A stretch of DNA of 64,000 nucleotides from Phormidesmis sp. Lineage in GTDB: Bacteria > Cyanobacteriota > Cyanobacteriia > Leptolyngbyales > Leptolyngbyaceae. How positions within the stretch are numbered: the first letter of the stretch is position 1; every line of letters starts with the position of its first letter. The DNA lies in assembly GCA_965248535.1 (NCBI GenBank), contig CBDFJR010000002.1, positions 1,600,001-1,664,000 on the forward strand, given 5' to 3'. This document shows positions 1 to 64,000 of the stretch, piece after piece. The translations under genes and the position numbers were made by a program. Below the pieces are notes generated by a model. The model searched no databases. It was not told where the DNA came from and was given only the letters and a program-made list of their open reading frames with translations.

Positions 1-231
1 AGGCGGAATTTTGCTATCGGGATCGTCATCAGGAAAACCCACAAAGCCGCCTAGGGGCAAGGCACGCAGGGCATATTCGGTTTGTGATCCCTGATATTTC
101 CACAAAATAGGGCCAAACCCGATCGAGAAACGATTTGCATAAATACCCTGGAGTCGTGCAGCCAGGAAGTGACCCAGTTCATGCACAAAGATCAGAACTG
201 CGAGAAGGGCAACAACAGCCAAAACTGACAT
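1..231 (-). CDS. rseP: RIP/site-2 intramembrane zinc metalloprotease RseP (N-terminal part; runs off the window edge)
   Basis: Manual translation from ATG at 231: MSVLAVVALLAVLIFVHELGHFLAARLQGIYANRFSIGFGP...ALPLGGFVGFPDDDP. Contains HExxH plus the FSIGFGP and PLGGFV motifs. Not in the ORF track. Confidence 0.93.
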   Translation of the reverse strand, partial: MSVLAVVALLAVLIFVHELGHFLAARLQGIYANRFSIGFGPILWKYQGSQTEYALRALPLGGFVGFPDDDPDSKIPP

Positions 232-337
232 AGGCTCAGACCTGTAAGCTCCGATGAAGACATCTCTCTATTCTAGAGCGCAAGCTGAGTCGTCACAAAA
301 CTTCACTCCAAAATTGATCCAAAGAAGGAGAACGGGA

Positions 338-1618
338 TCAAAGGGTTTCGCGCTTTAGATAAGGCTGCAACACCTCTGGGAGACGAACGCTACCGTCGGG
401 CTGCTGATAGTTTTCTAAAACGGCCGCCATAGTCCGACCGACCGCTAACCCTGACCCGTTGAGCGTATGGACAAATTGCGTCCCTTTTTGCCCAGCTTCT
501 TTAAAGCGAATGTTGCCGCGTCGAGCCTGAAAATCGAAAAAGTTTGAGCAACTCGAAATCTCGCGATAGGTGGCCGTTGAAGGCAACCAAACCTCTAGGT
601 CATAGCATTTTGCAGCCCCAAAGCCCAAATCTCCGGTGCAAAGCTCGATCGTGCGATAGGGCAATTTCAGCGCCTCCAGAATCGCTTCGGCATTTTTCAC
701 AAGCGCCTGATGTTCTTGCTCAGAGGTGGTGGGGTGAACAATCTTGACCAGCTCCACTTTATTAAACTGGTGCAACCGAATCAGCCCGCGAGTGTCTCTG
801 CCATAGCTGCCCGCCTCACGCCGAAAGCAAGGCGTATAGGCACAGTGATAAATCGGCAAACTGTCTGACGACAGCACATCATCTCGATAGAGATTAGTGA
901 CGGGCACCTCAGCCGTCGGCGCTAGCCACAGATCGTCGTCACTGCACTTAAAGCTTTCTTCAGCGAATTTGGGCAACTGTCCGGTTGCGGTGAGCGATTG
1001 AGTGTTGATTAAAAACGGCGGCGAAACTTCAAGGTAGCCTGCGGCAATTTGGCGATCGAGCATAAATTGAATCAACGCCCGCTCTAGAGCAGCGCCTGCC
1101 CCAAATAGCGCCACAAATCGAGTTTGAGCGACTTTTGTGGCTCGTTCGGTGTTCAAAATGCCTAGCTTTTCGCCAATCTCATAGTGAGGCAGAAAACTTT
1201 CACCCTGCGGTTTGAATTCATCGCCCCACCGCCGCACTTCGACATTTTCGGTTTCATCTTTCCCGATCGGGGTTGACTGACTCGGCAAGTTTGGCAGCGT
1301 CAGCAAGAGCGTCTCAATCTGAGCCTTCAGATCTTTTTCTCGTGGCTCTAACTCACTCAACTCGGCTTTGATCTGGTTGCCTTCATCACGCAGGGTTTGA
1401 ATTTCGGCGCTATTGGGATCGCTGCCTGATTTGATCTGCTGTCCGACTAATTTGCCAATCTCATTGCTGCGGGCTTGGAGGCTCGATCGGGTCTTCTCAA
1501 TTTCTCGCTGCTGTTGGTCAAACTGCACGATCGGCTGAATGTCATAGCTGCCGTTACGCTGGCTGAGTTTCTCTTGAACAAATTCTGGATTTTCGCGGAT
1601 TAGCTTCAGGTCAAGCAC
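338..1618 (-). CDS. serS: Serine--tRNA ligase
   Basis: [12 protein letters not shown] start (GTG at 1618; ORF-track start 1738 is over-extended), coiled-coil arm, [35 protein letters not shown] motifs. Confidence 0.98.
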
Positions 1619-1700
1619 AGATCTTTCTCGATTGAAATGGGTTTCGCCATCCCTTAGGATACCGCGCAGACGAGAGGATGCGGTGAAAAACTCCTCGTTC

Positions 1701-1732
1701 AGACCTCCGACTGCTTGAGAAGTGGGAGGTCT
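1701..1732. repeat. Short REP-like palindrome / probable terminator hairpin downstream of the GH57 gene
   Basis: AGACCTCC...GGAGGTCT inverted repeat; resembles the AGATCCCCGACTTC...GAAGTCGGGGATCT palindromes recalled from filamentous cyanobacteria. Confidence 0.5.
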
Positions 1733-1737
1733 TTGCA

Positions 1738-3987
1738 TTAAGGAACCGAAATGGGGATCAGGGCATTCTCTGGCAGATATTGGCGATAGCGTCCGCCATC
1801 CGACAACACCGCAACCATCCGCAGCGCATAGTCAGGGTGCACTTGCAGATCGGCCCAAGGAATGCTGATTTCTAGACATTTATCGAGGCCGATTTGAGCG
1901 CGAGTCGCACGAGATGACCAGCGAAAATCATCGGCCGCTTCTTGAAGCCAAACAGTTTGGGTCAGCAGATTAACGCCCAAATGGTGATGAAACTGATAGT
2001 TCAACGGCGCTTCATCTGGCAGATCGACCAGGGGAATCGGGCTGTTTCGCATTGAGCGATCGGCATAAAACCAGAATAGATTTAACTCTGGCGGACAATC
2101 GATCCCCGGTCGCACGCCTGCCCTAAAGTCAAGACGCAGGTAGAAATTAATGTGATCTAGCCCATACCAAAGCCGTTGAATCTCGCTGCTTTGGTGCATT
2201 GTGCCCCGTGCGCCCCCGACCTCAATGCGTCCTGCTTTATCCCAGTCTTGTTCGTCGCCGCGGCCATCTACGACCGGGTGAATAAACCCTTGGGGTGCAT
2301 GGTCACCCTGTTGGGCGTGCACCTCAACCGGACGGCGCACGTTATCAGGAATCGGCTCGTCTAGCGCTTGATAAAGAGCCGCTAAATGCTCTCGAAAAAG
2401 CTGGTCAAACATGGCATCTTGGTTAGACGAATGCCCTTCACCAAACCACCAAAACCAGTCAGAGCCTTCGGCAGCATAGAGCGCTTCCCAGGCTTGGGGG
2501 TTGGCGGCTTCGGTCGCTTCGGGGTGATTGGCTAACACTTGACGAGCTGTGGTCAGCAAATCCCAAGCGCGATTTTTGGCGGGGTCGCCGATCCACGTTG
2601 TGAAACTGCCATCAACCCAAGAGCCGCTGTGTAACTGGTCAGCAGGAATGATCTCCGTAGGCGGAAACTGCTCAGTAAACTCAGAAACGGTGACTAGCTT
2701 CAAGTCGGAATGATTGCTCAGAGTTTGATAGAGAGCCTCTAAAAATGGCTTGCCATCTTGAGGGTAGAACTCCCAGCAGTTTTCGCCATCTAGGGCGATC
2801 GTCACTAACCACGGTTGCTCTAACGTTGTCCCGTTGCCGTTGCGCTGCTTGAGCGATCGGGCGATCGCTTCTAAATGCCCCACCAGATCAGACGCGGCTC
2901 GTTTTGGCTCCATCGCGCTGTAGGTAAAGCCGATTAAGTCAGACAAGCGGTGATCTCGAAACACGATCGCCAAATCGCCCGCCGGAGTCTGCAAGCGATA
3001 GGGACGGTAGAGCATTTCAGGATCGTAAACCGTGCCCGTCTCATCGCGATTAAAGAAGTGCTTAAGCGACCAACCCAAAACGGCTTCATCAGAGCAGAGC
3101 CACTTAAACCCTTCTTTAGCCACATAGGGCAAAATCTCTGGACTCACCGACTGCTCAGACGGCCACAGCCCCCGCGGCGCTTGCCCAAACCTCTCTTCAT
3201 ACATCTGCCAGGCTCGTCTAAGGTGACGCGGAATATCTTCGGCAAACTGAAACCGTCGCTCAGGTAGCGCCATCTGAGGCACGGCCACCCGACCCGCGTT
3301 GGTGTCTGCCAGCAGCGGCAAAATCGGGTGCGTGTAGGGCGATGTGATCACCTCAAGCTGTCCGCTCTCCTGCATTTTGCGATGCTGCGGCACAATGCGG
3401 CTGAGAATTTCTCGATGCTTAGAAATGATTTGCTGGCGATCGCTCAGACTAAACCCTTTGCCTTTTTCTAGCCAGCCTGCCACTTCAGGATCACTCCAAA
3501 AGAGGGGATCAATCCACGCCAGGTTATGCCACGCCAGCAGATCGCTATAGTCATGAGCGTTCCAGTTTTCTTTACACCAGTCTCGACCTCGATCTTGACG
3601 TTGCCCATAGAGTTCTGCGTAGCGAGGATGGGGGTCAATCAGAGTGTGGTGATTAGCATCAAAGAAATGCTCGACGATGAACGCTTTTTGGTCAGAGTTG
3701 AGTTGCTCGATCGGGGTTAGCGTCAGCGCCAGATAGGGGTCGATCGCCGTTCCTGCCACATAATCCTCAATCTGAAGAATCAGCGAGGGGACTAAGTTAA
3801 CGGTCTGGTGCAGCTTGGGATACTGCTCTAGCAATAGCACCAGGTCTAGATAATCTTTCGTCCCGTGTAGGCGCACCCAAGGCAGACGATATTTTCCTTC
3901 TGAAGTGCTAGAACCCTCACCGCCTCGACTCTTATAAAGGGGCTGGTGCTGGTGCCAGATGAAGGCGACGTGCAGAGGATGTGACAT
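1738..3987 (-). CDS. Glycoside hydrolase family 57 (amylopullulanase-like)
   Basis: WHQHQP, WVRLH, GLWPSE (nucleophile), DGENCWE (acid/base), AEGSDWFWW motifs. Confidence 0.93.
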
Positions 3988-4000
3988 AAGAATTGGGGCG

Positions 4001-4054
4001 TGAGTTTTGAGTGATGTGTTCTAAGGTAGATCAAAACTCACCCCTCAAAACTCA
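4001..4054. repeat. Inverted GTTTTGA/TCAAAAC heptamer units forming a hairpin between nfu and the GH57 gene
   Basis: TGAGTTTTGAG (4001-4011) is complementary to TCAAAACTCA (4031-4040) and CTCAAAACTCA (4044-4054). Confidence 0.6.
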
Positions 4055-4060
4055 AATCTG

Positions 4061-4303
4061 CTACATAACTTGCTCGACTTCTTCAATTTCAGGGATGAAT
4101 TCGCGCAGACGACGCTCGATCCCCATCTTGAGGGTCATCGCCGAACTGGGGCAAGAACCGCACGCTCCTTGAAGTCTGAGCTTGACGATCGGGCCGTCTA
4201 ACTCGACTAGCTCGACGTTGCCGCCATCTGCCATGAGATAGGGCCGCAGTTCATCCAGCACGGTTTCAACGTTTTCTGGAGTCAGGGTTAGCGTTTGAGA
4301 CAT
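4061..4303 (-). CDS. nfuA: NifU C-terminal domain (Nfu) Fe-S scaffold protein
   Basis: [14 protein letters not shown]...[11 protein letters not shown] with CxxC. Confidence 0.95.
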
Positions 4304-4407
4304 AGTTCACCTTTGGGACTGTAGTTTAGGCTGGTTGATCTCGATCGTAGCGGCTGAGCTTGGAGTTTGAGAACCTGACGCGATCGGGCCTCAAACTCTC
4401 AAATCTT

Positions 4408-5061
4408 CTAGACCAAGGCTGGCTCTAAGAGTTTCACATTAGAGAACCCAAACTCACTCGTTTGGATCTGACCATCTTGCTCAGTGCGGATCACGCGCTT
4501 GGTCAAGATGTAGTAGTTGCCCACTTTTTCGTAGTGATCTTCAAAATCACTTTTGCCACCTTTCGCCTCGCCCGTTTGGGGATCGCTATAAACTGAGTCA
4601 TAGCGCTCAGAAAGATAGCCTTCGCCCGTGTCGTGACTGCTAAACGTGTGGATGGTGACCACAATATCGCGAATGTGACGGTGCACAAGACTCACTTCAT
4701 TGTTGTGAACCTTGTAGCGATCGCCCATCGCCGTTCCTTTAACCAAAATCTCAACAGCCCCCGTCTCGTCGGTTTCCCCTAGGGTGAAGACGTTCTTGCT
4801 GTGGGTTTCTTCAAAGGTGCGGCGAACCCGATGAATCGAGGTTTCCCACAGTTGCCCGTGAATCTCTTTCTTGACTTCTTCATCGTCAATATCAGAGACT
4901 TCAGCCTTCATACTTCCGTCGATGCGAGCCTTGGCAGTGTAAACGTCGTCGCCTTTTTTATAGGTGACATCCATCGTATAGCCCGGAAAGTCTTTGTCCC
5001 AGGTATAGCGGTTTTCATAAGCAGCACGAAACAGTTCGCGAGCTTCCATTGGTTCTGTCAT
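4408..5061 (-). CDS. Conserved cyanobacterial protein, DUF3386-like
   Basis: ARELFRAAYENRYTWD N-terminus and HRVRRTFEETH recalled as typical of DUF3386; AGGAG RBS upstream. Confidence 0.8.
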   Translation of the reverse strand: MTEPMEARELFRAAYENRYTWDKDFPGYTMDVTYKKGDDVYTAKARIDGSMKAEVSDIDDEEVKKEIHGQLWETSIHRVRRTFEETHSKNVFTLGETDETGAVEILVKGTAMGDRYKVHNNEVSLVHRHIRDIVVTIHTFSSHDTGEGYLSERYDSVYSDPQTGEAKGGKSDFEDHYEKVGNYYILTKRVIRTEQDGQIQTSEFGFSNVKLLEPALV

Positions 5062-5126
5062 GAAACGCTCCTTAATCTCCTTCTCTAGTTTAAGGAGTTT
5101 AGGGGCAATTGCGGAGAAATCGAGCG

Positions 5127-6938
5127 TCAGCCTAACATCATTACAGGTTCTTGAGCGAGGGGAACGGTGAACGTGACCGTCGAGCCTAATCCCTCACCCA
5201 TGCTATAAAAGTTGACTACGCCGCCCATCGCTTCTACGAGTCGCTGAGAGATCGCCAGTCCTAGTCCAGTGCCGCCATATTGCCGGGTCAGAGAGCCATC
5301 AACCTGACTAAACGACTGAAACAGCTTGTCTTGCTTCTCTAACGAAACCCCAATTCCGGTGTCAGCAACCCGCACTTTCACCATGCCCGGAAGCTCTCGG
5401 TCTTGAACCACGACTCGTTTTTTGACGACTTCTACCGTGATTGTGATGCCGCCCTCGTGGGTGAACTTGATCGCGTTGTTGACCAGGTTCAGCATCACTT
5501 GTTTTAGACGCTGGTAGTTAGCATAGAGAATAATCTCGTCGTAAGTTGACGGTTTATGAATCTCAAAGCTGAGATTTTTTTGCTGCGTGCTGGCAAACTT
5601 TTCAACATCGCCCAAGACTTCATCAAGTTTGACGTGGCTGAGATCAATCTGCATTTTTCCAGCTTCGATCTTGGCAATGTCCAACACGTCTTCAAGAATA
5701 TCGCCTAAATGCAGAGCCGAGTTGTGGGCTTCTTGAGTAAACTCTCGTTGCTCTTCGGGGTCGTCTGCCATGCCGTCAAGAATCAGCTTGAGAAAGCCAA
5801 TCATGCCGTTGAGCGGCGTTCGCAACTCGTGAGAAGTGTTGGCTAAAAATTCGCTTTTGAGACGAGATGCTTCCTCTGCTTGATGACGAGCTTCTTCAAG
5901 TTCCCGGTGTTTTTGCAGCAGATTGCTGTTGACTCGCTGAAGCTCGATCGCCAGATTTTGACTCTCGGCAAAGAGAGAAGCGTGAGCGATCGCGGTGCCC
6001 ACCTGATCGGCTAGCTCTTGCATAAACTCAATTTCGGCTGAAGTCCACGATCGGGTACGATCGCACTGATAAAGCACAATTACGCCATTGGGTTGCTCTT
6101 GATAAAACGTTGCCACCATCAGCCGAGTTTGAGGCAACCGCTCGCGCTCTGCCAGATCGCTCGTCGCGCAGATGGTTTGGCTGCGGTCGATCACCGGAGC
6201 CGCACTCAAAGGGTTTAGCGTGGCCACAACCTTCCGCAAATCTGCATCGTCGGCTAGAGAAAACTTCATGCCCAAGAGCGATTCTAACGATGCTTGACGA
6301 TATTCGGCGACCACTTCAATCTCAGAACTCAGGGCCGCAAACGGACAGATTACACATCGACTCACGCCCAAGGCTTTGCCAAGCCCGTCAACAGTCTGCT
6401 GCCAAATGGTGGATAGGTCTAGGGTGCGGCGAATCGTCCAGGCAATTTGCGTCAAAAGTTTTTGGTAGCGATCGGAGCGCGGAGCCAGCGTCACAGGCGG
6501 AGAACAATCGTCTGGGATCGGCTCATTCAGTGTGTGAGGAAGGTGTTTCCCAGTCACAATTACTAGTGAAGCCTGCCCTCTAGGAGACAAAATCGGACTC
6601 ATGAGCAACTCAGCTAGCACCGTCTGATCGCGATAGCGACACAAGCAGCGAAACTGCTCTGGAGTCTGGTTGTCTAACACCCGGTTGAGTCGCTCTAAGT
6701 AGGGCACGATCGCAACGGGTGCAACTGCCTCTAGACTTCTCACTGCTGGCTCAGGCTCTAGCGGGTGACCTGCATCTTGCCAATAAAAAGACAGCACGTT
6801 TCCCGCTGCATCTTGAGTCATCACCCACTCGGCAACGCTCTCTAGATCAGTCGAAACCTCAGGGCTTGAGGGAGAATTGTCCGATCGGAGGCTTGAAAAA
6901 GTCACAGAAGAAACCATCTCACTGAAAGCTAGAACCAA
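5127..6938 (-). CDS. GAF-domain sensor histidine kinase
   Basis: GAF (IRRTLDL...ELADQVGTAI), H-box FLANTSHELRTPL, N-box NLVNNAIKFT, DTGIG, GGTGLGL; start uncertain. Confidence 0.93.
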   Translation of the reverse strand: MVLAFSEMVSSVTFSSLRSDNSPSSPEVSTDLESVAEWVMTQDAAGNVLSFYWQDAGHPLEPEPAVRSLEAVAPVAIVPYLERLNRVLDNQTPEQFRCLCRYRDQTVLAELLMSPILSPRGQASLVIVTGKHLPHTLNEPIPDDCSPPVTLAPRSDRYQKLLTQIAWTIRRTLDLSTIWQQTVDGLGKALGVSRCVICPFAALSSEIEVVAEYRQASLESLLGMKFSLADDADLRKVVATLNPLSAAPVIDRSQTICATSDLAERERLPQTRLMVATFYQEQPNGVIVLYQCDRTRSWTSAEIEFMQELADQVGTAIAHASLFAESQNLAIELQRVNSNLLQKHRELEEARHQAEEASRLKSEFLANTSHELRTPLNGMIGFLKLILDGMADDPEEQREFTQEAHNSALHLGDILEDVLDIAKIEAGKMQIDLSHVKLDEVLGDVEKFASTQQKNLSFEIHKPSTYDEIILYANYQRLKQVMLNLVNNAIKFTHEGGITITVEVVKKRVVVQDRELPGMVKVRVADTGIGVSLEKQDKLFQSFSQVDGSLTRQYGGTGLGLAISQRLVEAMGGVVNFYSMGEGLGSTVTFTVPLAQEPVMMLG

Positions 6939-7126
6939 AACACTAAAGCCAGAAAATCTAGAATTGACAGTGAACTGAGGCGATGAGCATCGGTTTAGAC
7001 CTAATTCACAAAGCTAGAGAGTCACCAAAAACCATTTGGTTTAACTAAACTCGATCATCCAACTCACGCTACTCTAGCTTCCATCAAGCTTGCACCTGGC
7101 GACAAGTGTCTAAGACGACACTCTAG

Positions 7127-7357
7127 CTAGTCGTTCCACTCGCCCCTAGGAGGCACCGGAGGATTGCGTTGAAAGCTCCGAGAAGACTCTTCATCTCGAT
7201 GAGTCTCACTGCGTAACCATTGCCGAATCGCCACTTCGACGATTTTGCTGGGGTCGTTTGTCAAGTGCTTAATCTGCTCAAGTAGCTCTGAGTCGATGTG
7301 AATCGATAGCTCTACTTTATCGATGGCTGGGTAAGAGTGCATGGCTGGGTCATTCAT
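7127..7357 (-). CDS. Small ribbon-helix-helix-like protein (CcdA-antitoxin-like fold)
   Basis: VELSIHIDSELLEQIK...PSKIVEVAIRQWL matches an RHH beta-alpha-alpha pattern. Confidence 0.65.
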   Translation of the reverse strand: MNDPAMHSYPAIDKVELSIHIDSELLEQIKHLTNDPSKIVEVAIRQWLRSETHRDEESSRSFQRNPPVPPRGEWND

Positions 7358-7657
7358 CAGTAAAAACCGTGGATTCCGTCTTGATATCGCCCAAACTTAA
7401 GTGCTAGTTTAACCGACTGATCGAACTTCTGGAAAATTGAGCAAACTTTTACGTCATTAAGGATCGGATCAAGGGGGTGATTGGCGAGTCTAAAGCAGTG
7501 TGAATGAGGGGTTACCCACGATCGAGAATCCTGCAATAAGACTGAGAAAAGGATTAAACTATCTAAACATTGCCGATCAAGTGCAGCCTGTTGGATGCTC
7601 TAAACCCACCGCGCACCCCGCGATAATTCTTTATTTCACCCTTTTACCCTGGAGTCT

Positions 7658-9469
7658 ATGACAGACGTTCCCGTCAGCCGCATCCGCAACTTTTCGATCA
7701 TTGCCCACATCGATCACGGCAAATCAACGCTGGCAGACCGTCTTCTACAAGCGACGGGCACCGTCGATGCGCGGGAAATGAAGGAACAGTTCCTCGACAA
7801 TATGGATCTAGAGCGTGAACGCGGCATCACCATCAAACTGCAAGCCGCTCGCATGGACTACATCGCCAAAGACGGGCAAAACTATGTGCTTAACCTGATC
7901 GACACGCCGGGGCACGTAGATTTTTCCTATGAGGTGTCGCGATCGCTAGCCGCCTGTGAAGGTGCGCTCCTTGTCGTCGATGCTTCCCAAGGGGTCGAGG
8001 CTCAAACCCTAGCAAACGTCTATCTGGCCCTAGAAAATAATTTAGAGATTATTCCCGTTCTCAACAAAATTGACCTGCCGGGAGCAGAACCCGATCGGGT
8101 CAGAAAAGAGATCGAAGAAATCGTCGGACTCGATTGCAGTGGCGCAATTTTGGCATCCGCTAAAGAAGGCATTGGGATTCCAGAAATTTTAGAGCAGATC
8201 GTGCAGTTGGTGCCACCGCCCGCAGACACCACCGATCAGCCCCTGCGCGCTTTAATTTTTGATAGCTACTATGACGCTTATAGAGGTGTGATTGTCTACT
8301 TTCGGTTGATGGATGGACAGCTAAAACAGGGCGACAAAGTGCGCTTAATGGCATCGGGCAAAGAGTTTGTCATTGATGAGCTAGGAGTGCTGTCGCCGAC
8401 TCAGGTCAAAGTCGATGCTCTCCACGCCGGGGAAGTGGGTTATCTAGCGGCTTCTATCAAAGCTGTCGAAGATGCCAGGGTTGGTGACACCATTACGCTA
8501 GCTAACAAACCCGCTTCAGAAGCGCTTCCGGGCTATATAGAAGCCAAGCCAATGGTCTTTTGTGGGATGTTTCCCATTGATGCCGATCAGTTTCCTGAAC
8601 TGCGCGAGGCTCTAGAAAGACTCAAGCTCAATGATGCCGCCCTCCACTATGAGCCAGAAACCTCAAGTGCAATGGGGTTTGGCTTCCGATGTGGTTTTTT
8701 GGGCTTGCTGCACATGGAAATTGTGCAAGAGCGGCTAGAGCGAGAATACAACCTGAATTTAATTATCACGGCTCCATCCGTGGTCTATCAAGTCACAACG
8801 CTGAAAGGCGAAGTGATTTATATTGACAATCCCAGCAAATTGCCTGACCCGCAGCATCGCGAAAAAATTGAAGAACCCTACGTTCAGTTAGACATCATCA
8901 CGCCAGAAACCTATGTGGGTGTGCTGATGGAGCTATGTCAAACTCGGCGAGGCATCTTCAAAGACATGAAGTATATGACTCCGGGACGCACAACGCTGAT
9001 CTACGAGGTGCCCCTAGCTGAAGTGGTGACTGACTTTTTTGACCAACTGAAGTCTCGATCGCGGGGCTATGCCAGCATGGAATATCAGCTAATTGGCTAT
9101 CGAGAAAACTTTTTGGTGAAGCTAGATATTCTGATCAATGGCGATCCCGTCGATCCGCTGGCGACGATCGTGCATCGAGATAAAGCCTATGCAGTGGGAC
9201 GGGCGCTAACCGAGAAGCTCAAAGAACTGATCCCTCGTCACCAGTTTAAGATTCCGATTCAGGCCACGATCGGCAGCAAAGTGATTGCCAGTGAGCACAT
9301 TCCGGCCATTCGCAAAGATGTGCTCGCCAAGTGCTATGGCGGCGACATTTCGCGAAAGAAAAAGCTTCTCCAAAAGCAAGCTAAGGGCAAGAAACGCATG
9401 AAAGCGATCGGAACCGTAGATGTGCCCCAAGAAGCTTTTATGGCCGTGTTGCGAATCACCCAAGAGTAG
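7658..9469 (+). CDS. lepA: Translation elongation factor 4 (LepA)
   Basis: [57 protein letters not shown]. Confidence 0.99.
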
Positions 9470-9875
9470 CCGAGGATCATTCAGCAAGACTCGATGCTCG
9501 GTGGGGACACTCCCTGCCCACCCGCCGTGCAAATCACCAAGTCCTAGTGGATAAATTAGGGAATAGGCTGTTTTTTAGAAACTGCCGCCATTTCATCATC
9601 AGTCAGGGTGCCAGCTTTAAGATTTAATGAAGTCTGCTAGTCAAGGTAACCTTTCATGCAAGCTTTTTGCTAAGGTTCTACTGAAAATGTCAATCCTTCC
9701 TCCGTTAGGTTATGGAAGGATCTCTGTCGTCATACCCAGTCTGAGTGTTGTGTATCGGCACACTCGCTTCTGGGTACACTCTTGGCATGGAATGGAACAA
9801 TCATCTACCTCAGCCTTTAATGAAAGGTGATCTCGGCCCGTTTGCCCATTTGCACTTCAATAGCTTACTGAAACT

Positions 9876-10841
9876 ATGCGAATTCTTGTTACTGGTGGTG
9901 CTGGCTTTATCGGTTCCCATCTGATTGATCGACTCATGACTCAAGGGCATGAGGTGGTTTGCTTAGATAACTTTTACACGGGGCACAAGCGAAACCTGCT
10001 GCAATGGCTCGATAGCCCCTATTTTGAGTTAATTCGCCACGATATTACTGAACCGATTCGATTAGAAGTCGATCAAATTTATCACTTGGCTTGCCCTGCG
10101 TCTCCAGTTCACTATCAGTTTAATCCGGTCAAAACGATTAAAACCAATGTGATCGGCACCTTAAATATGTTGGGCTTGGCAAAGCGAGTCAATGCCCGAT
10201 TTTTGCTGGCCTCGACCTCAGAAGTCTATGGTGATCCCGAAGTGCATCCGCAGTCAGAAGAGTATCGCGGTAGCGTCAACCCGATCGGGATTCGTAGCTG
10301 CTATGACGAAGGCAAGCGAGTCGCCGAGACTCTGGCCTTTGACTATCACCGCCAAAACGAAGTAGACATCCGAGTCGCCAGAATCTTTAACACCTATGGG
10401 CCTCGAATGCTAGAAAACGACGGTCGCGTCGTCAGCAATCTTATCGTTCAGGCGCTTCGCAACAAGCCTTTGACGGTCTATGGAGACGGGTCGCAAACCC
10501 GCAGTTTCTGCTACGCCTCTGACCTAGTAGAAGGACTAATGCGCTTGATGAATGGCGACTTCATTGGCCCTGTGAACTTGGGCAACCCTGATGAATACAC
10601 CATTCTGCAACTCGCTCAAACCATTCAGAAGATGGTCAACCCCTCAACAGACGTGAGATTTGAGCCACTTCCCCAAGATGATCCCCGTCGTCGCAAGCCC
10701 GATATCACCCGCGCTAAGACTCATCTCGGTTGGCAACCTACTATCCCGCTCCAAGAGGGTTTAGAGCGCACGATCGCAGATTTTCAAAGTCGCATCGGTT
10801 CTCAGCTTCCGATCGAGCCTGAGTCTGTCGCCGCTCACTAA
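9876..10841 (+). CDS. UDP-glucuronate decarboxylase (UDP-xylose synthase), extended SDR
   Basis: [40 protein letters not shown]. Confidence 0.95.
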
Positions 10842-10947
10842 TCTTGGGTTCCCTCAGTTGCCTTGCCTGCTGCTGAGGGAACGTTAAGGGGCAAGTTTGT
10901 CAAAGATAGTGTTCGCTTGTTCTGTTCCCCATATCTGAGGAGATTCT

Positions 10948-12357
10948 ATGCGCGTTTGTGTCATTGGTACGGGATACGTTGGTTTAGTCACTGGGGCTTG
11001 TTTAGCTCATATTGGACACCAGGTGATCTGTGTAGACAACAATGAAGCTAAGGTAAAGCTGATGCAGTCTGGACAATCTCCGATTTTTGAACCAGGACTG
11101 TCGGAGATTATGCAAGGGGCCATTCAAGCCCAGCGATTGGAGTTTACAACCGATCTGGCAGCAGGGGTCGAGCATGGACAAATTCTCTTCATTGCCGTCG
11201 GCACGCCTGCTTTGCCGACCGGAGAAAGCGATACCCGCTATGTTGAAGCAGTTGCCCGTGGCATCGGCTCTCACTTAAACGGGGGCTATAAAGTGATCGT
11301 CAACAAATCGACGGTGCCGATCGGGTCGGGTGACTGGGTGAGAATGCTCGTCCTCGATGGCATTGCCGAGCGTCGAGGAGTCACGGCTGAACCTGTGTTA
11401 GCAGGGATGGGGGTTCAAGAAACCTCGCTGCCTTTATCGGTGAGTGAAGACTACGACTTTGATGTTGTCAGCAACCCAGAATTTTTGCGCGAAGGGTCGG
11501 CGGTGCTTGACACCTTTAACCCCGATCGCATTGTGTTAGGCGGCAATAGCTCGCGTGCCACCACGCTGATGCAAGAACTCTATACCCCCATCATTGAGCG
11601 GCAATTTGCTGAAGATAAAACTCAGCCGCCTGTGCCTGTTGTGGCCACAGACTTGAGTTCGGCAGAGATGATTAAGTATGCCGCCAACGCCTTTCTCGCC
11701 ACTAAGATCAGTTTTATTAATGAAGTGGCCAACATCTGCGATCGCGTCGGTGCAGACGTGACTCAGGTTGCCAAAGGCATCGGCTTAGACTCTCGCATTG
11801 GCAGCAAATTTCTGCAAGCGGGTCTGGGCTGGGGCGGGTCTTGCTTCCCTAAAGATGTGTCGGCTCTGATTCACACGGCTGATGACTATGGGTTTGAGGC
11901 GCAGCTTCTCAAAGCAGCGGTGAGCGTTAACCAGCGTCAAAAGCTGATTGTGGTTGAAAAGCTTCAGCAGGTTCTCAAAATCTTAAAGGGCAAAACAGTG
12001 GGTCTGCTGGGCCTGACCTTTAAGCCTGACACTGACGATTTGCGAGACGCGCCCGCTCTGTCTCTGATTGAGAATTTGACTCGTCTAGGTGCCAAGGTAA
12101 AAGCCTACGACCCGATCATCTCCCAGACCGGAATGCGGCATGGTCTGTCGGATGTGATTGTCGAAACCGATGCCGAGCGCCTAGCTGATAGCTGTGATGC
12201 GCTGGTGTTGGTGACCGAGTGGCAGCAGTTTCAGAATCTAGACTTCATCAAGATGGCCCAGCTAATGCACGCCCCGATTTTGATCGATGGTCGTAACTTC
12301 TTAAATCAAGCTGTGGTTGAAGAAGCTGGATTCCGGTATGTAGGCATTGGTCGTTAA
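10948..12357 (+). CDS. ugd: UDP-glucose 6-dehydrogenase
   Basis: GTGYVG, KSTVP, NPEFLREG, GGSCFPKD, FKPDTDDLR, DGRN. Confidence 0.96.
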   Translation: MRVCVIGTGYVGLVTGACLAHIGHQVICVDNNEAKVKLMQSGQSPIFEPGLSEIMQGAIQAQRLEFTTDLAAGVEHGQILFIAVGTPALPTGESDTRYVEAVARGIGSHLNGGYKVIVNKSTVPIGSGDWVRMLVLDGIAERRGVTAEPVLAGMGVQETSLPLSVSEDYDFDVVSNPEFLREGSAVLDTFNPDRIVLGGNSSRATTLMQELYTPIIERQFAEDKTQPPVPVVATDLSSAEMIKYAANAFLATKISFINEVANICDRVGADVTQVAKGIGLDSRIGSKFLQAGLGWGGSCFPKDVSALIHTADDYGFEAQLLKAAVSVNQRQKLIVVEKLQQVLKILKGKTVGLLGLTFKPDTDDLRDAPALSLIENLTRLGAKVKAYDPIISQTGMRHGLSDVIVETDAERLADSCDALVLVTEWQQFQNLDFIKMAQLMHAPILIDGRNFLNQAVVEEAGFRYVGIGR

Positions 12358-12380
12358 AGATTGTGGATTCAATCCGATCG

Positions 12381-12414
12381 CCTGGGGAACTCATGAAGGT
12401 TTCCCAGGTTTTTT
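12381..12414 (+). terminator. Rho-independent terminator of uxs-ugd
   Basis: CCTGGGGAAC...GTTTCCCAGG stem followed by TTTTTT. Confidence 0.8.
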
Positions 12415-12436
12415 GGCGCATGGGCATGAAGCAGAG

Positions 12437-13159
12437 CTAGTTTGGCTTCGCAAAAATCATCAAATGCTGTTGCGGCAGACTATTTTGGGTTTCAAGATAG
12501 GTCAGTCCGGCGGCTGCCATTTCTGATTGCACTTGCTTTTGGGTCATTTTGTGAAGTCCCTTAATCAAAATGAAAGGATTTTCACCTCGATATTCGACTA
12601 AGACAACTCTGCCGCCGGGTTTTAAGGCTTTAACGATCGAGGTCATCACTTCTTTCGGATATTCAAACTCATGGTACGCATCGACCATCAGCGCTGTGTC
12701 AACACTCTCAGCCGCTAGATTTACATCGGTGGCACTGCTCAAAACGGGCTGCACATTCGAGAGGTGCTTTTGAGCTTTGAGCGTCTCTAAAATCTGAATC
12801 ATTTCTGGCTGAAGATCAACTGCTAGCACCTTGCCTTGGGGCACACGAGGAGCGATCCGAAAACTGAAGTAGCCTGTGCCAGCGCCGATGTCAGCCACGA
12901 CATCCGTTGATTTGAGATTTAGCCCGGCGATCACTTTTTGCGGTTGCTCTTCGCCATTGCGGCGATCGCGCTCTAGCCAGCCTGCCCCTTCATACCCCAT
13001 CACCTGGGCAATTTCTCGCCCCTTATAGACCTTGCCGATGCCATCTGGGTTGTGGGGCGATCGGGTCTCATAAACCAATCCATCTGCGATCGCAACCGGG
13101 AGACATCCCAGCCCCATTAAAATCAAGATTATTGCCCGCAAGAGAGTTTTCTTTAACAC
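12437..13159 (-). CDS. Class I SAM-dependent methyltransferase with N-terminal signal/TM segment
   Basis: VADIGAGTGYF, VDAYHE, LKPGGRVVLVE; probable GTG start at 13159, just after the caspase stop. Confidence 0.88.
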   Translation of the reverse strand: MLKKTLLRAIILILMGLGCLPVAIADGLVYETRSPHNPDGIGKVYKGREIAQVMGYEGAGWLERDRRNGEEQPQKVIAGLNLKSTDVVADIGAGTGYFSFRIAPRVPQGKVLAVDLQPEMIQILETLKAQKHLSNVQPVLSSATDVNLAAESVDTALMVDAYHEFEYPKEVMTSIVKALKPGGRVVLVEYRGENPFILIKGLHKMTQKQVQSEMAAAGLTYLETQNSLPQQHLMIFAKPN

Positions 13160-13163
13160 GACT

Positions 13164-15299
13164 TCACACGACTTGATAACTAAACCGAAACGTTGCCCAC
13201 GCATTCACATTCAGCGCATAGGCATCGCCAATCACCGCGCTAGGAGTGATTTGGCTAGCCTGATGGAGGTCTTGCAGTATCGCTTGAGCCACCTCTAGAG
13301 AGTTGGGTAACGGGTGAATCGTCCCCGATTCTGAGTTCTGTTTGAAGGTATCTGCTAAGAGGGTCTGGGTTTGACTAAGAGGAGCGCGGCTGCAAATTAA
13401 GTGAGTCTCAGTTAGCCCGATCGGACTCTGCACCACCCATTCCACCGTCTGTGAACCACCCGGCATCACCGCGGAGCCTGCGGACTGGAGCGCAAACGCA
13501 CTGCCGCCACCGTCTAACCCCATCAGCACCGCATAAATTGGCTGCTGACCAAGATTTTGAATGTGATAGTGAAGGCGACTTGCGATCGTGACCTTACGCC
13601 TCTTTTCATCTAAATCAGGGGCAATGTTTGAATCCGATTGATCCAAGGCCCGATCGGTGCTCTTATCGATCAGAATTTGTGATTGCGGAGCCGCAGTGTT
13701 AAGCGTTGCGCGGATGGCTAACCGCGACGAACGATCGTTGACCGTTAGACTCAACAGTTTGGTGGCAAGCAGGGTTTGCAGTTGCGGAGCCAGCCGCTTA
13801 ACGGCCACTTTGACCGCTTCTCCGGCATCGCCTGCGGTGCTAGCAATAATCTCTCTTCCTTGAGAAAATAAACTATAGCTCGACGGTGTGACTAGCCCCA
13901 CGATCGAAGCTGACGGCAGTGTGGCGACTTGTGTAGTAGCTGCCATCTTGCCAAACAGAACATCAGCAGGCTGCTCTCCGGCGGGGGCAGATGACAAATG
14001 AGGAAGGGCCGAAAAAGCGCTGACGGCATCCACTCGCTCAATGCGCTCTAGGTCGCTATCTAAGGCAACACTCAGCCCAAGATTGCGCGGAATGATGCGC
14101 GTTGCTTCTTGCACCCATTGCCCGATCGCGAGGGTTTCATCCGGCGAACTTGGCAGCAGACGAGCCTTTGCGATTAAGCCATCACGAGCGTAGATCTGTA
14201 GCTGCGTAGACGGGTCTGCGTTGACCACCGACAGCAGCGACTCTACGCCATATTGCTCTAGCACTTGAGGAGACAGCCCCGCCAGCCAAATCTGTCCTAC
14301 CTTGCCATTGTCTTCGACTCGAATCACCACTCCGTCGGCTGAGACGGGTGACCCAGACAACTGATAGGGCGTTAGTGGGCGATCGTGACTTTTTTGCCCT
14401 TCTAAGCTGGGCTGCTGTTGATTGGTAGATTGCCCAATCACTTCAGCGGCTCGGCTGAGAACCACTCTTAGCGTGGTGGCAGGCGTTGATTGCCAAAGCT
14501 GTTGGGTGAGCGCGTAAGTCAATAAACCTGCGCTAAAGCCATTCCAGCGCGCTTCGGCTGCAAATTGGTTAGAGTTAGCCGCCGCCAAGATCACACCCGG
14601 ACTTTGTTTTGCTTGTCGCTGTCCTCTCAGTTGTGGTCGATCGAGATTTGACGTTTTGAGGCGCTGCTCTTGAAAAGCGATTTCTGCATCCTGCACTTGG
14701 GTGGCAGAGAGCATCGGCAGCGATCGTAGCCGCAGGTTGCCCTGAAGCGTAGCTCCGACATCGGCATAGCCTGCATCCAGAATCGTCGTCACTTGGTCAG
14801 TCGGCAAAGACTTCAGCAGCAAAAGCAGCGTATCTTCGGAAAGCCTGTTGCCGATCGGGTCTGCGTCAGCAGTCGGCTCGTCGATCGTCACTAAGCTCGT
14901 TTGAACGTCTTCTGCAATGCCCAAGTTTAGTAAACTGCCGTGCCCACTGAAATGGAACACGATCACATCACCCGCTTGAGATGGCTTGGCTAAATGCTCG
15001 ATAAAAGCGGTTTCAATCTGCGATCTCGTTGCCTGCTGATCAGTGAGCGTCATAATATCAGAGGGCTGAAACCCAAATCGATAAATCAATAGCTCTCGCT
15101 GCAAATCGACATCGGTCAGACAACCTTGGAGTGCCGCACTGCGATATTGATTGATGCCAATCAGCAGCGCTAGTTTGCGACGGGTTGGCTGGGCTAAGAC
15201 TTGACGAGCGCGATCGACCGTCAGAGCGAGTCCGGTTTGACTTGCGCCCCACGCTGCTAGTAATGAGCTTGTCTGCTGCAAAAACGATCGCCGCTTCAT
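13164..15299 (-). CDS. Tat-exported caspase-family (C14, orthocaspase-like) protein with catalytic Cys replaced
   Basis: MKRRSFL twin-arginine signal; KLALLIGINQY, LQGCLTDV, FHFSGHG; ILDAGY instead of DxC. Confidence 0.88.
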   Translation of the reverse strand: MKRRSFLQQTSSLLAAWGASQTGLALTVDRARQVLAQPTRRKLALLIGINQYRSAALQGCLTDVDLQRELLIYRFGFQPSDIMTLTDQQATRSQIETAFIEHLAKPSQAGDVIVFHFSGHGSLLNLGIAEDVQTSLVTIDEPTADADPIGNRLSEDTLLLLLKSLPTDQVTTILDAGYADVGATLQGNLRLRSLPMLSATQVQDAEIAFQEQRLKTSNLDRPQLRGQRQAKQSPGVILAAANSNQFAAEARWNGFSAGLLTYALTQQLWQSTPATTLRVVLSRAAEVIGQSTNQQQPSLEGQKSHDRPLTPYQLSGSPVSADGVVIRVEDNGKVGQIWLAGLSPQVLEQYGVESLLSVVNADPSTQLQIYARDGLIAKARLLPSSPDETLAIGQWVQEATRIIPRNLGLSVALDSDLERIERVDAVSAFSALPHLSSAPAGEQPADVLFGKMAATTQVATLPSASIVGLVTPSSYSLFSQGREIIASTAGDAGEAVKVAVKRLAPQLQTLLATKLLSLTVNDRSSRLAIRATLNTAAPQSQILIDKSTDRALDQSDSNIAPDLDEKRRKVTIASRLHYHIQNLGQQPIYAVLMGLDGGGSAFALQSAGSAVMPGGSQTVEWVVQSPIGLTETHLICSRAPLSQTQTLLADTFKQNSESGTIHPLPNSLEVAQAILQDLHQASQITPSAVIGDAYALNVNAWATFRFSYQVV

Positions 15300-15689
15300 T
15301 TCTTGCCGTCTACCCCTAGCCCCTAGCTATTAGCCTAGCAAGAAAGGGGAAGGTGCGCGTTTCTAAAAAGAGCTTTCCCCCAGACGGATACCAGATTTCT
15401 AATGAGGATTAAGGGGGAAAGGCGAGTTCGTTGCGATCGTGCTCATTCTCAGGCGTTGCTAAATCAAGCAATGAACCGCTCACTAAACCCTTTAATTTCA
15501 CAAAGCCATAGTCCCATTCAGGCAGCGCTACTAACTGGAGTATCACCGTTGCTGATCAATTCAAGCAAGCTAACAACTCCAGTCAACAGCTTAATAGCTG
15601 GACTAAACTAAGCCTATGGTGCTTGAGAATTGCCTCAAACCTTTGTGCAGATACAGTCTATTACGGTCTCTAGCAAAGTCGGAAGCTAG

Positions 15690-16553
15690 TTAATCTGCTT
15701 GAGAGATAGAAGTTGCAGTATGCTTAAAACTTATAGCTATATTGCTAAGGGTATCAAAAGAGAAAAACTTCAAAAGATTTCTTAGCTTTCCTTTTGTTGA
15801 GTAAATACCCAACTTATTCTTCAGTCCTTCTGAGAAGCTCTGATTAAGAAAAGGTCGCAAGGGATCTAGCTCCCATGGATGTATATAAAAAATCACAGGC
15901 TTACTAGCTCTTTCTAGACAAAGAAAGTTCCAATAAGTTAGTTGAAATGGGTAAACCCGAAAAAATCCTCCTCCTGAGGTTGGAAGTGAGAAGCCAAGTA
16001 CTCTACTAATAGATGCAGGTATCTCTGTAATGGGGCCTGACTCTGTAACGATGTCGTGAATGCTTTGTGTAAAATTCGGTATGCCGTACGGCCCCTTTTT
16101 TAAGGGAAAAATACTAGAGTCATACTGAATTCCTAATTCAACAAGAATTTGCAGTGCCCACAATGATTCATGCGTAATTGAGAAATAGGGTGCTCTATAA
16201 ACATCAACCACTTTTCCTGTTAAATCTGAAAGTAAGGACAAGGCGCGATGAGTTTCATTCTTAAAGTGGGTTTGGCTCATGTTGCAGACTGGCTGATGAT
16301 TCCAGCCATGACATCCTATCTCATGACCCAGTGAAGCAACTTTCTTTAGAAGCTTTGGGTTTTCCTCCGCAGCTTTACCTAGCCACAAAAAGGTTGCACA
16401 GACGTTGTGCTCTGAGAGTATATCAAGCAGCAAACTTAAACCATAATCTAATCTTTTTGATTCTTGAACATCTTCATACACATAGCTTGCACCGTGATAC
16501 CAGTCCTCAACGTCTATAGTAAAAGCATGGGAAATTCTAGATTTAGTATTCAT
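15690..16553 (-). CDS. Polysaccharide deacetylase (CE4-like, DUF3473 type)
   Basis: FTIDVEDWY, HEIGCHGWNH, YRAPYFS, YDSSIFP, GGGFFR, FYIHPWELDP; AT-rich codon usage. Confidence 0.9.
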   Translation of the reverse strand: MNTKSRISHAFTIDVEDWYHGASYVYEDVQESKRLDYGLSLLLDILSEHNVCATFLWLGKAAEENPKLLKKVASLGHEIGCHGWNHQPVCNMSQTHFKNETHRALSLLSDLTGKVVDVYRAPYFSITHESLWALQILVELGIQYDSSIFPLKKGPYGIPNFTQSIHDIVTESGPITEIPASISRVLGFSLPTSGGGFFRVYPFQLTYWNFLCLERASKPVIFYIHPWELDPLRPFLNQSFSEGLKNKLGIYSTKGKLRNLLKFFSFDTLSNIAISFKHTATSISQAD

Positions 16554-16607
16554 TGATTAGACAAGTATGTTGTACATAGAAATTCAAGCTCTAACAAGAC
16601 TTAGGGT

Positions 16608-17465
16608 TTATCTCCGTGTCTTAAATTTGATATTTATTTTTGAAAACAAATGTCTGATCGACTTAAAAGTAACGCGAACTAATAATATAAATATGAATTT
16701 TGGGCTGTAGTAGAAGTTTCTGAAAAACAGTCTTCTAGGTTCTAAAATAAGCCTGAAAAGCCACTCGAAGCCTAGATTCTGCACAAGCTTGTTTGGTCGT
16801 GATTTAGAATCTGCAATGACTTCAAATGCCCCTCCCACTCCCATCATGACAGATCTAACTTTTTCTTTCTTGCCATGCATCCAGTATTCTTGTTTTGGAC
16901 ACCCCAGGCTAACAAATAGAATACGAGTGCCTGAATCGTTGATTGCAGAAACTACTTCTGTGTCTTCTTGCATTGTTAAAGGCCTGTAGGGCGGAGAATA
17001 TACATACGCTATTATTATTTCAGGATATTCTCTTTTTATTTTAGAGATTAAACTATCTAGAACTTCTCTTCTATTTCCATAAAAGCCTATTGGAATGGAT
17101 ATCTCAGAAGCAAGTTTAATGGTTTTTTCCATGACATCGCGACCGCAAAATTGCATGATGGCACTATCTTGTAAAGCTGAATATCCAAGAAAATAGTAGA
17201 ATCTATGCTTTAAATATATCAACCAGAAAACTGGCCTTCCATCTAATGTGACTAAATCTGCTGAAGTGAGTACATCTCTGAAATTTATTGATTCTTGAGA
17301 AATTACAAGCATATGCACATTGGCACAGCAAACATACTTTGATTCTGACTTTTTTGCCCAATCAAATACTATTTTGCAATCTAAATCATAGTTATAAGAA
17401 ATAATAGTTTTCACTCCTAAAACACTATCTTTTTTTGCTGAGACATTTAATCCAAGAGGTTCCAT
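16608..17465 (-). CDS. WecB/TagA/CpsF family glycosyltransferase
   Basis: ANVH, DG, SPPYR, FVSLGCPKQE, GVGGAF, FEWLFRLILEPRRL; AT-rich. Confidence 0.92.
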   Translation of the reverse strand: MEPLGLNVSAKKDSVLGVKTIISYNYDLDCKIVFDWAKKSESKYVCCANVHMLVISQESINFRDVLTSADLVTLDGRPVFWLIYLKHRFYYFLGYSALQDSAIMQFCGRDVMEKTIKLASEISIPIGFYGNRREVLDSLISKIKREYPEIIIAYVYSPPYRPLTMQEDTEVVSAINDSGTRILFVSLGCPKQEYWMHGKKEKVRSVMMGVGGAFEVIADSKSRPNKLVQNLGFEWLFRLILEPRRLFFRNFYYSPKFIFILLVRVTFKSIRHLFSKINIKFKTRR

Positions 17466-18416
17466 AAATTTAATCTCTGAATAAAGTTCTGATTCAATAT
17501 CTGAGCGGCAACGTTGCTATCTAGGCAACATAGGTAGCGTTTATTTGTATTGGACATAGACAATCTTTGCGTCTCAGCTATGTTGATAAATTTTGATATG
17601 TCGCCGCTCTTAGCTAATATGTACTACTAACGTAAAATCGATAAGACTAGTTTTGCTAGGCAGAAGAATAGAGAAAGCTGCTAGGCGACACAGTACGACT
17701 GCCACCACAAGCTTTTTGGGCTATTCACTGTGATAATCTTTACAATCACACGAAAAATTATTTAATTTGAACCGAGCTTGCCGTTATTTTCTTTCTTTGA
17801 GCGATTGAAATCAAGGGGCTTTACGGATACTTCATACGAAAAGCCGAGCAGCTATTGAAGTTGCCTCTTTCTCTAGAAAATGTCTCTGTGCTGACCCGTA
17901 CTCGACCCATACTCGAAACGAAACTAGCTAGCCATTAGCTGCACTGAAACTCATGGATAAAAGAATATTTTAAAAGTATAAGATCTTACATTCCTGTGAT
18001 TCCATTTGCGCTGAAACGAAGGTTAAGTGAGTAACTCAAACCCGCTTCAATGAGTCAGAAGGAATATTCATTAAGGGTTCTAGCCTAGCTCACTGAACTT
18101 TAGTGGTTCGTTTAGATAAATCCTTTGTCAAGCGTTTTAAGCTCTAAACAATACTAATTTTGTAGTCTGTGATATGGTTGCAAGCACAAATCCAGAGGAG
18201 CTAGAAGTTCTAGGATGTCTTTAACTCAAGAATACTGGGATCTAAACCTATAGATCTCTATTGAAACGATAGATAGATTTCAACAATTCAGTTCTTTTAG
18301 AGTTGAGATCGACGCTTATTGCTGCCTTGTCAAAACATCCATCAACTTCATCGAATTGAGCACCAGAAAAGGCAGACTCCAATGAGCTAGACATGCGTTT
18401 TAGGGTGGCTTAGATC

Positions 18417-18459
18417 AAAAAAGCCGTCAGCCTGAGCTATCGCTCGATCGCTGACGGCT
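18417..18459 (-). terminator. Rho-independent terminator of glsF
   Basis: AGCCGTCAGC...GCTGACGGCT 10-bp stem with an A-run on its left (U-tail on the minus strand). Confidence 0.8.
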
Positions 18460-18476
18460 ACTAAGTTTTGAAAGAT

Positions 18477-21400
18477 TTATTTCACTGAGCTTAACTCCTT
18501 CACTTCAGCATCAGGATTTGCTTCGGGCGTGTCTTTCTCAGATGGGGGCACCACTTGCCAAAACTTGGGCAGATAGTCTGACCAGTTGGCCAAAATCGCC
18601 TTGGCTTTGGGGCTATTGGTGCGATCGGCGTGAGCTTCAATCAGTTCTTTTAACTGTTGCTCACCCGCAGGCGCAGTCACCCGCTGGACTTTGACAATTT
18701 CGGGGTTGACCTTAGATTGAAAACTGCCGTCTCCATCCAAGAAGTAGGCTAAACCGCCCGTCATGCCTGCGCCGACGTTGCGACCCGTGCGACCCAGAAC
18801 GACGATCGTGCCCCCGGTCATATATTCGCAGCAGTGATCCCCAACCCCCTCAACCACGGCTTGCGCTTGAGAATTGCGGACGGCAAACCGTTCGCCTGCT
18901 TGCCCGTTGGCAAATAAGCTGCCGCCCGTCGCGCCATAGAGACAGGTGTTGCCAATAATCACACTCAGAGCGGGATCGTAAGTGATATCTGCCGTGGGCC
19001 GAATGGCAATTTCGCCACCGTGCATTCCTTTACCCACATAGTCATTGGCTTCACCCGTTAAATGAAGCGTCATGCCCGGCAGGTTAAACGCGCCAAAGCT
19101 TTGACCGACACTGCCGCCGAAATTTAGGGTGATGTGACCCCCAAAACCAGTGTTGCCATAGCGTTTAGCGATCGCCCCTGCCAGTCGAGCGCCCACGGTG
19201 CGATCGGTGTTGACCACTTTTAGAGTCTTGGCAGCATGAGTCTGGTTTTGAATCGCCGCCTGAAGGTCAGGGTCACTGAGCAGTTCATCGTCTAGCACCA
19301 CGCCATTACTGTGAACGGGTTCATGCTTCAGCCAGTCGCGATTTTCACGCGTGTCAGGGAGCCGAACCAAACAATCTAAGTTCAGACTTTTGGTTTTAGT
19401 GAGCTGCACCGACTCGCGCACTTTGAGCAAGTCTGAGCGGCCGATGATGTCATTGAGCGTGCGGTAGCCCAAACGAGCTAGCAGCGATCGCACTTCTTCG
19501 GCAATGAAGTAGAAAAAGTTGACGACGTGCTCTGGGGTGCCCGGAAAGCGTTTCCGCAGTTCTTCTTTTTGGCTGGCTACGCCCACAGGACAGTTGTTGG
19601 TGTGGCAAATGCGCGCCATAATGCAGCCTTCGGCAATCATCGCGATCGAGCCAAAGCCATATTCTTCGCCGCCCATCAGCGCCGCCATGATGATATCCCA
19701 CCCGGTTTTGATGCCACCATCGACCCGCAGCAAGACGCGATCGCGCAGTTGATTTTCCATCAGCACGCGGTGCACTTCGGTTAAGCCAAGTTCCCACGGG
19801 CTGCCTGCGTGTTTGATCGAGCTAAGAGGAGACGCGCCCGTGCCGCCATCGTGACCCGAAATCTGAATGATGTCAGCGTTGGCTTTGGCAACCCCGGCGG
19901 CGATCGTGCCAATGCCGACTTCGGCCACCAGTTTCACCGAGACTTGCGCGACTGGATTAATTTGGTGCAGGTCAAAAATTAGCTGAGACAGATCCTCGAT
20001 CGAGTAAATGTCATGGTGGGGCGGCGGCGAAATCAGCGTTACTCCGGGCTTAGAGCGGCGCAACATCGCAATATAAGGGCTAACTTTCGGGCCGGGCAAC
20101 TGTCCGCCTTCCCCTGGCTTGGCTCCTTGAGCAATTTTGATTTCGATCTGTTTGGCGCTCATCAGATATTCTGGGGTCACGCCAAACCGACCAGAAGCCA
20201 CTTGCTTGATCGCAGAACTGACGGTATCGCCATTTTGCAATCCCTTGAGATGAGGCAGCAGCGGAGAAAGTCCGGCTTCGTCTACATCTTTGAGAATGTT
20301 GAACCGCACCGGATCTTCGCCCCCCTCGCCAGAATTAGATTTGCCGCCAATGCGATTCATGGCGATCGCCAACACTTCATGGGCTTCTCGTGACAGCGCA
20401 CCCAGCGACATTCCCCCCGTGCAAAAGCGCTTGACAATTTCGGTCACAGGCTCAACGTCTGTCAACGGCACCGAAGGACGATCGCTCTTGAAGTCGAGCA
20501 AATCTCTCAGCGCCGTCAACGGACGATTTTGCAGGTATTTTTGATAAAGCTCATAGTGGTCAAAGCTCTTGGTGGCGACCGCTTTGTGCAGATGCTTCGC
20601 CATTTCTGGGCTGTTCATGTGATATTCGCCACCCGGACGATATTGCACAAACCCAAAGTTTTCTAGCTTTCTGCCTGCCAATTCAGGAAATGCGCGGCAG
20701 TGGAAAGACAGCACTTCTTGGGCCAGTTCAGTGACCGTTAGACCACCCAACCGCGAAGCCGTTCCATAGAAACCCAGGTTAAGCAAGTCAGCCCCGATGC
20801 CGATCGCTTCAAAAATCTGTGCGCCTTGATAGCTTGCCAGCAGCGAAATTCCCATTTTTGAGAGAATCTTCAGCAACCCGTCTTCGATCGCTTTACGGAA
20901 ATTTGCCTGCACCGCCGATAAGCTGGCTGATTTGATTTTGCCCCGCTCCATCAGGCTCTTAGTTCTAGAGTCGCCCCACCACTGACGCACTGTTTCTAAC
21001 GCCAAATAGGGACAAACGGCACTCGCTCCATAGCCGATCAAGCAGGCAAAATGATGGGTGCTCCAAGCTTGAGCGGTGTCAACCACTAAAGAAGCCTTCA
21101 TCCGCAATCCTTGACGGATTAAGTGATGGTGAACGGCTCCCACCGCCAGCAAGGGAGGAATGTAGCTGTGATCGGCGCTGAGATTGCTAAAGTTGCCTGC
21201 TGAGTCGAGCCGATCGCTCAAAATCAAAATCTTCTTCCCAGCCCGCACGGCTTCGGTTGCTTTTTGACAAAGCTCGTTAACAGCGCGTCTGAGACCTTCG
21301 GGGCCGGTGGCGATCGCAAACAGGGTAGATAGCTTCGTCGCCTCAAATCCAAACGTTTGAATCTGATCTAAATCGCCTTCATCTAGGATGGGAGATTCTA

Positions 21401-23153
21401 GCTTGAGCATTTTTGCATACTCAGGCTTGGCTGCTAGCAGGTTTCCCCGCTCTCCAAGCTGCATGGTGAGAGACATCACCAGCTTTTCGCGCAGGGGGTC
21501 GATCGCCGGATTGGTGACTTGAGCAAAACGCTGCTTGAAATAGTCATAAAGCAGGTGCGGCTTTTCTGACAGCACCGCTAGCGGAATGTCGTCTCCCATG
21601 CAGAAGGTTGGCTCTTTGCCCTGAGCCGCCATCTCTTGAATGATCATTTCTACATCTTCTGCCGTGTAGCCAAACGCAGTCTGATAACCCAGCAGCGCTT
21701 GAGCCGTCATCACAGGTGCGTCAGCCGCAGGTTGGGTTTGCAGATCGCGACGATGGGTTTGCAGCCACTCTCCATAGGGATGGGCTGAGGCAACGCGCTG
21801 CTTGAGTTCCCAGTTTTTTAAGACTTCGTGAGTCTCTAAGTCAAAGGCGATCATCTGTCCGGGGCCAAGCCGACCTTTTTCGAGCACTTCTGACTCAGGA
21901 ATCTCGACAACTCCGGCTTCTGACGCGACTAGGATGTAGCCATCGCGAGTGATCGTGTAGCGAGCGGGACGCAGACCATTGCGATCGAGGGTTGCTCCGA
22001 CTCGTTTGCCATCACTAAACACCAGCAAAGCCGGGCCATCCCACGGCTCTTGAATGCCGCTGTAATACTCATAAAAATCAACGATTTCTGGATGGTCAAT
22101 CAGATCAGGCTGATTTTTATAGGCTTCTGGCACCATGATCATCAGCGCTTCCATCGGGCTGCGCCCAGAGCGCACCAGCAACTCCATGACGTTATCCAAA
22201 TTGGCTGAGTCACTGTTGTCAGAGTTGACGCTGGGCTTTAGCTCAGAGATGCGATCGCCCCAAGTGGCGTGAGTCATGTCAGCTTCTCGCGCTCTCATCC
22301 AGTTAACGTTGCCTAGAAGCGTGTTGATTTCGCCGTTGTGCCCCAATAATCGCATGGGCTGGGCGAGGGGCCATTTGGGCAAGGTGTTGGTGCTGAAGCG
22401 ACGGTGATAGACGGCAAAGGTGCTCTGGTAAGCAGCATTCTGTAAATCTTCGTAAAACTCGCCAAGAATCGCCGATCGCACCATGCCTTTATAGACGATC
22501 GTGCGATTTGAGAAGGAACACACATAGAATTCGGCAAGCGCTGGGTCGCCATTCTCAGACAGCGCTGTCAAAATCCGCTTGCGAACCAGATAAAGCCGCC
22601 GCTCTAAATCTTCATCTTGAAGCTGCTCTGAGTGGACTATTATCTGTTCAATTTGAGGCTGATTCTCTCGTGCCTGAATTCCCAATGAGCTTGGCTTGAC
22701 AGGAACCAACCGCCAACCTAAAACGGTCAGACCTTCTTCGACCAAGACCCGTTCTGAAATTTGTCGCGCTGTGGCAGCAGACTCAGCATTTTGGGGCAAA
22801 AAGATCATGCCCACGCCTGTCTGGGTCGTCTGTAGGGGTTGCAGCCCGTTCGACTCTGCCCACAGGTCAAAAATCTCCCAGGGGATCGCGGTCATCAACC
22901 CGGCTCCATCCCCAGAGTCTTGATCAGCGCTACAGCCTCCCCGATGCTCTAGACAAGTCAGTGCAGACAGCGCCTTCACCACCAGATCATGGCTTTTTCG
23001 GCCCTGCTGATCGGCGATAAACCCCACCCCACAGGCATCTCGTTCTTCTACGAGCCAAGGCTGACCTGCATATCCAGCATCCCCTTGAGGCGGCTGATTG
23101 TCTAAATTTTCACTGACGTTAATCATGGGATAGCTCATTTCGTTCACTGTCAA
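18477..23153 (-). CDS. glsF: Ferredoxin-dependent glutamate synthase (Fd-GOGAT)
   Basis: ERDACGVG processing site, [41 protein letters not shown] 3Fe-4S motif; no small subunit gene adjacent; true start may be ATG 23138 or 23126. Confidence 0.95.
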
Positions 23154-23763
23154 CGAGAGTATGGGTCTGATAAAAGGGACTGCAAAGGGAGCGGGCTGTC
23201 TCTACCCGCTTTTGATGCTGCTCACCGATCGAGACATCTCACTAAAAACTTTATGAAGAAAGTGTGGAGATAACTGACATAGATCACACAATCGAGTAAA
23301 AATTTTCGCTAGTCAAGTCTGCTAACACACCGTCAGGCAAAAGCTCTGGAGAAAATTCTTGCCCTTCTTACGCAGAAAGTCATCAAGGCATCAAGATCTG
23401 ACCTGCCGCGATCGCATCTTCATTAAACTGAAATCTCTCAAAAGCTAGGGTGAGAAAACTGAAATCAGATTTTGCGGGCTGATAGATGAAGGAGTAAAGA
23501 TATTATAAAAAATTTGCTTCTCTGACAATCCCCATGCGCCCGTGTCACTAAATTTTCTGTCTCTGCTTAGGGCTGATGTCTCTATGCTACTAAGGTTTAT
23601 CTGATATTAGGGGTGTTTATAAACAGCGGCCGTCAGAAAGTCAGTGTTTCTTGATACAGCAACTTTTTAGAACCTAAATCCGCCGCTCCATAAAGCGCAT
23701 TGCCGCTATTTTTCAGCCTCGCTCAATTCTGTTCAAAACCTCGCTCAATGTGATTAAAAACTA

Positions 23764-25606
23764 GTGGTTAAGACTCAAACTTTTGGTTCATCTAGATCGT
23801 CAGCAACGCCTCTTTTGATCTGGCATCGCTTCCTCAAGACTTTTTTCGTGCCAGTGATCTCGACAGTGGGAATTGTGATTCCGGCGATCGCCGCCCCTCC
23901 ACCTCAGACACGCCTCAAGGTTGAACCGTCTCTTTCCCAAATTCCTGCTTCTCAGCAGGTTAGCCAAATTTCTCTCAACGGACGAGTCTTCACCCTCCCT
24001 TGGAGCCAATGGCAAACTGCGGGAGTCACTCACATCGGGTTAAGCGATGCGGCTCTCGTGCAGCTAGTTGGGGCGCAGTTGCTCAACACATCCACAGCGA
24101 CGAGCCAGCCGATCGACTGGTTTGCTACTCTGACTTCTCCCTTGCCGACTCGCCTAGTGGCTCCATTTCGCTATCTTGACATCACAACGCTCTGGCTCAA
24201 CAGTCGGGCTGGCAACTCAAACCAGACGGCAACACCCTGCAAATTTCGACCCCACCTGCAAAAATCTTGGGGCTTCGACAAGGGCAACAATCCTGATCAG
24301 AGAGCGGCTCGTGATTGATCTCGATCGTCCGACTCCCTACCAACTTGATCCCCAAAGTCAGGAACTGATCATCACGCTGGATGCTCAAGCTGATCCGTCT
24401 TTGCTCCAAAGCTTTAAAGCCAAGCCGGGAAAGCAGATTAAGTCGATTCAGCTAGAAGCGGGCAGCGATCGTACTACCATTCACGTCGGCATTCCGATCG
24501 GGCAGCGTCCTCAGATTTCAACGTTGTCTCACCCTGATCGCTTGGTTCTCGATATCCGTCCTGATTATTTAGTCGATCGCGATATTCTCTGGGCACCGGG
24601 GCTACGCTGGCGGCAACAATATCTGACAGTAGGAACGGCTCGATTTCCGGTCGTTTGGTTAGAGGCAAATCCTCGTCAGTCTGGGCTGCGGCTACGCCCG
24701 ATTCTTTCAAACCCGGCAGCCGTTCCGGGCGTGGCTCCTCTGACTCAAACGGCTCAACAAGCCCAAGCGATCGCTGCCATCAACGGCGGATTTTTTAATC
24801 GCACCAATCAATTGCCGCTCGGTGCCATTCGTCGAGGCGGTGAGTGGTTATCTAGCCCCATTCTCAACCGAGGCGTGTTTGTTTGGAACGATCGTGGAGA
24901 GGTCAGGGTCGATCGATTAACGCTGCAAGAAACCCTCAGTCCGTCGGTTGGGCAACGCCTAGCTCTCACCTCGTTAAACAGTGGTTATGCTCAAGCGGGA
25001 GTGGCCCGCTACACTCCGGCTTGGGGAGCAATCTACACCTCGCTATCTCAAGCCGAAGTCGTGCTCACCGTGCAGCACGATCGAGTCACTGAGCAAAAAA
25101 CGGGGGAAATGCCTGGAAGTATTTTCTCAATTCCTGCCGATGGCTATCTGCTGGTGGTTCGGTCTAACGCAGCGATCGCGGCTTCTCTCCCGATCGGCAC
25201 TTCGCTTCAGATTGACAGCACGACAGTCCCTGCCGATCTGAAAAATTACCCCAACATAATCGGGGCGGGACCCCTCTTAATACAAAACGGTCAAATTGTT
25301 CTGGATGCAAAATCAGAGCAGTTTAGTGATGCTTTTATTCGAGAAATGGCGGCTCGGAGCGCGATCGGGCAAACCCCAGACGGAACTATCTTGCTGGTGA
25401 CTGCTCACGATCGCATTGACGGGCTAGGAGCCACCCTGTCAGAAATGGCTCAGATCATGAATCAACTGGGAGCCATCAACGCTCTGAATTTAGATGGGGG
25501 CAGTTCGACCACACTCTATTTGGGAGGACAAATTCTCGATCGTCCCTCGCGTAGCTCTGCTCGCGTTCAGAACGGCATCGGTGTTTTTCTTCAGTCGCCT
25601 CCTTAA
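23764..25606 (+). pseudogene. Secreted phosphodiester glycosidase (NAGPA/DUF2233)-family gene disrupted by two frameshifts and a stop
   Basis: N-terminal ORF with signal peptide (23764-), third-frame segment LAQQSGWQLKPDGNTLQISTPPAKILGLRQGQQS* (24192-24296), C-terminal ORF with AINGGFF, GAGP, ARSAIG, NLDGGSST. Confidence 0.75.
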
Positions 25607-25966
25607 TCCTCCTTAATCAGAACTAGGGGGTGCGATCGCAAATCAAACCTTGTAGAGGCAATGACCAGAAACCGATGGAGTGTATAGTTCACCCTCCTCA
25701 AACCTTCAGGTGCCCAGGATTAGCATCAGGGCATAGCGTTGCTGTGCCTATCGAACTCTGCCGCTCACCGATCCGATTTAATTCACGTCACTTAGATGAA
25801 GAATCAGTGAAATTTCTCTAAATCATTCTCTTCTGGGTGGTGCCAATCAAAACTCTTTGTTAGCCTTGTCGGTTGTTGCACCATGCAAATTTTTAGAGAG
25901 AAATCTTAAGATCTCTCAACGTGCAGGCCGTCAAAGACTTATCAGTATGATAAAGGAGAGGAAACG

Positions 25967-26389
25967 GTGGCTCAACCCCAAGAAATGACTCAAGTTCCTA
26001 CATTCAGTCTATCAACAGCGCCGCTCAGAGGAGCCGCCGCAACCGAGCTTCGTCCCTGGGGTTCATTCACCACGCTTGAAGAAGGACGCGGCTATAAAAT
26101 TAAGCGCATTGACGTGAAACCCGGACACCGCCTCAGTCTTCAAATGCACCACCATCGCAGTGAGCATTGGATTGTGGTCTCAGGGACGGCTAGAGTTACC
26201 TGCGGTGAAGCAGAACTCATTCTCAGCAGCAATCAGTCAACCTATGTGCCTCAATGCACGTCTCATCGCCTAGAAAATCCTGGTGTGATTCCGCTCGTGC
26301 TGATCGAAGTTCAAAACGGCGAGTATCTGGGCGAAGACGATATTATTCGCTTTCAAGATGATTACTCTCGTGCTGGTTCTAACGGCTAA
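25967..26389 (+). CDS. Cupin, mannose-6-phosphate isomerase type II C-terminal domain
   Basis: RPWG, LSLQMHHHRSEHWIVV, HRLENPG, IEVQNGEYLGEDDIIRF. Confidence 0.93.
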   Translation: MAQPQEMTQVPTFSLSTAPLRGAAATELRPWGSFTTLEEGRGYKIKRIDVKPGHRLSLQMHHHRSEHWIVVSGTARVTCGEAELILSSNQSTYVPQCTSHRLENPGVIPLVLIEVQNGEYLGEDDIIRFQDDYSRAGSNG

Positions 26390-26422
26390 TCAATTAGTTT
26401 GAAAACTTAATATCTACGTTGG

Positions 26423-26456
26423 GTGGGGCTGTCCGTTCTTGGGCAGCCTCACTTTT
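26423..26456 (+). terminator. Rho-independent terminator
   Basis: GTGGGGCTGTCC...GGGCAGCCTCAC stem followed by TTTT. Confidence 0.7.
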
Positions 26457-26537
26457 ATTGATACGTCTAAATGCCACGAGTAGAGATTTGCACGGTAGGA
26501 TTGGCCACATCTTGTTAGCGCTGAACGCCCGATCGTC

Positions 26538-26879
26538 ATGATTCACCTAAGCCATTCTGCGGTTGAAGAAATTCTTCGCCTCAAGCTCAGACAGCACAAC
26601 TCAACCGTCTTTTTTCGCCTCAGCATTCAACCTGTGGGGTGTTTTGGGCGCTCTTATCTGACCCAATTTGATTCAATCTTGCAGCCAGAAGACCAGGTTT
26701 ATGACTGTAGCGGCATTCAAGTCGCGATCAACCCTAGCAGTCTGACTCATCTTCAAGGTTTGACGCTAGACTATTCAGAGGATCTCATGGGAGGAAGCTT
26801 CCGCTTTCACAACCCCAACGCTGTCAAAAGCTGTGACTGTGGAAACTCATTCTCGATCGCAGAGCCGTCTCTCATGTGA
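26538..26879 (+). CDS. HesB/IscA family Fe-S assembly accessory protein
   Basis: GC...Y, LDYSEDLMGGSFRFHNPNA, CDCGNSF. Confidence 0.9.
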   Translation: MIHLSHSAVEEILRLKLRQHNSTVFFRLSIQPVGCFGRSYLTQFDSILQPEDQVYDCSGIQVAINPSSLTHLQGLTLDYSEDLMGGSFRFHNPNAVKSCDCGNSFSIAEPSLM

Positions 26880-27007
26880 TGCCTGAGCACTATTTCTACC
26901 TTGCCCAACCGCAATGATAAAAAATTGTTTGACAGAGGCACTGCTAGATTGGTATGTTTAATATTTGTTGAAAGTTGGAACAGTCAAAAGACTGCACACG
27001 CTATAAA

Positions 27008-27388
27008 ATGCCCACAATCCAGCAACTCATTCGTGATGAGCGCAGCAAAGCGCAAAAGAAGACTAAATCTCCGGCTCTTAAGAGTTGCCCGCAGCGTCGT
27101 GGTGTCTGTACAAGAGTTTACACAACGACTCCTAAAAAACCAAACTCTGCTCTGCGCAAGGTCGCAAGGGTTCGCCTGACTTCCGGTTTTGAGGTCACGG
27201 CTTATATTCCTGGTATTGGTCACAACCTCCAAGAGCACTCGGTTGTAATGATTCGTGGCGGTCGGGTCAAAGACCTTCCTGGAGTTCGTTACCATATTAT
27301 TCGTGGAACTCTTGATACCGCAGGAGTCAAAGACCGCAAGCAAGGACGCTCTAAATACGGTGCAAAGCGTCCCAAGAAAGCTTCATAA
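27008..27388 (+). CDS. rpsL: 30S ribosomal protein S12
   Basis: MPTIQQLIR start at 27008; [22 protein letters not shown]. Confidence 0.99.
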
Positions 27389-27627
27389 GACCCGTTAGAT
27401 AATCAAGCGTTTGCTTGAAGTTCTCACAGTTTTCTGCCTGGTTGCGTGCGTCGTCTTAATTTAGCTAACTCCACTGGTTAGGAGTCATCGTTTAGAAAAT
27501 GACTTTGAAGAGAGTTCTTTGATGCAACTTTCTCAGGGTATTTGAGCGCTGACTTCTATCTGTTTCTGTTACCCTAAAAAGGTTGCAACCCAAAGTAAAT
27601 CCTTGATTTTTTTCTAGAAGGCTCATT

Positions 27628-28098
27628 ATGTCTCGTCGCGTTGTCGTCAAAAAGCGTCCAGTTCCCCCCGACCCAGTTCATAACTCTCGTCTCGTCAGCA
27701 TGATGATGCGTAGAATCATGAGAAGCGGCAAGAAGTCTTTGGCTTCTCGCATTATTTATGATGCCTTTGAAACCATCAAAGAACGGACGGGGACTGAAGC
27801 CCTTGAAGTTTTTGAGCGGGCAGTTCGGAACGCAACGCCTTTGGTAGAAGTCAAAGCGCGCCGAGTTGGTGGTGCCACCTATCAAGTGCCGATGGAAGTG
27901 CGGCCCGATCGTGGAATTGCCCTTGCCCTACGATGGTTGATCCAATTCTCGCGTCAGCGCCCTGGCCGAACGATGTCGGCCAGACTTGCCAATGAACTGA
28001 TGGATGCTGCTAATGAAACGGGCAGTGCGATCCGCAAGCGAGAGGAAACTCATCGGATGGCAGAAGCTAACAAGGCGTTCGCGCACTATCGCTATTAA
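27628..28098 (+). CDS. rpsG: 30S ribosomal protein S7
   Basis: [27 protein letters not shown]. Confidence 0.99.
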
Positions 28099-28170
28099 AA
28101 AGTATAAAATCTTAATAGAAGCGATCGTGCTTTTCAACCCATTCATGCGGCAGAGACTAAGGAGGTAGCT

Positions 28171-30261
28171 GTGGCTCGTACAACTCCGCTCGAACGAGTG
28201 CGCAATATTGGAATTGCAGCCCACATCGACGCGGGCAAAACGACGACCACCGAGCGGATTTTGTTCTACTCAGGGGTTGTCCACAAGATCGGCGAGGTTC
28301 ATGAAGGAACTGCAACAACCGACTGGATGGAGCAAGAGCGTGAGCGCGGCATCACCATCACTGCCGCTGCTATCAGCACCAGTTGGAAAGGCTACCAGGT
28401 CAATATCATTGACACACCGGGTCACGTAGATTTCACGATCGAGGTCGAGCGCTCAATGCGAGTCCTAGACGGTGTAATTGCGGTATTTTGCTCGGTGGGC
28501 GGTGTGCAACCTCAGTCTGAAACCGTATGGAAGCAAGCCAATCGCTATAATGTCCCTCGAATCGTCTTTGTCAATAAGATGGATCGGACGGGCGCAAACT
28601 TCTACAAGGTCTATGAGCAGGTTCGCGATCGTCTCCGTGCCAACGCAGTGCCAATTCAGATTCCGATCGGGGCTGAAGACAAGCTCAGAGGCATTGTAGA
28701 TCTAGTGAAAATGCGGGCCTATATCTACAACAACGACGCGGGCACAGACATTGAAGAAGTAGATATTCCTGAAGATGTCCTCGATCTTGCTAACGAGTAT
28801 CGCACCAAGCTAATCGAGTCAGTAGCAGAAACCAGTGATGCTCTGATGGAGAAATATTTTGCTGGCGAAGAGCTAACGGAAGAAGAGATCAAACGAGCGA
28901 TTCGCAAAGGCACGATCGAAGGAGTCAACGGTGAATTCTTTGTACCAATGCTCTGCGGTTCGGCTTTCAAAAACAAGGGCGTTCAGCTAATGCTGGATGC
29001 AGTGATTGACTATCTTCCCTCCCCGCTTGATGTTCCTCCGGTTCAAGGGCTGTTGGCTGATGGCACTACGGTTGAGCGAAGAGCCGATGACAGCTTGCCA
29101 ATGTCTGCTTTGGCCTTCAAAGTGATGTCTGACAAGTTTGTCGGTCGCCTAACCTTTGTCCGCGTCTACTCTGGCGTGCTCAAGAAGGGGAGCTATGTCT
29201 TAAACTCTTCCAAGGGCAAGAAAGAACGAGTTTCTCGTTTGATTATCCTCAAAGCCGACGATCGCATTGATGTCGATGAACTGCGTGCGGGTGACTTAGG
29301 GGCGGTTCCTGGTTTGTCAGACACCTTAACCGGAGATACACTCTGTGACGAGAATGCCCCTGTGATTCTGGAAACGTTGTTCATTCCAGAGCCAGTGATT
29401 TCTGTAGCCGTTGAGCCTAAGACCAAACAGGACATGGAGAAACTCTCCAAGGCGCTGAAGGCTCTGTCGGAAGAAGACCCCACCTTCCGAGTCAACATTG
29501 ACCAAGAAACTAACCAGACGATCATCGCGGGCATGGGTGAGCTTCATTTGGAGATTTTGGTCGATCGCATGATGCGTGAATTCAAGGTCGAGGCAAACGT
29601 AGGAGCGCCCCAAGTCGCCTACCGTGAAACCATCCGCAAGGCGGTGAAAGCGGAAGGAAGATTCGTTCGTCAAAGTGGTGGTAAAGGTCAGTATGGCCAC
29701 GTCGTCATCACGGTAGAACCTGGCGAGCCAGGAACCGGGTTTGAGTTCGTCTCGAAGATCGTCGGGGGCACTGTTCCTAAGGAATATGTCGGCCCCGCCG
29801 AGCAAGGGATGAAGGAAGCCTGTGAGTCTGGCATCCTGGCTGGCTACCCTCTGATTGACGTAAGAGCGACCCTCATTGATGGGTCTTACCATGAAGTTGA
29901 CTCCAATGAGATGGCATTTAAGATTGCAGGCTCAATGGCGATCAAAGATGGGGTCATGAAAGCTTCGCCCGTCCTTCTAGAGCCAGTCATGAAGGTCGAA
30001 GTTGAAGTCCCTGAAGATTTCCTCGGCCCCGTGATGGGCAATCTGATTTCTCGCAGGGGTCAGATTGAATCTCAAGGGGTTGAGCGAGGAATTGCGAAGG
30101 TTGAAACCAAAGTCCCCTTGGCTGAGATGTTCGGTTATGCCACCGATATTCGGTCTATGACTCAGGGGCGAGGTACGTTTACAATGGAGTTTAGCCATTA
30201 TGAAGAAGTGCCTCGTAACGTGGCTGAAACCATCATCGCAAAGAACAAAGGGAACGCATAA
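28171..30261 (+). CDS. fusA: Elongation factor G
   Basis: [41 protein letters not shown]; position in the str operon. Confidence 0.99.
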
Positions 30262-30283
30262 TCAGAAAGAGGAACAATAACAC

Positions 30284-31513
30284 ATGGCACGCGCAAAGTT
30301 TGAACGGACAAAGCCTCACGTCAACATTGGCACGGTTGGTCACGTTGACCACGGCAAAACTACGTTGACGGCTGCAATCACAATGACGCTATCGGCGTTA
30401 GGTCAAGCAACTGGCAAAAAGTACGACGAGATCGATGCTGCTCCTGAAGAAAAGGCGAGAGGGATTACGATCAATACCGCTCACGTCGAATATGAGACAG
30501 CTGAACGTCACTACGCTCACGTAGACTGTCCGGGTCACGCTGACTATGTGAAAAACATGATCACGGGTGCAGCCCAGATGGACGGAGGCATTCTTGTGGT
30601 GTCTGCGGCTGATGGCCCAATGCCCCAGACCCGCGAGCACATCCTGTTGGCAAAGCAGGTGGGCGTTCCTCATCTCGTGGTTTTCTTAAACAAGAAAGAC
30701 ATGGTAGATGATGAAGAACTACTAGAACTTGTGGAGTTAGAGGTGCGTGAGCTTCTCAGTTCCTACGATTTTCCAGGGGATGATATTCCGATCGTGACGG
30801 GTTCTGCCCTGCAAGCGTTGGAATTCATGGCTGCAAACCCAAAGGCAAAGCGTGGCGACAACGAATGGGTCGATGCCATCTACAAGCTGATGGATGAGGT
30901 GGACTCCTACATCCCAACCCCTGAGCGGGAAGTAGACAAACCCTTCTTGATGGCTGTGGAGGATGTATTCTCCATCACGGGTCGCGGCACCGTCGCCACT
31001 GGACGGATCGAGCGCGGCACGGTCAAGGTGCAAGATGAAGTCGAGCTAGTCGGCATCAGAAACACCCAGAAGACGACTGTGACTGGAATCGAGATGTTTA
31101 AGAAGAGTCTTGAGCAGGGGCTGGCTGGAGACAACGCAGGCATCCTGCTGCGGGGTCTCAAGAAGGAAGACATTGAGCGCGGGATGGTCATCGCCAAACC
31201 CGGCTCGATCACGCCTCACACTCTGTTTGAGTCTGAAGTGTACATCCTCAAAAAAGAAGAGGGGGGTCGTCACACGCCTTTCTTCCCTGGCTACCGTCCT
31301 CAGTTTTACGTGCGTACGACTGATGTAACGGGTACCATCAGCAACTTCACCTCCGACGATGGCAGTGAAGCTGAGATGGTCATGCCGGGCGATCGCATTA
31401 AAATGACCGTTGAACTGATCAACCCGATCGCCATTGAGCAGGGAATGCGTTTTGCAATCCGTGAAGGTGGTCGAACGGTAGGTGCAGGGGTCGTTGCGAA
31501 GATCCTCAAGTAG
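30284..31513 (+). CDS. tuf: Elongation factor Tu
   Basis: [35 protein letters not shown]. Confidence 0.99.
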
Positions 31514-31533
31514 TTCTAACGAACTGTAGGCAG

Positions 31534-31570
31534 CTATCAGCAGTCAGCTAACCAGTGAGACTGCTGATAG
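31534..31570 (+). other. Intergenic stem-loop between tuf and rpsJ (mRNA stabiliser or partial terminator)
   Basis: CTATCAGCAGTC...GACTGCTGATAG perfect 12-bp inverted repeat. Confidence 0.65.
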
Positions 31571-31619
31571 TTCCGATTTTTGACTTTATTCAGAACCTAG
31601 ACAATTTAAAGAACTACTC

Positions 31620-31937
31620 ATGGCAACGATTCAGCAGCAAAAAATTCGGATTCGTCTAAAGGCATTCGATCGCCGTCTTCTAGACACCTCCTGCGAGAAG
31701 ATTGTAGACACCGCCAATCGCACGAACGCTACAGCAGTTGGCCCAATTCCCCTTCCCACCCGTCGGCGCATCTATTGTTTGTTGCGTTCACCTCACGTTG
31801 ACAAAGATGCTCGTGAGCACTTTGAGACCCGCACCCACCACCGCATCATTGATATCTATCAGCCGTCTTCTAAAACGATCGATGCTTTAATGAAGCTTGA
31901 TCTGCCAGCAGGCGTTGATATTGAAGTGAAGCTATAA
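31620..31937 (+). CDS. rpsJ: 30S ribosomal protein S10
   Basis: [24 protein letters not shown]. Confidence 0.99.
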
Positions 31938-31969
31938 CCTCACGGTTCCGTTAAAAATCCGAATTGACT

Positions 31970-32002
31970 AGCAGGGATGATCCAGTGATCTCCCTGCTTT
32001 TT
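31970..32002 (+). terminator. Rho-independent terminator of the str operon
   Basis: AGCAGGGA...TCCCTGCT stem followed by TTTT. Confidence 0.8.
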
Positions 32003-32099
32003 GATTAGATAAAGTTCATCTGAAACCATGTCTCTGCATCGATCCCTGCCTCTAGATGGGCTAGAGTAAAGGGAGGAGCAGTCTTTCAGTTGACGAATA

Positions 32100-32750
32100 A
32101 TGGCAACTTCATCGATCGCAGTTCGAGAACTTCCTCTTTTTCCCTTACCTGAGGTCGTTTTATTTCCAGGTAGGCCTTTGCCTTTGCACATTTTTGAATT
32201 TCGCTATCGAATGATGATGAACACGATCCTCGAAAGCGATCGCCGATTTGGAGTGTTGATGTGGGATCAAGTGCAAGGCAAGCCTGCGTTGGTCGGGTGT
32301 TGTGCAGAAATTGTTCAGTTTCATCGATTACCCGACGATCGCATGAAGGTTTGGACGCTAGGGCAACAGCGGTTTAGGGTTTTAGAATATGTCCGAGAAA
32401 AGCCCTACCGAGTCGGCTTAGTAGAATGGATTGAGGATCATCCTCCCTCTCAGGATTTGAGGCCGCTTTCTAATAATGTGAGTCAGCTATTGCAAGACGT
32501 GGTTCGGTTATCTGCCAAGCTGACGGGGCAGGAGATTGAGCTTCCTGAAACGATTCCAGATTTGCCAACCGAGTTGTCTTACTGGGTTGCCAGCAATCTC
32601 TATGGAGTGGCAGACGAACAGCAGTCACTGTTAGAGATGCAGGACACCGCAGCCCGCCTCGATCGTGAAGCCGAAATCTTAACCTCGACCCGCAACCATT
32701 TAGCCGCCCGCACCGTTCTCAAAGACACCCTTGGAGAGACTTCTGACTAA
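32100..32750 (+). CDS. LON peptidase N-terminal substrate-binding domain protein (standalone)
   Basis: ELPLFPLPEVVLFPG..LPLHIFEFRYR, G.QRFRV. Confidence 0.92.
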   Translation: MATSSIAVRELPLFPLPEVVLFPGRPLPLHIFEFRYRMMMNTILESDRRFGVLMWDQVQGKPALVGCCAEIVQFHRLPDDRMKVWTLGQQRFRVLEYVREKPYRVGLVEWIEDHPPSQDLRPLSNNVSQLLQDVVRLSAKLTGQEIELPETIPDLPTELSYWVASNLYGVADEQQSLLEMQDTAARLDREAEILTSTRNHLAARTVLKDTLGETSD

Positions 32751-32763
32751 GATTCTGGCTGCG

Positions 32764-33603
32764 TCAGATTGACGAAACGTTATAACTTCCAAATATCTTG
32801 AGGGTTTCAGTGTGGTCAGCTAACTCTGCTAGGGCTGACTGCATTGAGTCTGCTCTGGCATCGGCTTCTAAATCGATGAAGAAGAGATATTCTCCTAGAG
32901 AGCGCTTAGTCGGACGTGACTCAATGCGGCTTAGGTTGATCGAGCGCTTTGCAAAGATTTGTAACGGGGTGACTAAAGCGCCTGGTTGGTTTGCTCCGAC
33001 GCTAAAGGCTAGCGAGGTGAACGTGCCGCCTGGTGAGGGATTTAGGCTTAACAACAAAAAACGAGTGCAGTTGTCAGGATAATCATTGATGGGACAAGCC
33101 AAAATCGGCAAGTGGTGCAGTTGAGCCGCCCGCTGGGAGGAAATAGCCGCGATCGTCGAATCTCCATCTAAATATTGAAGCGCCTCAGTTGTAGAGTTGA
33201 GGGCGATCGATTCGGCTTTAGGCAAAAACTTGTCTAACCATTTCTGGCACTGGGCCAGCGCTTGAGGGTGAGAATAAACGACTCGAATTGCTTCCCAATC
33301 TTTGGCATGAGAGAGCAGGGCGTGAGAGATTGGCATAACGAATGCACGCTGAATTCTCAAGGTGTCTAGCTGCCAAAGATTATCTAGCGTCATGGTGACA
33401 CTGCCTTCGATCGAGTTTTCCATCGGCACTACAGCCATTTGAGCGTCTTGTGAAGCCACGGCAGCTAAAGTTTGACCAATGCTGGGGTAGGGATAGAGCA
33501 TCGCCTCTTGTCCAGTTTCTTGCTTTAGCCACTCTAAGGATGAGATCGCTGCCGCTTCGGTATAGGTGCCGGGAGGCCCAAGGTGCGCGATCGAGACTGC
33601 CAT
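32764..33603 (-). CDS. pheA: Prephenate dehydratase
   Basis: LGPPGTYTE, PMENSIEGSV, SHPQALAQC, NCTRF, ACT domain SRIESRP. Confidence 0.96.
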   Translation of the reverse strand: MAVSIAHLGPPGTYTEAAAISSLEWLKQETGQEAMLYPYPSIGQTLAAVASQDAQMAVVPMENSIEGSVTMTLDNLWQLDTLRIQRAFVMPISHALLSHAKDWEAIRVVYSHPQALAQCQKWLDKFLPKAESIALNSTTEALQYLDGDSTIAAISSQRAAQLHHLPILACPINDYPDNCTRFLLLSLNPSPGGTFTSLAFSVGANQPGALVTPLQIFAKRSINLSRIESRPTKRSLGEYLFFIDLEADARADSMQSALAELADHTETLKIFGSYNVSSI

Positions 33604-33724
33604 CTCACTACTCTTTTTCTAAACGATTTTTTAATATTCCGATAGGGCTACTTCAATTTATGAGAAGCTAGTTAGAATTACTTAACGATTGCCTCTCATC
33701 CATTAAACCCCTACATCATTATCA

Positions 33725-34309
33725 ATGGATATTCGGTTTGCCGCTTCTCAATCTGTTGAAATTGTCGTTCCAGAACAGCCGATTCCGATCGCTCACTATT
33801 TGCGCCAGCCTCAGCGAGTGGTGAACGCCCTTGCCGCTTCTAGCCGCATCGAACCGTTGAGTGAGGAGCGGTTTCGTCTCACGATGCGTCCGTTAAACTT
33901 CATGTCTCTCAGCATTCAGCCCACTGTGGATATGCAGGTATGGGCAGATTCCAGTGCAGCAATCAACGTGAAGTCGATCGCCTGTGAGATTCGAGGTGTT
34001 GACTATATTAACCAGCGCTTTTCGCTCAATCTGGTGGGTCAGCTTTATCCGACTCAGGTCAATCAAACGACTTATTTGAAAGGAAAAGCTGATCTAGAGG
34101 TGCAAGTCGAGTTGCCGCCCCCTTTTTTACTAACCCCTAGACCGCTGTTAGAAAGAGCAGGAAACGGACTGCTGCTAAGCGTTTTGAGCACCATCAAACA
34201 GAGATTGCTGCATCAACTTTTGCTTGATTATCGAACTTGGGCCACGAGTCAGGTAGACGTAGAAGCTCCAAGACCGCTTATTTTCCCGATCAATCACCCT
34301 GCTTCTTAG
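33725..34309 (+). CDS. DUF1997-like conserved cyanobacterial protein
   Basis: HYLRQPQR, ADLEVQVELPPPF, GNGLL..VL..IKQRL pattern; usual neighbour of pheA/rnhB. Confidence 0.8.
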   Translation: MDIRFAASQSVEIVVPEQPIPIAHYLRQPQRVVNALAASSRIEPLSEERFRLTMRPLNFMSLSIQPTVDMQVWADSSAAINVKSIACEIRGVDYINQRFSLNLVGQLYPTQVNQTTYLKGKADLEVQVELPPPFLLTPRPLLERAGNGLLLSVLSTIKQRLLHQLLLDYRTWATSQVDVEAPRPLIFPINHPAS

Positions 34310-34333
34310 TGATTTGGAACCGCGATCGCTGCC

Positions 34334-34960
34334 TCACTTTAGCCGCAGCAGCGCCTTTTGAATCGGGGCATAACTGTGGCGATGAACAGGCGTAACGCCG
34401 AGTTGCTCGATCGCGCTCAAATGTTCTTTTGTACCGTAGCCAGCATTGCGCTCCCAGCCATAGCCAGGATAGCGCTTTGCCAAACGGGTTAAAAATCGAT
34501 CGCGGCGCACTTTTGCGATAATCGACGCGCAGGCAATGGCGTAGGAAGACGCATCTCCATCGACGATCGCGGTGTGCGCTCCCAAATCGGCTTGCTTGAT
34601 TTCGCGTCCATCAATCAAGGCATGGTCAATGGGCTGAACGCGACGTAGCGATCGCTGCATGGCTAGATGAGAGGCCCTGAGCACGTTAAACTGCTCGATT
34701 TCTGCAACCGTAGCAATGCCGACTCCTACCGATGTGGCTTGACTGAGAATTTGAGCAAACAGGCGACCGCGCTGGGCAGCCGAGAGAAGTTTAGAATCAC
34801 GAACCCCAACGATCATGGGGCAATGAGCCGGAAGCACCACGGCAGCGGCCACGATCGGGCCACATAAACTTCCCAGTCCCGCCTCGTCTACGCCTGCAAT
34901 TTGCAGGATTCCCTGCTGCCAAAACGCTTGCTCAACCTCCAAGCCTGGATTTTTTGCCAT
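34334..34960 (-). CDS. rnhB: Ribonuclease HII
   Basis: AGVDEAG, VRDSKLL, LIDG, DGD, IACASIIAKVRRD, NAGYGT, HRHSY; downstream of rne. Confidence 0.93.
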   Translation of the reverse strand: MAKNPGLEVEQAFWQQGILQIAGVDEAGLGSLCGPIVAAAVVLPAHCPMIVGVRDSKLLSAAQRGRLFAQILSQATSVGVGIATVAEIEQFNVLRASHLAMQRSLRRVQPIDHALIDGREIKQADLGAHTAIVDGDASSYAIACASIIAKVRRDRFLTRLAKRYPGYGWERNAGYGTKEHLSAIEQLGVTPVHRHSYAPIQKALLRLK

Positions 34961-35028
34961 ACCGCTGACCCCATTGCAGACCTCAGAGGGTGAATCTCAG
35001 CCACGCCCAGACTCACCCCAGGAAAATG

Positions 35029-37182
35029 CTACTCACCCGTTGTTGCAGAAGATCGACGGCGACGGCGACGGGTCACAAGCGTCTCTTCTTCCGGCTCAGA
35101 GGCAGGTTGCGCCTCTAAGATTGGTTCTGAAATCGGCTCTGAGATCGGTTCCGAGGGAGTCTCTGGGATAAGGTCAGCAATCAAGGGAGGAGCATCAACC
35201 ACTTTAGTAGACGGCTTTTTCCGAACCTTCAAAGAGAGCGATTCAGAGTTTTGTGAAGGAGCCACTTCAGCATCTAGGGCCAAGTCTTCGTCTTCGGTCG
35301 TCGCAACTTCGGCTGTCGAGGCGGGTGGTGGGGGAGGAGCTTGCCCTGGTAGAGTCACAAAAATGTTTGCCGACTTCGGATTTTTTAGCTCTTGAGTGGT
35401 GAGCACGATCGGAGAAATTCCCATCCAGGCGTAAACATCTTGCTCATCTGGAGTCATCTCAACGTAGATCGACTCAGGAGGCTCAACCGCCGACTTAACC
35501 CCGCCGCGTCGAGGCAAGCGACCGCGTTTATCTTCAGCGGGTCTGACCTCCTTTGCAGCCGAAAACTCTTCAACCTCTGGAGACGGTGGTTCAGAAAGCG
35601 GTTCCGCTCTCGAAGCGACAGGCACGATCGGCGCAGGCGTGGGCGTAGATCGAGTGGGTTCTTCCCAAGGAGCAGTCTTGGCACTCGTGACTTCTCTCGT
35701 GGTTGGGCCTTCGACGCGACGGCGACGGCGACGGTTGGCCCCGCCTCGGCCCCGTTCTTGATAGCTGGGGTGGTTGAGTAACTCTAGATCCTGGTCGCCA
35801 TTGTCTCCGTCTGCATCATCCCCTTCCCAAAACAAGTCGTTTGCCGCAGGAAGCTCTCGACGCGGCTCTGGAAGCCGACGGCTCTCACGATTTTCTCTCA
35901 GCGAGACTGCCGATCGTTCCAGGCTTTCCCCTTCGTCATCGTGTGATTCTCCGGGCAAGTGAGCCAAAAGCCCCAATCCGCCACAGGTTGCACAAGGGCG
36001 ACCAAACAATTCATAGATATTCTTACCCTGACGTTTGCGGGTCAATTCAACCAGCCCCAGTTCTGAAAGCTGGGAGATTTGCGGCTTAGACTTATCGGCT
36101 CTCAGGGCTTTATTGAAGTGTTCGAGCACTTGCAGTTGGTCACGCCGAGCATCCATATCGATGAAGTCTACAATGATCACCCCGGCAATATTTCTCAACC
36201 GCAGTTGACGAGCAATCTCGGTTGCCGCTTCGCAGTTAGTCCAGAGAACGGTTTCGCGGGCGGTTGCCGATCGGGTAAACGAGCCAGAGTTTACGTCAAT
36301 GACGGTTAAAGCCTCAGTGCGCTCGATAATAATATATCCGCCAGAAGGCAAGTCTACTCTAGGCTTCAGCGCTTCACGAATGGCGGCATTCACCCGAAAA
36401 TATTCTAAAATCGGAATCCGTTCCCGGTGATGGTCGATCAGCACACCTTGAGGAGACTTGCCGCCGCCCCAGTTGACCAGTTGTTGTTTAACCCGTTTCA
36501 GCCCCGTGTGCGAATCGACCACGATCCGATTGACATCTGAGCTATAGACATCTCGCAGCACCCGTTGAATAAAGTCATCGTCGCGGTTTAGCAGCGCCGG
36601 GGCACGAGTAGAACCTGCTTCTTGCAGAATAGATTCCCACTGCCGTTGCAGCGTTTCTAGATCCTCAATAATGGCCTCTTCAGGCATTGCCTCAGCTTCA
36701 GTGCGAACTACTAGCCCCATTCCAGCAGGTTTGACCAGAATAGCCAACGCCCTCAGACGGTTTCGCTCATTCTCGCTGCGGATACGCCGTGACAGATTAA
36801 CGCCGCGACCATAAGGCATTAAAACCAGATAGCGTCCAGGTAGGGAAACATTGCCTGTTAGACGAGGGCCCTTGTTGCCCGTGGGTTCTTTCATCACCTG
36901 CACAAGGACTTTTTGCTGAGGAGCCAGTAGCTCAGTGATCGAGCCAGCCGCCCGCTTCAACCGCAAAGGGCCTAAATCGCTGACGTGAATGAACCCGTTT
37001 CGCTCTGCGTCTCCAATATTAACGAAGGCTGCATCTATCCCAGGCAGGACATTCTCAACAATTCCTAAATAAATATCGCTAACCTGGTGGCTGCCCGTTG
37101 CTACGATAATTTCTTGAATCTGATCTTCTGAAAAAACAGCAGCAATTCTATGCTGTTCAGCGATAACAATCTGCTTGGTCAT
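35029..37182 (-). CDS. rne: Ribonuclease E
   Basis: S1 domain, IDVNSG, RNIAGVIIVDFIDM, CxxC Zn-link, disordered C-terminus ending in the RRRRRRSSA motif. Confidence 0.97.
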   Translation of the reverse strand: MTKQIVIAEQHRIAAVFSEDQIQEIIVATGSHQVSDIYLGIVENVLPGIDAAFVNIGDAERNGFIHVSDLGPLRLKRAAGSITELLAPQQKVLVQVMKEPTGNKGPRLTGNVSLPGRYLVLMPYGRGVNLSRRIRSENERNRLRALAILVKPAGMGLVVRTEAEAMPEEAIIEDLETLQRQWESILQEAGSTRAPALLNRDDDFIQRVLRDVYSSDVNRIVVDSHTGLKRVKQQLVNWGGGKSPQGVLIDHHRERIPILEYFRVNAAIREALKPRVDLPSGGYIIIERTEALTVIDVNSGSFTRSATARETVLWTNCEAATEIARQLRLRNIAGVIIVDFIDMDARRDQLQVLEHFNKALRADKSKPQISQLSELGLVELTRKRQGKNIYELFGRPCATCGGLGLLAHLPGESHDDEGESLERSAVSLRENRESRRLPEPRRELPAANDLFWEGDDADGDNGDQDLELLNHPSYQERGRGGANRRRRRRVEGPTTREVTSAKTAPWEEPTRSTPTPAPIVPVASRAEPLSEPPSPEVEEFSAAKEVRPAEDKRGRLPRRGGVKSAVEPPESIYVEMTPDEQDVYAWMGISPIVLTTQELKNPKSANIFVTLPGQAPPPPPASTAEVATTEDEDLALDAEVAPSQNSESLSLKVRKKPSTKVVDAPPLIADLIPETPSEPISEPISEPILEAQPASEPEEETLVTRRRRRRSSATTGE

Positions 37183-37540
37183 TCAATTTCCTCAAAGTTG
37201 GGAGCGGTGAGGGCATCGAAGTTCTTGCGCCTCTCGCTTTTTTCTTAAATTTTGTGAGCTAAACTTTTAACGCCACCTATCTCTAGAAGCGGTCAGCGGT
37301 TTGAGATTTACAAAACCCTCAACCTCAAACCCGGCGCTTCAGTGTCAGACGAGTCAATTCACAAGCTGCGATCTGTCGAGCAGTTTAATTCGTCACTAAA
37401 CGAACTAAACCTGGCATACAGATCAACGATGAGCGGAAAGTCTAGCAAGAGGTAAGTTGCGTCTGGCATCTAATGCAGTTTACCCGGCGGCAACCACGGG
37501 AAACTGTAGTCCACAACGGCCTCTGATGCAAAGCATTATA
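37183..37540 (-). promoter_or_regulatory. rne promoter (-10 TATAAT at 37540-37535) and ~345 nt 5' UTR
   Basis: ATTATA on the + strand at 37535-37540; ORF-free gap down to the rne ATG. Confidence 0.55.
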
Positions 37541-37659
37541 GCGTGCAGATATGACTCTGCCACCAATTTTAGAGAATTTGCTGAGATTTAGCCGAATTTT
37601 CGAGGATGAACGAAATTTTCGGCTACGTTGAAGACCCTGACTTTTACTGAGAGGCTGAT

Positions 37660-40263
37660 TTAATCGCTCGACAAAATCAGGTGATTTCGATGGGTTTGCA
37701 GCAGTCGCAATTCTTGCTGTGAAGCCTGTTCTATCAGATAGATAACGTGGTCAGGGCGCAGCAGAGTTCCATCATTGCGACAACTTCCGATGTATCGAAA
37801 CACAGCTTGCACGTCGTTGACTTCTATTAATGTCAGGTCAAAGAGCCGATCGCGCAGGTTGATCGATTGCACTTTTCCTGATTTTGTCGTCTGCTCAAAC
37901 CAGATTTCTGCTGCTGCTTTGATGGAGTCAATCCACCTCTGCCATTGAGTCGCAGAGGCTGTTTGGGTAAAATCAACGGTGATTTGATACTCTGCTTTCT
38001 CTAGAAGTTGAGTGGCGGCAGGGGCGGTGATCGCTACAGATTCAACGCTATAAATCGGAATCTCGGACGGTAGCTTGGCAGCAAGCCGCTCCCAAAAAAT
38101 CTTGGGTTCCATGATTTCGGTTAACTCAAAATCTACAATTTCGCCAGAGCTAGTGGTGCCTAACGGCAAGGCGTTGGCAGAGACAATGCGGGGCGCAGGG
38201 TGAAACCCGCCTGAAAATGTGATGGGCAATGATGCACGACGCACGGCACGATCGAACAGTCTCATCAAGTCTAGATGGCTGATCAGCGCCATCTCGCCCA
38301 CTTTGCCTAACCGAACTCTGAGGCGCTGCGATCGCTGCTGGTTGGGTTTAAAATGCCCGGCAAACTGAGGAATTGGCAGCGGCGGAACTACGACATTATG
38401 TCCAAAATCTACCCCACACACGCCACAGTGAGAGCAGCCTTCAAAGGAGCAATCTGGCACGATCGCTGCTTCTAATGCCCGCTGCAAGTCATCTTTAAGC
38501 CACTGTTTATCAATGCCTGTGTCCAAGTGATCCCACGGGAGCGACCGATCCAGAAAAGAATCGGAGGTGGATTGATCGGCCCCATCTTCACTTTTTTCAA
38601 AAACGTTCCATTCACCGCTTTCAACTTGGCGATATTTCCAAGTCAAGCCCGACTCCTCGATCGCCTGTGTCCAGGCTGAAAAGGCTTGATCGAGGCTTTC
38701 CCACCAGGCATCCATGCCTGCGCCAAGTTCCCAAGCGCGCCGAACCACAGATGACAAGCGACGATCGCCACGACCGACAAAATCTTCCATTGCCGAGATG
38801 CGAACGTCAGTGAAATTAATTTTTACCCCGCGCAGACCATAAAAAGCTGCTTTTAAAAGCCCTTGTTTCCGCTTGAACTCAGTCGTAGAAACCGAGTGCC
38901 ACTGAAAAGGAGTGTGGGGTTTGGGCGTGAAGTTAGAAATCGTGACGTTGAAATCTAGTCGTCGTCTGCCCTGCTTACTGCATTCTTGTCTGAGCCAGCG
39001 CATGGTTTCAACAATGCCCAACACATCCACATCGGTTTCACCCGGCAGACCAATCATAAAATAGAGCTTGATTTTATCCCAACCCTGTTCGACCGCCGTC
39101 TTGACCCCTCGCAGCAGTTCCTCATTGGTCAACCCCTTATTTACGATGTCTCGCATTCGCTGAGTGCCTGCTTCGGGGGCGAAGGTGATGCCACCCTGAC
39201 GGGTGCCGCCGATGATGTTGGCAATGTTTTCATCGAAGCGATCGACGCGTTGACTGGGCAGGGTTAGGGTAATGTTTTCGTCTTTGAGCCGATTTTTGAT
39301 CTCCATGCCGACGGCAGGCAGCGCTAGATAATCCGAACAGCTTAGAGACAGTAGCGAGAATTCGTTATACCCGGTCTCGCGCATCCCTTGCTCGATCGCT
39401 TCAACGACCTGTTCTGGCTCGACATCTCTGGCCGGGCGAGTCAGCATTCCGGGTTGGCAAAAGCGACAGCCCCGCGTGCAGCCCCGACGAATTTCAATCG
39501 TTAAGCGATCGTGCACCGTTTCGACATAGGGAACCAGCCCGATCGAGTAGGCAGGTAGGGGGTCAGCGACCCGGCGCAAAATTCGTATCGGGACATCAGA
39601 GCGATTGGGGTGCACTGAGCCATCGTCGGCCATGTCATAAAACTGAGGCACATAAACCCCAGGTATCTGGGCCAAATCTAGGAGCAGTTCTTCACGGCTC
39701 AACTGGCTGGCTTTTCCTTCTTCTAAAATCAGTCCAATTTCTGGCAGCAGTTCTTCGCCGTCTCCCATCGCGATGAAGTCAAAGAAGTCGGCGTAGGGTT
39801 CGGGGTTAGAGGTGGCGGTTTGTCCGCCTGCAAAAATTAGCGGATAGGACTGGTTCGCCCGATCGCGCCAGGTTAAAGGAATGCCCGCTAGATCGAGCAT
39901 TTCTAGAATGTTGGTGGCTCCTAGCTCATAGCTGAGACTAAAGCCGAGAATATCAAACTCCGTCAGCGATCGCCGTGACTCAACCGCAAAGAGAGGGGTT
40001 TGAGTCGCTTTGAGCTTCAGGGCTAGGTCAGGGGCAGGCAGATAAGCCCGATCGCACAACTGACGCGGCTGGGCATTGAGAATGCTATAGAGAATGATGT
40101 GCCCAAGATTGGATGCCCCAACTTCATAGACCTCAGGGTAAGTCAAGACCCACCGCACGGTGGCGGCTTCCCAGGGTTTATGGATGGCACCTAGCTCATT
40201 GCCTAAATATCGAGCCGGACGCAAGATATCAGGAGTCAGTAACGCTTCGACTGCAACTGCCAC
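37660..40263 (-). CDS. TIGR03960-type B12-binding radical SAM protein fused to a TIGR03936-type C-terminal domain
   Basis: PARYLGNE, RGCTRGCRFC (CxxxCxxC), FAPEAGTQR, C-terminal ISHLDL..LFDRAVRRA.LPI.FSGGFHP. Confidence 0.9.
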   Translation of the reverse strand: MAVAVEALLTPDILRPARYLGNELGAIHKPWEAATVRWVLTYPEVYEVGASNLGHIILYSILNAQPRQLCDRAYLPAPDLALKLKATQTPLFAVESRRSLTEFDILGFSLSYELGATNILEMLDLAGIPLTWRDRANQSYPLIFAGGQTATSNPEPYADFFDFIAMGDGEELLPEIGLILEEGKASQLSREELLLDLAQIPGVYVPQFYDMADDGSVHPNRSDVPIRILRRVADPLPAYSIGLVPYVETVHDRLTIEIRRGCTRGCRFCQPGMLTRPARDVEPEQVVEAIEQGMRETGYNEFSLLSLSCSDYLALPAVGMEIKNRLKDENITLTLPSQRVDRFDENIANIIGGTRQGGITFAPEAGTQRMRDIVNKGLTNEELLRGVKTAVEQGWDKIKLYFMIGLPGETDVDVLGIVETMRWLRQECSKQGRRRLDFNVTISNFTPKPHTPFQWHSVSTTEFKRKQGLLKAAFYGLRGVKINFTDVRISAMEDFVGRGDRRLSSVVRRAWELGAGMDAWWESLDQAFSAWTQAIEESGLTWKYRQVESGEWNVFEKSEDGADQSTSDSFLDRSLPWDHLDTGIDKQWLKDDLQRALEAAIVPDCSFEGCSHCGVCGVDFGHNVVVPPLPIPQFAGHFKPNQQRSQRLRVRLGKVGEMALISHLDLMRLFDRAVRRASLPITFSGGFHPAPRIVSANALPLGTTSSGEIVDFELTEIMEPKIFWERLAAKLPSEIPIYSVESVAITAPAATQLLEKAEYQITVDFTQTASATQWQRWIDSIKAAAEIWFEQTTKSGKVQSINLRDRLFDLTLIEVNDVQAVFRYIGSCRNDGTLLRPDHVIYLIEQASQQELRLLQTHRNHLILSSD

Positions 40264-40386
40264 GGTTCACTACCTTGCTTTAGGTCTGAAGAGATCAACA
40301 CTTCAGTATACTGAAGTTCTAGCAAGGTGATTGACCGCAGGGTCGCTTTAGAAGCCGCTAGAGCCGCGTCAAGTGGGCTGAAGCCG

Positions 40387-40719
40387 TTAGGTTGTTGCCC
40401 CAAATGCGGCTGAGTCATCGAAGATCTCAAACACGCGGTCTAGTTGAGTTAATTCAAAAATAATCCGAATCGAAGCAGACATAGAGCACAGGCTAAACCG
40501 CTTGTTTTGCTTTTGAGCCAGACTCAGCGTAGAAACCAGCACCATCAGGCCAGCACTGTCTAAAGATTCGACATCGCGCAGGTCTACCATCAGAGCCGAG
40601 GTTTGCTCTGATGTCACTGCGATCGCTAGCTGAGTTTGGAGCGCCGACGCATTGGCTGCATTGACATATCCTTGGGGACAAATGACGATGGTTTGAGGAC
40701 GAACGAGCACGCTCTGCAT
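40387..40719 (-). CDS. STAS-domain anti-sigma-factor antagonist
   Basis: VDLRDVESLDSAGL, IFELTQLDRVFEI. Confidence 0.92.
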   Translation of the reverse strand: MQSVLVRPQTIVICPQGYVNAANASALQTQLAIAVTSEQTSALMVDLRDVESLDSAGLMVLVSTLSLAQKQNKRFSLCSMSASIRIIFELTQLDRVFEIFDDSAAFGATT

Positions 40720-40878
40720 TATCTGAATCCCTTGGTTTCTAAATTAAAGAACTTGATGCCGACGCTCTGACAATAACCGCACATCGATCGCAGCGCATCC
40801 CTCAACTACATCGTTTCGCGAAATCTTTATTAGATAAACCCTATTGTTTAAACTTTTCAGTAAGCTCAGTCAGATTAA

Positions 40879-40894
40879 TGTATAAACCCATACA
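40879..40894. promoter_or_regulatory. NtcA binding site in the divergent STAS / omegaRNA-small gene region
   Basis: TGTA-TAAACCCA-TACA, a perfect TGTA-N8-TACA; no canonically spaced -10 box found. Confidence 0.55.
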
Positions 40895-41030
40895 AAATCG
40901 CAGAACTAACTCAACACCGAGACTACCCTAGAAACTTGGTGACTTAAATCACCTTAAATCTACCTGTTAGATCACTTTAGAAGTGAACCAACAGATAGAC
41001 AATCTTAGTCACGGAGTCGTCACAACTTTT

Positions 41031-41272
41031 GTCACTGACCCCGCACTAAAGTGACGGGGATTGGGTAGTCAGACTCAAGTTAAATCAAAGACCAGGGCAT
41101 TCGAGCAAACCGTTAGGGCAGACTTCCGATACTTACTTCGTTCGGATTCACTCTCAGCCCTCTCATTCAGGGCATTGGGTTGAGCGCTGACTGCGCCAAG
41201 ACGGGTTTCCCGTCCTAGGCAAGTGAGCAAGATAACCAAGACATCTTACGGTTTGTGCCCGAAAGGACTTCG
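41031..41272 (+). ncRNA. omegaRNA (HEARO-like) scaffold; the guide would be the ~16-20 nt immediately upstream
   Basis: Multiple stems visible, and sequence blocks resemble recalled cyanobacterial RRXRR (IscB/IsrB)-associated RNAs; 3' end approximate. Confidence 0.7.
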
Positions 41273-41406
41273 ACGAGTTTGCTGGATCTCGGATTGGTCA
41301 GCGTCTAAAATCCAGTCCCCATTAGGGGTAGGCGACGCAAGCCGCCAGTGCGTTTTTCCTCTGCGATTTGAAGAGACATCGTTTCTAAACGTATTAGGAG
41401 TTTCTG
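41031..41406 (+). mobile_element. Non-autonomous IS200/IS605 (IscB/IsrB-type) element consisting only of an omegaRNA/HEARO-like scaffold
   Basis: Starts GTCACTGA followed by the end hairpin CCCCGCAC-TAAA-GTGACGGGG; TCCGA..TCGGA hairpin; long-range pairing GGGCA/CAAACCGT with ACGGTTTG/TGCCC; CCAAGACATC and CGAAAGGACTT blocks; TTCCTC..TGAAG..GTTTC right-end-like block ending at ATGA; no IscB or TnpA ORF. Confidence 0.75.
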
Positions 41407-41601
41407 ATGAAAACTAGTGAGATCATTCGTCAATTGGTGGGAAAAGCACTTTACTTTAAGTGCCTGACCCCTGATATCGAGAACGAAATCAATTATGAAC
41501 TGACCCGGCAAGGACACATTTCTGACGTAGATTATGAAGCGCTTGAGCTTCTGATGGCTGAGATGGATGCAGGTCGAATTCGGCTAGTGCCCAGTTCTTA
41601 G
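41407..41601 (+). CDS. Small conserved-type cyanobacterial hypothetical protein (64 aa)
   Basis: AGGAG RBS 6 nt upstream; IRQLV.KAL...LTP..E..I...DYEALELLM....GRI pattern of a small cyanobacterial family. Confidence 0.8.
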   Translation: MKTSEIIRQLVGKALYFKCLTPDIENEINYELTRQGHISDVDYEALELLMAEMDAGRIRLVPSS

Positions 41602-41619
41602 GGTCTAAACCTGAGAAAT

Positions 41620-42060
41620 CTATAAACCGTGCTCCTCCCTTGACGATCGCGTTTTATTTCCACTGTTAGAAAAAGCATCAGGGTGACATTGGCAGAGTTG
41701 ATGAATGAACTCGCGAAGCTGGCGGTGAGCCGCTATTGCTTGAGGAGTCGAGCTAGTAAGTTCATCTAGACCATAGAGAGACGACAGCACAGGGATAGCT
41801 TCAACATCCAAAGCGGGACGAAAGAGAACGATCGGTAACAATAAGTCTGACCCTTGCCGTAAATCATGCCAGTCGGGTGTTGACTGCGATGAATCTATCA
41901 CCAAAACTAGAGGACGGGCCCAGCATAAGCGTCGAGCCTCCACAATTTGCACGACTTCAGCATAGAGGTGAGTTGCGTCAAGCTCAAGACAGACAATCTG
42001 TGAAGGCTGAAACTGAACGCTCCAGGCTTTTGCCGCTTGAGGGTGTGAATCCAGATCCAT
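41620..42060 (-). CDS. Hypothetical protein (cyanobacterial)
   Basis: FQPSQIVCLE...LYAEVVQIV..R.LCWARPL...DLRQGSDLLLP..LFRPALD.E; coherent 146-aa ORF. Confidence 0.75.
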   Translation of the reverse strand: MDLDSHPQAAKAWSVQFQPSQIVCLELDATHLYAEVVQIVEARRLCWARPLVLVIDSSQSTPDWHDLRQGSDLLLPIVLFRPALDVEAIPVLSSLYGLDELTSSTPQAIAAHRQLREFIHQLCQCHPDAFSNSGNKTRSSREEHGL

Positions 42061-42396
42061 AGGGTGAATTCAAAATATAGTGAACCTAGCTTGATCATAG
42101 AGGTCTATTTCTGCTGACAGCCACCGTTATAATGCTGTGTTTCTCAAGGGCGAGTCTGCCTTGAGAAAATAGGCGGGTTAGTTTTGATGAAGTGGCTAAT
42201 TCCTGCGGGGAAGCGTTAACCTAGATAAGAGCCAATCGCGAAGCCTTTTTCCTTCAGAAGCCTGTGCGCCAGTTTCAATGAAGCTTGGAACCTGAGCTAG
42301 CTGGCAGCGCTGTCAAGGTTGAGAGGGGCGATCGTGGCGATGGGATGATCGTTTAGTCATTATCAGTCATTGATAGTTTACGGAGAGGATAGAACT

Positions 42397-42678
42397 GTGT
42401 CTGTTGAAACTATTGAAAAGCGTTCAACATCACGAAAGCTTGCGCCTCGCTATAAGGTTTTACTCCATAACGATGATTACAATTCGATGGAGCATGTGGT
42501 GCAGGTTCTCACAAAAACGGTGCCCAACTTAACCCAGCCCCAAGCAGTCAACATCATGATGGAGGCTCACACCAATGGGCTGGCGTTGGTGATTACGTGT
42601 GAACAAGAACATGCAGAGTTTTACTGCGAGACCTTAAAAGCGAACGGGTTGGAGAGTACGATCGAACCCGACGAATAA
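42397..42678 (+). CDS. clpS: ATP-dependent Clp protease adaptor ClpS
   Basis: MSVETIEKRST (GTG 42397, GAGG RBS), YKVLLHNDDYNSMEHVV, IMMEAH. Confidence 0.95.
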   Translation: MSVETIEKRSTSRKLAPRYKVLLHNDDYNSMEHVVQVLTKTVPNLTQPQAVNIMMEAHTNGLALVITCEQEHAEFYCETLKANGLESTIEPDE

Positions 42679-42688
42679 AACCAAAAAG

Positions 42689-43510
42689 TTGAAACCTAGG
42701 ATTGAACGCCTGTCTACATACCCCGCTCCCCTTCGGATCGGGGCGTTTTTGCTGATGCTCTTGCTGATATCGGCACCTTTTTTAGGACTCATCAATGGGC
42801 TGGTGCGCGATGCGAACACGGCTTCGATCGCAACGATAGTTTTGCTCTATGCAGAATTCATTTTTTTGGTGAGGCTGTGGGGGCGCTACGTTTATCGGCA
42901 ACCGGACTTACTCAAACACTACGGTCTGGTGATCACTCGCCAAAATGGCATTAACGTGCTGACGGGACTGGCGATCGGGCTAACCAGCCTCCTGTTAATG
43001 TTTGCTCTTCAAGGAGCTTTTGGCTGGGTCATCTGGCTGTCTCCTCAGCCGTTTTTGCCTCGCATGATCTTAGAAGGCTCACTGACAGGGCTAGGGTTTG
43101 GCTTTGCTGAAGAGCTTCTGTTTCGGGGCTGGCTGTTGGATGAATTGCAGAGAGACTACGGTCTGCGAAAAGCGATGTGGATAGACGCGATCGTATATGC
43201 TTTGCTGCACGCACCTCGCTCGATCGCACAGGTTCCGGCACTTATTCTTCTGGGTTTAGCATTAGTGCTAGCAAAACGGGCAAGTCAGGGCAGATTAGGA
43301 CTCTCGATCGGGCTACACGGTGGATTGGTTTGGGGTTATTACAGTCTCAACGTGGGGCAGTTGATCAAATACTCCCATCAAGTGCCCGACTGGTTAACGG
43401 GAGTTGGCGGCAACCCGTTAGCCAGCCTGACCGGGATGGTGGCCCTGGGAGCGATCGCAGTCGGAATGAAGGTTGCAGCGTCTCGCTCTACAGCCTTTCT
43501 GAAGCGTTAG
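42689..43510 (+). CDS. CPBP (CAAX/Abi) family intramembrane metalloprotease
   Basis: EELLFRG, YALLH, IGLHGG motifs; multiple TM segments. Confidence 0.9.
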   Translation: MKPRIERLSTYPAPLRIGAFLLMLLLISAPFLGLINGLVRDANTASIATIVLLYAEFIFLVRLWGRYVYRQPDLLKHYGLVITRQNGINVLTGLAIGLTSLLLMFALQGAFGWVIWLSPQPFLPRMILEGSLTGLGFGFAEELLFRGWLLDELQRDYGLRKAMWIDAIVYALLHAPRSIAQVPALILLGLALVLAKRASQGRLGLSIGLHGGLVWGYYSLNVGQLIKYSHQVPDWLTGVGGNPLASLTGMVALGAIAVGMKVAASRSTAFLKR

Positions 43511-44141
43511 GCCCGTCTAAGTGAGTTCCGATCAGACACGCCCCAGCGAGATTTACGCCGTCTAGGTTGGCGTTTTGTAGATCTGCACACAACAGATTTG
43601 CGCCTGCCAAATTTGCGCCTGCTAAGTTTGCGCCTTGCAGGTCGGCTTCTTCTAAATTGGCTTCTGTCAGCAGTGCGCCTTGCAGGTCTGCTTGACTCAA
43701 ATTGGCACCGTGAAGATTTGCGCCACTCAGATTAGCACCCCGCAAGTCGGCACCCCGCAGATCAACTCCTTGAAAGCTAACCCCCATCAAGTTAGCACCA
43801 CTTAAGAAAGCCCCTGTAAGCGCAGCGCGAGTTAACCGAGCGCGCATTAAATTGGCACCCCGCAAGTTGCTGCCGCGCAAGTCTGCTTCGGTCAAGTCAG
43901 CTTGCATCAGGTTTGCACCCGTCAAGTTGGCTCGAAGGTCAGCCCCGACTAGCTGGCTGCCAATCAGGTTGGCTCCGTCTAAAGAGGCCCCGGTGAGTTT
44001 AGCGCCTGTCAGATCAGCCCCCGCCAGTTTAGCCCCCGATAAGTTGACCCCACTCAAATCTATCTGGGATAGATCTTCGTCTTGGAGGTCGGCCCCTGCT
44101 GAATAGTTGTTTTTGCTCGATCGGACTGCTTGAAGATCCAT
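43488..44141 (-). CDS. Pentapeptide repeat protein
   Basis: Continuous A(D/N)Lxx repeats; likely ATG at 44141. Confidence 0.93.
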   Translation of the reverse strand: MDLQAVRSSKNNYSAGADLQDEDLSQIDLSGVNLSGAKLAGADLTGAKLTGASLDGANLIGSQLVGADLRANLTGANLMQADLTEADLRGSNLRGANLMRARLTRAALTGAFLSGANLMGVSFQGVDLRGADLRGANLSGANLHGANLSQADLQGALLTEANLEEADLQGANLAGANLAGANLLCADLQNANLDGVNLAGACLIGTHLDGPNASERL

Positions 44142-44145
44142 AACG

Positions 44146-45603
44146 CTAAACCTGCTTGGTGACCAAATTTGTGATCGGCTGAGATGGCTCAATCAAGTTC
44201 AAAAGATCCTCATCTGAGTGAGAATCGAGCAGCCACATGCCCGCTGCAATCTTGGGAAGATTGATCGACAGGCTCAAGCCTTGCTGCATCCCAGCCGCCA
44301 AAAGTGAAAGGGCATCGACGAGCTTAGGGTCAAACCGATCGTCTTGCTCACCTTGACACGCCTCTAGAGCTTTCATGAAATGGGCTTCAGAATTGGGTTG
44401 AGCATTCGGACTGTTGCGTAAGTCAGCCAGGTGTTGCTGAAACTCAACAACCAAGCCCAAAATTCGCGACTCTAGTGGAATGTCGTCTCCGGCGAGTCCG
44501 GCGGGCTGGCCGCGACCGTCCCAGCGCTCTGACTGGTGAGTGATGATCGTGGCGATCGCTTTGAGTCGCTGCATCGTGCGAAGGATTTGAGCACCGGGCA
44601 CGATCGGGCAGCTAGGCGGTGCGTCGGTTTCGTCGTCAGAATAACGAGCAAAGCTGCTAGCGCTGAGAACGCTGTCCGAGCGCTGCAAAAAGGCGAGTCG
44701 ATGCAGCAAACTGGCAAGACGAAGGCGATTTAGCTGCCAGCTAGGAAGATCTAACAACTGAGCCATCGCTTCTGACAGGGTGGCAACTTCGGCGGCTGCC
44801 ATGGGGTTGCTGATATCGGTTTGGTCGATCAGTTGCGCCAACCGCAAAAATGCCTGCAACTCATTAGAGACTAAATTGTTGTCAAGCGCTTCGTGGCGGT
44901 GAGCAGCCGATGTATATTCTGGCTGCTGGCTGAGATGGGTCTGACCTGTTTGCAGATATTCCATCACTCGCGAGACGGCGGTGTAAACATCATCCCGATC
45001 GGCGCTCTGGGACTCAACTGAGATTGCTTCAACTCTCGCGATTAGCTGCGCTTGCAGATCAGGGTTATAGCGGCCGATGTGAGCGATCGCCAGATCTACC
45101 GTCTCCCGCACGAGACCAGATTCAAATGTCCAAAACCCATAGAACTTGCGCTCTAAATCCTCGGTGGGAACTCCATTTACACCATAATCGGCCACCGATA
45201 GCTCTTGACACAACACCATCGCCGTATAAGTTGGAGCCAAGATCATCAAGTGCCATTCTTGGGCAACGGGGTCGGTCGGCTCAAGCTCAACCAGCGAAAC
45301 ATTAGAACGCTGACTGGTTGGATGCTCGGCAAAGCCCGCATCGTGAGCAGCCATGAGCACAATTTGCCTAGAGTGCTCGGCTAGCTCTGAGTAGCGATCG
45401 GCTTCTTCTAAATACCATTTGCCGCGCTGAAAGGCAGTCACCACCAGAGGAGCACTGCTGCAAGTGAGAATGCAGTCTTCTAGGGCATGGCACAGAGAGA
45501 CTAGCGTATTTTTGTAGTAGACCCCAAAATTGAGAGGGCGTTTGCCAGCGTTTCCGCCCTCATGAGCCACCCCTAACTCATGGAGAATCGAACCTTCTAA
45601 CAT
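44146..45603 (-). CDS. DICT sensor domain + degenerate HD-GYP domain protein
   Basis: YYKNTLVSLCHALED, AFQRGKWY, QEWHL (DICT); HQSERWDGRGQPAGLAGDDIPLESRI, RFDPKLV; HD replaced by HR. Confidence 0.85.
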   Translation of the reverse strand: MLEGSILHELGVAHEGGNAGKRPLNFGVYYKNTLVSLCHALEDCILTCSSAPLVVTAFQRGKWYLEEADRYSELAEHSRQIVLMAAHDAGFAEHPTSQRSNVSLVELEPTDPVAQEWHLMILAPTYTAMVLCQELSVADYGVNGVPTEDLERKFYGFWTFESGLVRETVDLAIAHIGRYNPDLQAQLIARVEAISVESQSADRDDVYTAVSRVMEYLQTGQTHLSQQPEYTSAAHRHEALDNNLVSNELQAFLRLAQLIDQTDISNPMAAAEVATLSEAMAQLLDLPSWQLNRLRLASLLHRLAFLQRSDSVLSASSFARYSDDETDAPPSCPIVPGAQILRTMQRLKAIATIITHQSERWDGRGQPAGLAGDDIPLESRILGLVVEFQQHLADLRNSPNAQPNSEAHFMKALEACQGEQDDRFDPKLVDALSLLAAGMQQGLSLSINLPKIAAGMWLLDSHSDEDLLNLIEPSQPITNLVTKQV

Positions 45604-47183
45604 TACTTTCCTGCTCCAACACCTGCCAACGCTTGCTGTTTAGACTCGATCGGGGCAGAGAGCGCTTCTTCTAGCTCTGCTCGCCCCAGTCTTGACTCTA
45701 GAATGTTCATCACTTCGCGTCCAAAATCGTTGGGGTTGCGCTTCCATGCTTGAAGGCAGACCTCACCAAAGAAGGAGCCAAGGGGTTCAGGGTTCCAAAA
45801 AAGCTTACGGATCGACCAAGGCGTGATGTTCATCGGATCGTAGCCCGGTTTGAGAATATTGTTTTTAAAGGCATATTCTTCGAGATGGGTGTGGGGTTGA
45901 AGCCCGATAAAGAAGATGGCAGGTTCTACTTTGTCTGCGCCAAAAATTTCTTCTAGGGCGCGGTGATAAGCGATCGTCTGCCGAATTGTATCGGGGCGCT
46001 CATCAATCACGTTAAAGGAATAGTTAACGGAAACCAGGGCATCAAATCCGGCAGCTTTTAGGTCTCTACAATTTTCTAAGACAGTTCTCAAGTTGTAGCC
46101 CATTCGCATTTTGCGAACTAGCTCTTGCGACCCGCTCGTGATGCCGATTTCAAAGTAGTTCATCCCTGTCTTGACCATCAGCTCGCACAATTCAGGCGTG
46201 AGATTATCAGCCCGAATATAAGCAGCCCAGTGAATATCTTTCATGCCTGCGTCGAGCACTTTTTGAAGTAGCTCAATCACGTCATCCATATATTTACGAG
46301 CCGGGATGAGTTGAGCGTCGGTGAACCAAAAGTTGCGAATGCCCCGATCGTAGAGTTGCCGCATCTCAGCGACCACCTCATGGGCCGGATTAATCCTCAC
46401 CTGCTTGCCTTCAATCACCGTGTAGATGCAGTAGCAGCAGTTGTGAGGACAGCCCCGCTTAGTCTGAACGCCGACATAAAAATCTTGCGCCTGAAAATAA
46501 TATTCAAACTCACTCCAAATGGTCTGAATGTAATCGTAGTTGCAGGCAGTCTTCTCAATATTGGCGGGCGTTTCGTGAACCAAGCGATCGCGCGGTTTTG
46601 TTTCGCCCACGATATAACAGCGCTCATCTTCAAAGTTTTCGCCTCGAACCAGCTTTTCTAGCAGCGACTCGCCTTCGCCTACCGAGATAATCGATCCTTT
46701 GGGCAAGCTTTTGCCGATCTGCTCATAAAAGACGCTGACCGCACCGCCGCCGACCACAACACGGGCACCAGGGTTGTGCTGCTTGGCTCGATTCACTCCC
46801 CGTTTGATCAGTCCAATATTTCGCCAAAGCTCACCATAATAGCCAGAAGCGATTCGCAACAGACCCACTGCCCCTCTGGCCTTGACGAGAGGATTTAGAG
46901 AATAAAAGAACTCAAACGTGTGCTGTAGGGGGTTTCCGCCTCTCCCATCCACAGGGGCATAAATTTGGATGTCGCGCCATGAAAACACCAGCAACGTGGG
47001 CTTAAATTCGTCAACACAGTCATCTAAAGCGGCGTTGAAATCGAGGGGGGGAACTGTGCCCAAGTCAAAGATTTTTTGCTCAACGTTAGGAAACTGTTTG
47101 TGAATATGATCAGCCAGATAAACCACACCGATCGGAAAGATCGGGTTACAGGGAAGGCGAACGTAAAGAATCCGATTTTCCAT
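45603..47183 (-). CDS. B12-binding radical SAM protein, Slr0320-like (PSII high-light acclimation)
   Basis: RILYVRLPCNPIFPIG, RGCPHNCCYC, FWFTDAQ; probable ATG at 47183. Confidence 0.88.
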   Translation of the reverse strand: MENRILYVRLPCNPIFPIGVVYLADHIHKQFPNVEQKIFDLGTVPPLDFNAALDDCVDEFKPTLLVFSWRDIQIYAPVDGRGGNPLQHTFEFFYSLNPLVKARGAVGLLRIASGYYGELWRNIGLIKRGVNRAKQHNPGARVVVGGGAVSVFYEQIGKSLPKGSIISVGEGESLLEKLVRGENFEDERCYIVGETKPRDRLVHETPANIEKTACNYDYIQTIWSEFEYYFQAQDFYVGVQTKRGCPHNCCYCIYTVIEGKQVRINPAHEVVAEMRQLYDRGIRNFWFTDAQLIPARKYMDDVIELLQKVLDAGMKDIHWAAYIRADNLTPELCELMVKTGMNYFEIGITSGSQELVRKMRMGYNLRTVLENCRDLKAAGFDALVSVNYSFNVIDERPDTIRQTIAYHRALEEIFGADKVEPAIFFIGLQPHTHLEEYAFKNNILKPGYDPMNITPWSIRKLFWNPEPLGSFFGEVCLQAWKRNPNDFGREVMNILESRLGRAELEEALSAPIESKQQALAGVGAGK

Positions 47184-47550
47184 GGCAGTGAGTCTATTCA
47201 ACAGTGGGGTTTAGATAAACAGAGCGATTTAAATGACATCAATAATGATCAGAAAAGTGCGATCCCAGCCTTTCGACTTCTAATTTAGGAGGATTCCCAG
47301 CGCCGTGCCCTCTGTCCAAAATCTTGATCGTGCTCAGATATGTGAGAAGATTCTGAAAACTATTTTCATATAACTTTACGATACCACCGACCCCTGACTT
47401 CTGCATGGTCTGAGGGGCAAGTTCTCAAGATCCTACGATCGCCAAAAGAGCCAAATGAGCACAATCCGCTCCCTGCCTGCGTAAACACTGAGAAATTATT
47501 CTTAACATTGCTCTAGATTAAGAAAGAATTCGCCATGAGGGAGGCAGTTG

Positions 47551-47593
47551 GTAATCGTGCTTACAGTTGTCAGGGATCGCCGGGTGTTAGGGT
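47551..47593 (+). promoter_or_regulatory. NtcA-activated promoter of the DUF1830 gene
   Basis: GTA-ATCGTGCT-TAC (47551-47564), 23-nt spacer, TAGGGT (TAN3T, 47588-47593) preceded by TGn. Confidence 0.7.
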
Positions 47594-47637
47594 TCACTTA
47601 ATAACCATCTTTAAGGTTGGAGCACCTCAATAGACTT

Positions 47638-48009
47638 ATGGCTCAAGTCTTCGATCCCATCCCCTCCAATAGCGGCGATCGCCTTCTCTGTTGCTATGTC
47701 AATGCGACTAATCAGATTCAGATTGCTCGCATCACCAATATTCCTAACTGGTATTTTGAGCGGGTTGTTTTTCCAGGTCAACGCTTGCTGTTTGAGACGC
47801 TCCCTGATGCTCATCTAGAAATTCACACGGGGATGATGGCTAGCGCGATTTTGTCCGACACGATCGCCTGTTCGAGCCTGCTGATCCCCGAAGCATCTGG
47901 CCCAACATCTCCCCTTAAAGAACAGGAAATAGAGCACAGAAATGAAGGCACTGAGAGCGCTGCTCAGGCTGAGATTTCGCCCGCCGCAGTCTTGACTTCT
48001 GTAGATTGA
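47638..48009 (+). CDS. DUF1830 family protein
   Basis: CCYVNAT..IQIARITNIPNWYFERVVFPGQRLLFE; ATG at 47638. Confidence 0.88.
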   Translation: MAQVFDPIPSNSGDRLLCCYVNATNQIQIARITNIPNWYFERVVFPGQRLLFETLPDAHLEIHTGMMASAILSDTIACSSLLIPEASGPTSPLKEQEIEHRNEGTESAAQAEISPAAVLTSVD

Positions 48010-48121
48010 TGAATTGGTTTTAAGCCCAACCTCACCCGCAAGTGCAAAAAATTTTAAGGAAAACCTTTTAGCTCATGGGCATGGCGCTGCCGTGCCCTTA
48101 CACAAATCTGAGGACTGGACT

Positions 48122-48577
48122 TTAAGAATTGGTTGGTTTTTTGAGGCGATCGCGAATCTGCGACAGCAAAGTTTGGCTGCTGATGGGAGCGCGAGGCTGC
48201 GGATTTTCGGTATCCGGCCAGGTCGGCAAATCAAAACAGGGGCAGCTTTCGGGCGGTAGCCCCACCGATCGAGTCGGCACAGGCATGGCACACCGGGCAC
48301 AATCGCTGATTTCCCACTCAGAAGACAGCAACTCAGCGATCGTCTGATCGGTGCCCTCTAAATAACAGTCACCTGACTGAGGCGATCGGAGAATTTGCCA
48401 GCAGTCTTCAAACTCTGAACTGTAGCGATCGCCCGCAATCACAGAGCGGGGCTGTAGAGAGTCTTGCCCGTTGTGAATGAAAACTTTCTTGCCTAGCTGA
48501 AACCAGTAAGCAAGATATTGTCTAACTTGCTGCTCAGACGATGCAGGCTCTAAAGGGTTTAAGGGTTGTGAAGTCAA
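48122..48577 (-). CDS. Conserved cyanobacterial hypothetical protein with CxxC/CxC motifs
   Basis: QVRQYLAYWFQLGKKV, DCYLEGT.QTIAELL, CARC.MP, CPC.DLP.WP; start uncertain. Confidence 0.8.
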   Translation of the reverse strand: MTSQPLNPLEPASSEQQVRQYLAYWFQLGKKVFIHNGQDSLQPRSVIAGDRYSSEFEDCWQILRSPQSGDCYLEGTDQTIAELLSSEWEISDCARCAMPVPTRSVGLPPESCPCFDLPTWPDTENPQPRAPISSQTLLSQIRDRLKKPTNS

Positions 48578-48640
48578 TTTTTTCTTTTTTATAATCCCTA
48601 TTTTACTGCGGGGAAATGATCTCTTTTGTGAATAAAATCT

Positions 48641-49195
48641 TTAGCTGTGATGGGTGATTTTGAGAGGCGATCCTAGCTGGCTCAAATTCAGCACATGGCC
48701 ACCCGTCACCAGATAAACTGGCTCGGCGATCGCGCCCACTTGCCTGACTATCATGCCCAAGCGATCGCGAAAGGTGCGCCCGATCGGGTAGGCAGGCACT
48801 ACGCCCCACCCAGCTTCTTCGGCTACCAAAATCACGTCCGATGAAGTGTGCACAAGGCTTTTCAGAAAGGCTTGCAGGGTTTCTTGCCAGGCTGATTCTT
48901 CTTGTTCTAACAGATTGGCTAGCCAAGTTCCGAGGGAATCGATGAGCAGACAATCGGCCGGAGTCGTCGATCGCAGCGTCGCTGATAGCGCGATCGGAAC
49001 GTGCAGGGTTGTCCACTCAGGGGGGCGACGAAGACAGTGCTGCTCAATGCGGGCTTGCCACTCGCGATCGTCCAGGTTAGTTTGAGCAGTTGCCACATAA
49101 ACAACCGACTTACCCGAGTGAGAAGCTAAATGCTCGGCCCACTCGCTTTTGCCCGATCGGGCCGGGCCAGTGACTAAAATAATTTGGCGTGCCAT
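48641..49195 (-). CDS. cobU: Bifunctional adenosylcobinamide kinase / phosphate guanylyltransferase
   Basis: GPARSGKS P-loop, YVATA, RIEQH..RRP..W, E.GWGVVP, FRDRLG. Confidence 0.94.
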   Translation of the reverse strand: MARQIILVTGPARSGKSEWAEHLASHSGKSVVYVATAQTNLDDREWQARIEQHCLRRPPEWTTLHVPIALSATLRSTTPADCLLIDSLGTWLANLLEQEESAWQETLQAFLKSLVHTSSDVILVAEEAGWGVVPAYPIGRTFRDRLGMIVRQVGAIAEPVYLVTGGHVLNLSQLGSPLKITHHS

Positions 49196-49302
49196 GAGTC
49201 AGATTAGGGATTATGACTTGGGAGAGGTGCACGATCGCCCTCAGTTCACTAGCTTGGGGTTGAGTCAACATCATGCCTTAGAACGTCTTTCTAAAAACTC
49301 TG

Positions 49303-50637
49303 ATGCGCTATTTTTTTTGGTTGCTGCCTCTAGTGGTCACGCTTTCTGCCTGTGATTCTGCGATTCGGGGGCAAACGGCACCTGCACAACCCAGTCCTTT
49401 ACAAGCCTCAATGCCTCGATTGGCCCAAGCCAAACCTGACCAAATAGTGAGCACTCAAACTCTTACCCCCCAGCCGATTCGGATTTCTGTCAATCAACTG
49501 CCGCCACCCTATGCCAGTGAGAGCGCTTCTAAGTCTCCTAGCGTGGTGCCGATTCCTCAAAATCCTGTGCTGCGAGTGCCTGCCGGATTTGTTGTTAACA
49601 TCTTTGCAGACGGGCTAGATCGCCCTCGGTGGTTGGCGTTGACCCCCGATGGAGATGTGCTGGTGACAGAGACGCGCCAAAATCGCATTCGACGACTGCG
49701 CGACACCAACGGCGACGGGGTTGCCGATGTCAAAGAGACCTTTGCTACCGCCACTAACGGACTCAACCAGCCTTTTGGCATGGCCTTTGCAGGAAATTCT
49801 TTCTTTCTAGGCAACACTGATGCTGTGCTGCGGTTTCCTTATCAAAAAGGGCAAGCCCAGATTCAGGGCACGGGGCAAACGATCGCCAAACTTCCAGCCG
49901 ATGGCTATAACAACCACTGGACGCGCAACGTGGTCACTGCCCCAGATGGAAAGAAGCTGTATGTCTCGATCGGGTCAGGCACCAACGCCAGCGAAGAACC
50001 CTCGCCTCGCGCTTCGGTGCAAGTGATGAACTTAGATGGGTCGGGTCGGCAAACCTTCGCCTCTGGGGTTCGCAATCCCGTTGGGCTTGACTTTCAGCCG
50101 CGCACGGGCGAACTTTACGCCACGATTAATGAGCGAGATGGTTTAGGAGATGGCTTGGTGCCAGACTATTTGACGCGGCTACGATCGGGCGAGTTTTATG
50201 GCTGGCCCTATGCTTATTTAAGCCGCGATCGCCTTGATCCCCGCCTCGCCCAAAATGGCAAGAGTCTCCGCCCCGATTTAGTCGCCAAAACTCGCACGCC
50301 AGAGGTGCTGTTTGAGGCGCATTCTGCGGCGCTGGGGCTGCGGTTTTACAATGGCAGCACCTTTCCAGCCAAGTATCGCAACGGCGCTTTTGTGGCCTTT
50401 AGAGGCTCCTGGAACCGCAGCCAAGGCACAGGCTATAAAGTAGTCTTCGTGCCTTTTGACGCGGAGGGACGATCGCAAGGCTATTACGAAGACTTCTTGA
50501 CCGGATTTTTGCTCGATCCATCTGGGCCGACCACTTGGGGCAGACCCGTCGGACTGTTGACTTTGCCGGATGGCAGCCTGCTGATCACCGAAGAAGCCAA
50601 CAATCGGATTTATCGAGTCCAATATACGGGCCCTTAA
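49303..50637 (+). CDS. Sorbosone/PQQ-dependent sugar dehydrogenase-like beta-propeller lipoprotein
   Basis: Lipobox LSAC; HWTRNV, GVRNPVGL, NERDGLG, FYGWPY, RGSWNR, GRPVG. Confidence 0.9.
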   Translation: MRYFFWLLPLVVTLSACDSAIRGQTAPAQPSPLQASMPRLAQAKPDQIVSTQTLTPQPIRISVNQLPPPYASESASKSPSVVPIPQNPVLRVPAGFVVNIFADGLDRPRWLALTPDGDVLVTETRQNRIRRLRDTNGDGVADVKETFATATNGLNQPFGMAFAGNSFFLGNTDAVLRFPYQKGQAQIQGTGQTIAKLPADGYNNHWTRNVVTAPDGKKLYVSIGSGTNASEEPSPRASVQVMNLDGSGRQTFASGVRNPVGLDFQPRTGELYATINERDGLGDGLVPDYLTRLRSGEFYGWPYAYLSRDRLDPRLAQNGKSLRPDLVAKTRTPEVLFEAHSAALGLRFYNGSTFPAKYRNGAFVAFRGSWNRSQGTGYKVVFVPFDAEGRSQGYYEDFLTGFLLDPSGPTTWGRPVGLLTLPDGSLLITEEANNRIYRVQYTGP

Positions 50638-51725
50638 AAGCCGAGGGTTTCGGGGGGCGCGATGCTGACTTTGGCACCCGATGGCCCAGAGGAATGATTC
50701 TGGATTTTGGGTGAGGGAGTGACTTGAGACGAATCAAGATCGATCGCGCTAGGGTTGGTGGGCGGAGTCGCCTGTCGAGAAAGCCAAAACAAGCCGCCCG
50801 CCATCAGCGCTGCATAGCCCACATACAAGTGCACAGGCTGAACGGCCAAACCCCGTAACCCGATCGCTGGAGTCGGTGGGTGATACCAGGTGGGCAAAAT
50901 CGCTTGTCTAGGGTCGGGTTTTGGCAGCGACGCTAACAGGCTAGCGCTGTCCATCTCTAGAACTTTGGCAATGCGTTGGATAAATCCGCGCAGATAAATA
51001 TCTTCGGGCAGGTGAGCGCCATAGCCAGCTTCTAAAGCCTGGATCTGATGCACAGGCACGAGGGTTTTGCTGTGCAGTTCCGACAAGGACATCGATCGGG
51101 CTAGCCGCGCTTGCTGAATTTGCTCACCCAATCGTCGCAGATGGTCGGCGCGCTCTTGAATGGCTTGTTCTGCTAAGTCTGCGGCTGAAAGCTTTTTGGT
51201 TGCCTTGGGGATTGCTCGCTTAATTGCCGATGGCTGGGCAATCTCAACTCCTTGCGGCTCGCTGGGAAGCGCTGGTTTTTGAGAGCGGTCTTGAAAAGAT
51301 TTTCGCCCCGATTTGGTTGGAAACTCTGCCACGTTAGAGGCGTGAGACCCTAGGGCCCGCGAAAAAGCTGCTACTGGAAATTCATCTAGGTCTGATTCTT
51401 GGGGTTCTCTCGCTCCCTTAGTCTCAATTTCTGGCTCACTTTGCTGCACAAAATGCCGCAGGGTGAGGCGAATGGCTTCTCGTCCGATCGCTTTCATTAA
51501 AAACTGAGCGCTCGTCGTTCCCTCGGGTGAGGGCTGCTGTGAATTGTCGATCGCGCGTCGATAGACTTCGCCGCGATATAGCTCTGCCTCAATCTGACTG
51601 AGCAGCGATCGCAGGTTGTCTACCGAAACCTCGATCGTGGCTTTGTGACCCGGTAACCCAAAACAGAATGTGGTGTCTTGTGCCAACATCTCCCCATCCT
51701 CGCCGTTATATAAAACTATTGACAA
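50634..51725 (-). CDS. RodZ-like helix-turn-helix membrane protein
   Basis: LGEQIQQARL..SMSL.EL..KT.V....IQALEAG....LPE.IYLRGFI HTH followed by one TM; start uncertain. Confidence 0.78.
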   Translation of the reverse strand: MSIVLYNGEDGEMLAQDTTFCFGLPGHKATIEVSVDNLRSLLSQIEAELYRGEVYRRAIDNSQQPSPEGTTSAQFLMKAIGREAIRLTLRHFVQQSEPEIETKGAREPQESDLDEFPVAAFSRALGSHASNVAEFPTKSGRKSFQDRSQKPALPSEPQGVEIAQPSAIKRAIPKATKKLSAADLAEQAIQERADHLRRLGEQIQQARLARSMSLSELHSKTLVPVHQIQALEAGYGAHLPEDIYLRGFIQRIAKVLEMDSASLLASLPKPDPRQAILPTWYHPPTPAIGLRGLAVQPVHLYVGYAALMAGGLFWLSRQATPPTNPSAIDLDSSQVTPSPKIQNHSSGPSGAKVSIAPPETLGF

Positions 51726-51841
51726 CCCTATAAGCCGTGACGGTTGCAGCTTAATCAGGCTACTTAAGTCTTGGCTTCTAAGTATTCATAGTTCTTCAAG
51801 AACGAATTAGAAGATCTGGACGATTTGAAATCAAATTTTTC

Positions 51842-52135
51842 TCAAGACGACTGAGCTAATTCGTTGGCTTTGCGGGCCCATTTGACATCTTTGATCGTGA
51901 TGCCGCCGGAATCGTGGGTCGTGAGGTCGATCGTGACCTGATTATAGACATTGAACCATTCAGGGTGATGCCCGATCGCTTCTGACACGAGGGCCAGACT
52001 CGACATAAACCCAAACGCTTCGACAAATGAGGGAAACTTAAACGCTTTGTGCAGTTTATTGTCTGCGATCGTCCAGCCGGGAAGTTGGGCAAGTTGGGCT
52101 GCTAGATCATCAGGGGATAGTTTTGGGTCAGACAT
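51842..52135 (-). CDS. phhB: Pterin-4a-carbinolamine dehydratase
   Basis: HHPEWFNVYNQV.IDLTTHD.GG; ATG 52135 with AGGAG RBS. Confidence 0.93.
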   Translation of the reverse strand: MSDPKLSPDDLAAQLAQLPGWTIADNKLHKAFKFPSFVEAFGFMSSLALVSEAIGHHPEWFNVYNQVTIDLTTHDSGGITIKDVKWARKANELAQSS

Positions 52136-52223
52136 TTTTTCTCCTTGAGAGCGCGAATTAAATTCTAGGGTTGCTGGCAGAAATCCTGGGCACAGCACTG
52201 CTATGCCCGTACTGCAAAGCCCC

Positions 52224-53006
52224 TTAATGAACGATCGCCGCAGGGTGTAGGGAAATCTCAATGCGATCTCCGGGTTTAGGTTCTAAAACTTTAATGTCCA
52301 GATTGTTTTCAGCTAGCTTAGTGCGAAACTCGTCAGGGCTGCCGATCGCTTTCAGCATTGAGAGCAGCCATCCGTCAAACAAGATATCGCCCCCCGCCGC
52401 CGTCGGCAACATGACTTGAGGATGTACTGCTTGCGCTAGTTTTAATGCGCTTTCAGTGCCTTTGATGATCGAACCCACGATCGGGAGCGCTAAATCGATT
52501 AATGGAGTAATCACCACCTCGATCGGAGCATTCTCGCTTAAGGTTGGTGCATGAAACCCGTGCGGCTCATAATAAAGTTTGACTCCGCTCGTCAACTCTT
52601 TGAGCAAATAACCGTTTTCTTGCACCATCGGCCCCAAAGGAGAACCCGGCGTTGCCTGAATCGTCAGGTGATCTGAGGTGAAAGTCTCACCGTGCTTGAG
52701 GGCAGTCACTTGAGAAAACCCCAACTGTCTAGCGACAGCGGCGGCACTGGGCGAACCCACTACAGGAATCGATTTATCTAGCCGCTTTAGCGTTTCTGGG
52801 TGAGCATGGTCTTCTAAACCCTGCGACAGCAAAATCAAGTCTAGAGACTCAGGGAGCGATCGCTCTTGGTGGCGATAGCCCCTAAATAACCAAGTGAGAT
52901 TTCCAAAGGTCAGGTCGCCCACGAGCCAAGGGTCAAGCAAGATGCGCTTTCCGGCCAGTTCAATCAGCCAAGAGTTGCTGTCTAACCAGGTTAAATACAT
53001 CATCAA
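52224..53006 (-). CDS. MBL-fold metallo-hydrolase
   Basis: TWLDSNSWLIE...ILLDPWL, LLSQGLEDHAH, YYEPHG. Confidence 0.87.
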   Translation of the reverse strand: MMMYLTWLDSNSWLIELAGKRILLDPWLVGDLTFGNLTWLFRGYRHQERSLPESLDLILLSQGLEDHAHPETLKRLDKSIPVVGSPSAAAVARQLGFSQVTALKHGETFTSDHLTIQATPGSPLGPMVQENGYLLKELTSGVKLYYEPHGFHAPTLSENAPIEVVITPLIDLALPIVGSIIKGTESALKLAQAVHPQVMLPTAAGGDILFDGWLLSMLKAIGSPDEFRTKLAENNLDIKVLEPKPGDRIEISLHPAAIVH

Positions 53007-53071
53007 AATCCAGATCAGCAGTGACTTCTAGATCTTAAAGGATGGTTGCGAACTATGAATATTTGTGGGGT

Positions 53072-53269
53072 CTACACGTCTACTTTGAGGTTTTCGCCCA
53101 TTGTGACGACGCGATCGCCCTTAATCAGTTTCCGTCCCCGTCTCGTCTCGATCTGCCCATTCACCTTGACCTCTCCGGCTTGAATGAGCATTTTTGCTTG
53201 CCCGCCACTTTCCACGATGCCCTTCATTTTTAGGAATTGGTCAAGCTTAATTGGTTCGTCAGTTGCCAT
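53072..53269 (-). CDS. S4-like RNA-binding protein (YaaA/YbcJ family)
   Basis: IKLDQFLK, SGGQAK, VNGQIETRRGRKL; ATG 53269. Confidence 0.92.
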   Translation of the reverse strand: MATDEPIKLDQFLKMKGIVESGGQAKMLIQAGEVKVNGQIETRRGRKLIKGDRVVTMGENLKVDV

Positions 53270-53486
53270 GATCAAGTGCTCAGTGATTAAAGATTGGGGA
53301 TTGACCACAAATCTACTTTCACTCTAATCTGATTTTCTTTTAATCGATAGAGTTTAGGGTTGGTTTAAACAATTAGCACCGTTGCCTCGTTATGATAAAT
53401 AAAAGCTTTTTGAACTGATTTTTTGAATGCTCTGATCAAAGGTTTTGCCGAGACTTTGCGCTGACGGCAGTTTTACGGTCTAGAAG

Positions 53487-53873
53487 GTGCATCGGATGCT
53501 CAACGCTTTATCTGACCCTAGCAATGCGGCAGCGATCGTCGAATTGGTGGATGTCTCTGTCGTGACTCAGCCCCAAGGTTTGGACGACCTGCCCGCGCAG
53601 TTGGGGCATCGCAATCTTGCTGTTGAAGAAATTCTGGTTAACCCTTGGAAAAATGCTCCAATCGCCGTTCGTCTTAAGTCTGCTCCGGTTTGCATTGACC
53701 ATGCGGCTCCGCTGTCTCCGTTGCGCGATCGCGATCTCATCGCGCTTGACGAATTCTTCGATCGCGACGATTTGCCCGATTTAGAGCAAGATGTCAATCG
53801 CCATTTGCTGCGCCTATTTCCTGAACCGTGTTGGGAAGACAAGCTGAGTTTTTTGAAAGACTTTCTCTCTTGA
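53487..53873 (+). CDS. Hypothetical protein
   Basis: 128-aa ORF filling the gap, host-like composition with HIP1; no recognised motif; start may be ATG 53496. Confidence 0.6.
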   Translation: MHRMLNALSDPSNAAAIVELVDVSVVTQPQGLDDLPAQLGHRNLAVEEILVNPWKNAPIAVRLKSAPVCIDHAAPLSPLRDRDLIALDEFFDRDDLPDLEQDVNRHLLRLFPEPCWEDKLSFLKDFLS

Positions 53874-53891
53874 TCTTTGAGGTTTGAATAA

Positions 53892-53928
53892 GTTTTGAGT
53901 TTTGAGTTTTGAGTTTTGAGTTTTTGAG
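53892..53928 (+). repeat. Short tandemly repeated heptamer (STRR-like), GTTTTGA x4 plus one variant
   Basis: GTTTTGA at 53892, 53899, 53906 and 53913, then GTTTTTGAG. Confidence 0.9.
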
Positions 53929-53985
53929 TGTGACTATTAGGAAAGGTTTTTGCGCTTCAGTGACCTTTCTTAAGTCAAATCTTTT

Positions 53986-55425
53986 ATGTCTGCATTGCCC
54001 GAATTAATCAACGGTTTACCCAATATTTGTGGTCACGAGGCGGCGATCGCGGCTTCGCTTCAGCCCGATCGCCCGGTGTTTTTGCCCAAAACCAACTTGC
54101 GATTAGAGTCTCTCTCGGCGACCTTCTCGATCGCGCTCCATATGCACCAACCGACCATTCCAGCCGGGTTGGATGGGTCGCCGATCAGCAATTTGCAGCA
54201 GATGTTCGAGCATCCCTACGAGGGCGACAATCACAATGCGGCTCCCTTTGCCTGGTGCTATGCGCGCATGGGTGACTTCATTCCTGAGTTGGTGGCTCAG
54301 GGCTGCAATCCGCGAGTCATGCTTGACTATTCGGGCAATCTGCTTTGGGGGCTGCGGCAAATGGGGCGCGGCGATGTCTTAGACAATCTAAAGCGCATCA
54401 CCTGTGACGAAACCTATCAGCCCTATGTCGAGTGGCTGGGCACAATGTGGAGCCATGCGGTGGTGCCCTCGACTCCGATCGCTGATCTCAAACTCCACAT
54501 TCAGGCGTGGCAGCACCATTTCGCGGCGATCTTTGGCTGGGATGCCCTGGCACGAGTTAAGGGATTTTCACCGCCAGAGATGCACTTGCCCAATCACCCC
54601 GATACGCTCTACACCTTCATCCACGCGCTGAAAGAATGTGGCTATCGCTGGCTGCTCGTGCAAGAACACTCGGTTGAAACCCTGACCGGGCAAGCTCTAG
54701 ACTTTAAGCATTTGCCCCATCGGTTGGTGTCTCGCAACTCTCAAGGTGAGACAGTCAGCATTTCAGTTTTGATCAAAACTCAGGGATCAGATACCAAACT
54801 AGTGGCTCAGATGCAGCCTTATTATGAAGCTAAAACCCTCTCAAAACAGACGATATCAGGGGTGAACATTCCGGCGATCGTGACTCAGATAGGCGATGGC
54901 GAAAACGGCGGCGTGATGATGAATGAGTTTCCGGGCGCGTTCAAACGAGCTTGGCATGAAGTCGCAGCCGATCCCACCGTTGCCGGAGTTAACGGCACTG
55001 AGTATCTAGAACTGATCGCCGCCGCCGGGTGTCGCGAAGAAGATTTTCCGACCTGTCAAGCGATCGGGCAGCATTTAATCTGGCAAGAAGTCGATCCCAC
55101 ATCGGTCACACCCGCCGCAGTCGAGGCAGCGATCGCGCACCTGACCCAAACGCAGCCCAACTTTCACATGGATGGCGCATCTTGGACAAATCACCTCAGT
55201 TGGGTCGCGGGCTATGAAGCGGTTTTGACCCCGATGAACGACCTCAGCGCCCTCTTTCACAAAACGTTTGACGGGGCGGCAATCACTGACTCTGAAGATT
55301 ATCGTCAAGCCCTGCTCTATAATTTGCTGCTGCAAACCAGTTGTTTTCGCTATTGGGGTCAAGGCACTTGGACAGACTATGCCCAAGAACTCTATCGTCG
55401 CGGCAAAACTCTGCTCAAAGACTGA
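53986..55425 (+). CDS. Glycoside hydrolase family 57-like protein
   Basis: LHMHQP, GFSPPEM, DGENGG, QTSCFRYWG. Confidence 0.87.
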   Translation: MSALPELINGLPNICGHEAAIAASLQPDRPVFLPKTNLRLESLSATFSIALHMHQPTIPAGLDGSPISNLQQMFEHPYEGDNHNAAPFAWCYARMGDFIPELVAQGCNPRVMLDYSGNLLWGLRQMGRGDVLDNLKRITCDETYQPYVEWLGTMWSHAVVPSTPIADLKLHIQAWQHHFAAIFGWDALARVKGFSPPEMHLPNHPDTLYTFIHALKECGYRWLLVQEHSVETLTGQALDFKHLPHRLVSRNSQGETVSISVLIKTQGSDTKLVAQMQPYYEAKTLSKQTISGVNIPAIVTQIGDGENGGVMMNEFPGAFKRAWHEVAADPTVAGVNGTEYLELIAAAGCREEDFPTCQAIGQHLIWQEVDPTSVTPAAVEAAIAHLTQTQPNFHMDGASWTNHLSWVAGYEAVLTPMNDLSALFHKTFDGAAITDSEDYRQALLYNLLLQTSCFRYWGQGTWTDYAQELYRRGKTLLKD

Positions 55426-55533
55426 ATGAGTTAAGAAATTTTTTATACCAGGACTGTGATGGTTTGTTGTAACGTGGGGAGAATCCGCTCAGTTTGGCGT
55501 AACCTACGCTTAACAGTCCTGTGAGAGATTGGA

Positions 55534-55911
55534 ATGTTTGATTTCACACCCCTGTTTGAGTTTTCTCGAAGTCACTGCGTTGAGATTTGCGCTTTTTTGG
55601 TGCCTGCCAATCTTTTAGCAACGCTGCGAACGCTGCTTTTAACCGGATTCCGTCGTCCCGCGTCGCAAGTCTGGCTATCTACCTCGATCGCCACTTTTTT
55701 TGCCGGATTAATGGTGCTGCACGTCATGACCTGGCTGATCATTGGCGTGGTGATGGCTCCGACGTTTATTTTGCTAGGGCTGGGCAGTGTGTGTCTAGCC
55801 ACCAATCTCTGGGCAATCTTTGGGCGTGAAAGCTTAGCGCGGCTGCTCGTCGCAGTCTATAAATTTTGCACTAGAGTAGATTTGCCCGCTTTTCTGAATT
55901 TGCATGAGTGA
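55534..55911 (+). CDS. Hypothetical membrane protein
   Basis: Hydrophobic 125-aa ORF overlapping the next start. Confidence 0.75.
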   Translation: MFDFTPLFEFSRSHCVEICAFLVPANLLATLRTLLLTGFRRPASQVWLSTSIATFFAGLMVLHVMTWLIIGVVMAPTFILLGLGSVCLATNLWAIFGRESLARLLVAVYKFCTRVDLPAFLNLHE

Positions 55912-56671
55912 TCCCCGCGACAAAGCCCCCCGATCGAACTCAACACCTGACCCTGACGCTGAATCCTCTGAAGTAGACGATCCCTGGATTGACGATATCG
56001 TGCCCGATGCTCAAGAGTCTGGTCTACGCAGTCCTTATATCAGAAAGGTTGACCCGGCTAGTCCGATCGTGCTCGTCGAAACCGCATTTTTGGCCAGTGC
56101 CGCGAGTTTAATCTGGCTCGTCAACTCCTATTTTCCGATGGGGCCCATTTTGCAGGTTTTCTTTCCGGTGCCGATCGCGCTTGTCTATCTGCGCTGGGGC
56201 AATCGGGCCGCCTGGATGGGGGCTTTAGTGTCGGGCTTGCTGCTGTCAGTGCTGATCGGCCCGGTTCGCAGCATTCAGTTTGTGATGCCCTTTGGGGTAA
56301 TGGGCGTGCTGTTAGGCACCCTGTGGTATCGCCGCGCCAATTGGGCAACGTCTATCGCGATCGCCACTTTATTAGGCGTGTTTGGCACCTTCTTTCGCAT
56401 CTGGCTGCTGTCAATTTTGTCGGGCGATGACCTCTGGCTCTATGGCACCAATCAGATCACAGGCTTCTTAGAGTGGGGGTTTCTCAAACTCGGACTGTTG
56501 ATGCAGCCTTCTTTGCCGTTGGTGCAGGCGGTTGTCGTCGGAATGATTTTTGTCCAAAACATGATCTATTTGTTTGTGGTGCATATCGTGGCGTGGTTTT
56601 TGTGCGATCGCCTCAACACGCCAATTCCCCGCCCGCCCAACTGGGTGCAGGTGCTCTTAGACTCAGAATGA
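55904..56671 (+). CDS. DUF2232 family membrane protein
   Basis: VETAFLASAASLIW, PVPIALVYLRWG, GPVRS; multiple TMs; coupled to the cobT-like gene. Confidence 0.85.
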   Translation: MSDPRDKAPRSNSTPDPDAESSEVDDPWIDDIVPDAQESGLRSPYIRKVDPASPIVLVETAFLASAASLIWLVNSYFPMGPILQVFFPVPIALVYLRWGNRAAWMGALVSGLLLSVLIGPVRSIQFVMPFGVMGVLLGTLWYRRANWATSIAIATLLGVFGTFFRIWLLSILSGDDLWLYGTNQITGFLEWGFLKLGLLMQPSLPLVQAVVVGMIFVQNMIYLFVVHIVAWFLCDRLNTPIPRPPNWVQVLLDSE

Positions 56672-57780
56672 TTTCTATTTACACGCAGGATCGACAGGCC
56701 CAGCAGTGGCTTCAGCGCTATCGGGGACGATCGCCCCTATTTGCCTGCGTCTTAGGGTTCACCGAAACCGGACTGATTCCGGGAATCTCGGCCGCCGGGG
56801 CAACGCCTCACGATCGCCAATATACCGCGATCGCCGATGCCGAGTTTTTGGTCAATGGAGTGCAAGCCAGTCCTCAATATCCACTACCACCCTTGAATGC
56901 GGGTGCATCTCCAGTCTTAATCTCGCGTGCAGTAGTCGAGGCGCAATCGATCCCCGTGCAGTTAATCAATGCAGGCTTGCCTCAAAACCCACCCGTGGCA
57001 GCGATCGATCTCAACGGACAGCCTGCGCGATGTTTGAGCACGGGGCAAGCAATGGATCGAGCGATCGTCGAGCATTTATTTGAGCAAGGGCTGGTCTGGG
57101 GAGATAAATTATCGATTCAAGTCGCAGACAGCTATCTGATTTTGGGGGAATGCGTAGTGGGCGGCACGACAACGGCCCTAGCAGTTCTCACAGCATTGGG
57201 GATCAAAGCCTCTGGCAAAGTCAACAGCAGCCATCCGATCTGCAATCACGCTCAGAAGTGGGATCTCGTTCAACAAGGACTTTCACACCTTTCTGCCAGG
57301 AATGATCCCCTAGCGATCGTGGCCGCAGTCGGTGATCCCATGCAAATTGTGGTGGCTGGAATGGCGATCGCGGCGAGCCGCAGATGTGGCGTGCTGCTAG
57401 CAGGTGGAACGCAGATGTTAGCCGTCTATGCCCTGGCTCGGGCCATTGCTCAAGCCCGTGCCATACCCTGGGATCTCGAACAAATTATCATAGGCACCAC
57501 GCGCTGGGTGTCCGAAGATCCCACCGGAGACACCGTTGGTTTAGCCCAGGATCTCGGCTCTGTGCCTCTAATCGCCACTCAACTGAGCTTTGCCACCTCT
57601 CGCCACCCGCAGCTTCGGTCTTATGAGCAGGGATATGTCAAAGAGGGAGTCGGGGCAGGAGGGTGCGCGATCGCGGCTCACCTCTCGCAGAACTGGGGAC
57701 AAAGAGACCTATTGGCAGCGATCGAAACATTAGCCGATCGCCATCAAATCACAACCAATGAATCAAAAAAAGAGAGGTAG
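56668..57780 (+). CDS. cobT: Nicotinate mononucleotide-dependent phosphoribosyltransferase, CobT-like (TIGR00303/UPF0284)
   Basis: GFTETGLIPGISAAG, TAIADAEF, ECVVGGTTTA, LAGGTQM, YEQGYVKEGVGAGG; ATGA overlap at 56668-56671. Confidence 0.85.
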   Translation: MISIYTQDRQAQQWLQRYRGRSPLFACVLGFTETGLIPGISAAGATPHDRQYTAIADAEFLVNGVQASPQYPLPPLNAGASPVLISRAVVEAQSIPVQLINAGLPQNPPVAAIDLNGQPARCLSTGQAMDRAIVEHLFEQGLVWGDKLSIQVADSYLILGECVVGGTTTALAVLTALGIKASGKVNSSHPICNHAQKWDLVQQGLSHLSARNDPLAIVAAVGDPMQIVVAGMAIAASRRCGVLLAGGTQMLAVYALARAIAQARAIPWDLEQIIIGTTRWVSEDPTGDTVGLAQDLGSVPLIATQLSFATSRHPQLRSYEQGYVKEGVGAGGCAIAAHLSQNWGQRDLLAAIETLADRHQITTNESKKER

Positions 57781-57807
57781 GGAACAAGGCTCCCTTGCTC
57801 TGGTTTT

Positions 57808-58179
57808 TTAGTGAACTCTCTGGGACAAAAGTTGCTCTTCTAGCGCAGCAATGCGATTGTAAGCAGCCGTGAGTTGTGCAGTCAGTCGTTGGATTTGAAT
57901 CTCTGGAGAAAGCCCTTTTTCGCCGCCCTGCATCGAAGCCTCAGACGAGTGGTTGTCAACTAAAACATCTTTGTGTTCCATAGAGGGTGGCGTGATGCGA
58001 GTGCTTTGATAATAGCGCCCCGAACCGCCACCAAACGATGAAAAACCAGTGCCGTTATGAGAAGATGACCTGATTTCGGTGACAACCTGAGAGAGGTTGC
58101 CAGTCAACTGTTCAAGAACTTGATGTATCCCATCAATCTTGCCATTCATCGCATTAATTTGCTTTTGTAGCGTGTCCAT
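57808..58179 (-). CDS. Conserved cyanobacterial coiled-coil hypothetical protein
   Basis: EHKDVL.D and EIQIQRLTAQLTAAYNRIAALEEQLL heptads. Confidence 0.82.
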   Translation of the reverse strand: MDTLQKQINAMNGKIDGIHQVLEQLTGNLSQVVTEIRSSSHNGTGFSSFGGGSGRYYQSTRITPPSMEHKDVLVDNHSSEASMQGGEKGLSPEIQIQRLTAQLTAAYNRIAALEEQLLSQRVH

Positions 58180-58632
58180 CTATTGACCTAACTGCCCCTA
58201 CTTTTGATACATCTCATAGTACGTGAGCAAATCTGATCTAGGGGAGATAGTCCTGAATCATTTAACGTTTGATGAAGAGACCAAACCCATCCAGAAAAAC
58301 GACCTAGTTATTGATTTGAAAAATAGCTTAGAAACCAGACTGCAAACGCAAAATTTGGATTAAATTTGGCTTTGATTTCAAGTGTAGAGATCTTATTTGC
58401 CAAATGAACGATTTATCTCTAGTTTTATCCAAATATGAAATATCAAGAATTCGCAATTTAAATAAAGAATTAAGGGTTCGCATCAGATGCAGAGAAACGA
58501 GTGAGTTTTGCAAAACTAGGACTTCAGATCAGATGGTATGCTTTTAAAGGCGATCGCCCAAAACACGCTCTTCAGACTAAACAGCTTGGCTAGGGTTTGA
58601 GACCACTGAGTTGATGAATTTGAACAACGCGA

Positions 58633-59262
58633 ATGCTAACCTTTCAAGAATTTTTTGCCGTCTGCGCTGGATCTTGGACAACAGAGAGAACCTATCACTT
58701 TGTGCAAACCGGAGAGATTGAGCGGTCTTACACCGAGTTTCAAGTGCAGGCGCTAACCGACCCAGAAAAGCAGCGCATTCTAGACTCAGTGAGTCAATTT
58801 TCAGAGGCTCTCCAGATTGATTTGTCTAACCCAATCCCCACAGAAAACCCCTGCCCTGGCTTTGCGATCGCCTTCAACACCGTGTCCGACAAAGGCGAAC
58901 GGGTGGCTATGAGTCTCAACGCGCTATTTGTGCCTGAAGACTCTATGGCTGCGGTCGATTCATCTTCAAAACTGCCCCTGCCCTTGGCGGCTGAGGTGCC
59001 TGACGGTGACGTGATTCAGGGCTATTATCTGCGAGATGAAGGCTACTCAGAATCTGGGTCGATCGCGGGTCGATTTACCTATCAGCCCACCCGACAGACC
59101 TTAGAAATGACGACTTACTACTCACGATCGGTGGCGGTTGATCAGATGCGATTGCTTTCTCCCAATGTGCGCCTGCGAACGATCGTCACTTATCAGCGAG
59201 ATGACGGACAGATTCCTTCAGTGATGACGCTGATCGGGTTTGGGGTCGAGAAGAAAAACTAG
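58633..59262 (+). CDS. CpcS/CpeS-family phycobiliprotein lyase (CpcV-like paralogue)
   Basis: FQEFF...AGSWTTERTYH, GYYLRDEGYSE, TTYY....VDQMR....NVRLRT. Confidence 0.8.
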   Translation: MLTFQEFFAVCAGSWTTERTYHFVQTGEIERSYTEFQVQALTDPEKQRILDSVSQFSEALQIDLSNPIPTENPCPGFAIAFNTVSDKGERVAMSLNALFVPEDSMAAVDSSSKLPLPLAAEVPDGDVIQGYYLRDEGYSESGSIAGRFTYQPTRQTLEMTTYYSRSVAVDQMRLLSPNVRLRTIVTYQRDDGQIPSVMTLIGFGVEKKN

Positions 59263-59271
59263 GGGGAACTG

Positions 59272-60453
59272 ATGGAGCGACGATCGTTTATGACCGGGGC
59301 AGGAGCGCTGGCCCTAGGAACCTTGTTGACCGGATGTAATCGTCCAGATCAGGCAGCGCTAGCCGTTAGGCTGTTAAAACATTCGATTCCTGCTCCACTA
59401 GTGGGAGCCTTTAAAAAAAGCTTGCAGGGGCAGCAGGTCAACCTGGACTTTAAACCAGAGTCTCAGCTACAGGCGCTGTTTGCATTGCTGCAAGCCTGGA
59501 CGCAGCCTAGAAATCAGCCCCAGCCCCAGCCATGGCCGATCGAGATTCCGTTTTTAAGCCCACCCGCGACCGCGACTCCTGCTGATCTGGTCACGTTGGG
59601 TGATTATTGGTTAACCACCGCGATTCAGCAAAAGCTGATTCAGCCGCTTGACTCAAGCTTGTGGCCACAGTGGCCGCAGGTGCCCGCTAAATGGCGGGCG
59701 ATCGTGACTCGCAACCCGCAGGGCTTACCTGACCCCAAAGGCTCAGTCTGGGCGGCTCCCTACCGTTGGGGTAGCACCGTGATTCTCTATCGCACTGACC
59801 TCTTTCGCGAAAAAAACCTTCAGCTCCCGACCGATTGGAGCGATCTGTGGCGGGATGATCTGCGAGGACACATTTCGTTGCTCGACCAGCCGCGAGAGGT
59901 GATCGGTCTGACGCTGAAGCGGTTGGGCAAGTCTTACAACACGATCGACCTCAAAACCGTTCCGGCATTAGAAAGTGAACTAAAAACTCTACATCAGCAG
60001 GTCAAATTTTACAGTTCTGATAATTATCTACAGCCCTTGCTGTTGGGCGATACCTGGGTGGCGGTAGGGTGGTCTACTGACGCATTGCCTTTGATGCAGC
60101 GCAATCAGTCGATCGGGGCAGTCTTCCCGCCATCGGGGACGGCTCTTTGGTCAGATCTGTGGGTGCACCCGATCGCGAGTCAGCCCTCGCCCGCGTCGCA
60201 AGCGCTGCTCTCCCAATGGATCAATTTTTGCTGGAATCCTGACGTTGCGCCTCAATTGTCTTTGCTGAGTGACGCGGCATCGCCCATGCTTACCACTCTC
60301 AATGCCGCAACGTTTCCGCAGGCGTTACAAAAAAATCCTTTATTAGTGCCGTCGCAGGCCTCGCTCGATCGCAGTGAGTTTCTAGAACCCCTGCCTAACT
60401 CTACGGTTGAATCGTACCAGACCCTTTGGGCGAAAGTCCGTCAAACGAGCTAG
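59272..60453 (+). CDS. Polyamine (PotD/PotF-like) ABC substrate-binding lipoprotein with Tat signal
   Basis: MERRSFM...LLTGC; PYRWG, DWSDLW, LLDQPRE, GWSTD, GTALWSDLW. Confidence 0.85.
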   Translation: MERRSFMTGAGALALGTLLTGCNRPDQAALAVRLLKHSIPAPLVGAFKKSLQGQQVNLDFKPESQLQALFALLQAWTQPRNQPQPQPWPIEIPFLSPPATATPADLVTLGDYWLTTAIQQKLIQPLDSSLWPQWPQVPAKWRAIVTRNPQGLPDPKGSVWAAPYRWGSTVILYRTDLFREKNLQLPTDWSDLWRDDLRGHISLLDQPREVIGLTLKRLGKSYNTIDLKTVPALESELKTLHQQVKFYSSDNYLQPLLLGDTWVAVGWSTDALPLMQRNQSIGAVFPPSGTALWSDLWVHPIASQPSPASQALLSQWINFCWNPDVAPQLSLLSDAASPMLTTLNAATFPQALQKNPLLVPSQASLDRSEFLEPLPNSTVESYQTLWAKVRQTS

Positions 60454-61144
60454 AATGCCCTCGAAATCCCGCTTTGCCAGACGAGTCGAGCGATAGATTG
60501 CACACGATCGTAGGAGCCAAAGCCGAAATCGATAGGTTGGCTGACGCGACTTTCACCCCCCGATCGCCGGGTTCTCTGGTTGCAACTCCGCGGGCTGCAA
60601 AATCACAGGTGTAGGCGGCTAACAGCCCTCCTTGGCGGCTAAAGACCCGCATGTTGTAGCCATAGCCACTGGCAACCGTGCCAATCTGCTGAACAAAGTC
60701 ATACCGATCTAAATAATCTAGTAGGCTCCAGACTTGTTGATTGACGATAAAATCAACTCGGTTGGTGCGATCGGCTTGACCAGGACAGGCCAGCCAGCTA
60801 TCTAGCAACTTGCCGCCAAACTGAGGCTGTGCCGAGATTTGATCTCGGGCCCACCAAAAACTAGGAGTCGTGAGATTGGCTTGAGAAATGGTTTGGTCTG
60901 TCACCCCCGCAGTCGCTGCTCTGTCACACCGACCCTGCTGAACTTGACTGAAGTCGAGGGGTTCTAAAGACGGCTGTAGGTCGGCTTGAGCAGAGAGATA
61001 AGCGGTGAGATTTAGAGACGTTTCGGCGGCGATCGCTGGCCCGCTGGCCCCGCTCGCCACCGCGAGCAAACTCAGGCCCATCAGTGCTTTTGACCAAGCT
61101 GCTAAAGTCTGGAACGATCGGGGAAGGGACTTGCTTTGATTCAT
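60401..61144 (-). CDS. Hypothetical secreted protein
   Basis: Signal-peptide-like N-terminus; PSFWWA, VNQQVWSLLDYLDRYDFV, YGYN.RVF, YTC. Confidence 0.78.
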   Translation of the reverse strand: MNQSKSLPRSFQTLAAWSKALMGLSLLAVASGASGPAIAAETSLNLTAYLSAQADLQPSLEPLDFSQVQQGRCDRAATAGVTDQTISQANLTTPSFWWARDQISAQPQFGGKLLDSWLACPGQADRTNRVDFIVNQQVWSLLDYLDRYDFVQQIGTVASGYGYNMRVFSRQGGLLAAYTCDFAARGVATREPGDRGVKVASANLSISALAPTIVCNLSLDSSGKAGFRGHSSSFDGLSPKGSGTIQP

Positions 61145-61302
61145 GCACCCAAAACTCGTGTAGAACTATAACGACTGCGAGATCGTGCGATCGCTCTCTC
61201 CATCATAGTCAGGAGGTCGATCGGTGCCCATCCATTCCCTAGTTTAAAACGCTGGCATAATACGCGCATGAAGCGGTCTTCACCTTCCTTAAAATAAGTC
61301 CT

Positions 61303-61719
61303 ATGAATGATCCTTTTCGCCGTTTAAAATTCCTTCCGTGGATCTCGTTACTTCAGATTTCCTTAATTACGGTGTTGATGGCGATCGCCTTTGATGTTTT
61401 GCTAGCTCGGATTGCGGCCTCGGTGCCTGTGATTTTAAACCTTTTGAGCAAGCTGCTGGTTTCTCCGATCGGGGTATTGCTCGATCTCGCCATCCCAGTT
61501 GGGATCGGGGCCCTGTCCGTCGCCGTTTTAGAACGCTGGTTTCGGCAAGTGATCATCACCAATTCAACGCTGTGGGCCCTCGTTCCCTGCGTGGCGCTGT
61601 GGCTGCTGCTCAGATCATTTGTGCCGCTTCCCACGGTGCTGATTCCTGATATCAATATTGTCTCGCTAGCCGGAGTTGTCGTCGGCGTTTTTTGGAAGGG
61701 ACGACCCTATTGGCGATAG
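61303..61719 (+). CDS. Hypothetical membrane protein
   Basis: DPFRRLKFLPW...WKGRPYWR with about four TM helices. Confidence 0.8.
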   Translation: MNDPFRRLKFLPWISLLQISLITVLMAIAFDVLLARIAASVPVILNLLSKLLVSPIGVLLDLAIPVGIGALSVAVLERWFRQVIITNSTLWALVPCVALWLLLRSFVPLPTVLIPDINIVSLAGVVVGVFWKGRPYWR

Positions 61720-61807
61720 CGAGGTGGCAAATTTCTTAAACGACTCACTGATGATGGGTTCAGTCCATCTCTCAATCATCTCTACTGTCAGAAATGTCTC
61801 CTAAATT

Positions 61808-62665
61808 ATGCTGGTTAGCCCAACTGCAACGCTTCTGATCTCTTGCCCTGACCAAAAAGGATTGGTCGCTAAAATCGCGAACTTTGTTTACTCAAATGGG
61901 GGCAATATCATTCATGCCGATCAGCATACTGACTTTTCTGCGGAGTTGTTTTTGGCTCGCGTTGAGTGGCAGTTAGATGGGTTTAACTTGCCCCGCGATG
62001 TGATTGAGCCAGCTTTTAGAGCGATCGCGCAACCCCTAAATGCCAGATGGCAGATTCATTTCTCTGACACGGTGCCTCGCATTGCGGTTTGGGTGAGTCG
62101 TCAGGATCACTGTTTGTTTGACTTAATTTGGCGACAGCGCGCTAAAGAGTTCACCGCCGAGATTCCATTAATCATCAGCAACCACGAAAATTTAAGCGCG
62201 ATCGCGGCTCAATTTGACATCGCCTTTCAACACATTCCGATCACTCAAGACACCAAACCTCAGCAAGAAATTAAGCAGCTAGCGCTTTTGCGGCAATACA
62301 AAATAGATCTCGTGGTGTTAGCTAAATATATGCAGGTTTTGAGTTCAGATTTTGTGTCTCAATTTCCTAATATCATTAACATTCACCACTCATTTTTACC
62401 CGCATTTGCAGGGGCAAATCCCTATCAAAGAGCTTACGAACGAGGCGTTAAAATCATTGGAGCAACGGCTCATTATGTGACAGCAGACTTAGACGAAGGG
62501 CCGATTATTGAGCAAGATGTGGTGCAGGTCAGTCACCGAGATGATGTGAATGATCTGATTCGCAAAGGCAAAGATTTGGAGCGAGTCGTGTTGGCCAGAG
62601 CCGTGCGATCGCACCTCCAAAATCGCGTTTTGGTCTATGGAAATCGCACGGTGGTGATTGGCTAA
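61808..62665 (+). CDS. purU: Formyltetrahydrofolate deformylase
   Basis: ACT domain CPDQKGLVA, LAKYMQVL, INIHHSFLPAF, GATAHYVT..LDEGPIIEQ. Confidence 0.97.
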   Translation: MLVSPTATLLISCPDQKGLVAKIANFVYSNGGNIIHADQHTDFSAELFLARVEWQLDGFNLPRDVIEPAFRAIAQPLNARWQIHFSDTVPRIAVWVSRQDHCLFDLIWRQRAKEFTAEIPLIISNHENLSAIAAQFDIAFQHIPITQDTKPQQEIKQLALLRQYKIDLVVLAKYMQVLSSDFVSQFPNIINIHHSFLPAFAGANPYQRAYERGVKIIGATAHYVTADLDEGPIIEQDVVQVSHRDDVNDLIRKGKDLERVVLARAVRSHLQNRVLVYGNRTVVIG

Positions 62666-62695
62666 CGGTTAGATTTTTTCTGATGAAGTAAATCA

Positions 62696-62947
62696 ATGAA
62701 ATTAATTCTCTACAGCAAACCGGGGTGTCATCTATGCGAAGGCTTACAAGAAAAGTTAGCCGACGTGAGGGCAGTGGCGATCGAGCTTGAGATTCGCGAC
62801 ATCACCACCCGCGACGACTGGTTTCAGGCTTATCAATATGAGATTCCGGTGCTCTATAGCGGGTCTGCGCGCTTGCCTCGCCCGTCTCCTCGCGCTACAG
62901 TTCAACAATTAGAAAGCTTGCTACAGAAGTTTGAGTCGTCAACTTGA
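62696..62947 (+). CDS. Glutaredoxin-like protein (DUF836)
   Basis: YSKPGCHLC, YQYEIPVL. Confidence 0.9.
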   Translation: MKLILYSKPGCHLCEGLQEKLADVRAVAIELEIRDITTRDDWFQAYQYEIPVLYSGSARLPRPSPRATVQQLESLLQKFESST

Positions 62948-62987
62948 TAAAAATAAGCGCAAATCCAGTCGGGCAAGGAGTGAACGA

Positions 62988-64000
62988 ATGCAGCTAATCG
63001 ATCTACTGGCCCAGGTTCTTGGCGTGGAGGCATTGCCCGATCATGCAGCCTTGAGCGCCGAGGTGAAGGGCTTGACGACAAACTCGCTCACCTGTCAGCC
63101 CGGCGACTTGTTTATTGGGATGCCCGGCACGCGGGTAGATGGCGGAGACTTTTGGCATAGCGCGATCGCGGCAGGGGCGATCGCCGCCGTTGTGTCTCCT
63201 CAAGCGGCTGCTAAAGCGACAAATGACCCAGCGTTTAAAACTCAAACCCCGCCTCTGGTGGTTGCAACGGCTGATATGACTCAGGCCTGTGCGGCGATCG
63301 CGGCCGCCTTCTACAACTTTCCGGCCACCAAGCTCAAACTCGTGGGGGTGACGGGCACCAACGGCAAAACGACGACGACTCATTTGATTGAGTTTTTGTT
63401 GGAAAAAAGTCAGAGACCTACTGCCCTATTTGGGACGCTCTACACCCGTTGGTCAGGCTTTCAGCAGATTGCGCTGCACACAACCCCGTTTGCGATCGAG
63501 TTGCAGCGTCAGTTTAGTGACGCGATCGCCGCTGGGTGTCAAGTGGGCGTGATGGAAGTCAGTTCTCACGCGCTGGCCCAGGGTCGGGTGATGGGTTGCC
63601 CCTTTGAGGTGTCCGTGTTCACCAACTTGACGCAAGATCATCTCGACTTTCACAAAGATATGGATGATTATTTTGCGGCCAAGGCACTGCTGTTTAACTC
63701 AGATTATCTCAACGGTCGAGCCGTGATCAATCTTGATGATCCCTACGGGAAGCGACTGATTGAGCGATCGCGTCAGCCCGTGTGGACTTATAGCACCCAG
63801 CAGCCCGCAGATTTGTGGATGAGCGATTTGACCTATGGGGCAGAGGGCGTAAGCGGCACCCTGCACACCCCTAAAGGAGACACGCCCTTTCGATCGCCGC
63901 TGGTGGGTCAGTTTAATCTAGCCAATCTGCTGGCCGCGATCGCCGTTGGGCTGCATCTAGACTTGGATCTAGAATTGATGGTCAACGCTCTTCCAGACTT
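62988..64000 (+). CDS. murE: UDP-N-acetylmuramoyl-dipeptide--diaminopimelate ligase (partial; runs off the window edge)
   Basis: Manual translation from ATG 62988 (AAGGAG RBS): GDLFIGMPGTRVDG, GVTGTNGKTT, HTTP, MEVSSHAL.QGR, FTNLTQDHLDFH. Not in the ORF track. Confidence 0.96.
   Translation, partial: MQLIDLLAQVLGVEALPDHAALSAEVKGLTTNSLTCQPGDLFIGMPGTRVDGGDFWHSAIAAGAIAAVVSPQAAAKATNDPAFKTQTPPLVVATADMTQACAAIAAAFYNFPATKLKLVGVTGTNGKTTTTHLIEFLLEKSQRPTALFGTLYTRWSGFQQIALHTTPFAIELQRQFSDAIAAGCQVGVMEVSSHALAQGRVMGCPFEVSVFTNLTQDHLDFHKDMDDYFAAKALLFNSDYLNGRAVINLDDPYGKRLIERSRQPVWTYSTQQPADLWMSDLTYGAEGVSGTLHTPKGDTPFRSPLVGQFNLANLLAAIAVGLHLDLDLELMVNALPD

Follow-up and report, generated by a model that had tools for sequence, protein, structure and literature searches.

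This locus raises two questions: what is the 376-bp insertion whose right edge adjoins the ATG with which a conserved 64-aa gene begins in Phormidesmis sp., and why does an element of this kind lie exactly at a start codon? The insertion occupies positions 41031-41406 of the window, as we call the whole stretch of 64,000 nucleotides that was analysed. An earlier reading, made from the sequence alone (the sequence-only reading), placed an element at the start codon with AGGAG 6 nt before the ATG, and the sequence is indeed as described. We are fairly confident of the explanation as a whole, namely that the insertion is a protein-less, non-autonomous derivative of a cyanobacterial ISC1 (IsrB-encoding) element of the IS200/IS605 type. 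Its features are as follows.

41007-41030, + strand: host 5' leader, candidate omegaRNA guide stretch, directly 5' of the scaffold; leader plus ATGA make up the empty-site target
41031-41406, + strand: whole protein-less ISC1/IsrB-type element (PATE-like), absent from congeners, both ends homologous to full-length IsrB/IscB elements
41031-41274, + strand: IsrB-type omegaRNA scaffold, from covariation in alignment A2
41039-41059, + strand: first hairpin, CCCCGCAC-TAAA-GTGACGGGG, helix 2 of A2 (seven pairs, five of them covarying)
41184-41235, + strand: hairpin module of about 50 nt in a variable scaffold loop, absent from 10 of 11 aligned relatives
41275-41329, + strand: vestige of the isrB RBS/start region, then a small hairpin CCCC-ATTA-GGGG; in full-length elements the aligned stretch surrounds the isrB start codon
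41330-41406, + strand: terminal segment of 77 nt, which by the TnpA convention (opposite strand) is the left end
41364-41381, + strand: subterminal hairpin CGAT-TTGAAGAGAC-ATCG, followed by TTTCT (41382-41386); compensating stem changes between ends
41396-41400, + strand: AGGAG, a candidate SD-like motif supplied by the element, with the 6-nt spacer TTTCTG (41401-41406) before ATG at 41407
41407-41410, + strand: ATGA, insertion target/TAM and host gene start, from congener empty sites and the N|ATGA target of ISC1-1_MA (PMC4810608, in excerpt)
41407-41601, + strand: conserved 64-aa host gene, an ORF with same-length orthologues in five congeners

The insertion and its empty sites

In the window, CACGGAGTCGTCACAACTTTT precedes the element, which begins with GTCACTGACCCCGCACTAAAGTGACGGGG and ends with CGTATTAGGAGTTTCTG, after which ATGAAAACTAGTGAG follows. 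The same site without the element was found in all five aligned congeners (G007, G002, G001, G006, G003), where GTCGTCACAAC-CTTAT is joined to ATGAAAACTAGTGA with nothing between. This is, within 1 nt, the empty site that had been predicted, with ATGA as the flank. A search of relatives (41 genomes) gave same-genus matches that skip from just 5' of the element to the ATG; G004, left out of the five-congener alignment, shows the same jump there. The right border of the element is exact, the left one uncertain by about 1 nt: relatives have CTTAT (5 nt) against TTTT in the window, and species divergence in this stretch is about 18%. Compared with the five empty sites, the occupied site shows insertion 5' of ATGA without target duplication.

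The element is present in a single copy in its own genome. Among the DNA contigs of two runs only the occupied allele was detected, with no joints or other sign of an excised allele; one contig covers the whole stretch, and the best-matching run may be the assembly's own source. When the whole element was used as a query against 400 other genomes of the class, only partial matches were obtained, in 11 of them.

Alignment with the congeners shows ATG 41407 to be the native start codon of the 64-aa gene. The ORF matched no Pfam family. Judging from its codon differences, purifying selection acts on the host gene: between the window and G001 there are 30 synonymous and one non-synonymous codon differences, and no amino-acid change is unique to the window. 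A scan of 40700-41700 returned neither promoter-like nor terminator-like sites.

Could the 376 nt simply be a native structured leader of the 64-aa gene, such as a riboswitch-like or attenuator RNA, and not be mobile at all? In favour of this, the stretch is structured and located between a promoter region and the start codon. It is, however, absent at the site in all five aligned congeners, the whole window matches no Rfam family at gathering score, and unrelated loci carry IsrB/IscB transposons with homologous omegaRNAs and ends. The empty sites together with this homology refute a native leader, which we regard as practically inconceivable. An intron or IStron was set aside too: no group I or II family was matched in the Rfam scan, and the insertion lies outside coding sequence.

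Scaffold, ends and partner proteins

The 5' 244 nt of the element align with omegaRNAs located directly upstream of isrB genes and share their covarying structure, which bears out the earlier proposal of an element of the IscB/IsrB kind. Alignment A2 comprises 12 sequences (the window and 11 relatives; seven are next to isrB and five protein-less). Its consensus has 51 pairs, 38 of them with compensatory changes, and 95.9% of cells are paired, versus 31-46% with slid partners. The window retains 44 of the 51 pairs as aligned; helix 3, read by eye from the sequence, is present in a shifted register. The alignment thereby shows in the element what covariation predicts to be a structurally intact IsrB omegaRNA scaffold. 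Single-sequence folding of the whole stretch (z of -1.44 on the + strand and -3.66 on the - strand) does not tell the strand. Against HEARO (RF02033), the IscB-type omegaRNA, the element reaches 16 bits (E about 1, 0.97), far below the gathering threshold of 83 bits; its first 110 nt are the best HEARO match genome-wide, beginning at the first base of the element. The original HEARO paper of Weinberg et al. (2009) reportedly noted ATGA and GTGA flanks.

The hairpin 41039-41059 is both the subterminal hairpin of the 5' end and the first scaffold stem, and in reverse orientation it terminates TnpB-type elements in other cyanobacteria (L041-L044). Copies of the module 41184-41235, about 80% identical, are found within six repeated elements of the same genome, which we assume to be of TnpB type; in one relative (L034) another insert takes its place. 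The layout of 41275-41329 is common to the protein-less copies L034, L040, L046 and L051. Within 41031-41406 there are no ORFs beyond short unsupported ones. In relatives, the isrB ORF (PF14239, E 3e-42) has about 355 aa, from which length we judge it too short for an HNH insert.

The terminal segment is 77% identical to what follows the stop codon in L036 (the same as L130), a full-length IscB element, and similar ends occur in L065, L146, L147, L047, L048 and L049. The stem of its hairpin varies between ends as CCCAG/CTGGG (L065), CCCTGT/ACAGGG (L130), CCCAC/GTGGG (L048) and CTCAG/CTGAG (L049), and TTTC stands 3' of the hairpin in both end types. Subterminal hairpins are thus present at both ends of the element (41039-41059 and 41364-41381). 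By analogy with IS608 (PMC3201880, in excerpt), the latter is a candidate TnpA hairpin, and TTTCT may be the guide tetranucleotide by which the TCAT/ATGA target is recognised.

No partner nuclease was found. PF14239 had no match in the window's own genome (as a positive control, five of five other cyanobacteria were matched); tblastn of this genome with six IsrB proteins gave nothing, and with three IscB proteins only HNH-sized pieces. Completeness of the genome by marker genes is 99.76%. These searches show that the assembled sequence holds no IsrB or IscB gene, in cis or elsewhere, and the guide RNA would consequently be an orphan. For the Y1 transposase profile PF01797 the genome yields 11 matches, of which at least five cover 110 of 121 profile positions without a stop, and a transposase of this kind may have mobilised the element in trans.

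Several of these traits belong to systems already described. Kapitonov, Makarova and Koonin (2016, PMC4810608, in excerpt) published N|ATGA as the target of ISC1 (IsrB) elements in cyanobacteria, and Hirano et al. (2022, PMC9581776, in excerpt) NTG/NTGA as the TAMs of IsrB. According to the excerpt of the former, ISC1-1_MA of Microcystis aeruginosa shares with our element the 5' terminus GT(CA), N|ATGA insertion without duplication and a cyanobacterial host, and ISC1 (IscB1 = IsrB) elements share ends with IS605B (TnpB) and are presumed to be mobilised by Y1 in trans. Unlike ISC1-1_MA, the window element has lost isrB and carries a 3' end of a different, AGGAG-bearing type, nearest to the end of an IscB element. 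The Microcystis copies L067, L080, L085, L091 and L094 probably belong to the ISC1-1_MA family.

As excerpted, the work on IsrB-omegaRNA nickases (DtIsrB, CwIsrB, DsIsrB; PMC9581776) describes, upstream of isrB, a scaffold about 300 nt long with the guide 5' of it, and a TAM, NTGA/NTG, 3' of the target, which is the flank found here. From this locus layout, the leader 41007-41030 is the likely omegaRNA guide. The geometry of guided nicking would fit, as leader plus ATGA correspond to the empty site. The differences are that this genome has no IsrB and that the scaffold homology covers cyanobacterial isrB-adjacent scaffolds, not the solved DtIsrB RNA. PATE-like IS200/IS605 elements (Meers et al. 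2023, 10.1101/2023.03.14.532601, in excerpt) likewise consist of ends and a guide scaffold without a protein gene and would need nuclease and TnpA in trans; those described there belong to IscB/TnpB families of Geobacillus and use different target motifs.

Put together, we propose that a Y1 transposase acting in trans inserted a single-stranded form of the element on the opposite strand, 3' of TCAT; as in IS608, this target was probably read by the guide tetranucleotide near the hairpin (TTTCT, 41382-41386). Since the scaffold brings no guide along, a guide could be transcribed only from an upstream host promoter, and the slot between promoter and start codon would supply this promoter for guide plus scaffold. 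Copies presumably persist at such slots because the coding sequence stays whole. The resulting RNA would here run through leader, scaffold, AGGAG leader and ORF. The sequence-only reading had also supposed that the element borrows the host promoter for guide and scaffold; the layout agrees with this, but a beneficiary is missing in a genome without IsrB and IscB. With no nickase for the RNA to serve, the element appears to be a relic, read through by the host gene.

Start codons as insertion sites

Taken alone, the element is unremarkable, being a decayed member of a family already published; the pattern around it is worth keeping. At 19 of 33 readable junctions, an ORF of at least 46 codons opens from the junction NTG. 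Among relatives, this holds for 18 of the 23 ATGA junctions, while TTGA, GTGA, ATGC and ATGG flanks coincide with an ORF start at one of ten junctions. The sequence-only reading had anticipated such an enrichment of sibling copies. Genes at docked junctions include dnaG, gatB, thiD, the gene of an S1-domain protein and sppA-like genes; in six cases the true N-terminus is recognisable, Pfam profile positions 1-3 aligning to ORF residues 5-14.

As background we used the 36,178 ATGA sites of the window's own genome, not those of each host: at least 50 codons follow at 25% of them, a 100-codon ORF has its first ATG at 5%, and once sites interrupting a crude gene are set aside, starts make up 14.5% of the rest. 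Against these values, 18 of 23 has a binomial p of 1e-7 (25%) and 1e-11 (14.5%), figures that overstate the case because the copies are related. The sample is small and non-random, drawn from one 5' pattern scan plus BLAST and Pfam matches, and includes five Microcystis sites and six from one genome (G030). Left out were junctions whose end was not confidently recognised (L119, L121, L124) or where the contig ends first (L068, L070, L072-L076, L079, L081, L084, L086, L088, L090, L092, L093, L095), those with a truncated or interrupted scaffold (L078, L082), and those with an interrupted isrB and no end found in the locus (L083, L087). Duplicates were counted once (L064 = L040, L035 = L066, L096 = L091, L036 = L130, L037 = L129; L097 and L069 are the site of L085). 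With this scope, docking on start codons is real and enriched, and it recurs in ATGA-targeting elements among the cyanobacterial loci examined.

TnpB elements and protein-less (PATE) elements of Microcystis that share one such end are docked at starts in 8 of 21 cases (p 0.007 versus 14.5%; TnpB identity was confirmed in three of three ORFs tested). Docking is stronger for IsrB/IscB elements than for this set (18 of 23 versus 8 of 21, Fisher p 0.013). As TnpB elements need no host promoter and are also above background, promoter capture cannot be the whole cause.

Docking might be a by-product of Y1 transposition, which would hit any ATGA/TCAT; copies within genes would be purged, starts would form a large share of the harmless sites left, and AGGAG would have no role in translation. 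The raised share in TnpB and protein-less elements with a shared end agrees with this, as does the fact that the ATGA target is published for both kinds of element (PMC4810608, in excerpt); moreover, presence of an SD motif does not track docking. Yet with non-disruptive sites as the null, 14.5% would be expected, against 78% observed for IsrB/IscB and 38% for TnpB/PATE elements. Avoiding coding sequence would not suffice to explain these shares, which also differ between the two kinds of element. We therefore consider a mere by-product rather unlikely. For the G030 copies we also considered that the elements carry their own ATG, two of them sharing 9 nt past the end; this was rejected, as five copies diverge right after ATGA.

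Our literature search found no statement of start-codon docking by such elements. The term 'start codon' does not occur in Kapitonov 2016 (PMC4810608), and in Meers 2023 (10.1101/2023.03.14.532601) it occurs once, in another matter. IscB elements tend to follow the orientation of the upstream gene, according to the latter paper. If the docking pattern holds in a census, this orientation bias would be linked to the host-promoter need of an external guide, and these elements would routinely rewire 5' leaders of core genes.

The AGGAG of the element end

According to the sequence-only reading, the element brings a built-in ribosome-binding site. AGGAG-N6-ATG is close to ideal; its purine-rich motif lies within 5-10 nt upstream of a start. 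In the window's own genome AGGAG lies at -16 to -5 of 5.6% of crude gene starts versus 0.5% of random places (11-fold). It recurs in one end type, being present in the ends of L065, L130 and L048, as GGAGG in L146, and absent in L047, L049 and L147; a match to this AGGAG-type end was found in only three of 400 other genomes of the class, so that AGGAG conservation rests on few ends. Ten of 33 ends, from several lineages, have GGAG/GAGG within their final 16 nt; at random places the rate is 4.3%.

The recurrence of the motif in one end type thus stands, but a family feature it is not: among the 19 start-docked ends, five have GGAG/GAGG, three AAGG only and 11 no SD-like motif, the last group including all five Microcystis sites. 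Ends bearing GGAG/GAGG are found five times at starts and five times elsewhere. A further claim, that an upstream GGAG was the original RBS, is not supported: where the site is empty, this GGAG stands 17 nt away from the ATG (G007, G002) or is not conserved (G001, G006, G003), and the five aligned empty sites have no conserved SD. Local folds around AGGAG and the ATG are unremarkable (z 0.65 and 0.05). From the sequence, an element-borne replacement SD is only partly supported.

In its full, adaptive form, the earlier proposal holds that the family evolved an SD-bearing end which makes docking near-neutral, and that AGGAG now drives the 64-aa gene. The quality and enrichment of the motif, its excess in element ends, the lack of a conserved SD in the empty sites and the purifying selection on the gene argue for it, as do the scar and solo ends given below. 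The motif-less majority of start-docked ends and the even split of SD-bearing ends stand against it. Besides, AGGAG could persist through descent within one end type, or because the single-stranded end needs it to fold, and an SD is not needed, since only 17% of crude gene starts in the window's own genome use GGAG/GAGG. We rate this full form as possible but somewhat less probable than its opposite. Within our own explanation, the 64-aa gene is probably still translated from its original ATG, behind the AGGAG-N6 leader of the element.

More broadly, docking might be a strategy of ATGA/NTG-targeting omegaRNA transposons, whose external guide depends on a promoter. In some lineages the end would serve as a translation leader, whose tip would be selected on decay, and the protein-less copies would form a self-propagating lineage. 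We put this forward tentatively and with considerable doubt. Protein-less copies of shared architecture (the window, L034, L040, L046) would then be promoter-riding guide RNAs, and decayed copies would leave host genes with transposon-derived RBSs; if the docking pattern holds, such sites are predicted as lasting scars. Candidates exist: solo ends of 78 nt head ORFs in G002 and G014. A second AGGAG-bearing scar is present in the window's own genome, where the last ~26 nt of the end (GTTTCCAAACCTATCAGGAGTTTCTG) lie directly 5' of the ATGA start of a TM2-domain gene, a site at which nine relatives have a different leader.

Insertion at the start codon of a 64-aa gene

The element and its surroundings are arranged as follows (window coordinates):

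40938-40953, inverted repeat GGTGACTTAAATCACC, ~80 nt upstream of the insertion point
41031-41406, element of 376 bp, first bases GTCACTGACCCCGCACTAAAGTGACGGGG, last bases ...CGTATTAGGAGTTTCTG
41184-41235, ~50-nt hairpin module (..GCGC..AAGACGGGTTTCCCGTC..GGCAA.TGAG.AAGA) in a variable loop of the omegaRNA
41396-41400, AGGAG, 6 nt before the ATG
41407-41601, 64-aa ORF starting at that ATG, with ATGAAAAC directly after the element end

The sequence-only reading of the junction between element and ATG matches the window sequence exactly, and the empty site it envisaged in orthologous loci was found. When the locus was searched as DNA against 41 relatives, same-genus matches reached the left border of the element and then restarted at the ATG. 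All five aligned congeners (G007, G002, G001, G006 and G003) read ...GTCGTCACAAC-CTTAT|ATGAAAACTAGTGA, with no bases between. Since these five join the flanks without the element, the 376 bp are an insertion, its right border being exact and its left border known to about one base. The genome holds a single copy, and contigs from two DNA runs carry the occupied allele only.

Compared with its orthologue in G001, the 64-aa gene differs by 30 synonymous codons and 1 non-synonymous codon; none of the amino-acid changes is confined to the window, and orthologues begin at the same start codon. Judged by its codons, the gene is kept under strong purifying selection. Its product, for which no Pfam family was found, is nearly invariant within the genus and also present in other cyanobacterial families. 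The upstream inverted repeat, nearly invariant in the five aligned congeners, possibly acts as an operator or promoter element for this gene.

An orphan omegaRNA scaffold

The element belongs to an already described kind, the protein-less IS200/IS605 derivatives carrying omegaRNAs reported in the Meers et al. preprint. An Rfam scan gave no family at threshold; with lax settings, HEARO (the IscB omegaRNA) matched weakly over the first 110 nt, from the element's first base, the 16 bits being the best HEARO match in the 5.03-Mb genome.

Relatives were sought in about 400 genomes of the class and by a pattern scan of a species-level genome collection, the latter yielding 33 loci, cyanobacterial by title except one. 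Full-length relatives share the 5' sequence and, no more than about 230 nt further on, have an ORF of about 350 aa with PLMP and GxDPG motifs (by eye) and a PF14239 match (E 3e-42). Because about 355 aa is too short for an HNH insert, we call this ORF IsrB on its length. Protein-less relatives of 290-380 nt occur at L034, L040, L046, L039, L050, L051 and L052. Since a remnant of the isrB ribosome-binding/start region, 3' of the scaffold, is common to the protein-less copies, their sequences suggest a single line of deletion derivatives instead of repeated, independent decay.

When the first 244 nt of the element were aligned with 11 relatives, a consensus structure of 51 pairs emerged, 38 of them with compensatory changes. 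Paired cells make up 95.9% of this alignment, against 31-46% with partners slid 1-3 columns, and none of 500 shuffles reached the observed values. As aligned, the window keeps 44 of the 51 pairs; four of the seven missed pairs fall in one helix, which is present in the window in a shifted register (sequence read by eye).

Copies ~80% identical to the hairpin module lie within six copies of a repeat of at least ~400 nt in the same genome:

contig C2: 1792884-1792934; 982634-982684; 1965516-1965563
contig C5: 460122-460173; 1479019-1479069; 1703058-1703105

This repeat ends ...GGGAGTGTCAA, which resembles the omegaRNA end of TnpB elements; in the relative L034 another insert occupies the loop position of the module. 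The module is perhaps a small RNA stem, mobile or modular, that IsrB-type and TnpB-type guide RNAs have in common. The element's first hairpin (CCCCGCACTAAAGTGACGGGG), reversed, is the outer end of presumed TnpB-type elements in other cyanobacteria (L041-L044) and of repeats in the window's own genome, which fits the published end-sharing of ISC and IS605B elements. In Microcystis records, secondary insertions have broken IsrB elements, with an insert of about 110 nt within the scaffold (L080) or an isrB ORF shortened by foreign sequence (L083, L087, L069).

A PF14239 profile search of the window's genome gave no matches; as positive control, the family was found in each of five other cyanobacteria with sibling elements. 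In the same genome, one IsrB protein query and tblastn with six IsrB proteins found nothing, and three IscB protein queries found only HNH-sized pieces. Because no IsrB/IscB gene was found there, the scaffold is an orphan, without a nickase to guide. Y1 transposase (PF01797) has 11 matches in this genome, and the element could be movable in trans.

Docking on start codons

The ATGA flank, described from sequence as resembling a target-adjacent motif (TAM), agrees with published targets and is therefore as expected: N|ATGA was published in 2016 for cyanobacterial ISC1 (IsrB) and for TnpB elements sharing ends (PMC4810608), and the IsrB TAM is NTGA, or NTG for two cyanobacterial orthologues (PMC9581776). 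The available portions of these two papers do not state where ATGA lies. Docking on start codons was stated nowhere in the full-text literature searched. The term 'start codon' is absent from Kapitonov 2016, Goltsman 2022 and a 2026 OMEGA review, and occurs once, on an unrelated matter, in Meers 2023.

The junctions read, 33 in all, belong to IsrB/IscB-type elements, protein-less copies and solo ends; those where an ORF of at least 46 codons starts from the junction NTG were scored as docked. Nineteen of the 33 are docked: 18 of 23 ATGA junctions and 1 of 10 with TTGA, GTGA, ATGC or ATGG. The proposed enrichment of sibling copies at start codons is thus borne out. Among 36,178 ATGA sites of the window's genome, 25% are followed by at least 50 open codons and 5% are the first ATG of an ORF of at least 100 codons; starts make up 14.5% of those not interrupting a crude gene. 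The binomial p of 18/23 is 1e-7 against 25% and 1e-11 against 14.5%, for a small sample gathered by similarity, with copies and hosts akin, and a background of one genome. Pfam families were found in 10 of 17 docked ORFs scanned. In six of these ten (DUF2237, CRR42-like, GatB_N, DnaG zinc ribbon, Phos_pyr_kin and NAD_binding_8) the junction ATG is the true N-terminus, since profile positions 1-3 align to residues 5-14.

For comparison, every copy of the Microcystis-type end was examined in two complete Microcystis genomes.

Table. Docked ends in two complete Microcystis genomes (ORF of at least 50 codons)
IsrB ends: 2 of 2
Other ends, all: 8 of 21
Other ends with antisense tnpB: 6 of 13
Short protein-less ends: 2 of 8

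The 8 of 21 exceed the 14.5% null (p 0.007) and fall below the 18 of 23 for IsrB/IscB (Fisher p 0.013). TnpB was confirmed by Pfam in all three antisense ORFs tested, and starts docked by the TnpB group include dnaN-like and adk-like ORFs (N-terminal sequences, by eye).

A Crocosphaera record (L071) holds a ~105-nt mini-derivative, the scaffold's first ~88 nt fused to ...CTTTTCTG, docked on the ATGA start of a DUF2808 gene. In a contig titled Aeromonas MAG (L065), a cyanobacterial-type IsrB element lies at the start of a dnaG-like gene; the record's title probably reflects a binning error.

The AGGAG leader

In the window's genome, AGGAG occurs at -16..-5 of 5.6% of crude starts vs 0.5% of random places; for GGAG/GAGG the shares are 17% and 4.3%. 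By the standard of this genome, AGGAG spaced 6 nt from the ATG is a strong motif. The five aligned empty sites have no conserved Shine-Dalgarno equivalent. An upstream GGAG, suggested as the original ribosome-binding site, is not supported in this role: in G007 and G002 its distance to the ATG is 17 nt, and it is not conserved in G001, G006 or G003. Within their last 16 nt, 10 of the 33 ends, from several lineages, bear GGAG/GAGG (5 at starts, 5 elsewhere). The 19 docked ends comprise 5 with GGAG/GAGG, 3 with AAGG only and 11 with no motif, including all five Microcystis sites (ends ...CCCAATTTTTCG|ATGA). The idea of a built-in ribosome-binding site thus stands in part, favoured by the strong AGGAG-N6-ATG motif and the 10 motif-bearing ends but opposed by the 11 motif-less docked ones.

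Over its last 77 nt the element shares 77% identity with the post-stop segment of a full-length IscB element (L036 = L130). Similar ends (L065, L146, L147, L047, L048, L049) have a common hairpin with compensatory stem changes, then TTTC. In IS608, cleavage occurs 19 nt from the foot of the hairpin, at a site read by the tetranucleotide adjoining that foot (PMC3201880). On this analogy, AGGAG would belong to the spacer that separates the cleavage site from a candidate guide TTTCT and would probably be dispensable for target reading; it may have a role in single-strand folding.

We infer that a Y1 transposase inserted this protein-less element of IsrB type next to TCAT, 3' of it on the opposite strand and hence 5' of ATGA on the gene strand. 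Copies in the ATGA slot would persist because the coding sequence stays intact, and, for scaffolds with the guide outside the element, transcription of leader plus scaffold from the host promoter would add to persistence. IscB elements are biased in orientation towards the upstream gene, according to the Meers et al. preprint. In a genome with IsrB, the leader-scaffold RNA would be directed at the empty site, made up of leader plus ATGA, and would favour retention; in the window's genome, lacking the nickase, the element would be a relic. Since the 64-aa gene has stayed under strong purifying selection and no terminator-like site was found within the element, read-through would be expected, with translation starting at the original ATG, now preceded by the AGGAG leader.

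Elsewhere in this genome, GTTTCCAAACCTATCAGGAGTTTCTG (L131; C2:1298980-1299005, minus strand) lies directly before the ATGA start of a TM2-domain-like gene (by eye). It corresponds to the last ~26 nt of an AGGAG-type element end, and at the same place nine relatives carry another leader, about 50 nt long. L131 looks like the tip of such an end, the rest of the element and part of the old leader having been deleted, and is probably the scar of an older insertion, now the leader of the TM2-like gene. Solo 78-nt ends head ORFs in the congener G002 and in another genome, G014.

Follow-up and report, generated by a model that had tools for sequence, protein, structure and literature searches.

The 376-base block between a minus-strand STAS-domain gene and a 64-amino-acid ORF starting at position 41407 of the window, the 64,000-nucleotide stretch of Phormidesmis sp. 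DNA analysed here, is an ORF-less IS200/IS605 element (PATE) derived from an ISC1/IsrB transposon and inserted at an N|ATGA target. This assignment follows from exact empty sites in related genomes and from an end-to-end match to a model of IsrB-linked omegaRNAs. Taken together with signs of wear across the copy, the element is probably an ISC1/IsrB-derived mini-element that is now decaying.

The ends were mapped by comparison of the host genome (G000; 5.03 Mb in five contigs, 99.76% complete) with its relatives. When 41 genomes were searched at the DNA level, four of the same genus proved to hold an ortholog of the host gene, with the match starting only at its ATG. At all four syntenic loci (L005, L006, L007 and L018) the upstream flank runs directly into ATGAAAACT, and alignment with the window flanks shows the flank joined to ATGAAA with no target duplication. 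These empty sites define the insertion point and thereby both boundaries. Since the flank is joined directly to the ATG at 4/4 empty orthologs, the element comprises 41031-41406 and sits exactly before the host start codon, as the preliminary description had delimited it. The ATGA at 41407 provides the NTGA motif of the empty site, 3' of the guide-matching DNA. The host gene is left intact by the insertion at its start codon. It is conserved in the four relatives; its product matches no Pfam or NCBIfam entry and no known family, and shows a weak correspondence (0.91) to cyanobacterial Atlas clusters. In public sequencing runs one contig represents the empty allele. A contig of run X2 that shows 43 differences within 41239-41568 spans the junction of element and gene. 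The insertion is thus probably present in a diverged strain too, although at 85% likeness other organisms can contribute. No exact excision joint was seen in this strain's contigs from three runs, which are uninformative on rare events because contigs drop rare variants.

The class of the RNA was established with a model, R1, which was built from 12 IsrB-linked omegaRNAs only, with helices placed by hand and with both the ORF-less RNAs and the window element left out. In the R1 alignment 88% of cells pair and two-sided changes occur in 46 of 66 pairs, which was equalled by 0 of 500 shuffles and by none of the slid controls. R1 matches 41031-41291 over positions 1-211 of its 211 with 96.5 bits (E 6.5e-27), while the next best of 11 matches in the window reaches 7.3 bits. 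Because R1 was trained without the element, this score demonstrates that the block is not a chance structure despite its modest folding energy (z -1.95; 3/100 shuffles fold as well). A search for relatives in 401 genomes gave matches in 23. Where a relative has a gene immediately after the RNA, the encoded protein has about 350-370 amino acids with an RRXRR domain and no HNH; the L035 protein has DtIsrB (8DMB) as its best PDB match (E 1.8e-45), compared to 4.6e-12 for the best IscB. No isrB ORF (PLMP, RRXRR, RuvC, no HNH) directly follows the RNA in the element or elsewhere in the host genome, and no IsrB locus was confirmed in viral contigs.

IscB-type and IsrB-type RNAs separate in both directions. 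On six IscB loci R1 gives 22.5 bits at most, while Rfam HEARO (RF02033) scores 119-162 bits on 6/6 IscB-type RNAs, 45-50 bits on four of five IsrB-linked RNAs with no match at E<=0.01 to the fifth, and 34-43 bits on three ORF-less RNAs. In the window HEARO, which models IscB-linked RNAs, aligns with its first domain (S1/SL1, the transposon right end) over 41031-41141, at 16 bits (E 0.97) against a cut-off of 83. The HEARO-like label given earlier thus has to be replaced: the RNA is of the IsrB type and not of the HEARO/IscB type. At the gathering threshold Rfam has no match in the whole window, and a HEARO scan of G000 found none, as was also the case for the control genomes. The features are collected in Table 1.

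Table 1. Coordinates of the element, its RNA parts and the adjoining host sequences in the window.
Feature	Position	Strand	Remarks
Would-be guide, in the host leader outside the element	41011..41030	+	Position inferred from Meers et al. (10.1101/2023.03.14.532601)
Whole non-autonomous element (PATE), GTCA...TCTG	41031..41406	+	5' of ATGA, without target duplication
IsrB-type omegaRNA scaffold	41031..41291	+	End-to-end R1 match
SL1, right-end hairpin	41039..41059	+	Intact, 8/8 pairs; TnpA recognition inferred
SL2	41061..41078	+	6/6 pairs read from the sequence; loop 41067-41072 is one half of the adaptor pseudoknot
S2/S3 long-range stem	41095..41260	+	41095-41113 with 41248-41260; 12/13 pairs kept
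SL4	41125..41146	+	Loop 41134-41138 pairs with 41263-41267 (nexus pseudoknot), 4/5 pairs, one A.G mismatch
SL5	41157..41173	+	Loop pairs 5/6 with the SL2 loop (adaptor pseudoknot), central C.C mismatch
SL6, enlarged by about 52 bases by a nested repeat	41178..41237	+	54-nt insertion relative to R1
3' module specific to the ORF-less family	41282..41328	+	Extended SL7 (41282-41315) and SL8 (41317-41328)
Left end, IS605 type, read on the minus strand	41331..41406	+	Inner hairpin degraded
Host gene, conserved 64-aa cyanobacterial protein	41407..41601	+	Its ATGA is the target motif

Every motif named in the preliminary description lies where it had been placed: GTCA at 41031, the hairpin at 41039-41059, TCCGA (41125) with TCGGA (41142), GCCCT (41157) with AGGGC (41169), GACGGG (41200) with CCCGTC (41209), the long stem, CTGGAT (41282) with ATCCAG (41310), CCCC (41317) with GGGG (41325), and the GCAA-loop hairpin at 41331-41346, which contains one A.C mismatch. 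The proposal of a protein-less OMEGA-type IS200/IS605 element with its right end inside the omegaRNA is supported. Its description as non-coding holds with respect to conserved genes, while two short frames of chance size (54 amino acids on the minus strand, 64 on the plus strand) do overlap the block.

The order of helices, S1, SL1, SL2, S2/S3, S4, SL4, SL5, SL6 and SL7/8, and the positions of both pseudoknots correspond to the DtIsrB omegaRNA (Hirano et al. 2022, PMC9581776; 8DMB), as does the NTGA-type adjacent motif; the helix names were transferred from the text of that paper and not from a structural alignment. Unlike the DtIsrB omegaRNA as described there, the window element has no cis-encoded protein, carries one mismatch in each pseudoknot and has an SL7 that is not followed by an isrB start codon. 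The R1 alignment misregisters SL2 (2/6 pairs). SL7 of the window contains a compensatory A-U pair in its outer stem and has lost the conserved TTAT loop. The left end matches its profile with 22.1 bits (E 4e-4), while the fold of its inner hairpin departs from that seen in intact elements. It closes with AGGAG (41396-41400), six bases before the ATG. The same left-end type is found in the intact IsrB elements L035, L039 and L138 and in TnpB elements of G000.

According to Kapitonov et al. 2016 (PMC4810608), ISC1-1_MA, an IsrB transposon of Microcystis aeruginosa, starts with GTCA and enters N|ATGA targets with no duplication. The window element shares with ISC1 and ISC1-1_MA the GTCA 5' terminus, the position 5' of ATGA as seen from the empty orthologs, the lack of a duplication, subterminal hairpins, of which the right-end one is intact, and ends common to TnpB-only IS605B elements. 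It differs from the ISC1 transposons described there in lacking an isrB ORF, in its size (376 bp versus more than 1.3 kb), in its nested small repeat and in its degraded left-end hairpin. With the PATEs of Geobacillus stearothermophilus (Meers et al., 10.1101/2023.03.14.532601) and the standalone IscB omegaRNAs cited in PMC9581776 it has in common that it is a protein-less IS200/IS605 element which keeps an omegaRNA and would need TnpA and a nuclease in trans. However, the G. stearothermophilus PATEs are described as TnpB-type and the standalone RNAs as IscB-type, whereas the window element is IsrB-type and resides in a host without the nuclease.

SL6 contains a nested insert, presumably a small dispersed repeat, with six related copies in G000 at E<=0.04 and more in loci of genomes G002 and G004; in L022 and L144 this position of SL6 is occupied by different inserts. 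In the nested repeat, two bases of the loop at 41187-41192 differ from the listed relatives and make it a perfect complement of the SL2 loop. A complement of this kind arises in shuffled inserts with a chance of about 3% for 5 nt and about 1% for 6 nt, and this is a single case. Judged from base complementarity, the nested loop (41188-41192) might rescue the adaptor pseudoknot, the SL5 partner of which is mismatched.

We compared the wear of the window copy with that of the other RNAs in a set of 67 aligned R1 hits, in which it ranks 64th by score. While 29/33 pairs of its core helices are kept, it is the only one of the 67 with a nexus pseudoknot run below five and the only one missing a TTAT-like SL7 loop. 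S1 retains 4/6 pairs, the adaptor pseudoknot has a run of 3 (or 5 if one mismatch is allowed), and a run X2 variant at 41137 breaks one further nexus pair. The breaks in the pseudoknots, S1, the SL7 loop and the left-end hairpin point to a decaying relic. Breaks lie at positions needed for nicking in DtIsrB, where Hirano et al. (PMC9581776) altered 4-nt pseudoknot blocks rather than single mismatches. The window RNA sits on a long branch (0.45). Given this branch and the kept core helices, part of the apparent wear may be subfamily divergence, some of the breaks being features of an unsampled subfamily. The IsrB-linked RNA of L170 scores below the window RNA (87.5 bits), and an adaptor-pseudoknot run of only 3, by this crude measure, also occurs in three IsrB-linked RNAs. 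Loose ends at window 41029 and 41063 in runs X1 and X2 belong to a further element in these samples. It agrees with the window copy in nearly all of the first 33 bases and in the SL2 loop, but has an intact S1 strand and a different flank, and is possibly a closer and less worn relative.

The preliminary description had further suggested that the RNA could load an IscB or IsrB encoded in trans. In G000 there are no RRXRR matches, tblastn with five IsrB proteins gives a best E of 0.35, and IscB queries align with HNH-size stretches only (E at best 7e-7). A repeat with the L035 query again found nothing in G000, while the positive control G030 gave E 1.3e-183. Trans loading of the window RNA is unsupported in this host, the absence of IsrB being read from one assembly, 99.76% complete in five contigs. 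For transposition the situation is different in that 11 Y1 TnpA matches are present in G000, five of them with 112-134 bits; judged by these matches, a Y1 TnpA would be available in trans as a candidate mobiliser. The genome also contains TnpB genes, and several TnpB elements with similar left ends abut ATGA. Sibling copies were not found in G000: the R1 scan (150 of 583 candidates scored) has the window element as its single match, and the DNA matches are short ones to the nested repeat and left-end remnants. Of the relatives that had been expected beside isrB in this or related genomes, the host thus holds none, while related RNAs do lie directly upstream of isrB in other cyanobacteria.

Related ORF-less RNAs were collected in two ways. 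The 3'-tail pattern identified 31 loci in 15 GTDB genomes and a further 15 metagenome loci, and no isrB follows the RNA among those with sequence in view. A pattern-free R1 scan of 150 genomes, with 15 candidates scored per genome, gave matches in 13 genomes, at 33 places. At 17 of these an RRXRR gene follows immediately, as judged from coordinates for 16 and from the sequence for one at a contig end. The other 16 are not placed in this way, namely eight in G030, four in G056, three in G176 and the one in G000. The extended 3' stem is present in 41/41 ORF-less RNAs (39 exact, two variants) and in 0/26 IsrB-linked RNAs, from which the window element also differs by this extra stem; most of the ORF-less rows were found via the tail pattern itself, but the four G056 copies were found independently and have the stem as well. 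The stem covaries, with 97% of cells paired and two-sided changes in five of nine pairs among 32 sequences, which was reached in 0/500 shuffles. In the tree the ORF-less cores are interleaved with IsrB-linked cores, at least seven label changes being forced by starred branches. A single clade of ORF-less cores was rejected (p-AU 1e-5), in a test of 191 columns with several long branches that was run after the tree had been seen. That unrelated cores carry a common tail suggests that ORF-less and IsrB elements have recombined.

The position relative to start codons was also compared across the family. Using a left-end anchor that does not require ATGA, and with six loci having no left end in view, ATGA lies within 34 nt of the left end in 50 of 52 distinct elements, at distances specific to the end type. 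Half of these (25/50) abut the start of a frame of at least 100 codons, compared to 19% of the non-disruptive ATGA sites in G000 by crude ORF calls. The excess corresponds to p 8e-7, or 0.002 with a baseline of 30%, values which are overstated because the baseline was taken from a different genome and in two pairs the site or gene is shared. The 64-amino-acid gene of the window is not among the 25 long frames. Pfam matches were obtained for 20/23 such frames checked, including ATP synthase delta, L19, S1, Ycf4 and D-Ala-D-Ala ligase. We also considered whether the tail holds an open frame, stop-free or coupled to the gene, and make no such claim: 25/52 tails lack stops in one frame versus 5.8 expected from shuffles, but the tails have a common ancestry, near-copies inflate the count and the frame relative to the ATG varies. 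Meers et al. (10.1101/2023.03.14.532601) note that IscB omegaRNAs need transcription from outside and that PATEs often keep omegaRNAs for use in trans. Landing at start codons would satisfy this need for outside transcription.

Starting from the observed ends, target, RNA class, absence of a partner match and family features, we propose the following course of transposition, expression, homing and decay. A Y1 TnpA acting in trans would have pasted the element 5' of ATGA, as known for this family, where it landed exactly at the start codon with no duplication and the gene intact. The promoter of the host gene would transcribe the leader, the element and the gene together, and the last 20 nt of the leader would serve as the omegaRNA guide. 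The only target of this would-be guide is the element's own empty site; each of its 12- to 20-mers has a single occurrence in G000, and all other NTGA-adjacent sites there have five mismatches or more. Where present, an IsrB supplied in trans would nick the empty site, so that the element could be restored after excision. As G000 has no IsrB match, this homing step cannot run here, and a copy deprived of nicking and restoration would accumulate breaks. Most likely the element persists as a passive 376-nt 5' leader, the last bases of which offer a Shine-Dalgarno motif to the host gene.

This Shine-Dalgarno motif raises the alternative that the element has been domesticated as a cis-regulatory leader, kept for setting transcription or translation of the 64-amino-acid gene and not as a guide. 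It lies between a conserved upstream region and the ATG, presents AGGAG at a spacing of 6 nt where the empty alleles have no such motif, and is probably shared with a diverged strain. However, it is missing from 4/4 same-genus orthologous loci, an AGGAG-type end occurs in 20/52 tails and is thus general to this left-end class and not a local adaptation, and the substitutions look like scattered loss, not new conserved structure. We regard domestication as unlikely, though it is the most credible of the alternatives. The tolerance of relatives before essential genes such as those listed above could also be explained if the element removed itself from RNA by splicing in the manner of an IStron. 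This seems extremely improbable, as Rfam detects no intron family and no group I intron core, omegaRNA, tail and left end together explain the whole length of the element, and 0/43 insertions interrupt a frame open for at least 60 codons on both sides (best 58); self-splicing was rejected on these grounds.

The remaining alternative is a live omegaRNA which, after processing, is loaded into an IsrB or IscB whose gene lies elsewhere in the cell. The full-length scaffold with most of its core pairs kept is consistent with it, and PMC9581776 cites standalone omegaRNAs that function with IscB. In addition, an RRXRR match is present in 13/14 genomes of the ORF-less family versus 19/150 of a class sample, where the 14 come from the 15 with tail-pattern loci (that of L103 left out), are mostly related and IS-rich, and IscB and IsrB are not separated. 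Against this, IsrB is found in one of four genomes with ORF-less copies (G030) in the unbiased 150-genome sample, and G176, which is 100% complete in two contigs, holds three ORF-less copies of 180-189 bits with no IsrB match. With counts as mixed as 13/14 and 1/4, co-occurrence with IsrB is not proof of use in trans. For the window copy itself, the missing partner in G000, the different class of IscB-type RNAs and the breaks in the pseudoknots and SL7 loop render a live RNA improbable, somewhat more so than a domesticated leader. The reading as a decaying, ORF-less descendant of an ISC1/IsrB transposon is therefore retained.

Protein-less omegaRNA elements and ATGA-targeting ISC1/IsrB transposons are already known, and taken by itself the window copy is an ordinary, if neat, relic. 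Of more weight is the family, which comprises about 50 natural IsrB-type guide cassettes. G030 holds eight of them next to one intact isrB, and in G176, G056 and G000 they occur with no isrB found. The family makes it possible to test whether a nickase can drive homing in trans and how an omegaRNA stays intact when its protein is missing, and it shows that a mobile element is tolerated at housekeeping start codons; the window copy is a natural loss-of-partner control. As Rfam misses these RNAs at its cut-off, they are probably unannotated. The literature searched, including PMC13565253 and PMC9755519, contains no IsrB-type ORF-less family with its own 3' module and a start-codon bias, although the original omegaRNA/HEARO descriptions may list IsrB-type standalone RNAs. 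We tentatively suggest, as a minority reading, that the family could be a dedicated class of cyanobacterial guide-only IsrB parasites and not scattered deletion products. Its own covarying 3' module would replace the isrB start, and by swapping omegaRNA cores with resident IsrB elements it would stay compatible with the local nickase. Targeting of ATGA would bring it to start codons, with a borrowed host promoter, the leader as guide and the gene intact. The window copy would then be an end state after loss of the nickase, possibly with the nested repeat taking over the adaptor pseudoknot.

Several further loci may be useful in this context. G030 is the best system for a trans test: beside one intact isrB element, the RNA of which is 78% identical, it contains eight ORF-less copies, seven of them full (95-100% identical) and one truncated (loci L004, L011, L013, L016, L020, L084, L093, L095 and L159 in all). 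Near-intact ORF-less omegaRNAs of 180-194 bits, with their structure retained, are present in several copies in G176 (L162, L172, L179) and G056 (L160, L171, L178, L183), where no IsrB was found. L105 and L131 share a start codon (ycf4), as do L122 and L146 (AIG2-like gene), each pair coming from two different genomes, and reflect either inherited or repeated insertion; L105 is far more decayed than L131 (71.7 versus 184 bits). At L189 (G004:C79:8257 onward) an RNA that looks IscB-type precedes non-coding DNA and a copy of the small repeat found in SL6 of the window element, with no intact ORF start. In L038 two IsrB-type elements stand back to back, one with an internally deleted isrB of 167 amino acids, an intermediate on the way to ORF loss.

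In G000 itself a left-end remnant of the same type (L019, C2:1298980-1299012) shows AGGAG and then ATGAA where a short membrane-protein-like ORF begins, and thus represents another, older start-codon fossil. A second PATE family, apparently recent, consists of no fewer than five nearly identical ORF-less elements (C2:982647, 1792921 and 1965550; C5:1479032 and 1703071). They measure about 400 bp, have a TnpB-type 3' end and all contain the small repeat that is nested in SL6 of the window element. Scans of 40700-41700 for sigma-70 promoters and terminators returned 0 and 0, with about one expected by chance. About 80 nt upstream of the element a GTGA-N6-TCAC palindrome (40938-40953) is conserved in all five aligned genomes, with one substitution in L018. 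We take it to resemble a CRP-family site, and it may control the 64-amino-acid gene or the divergent STAS gene.
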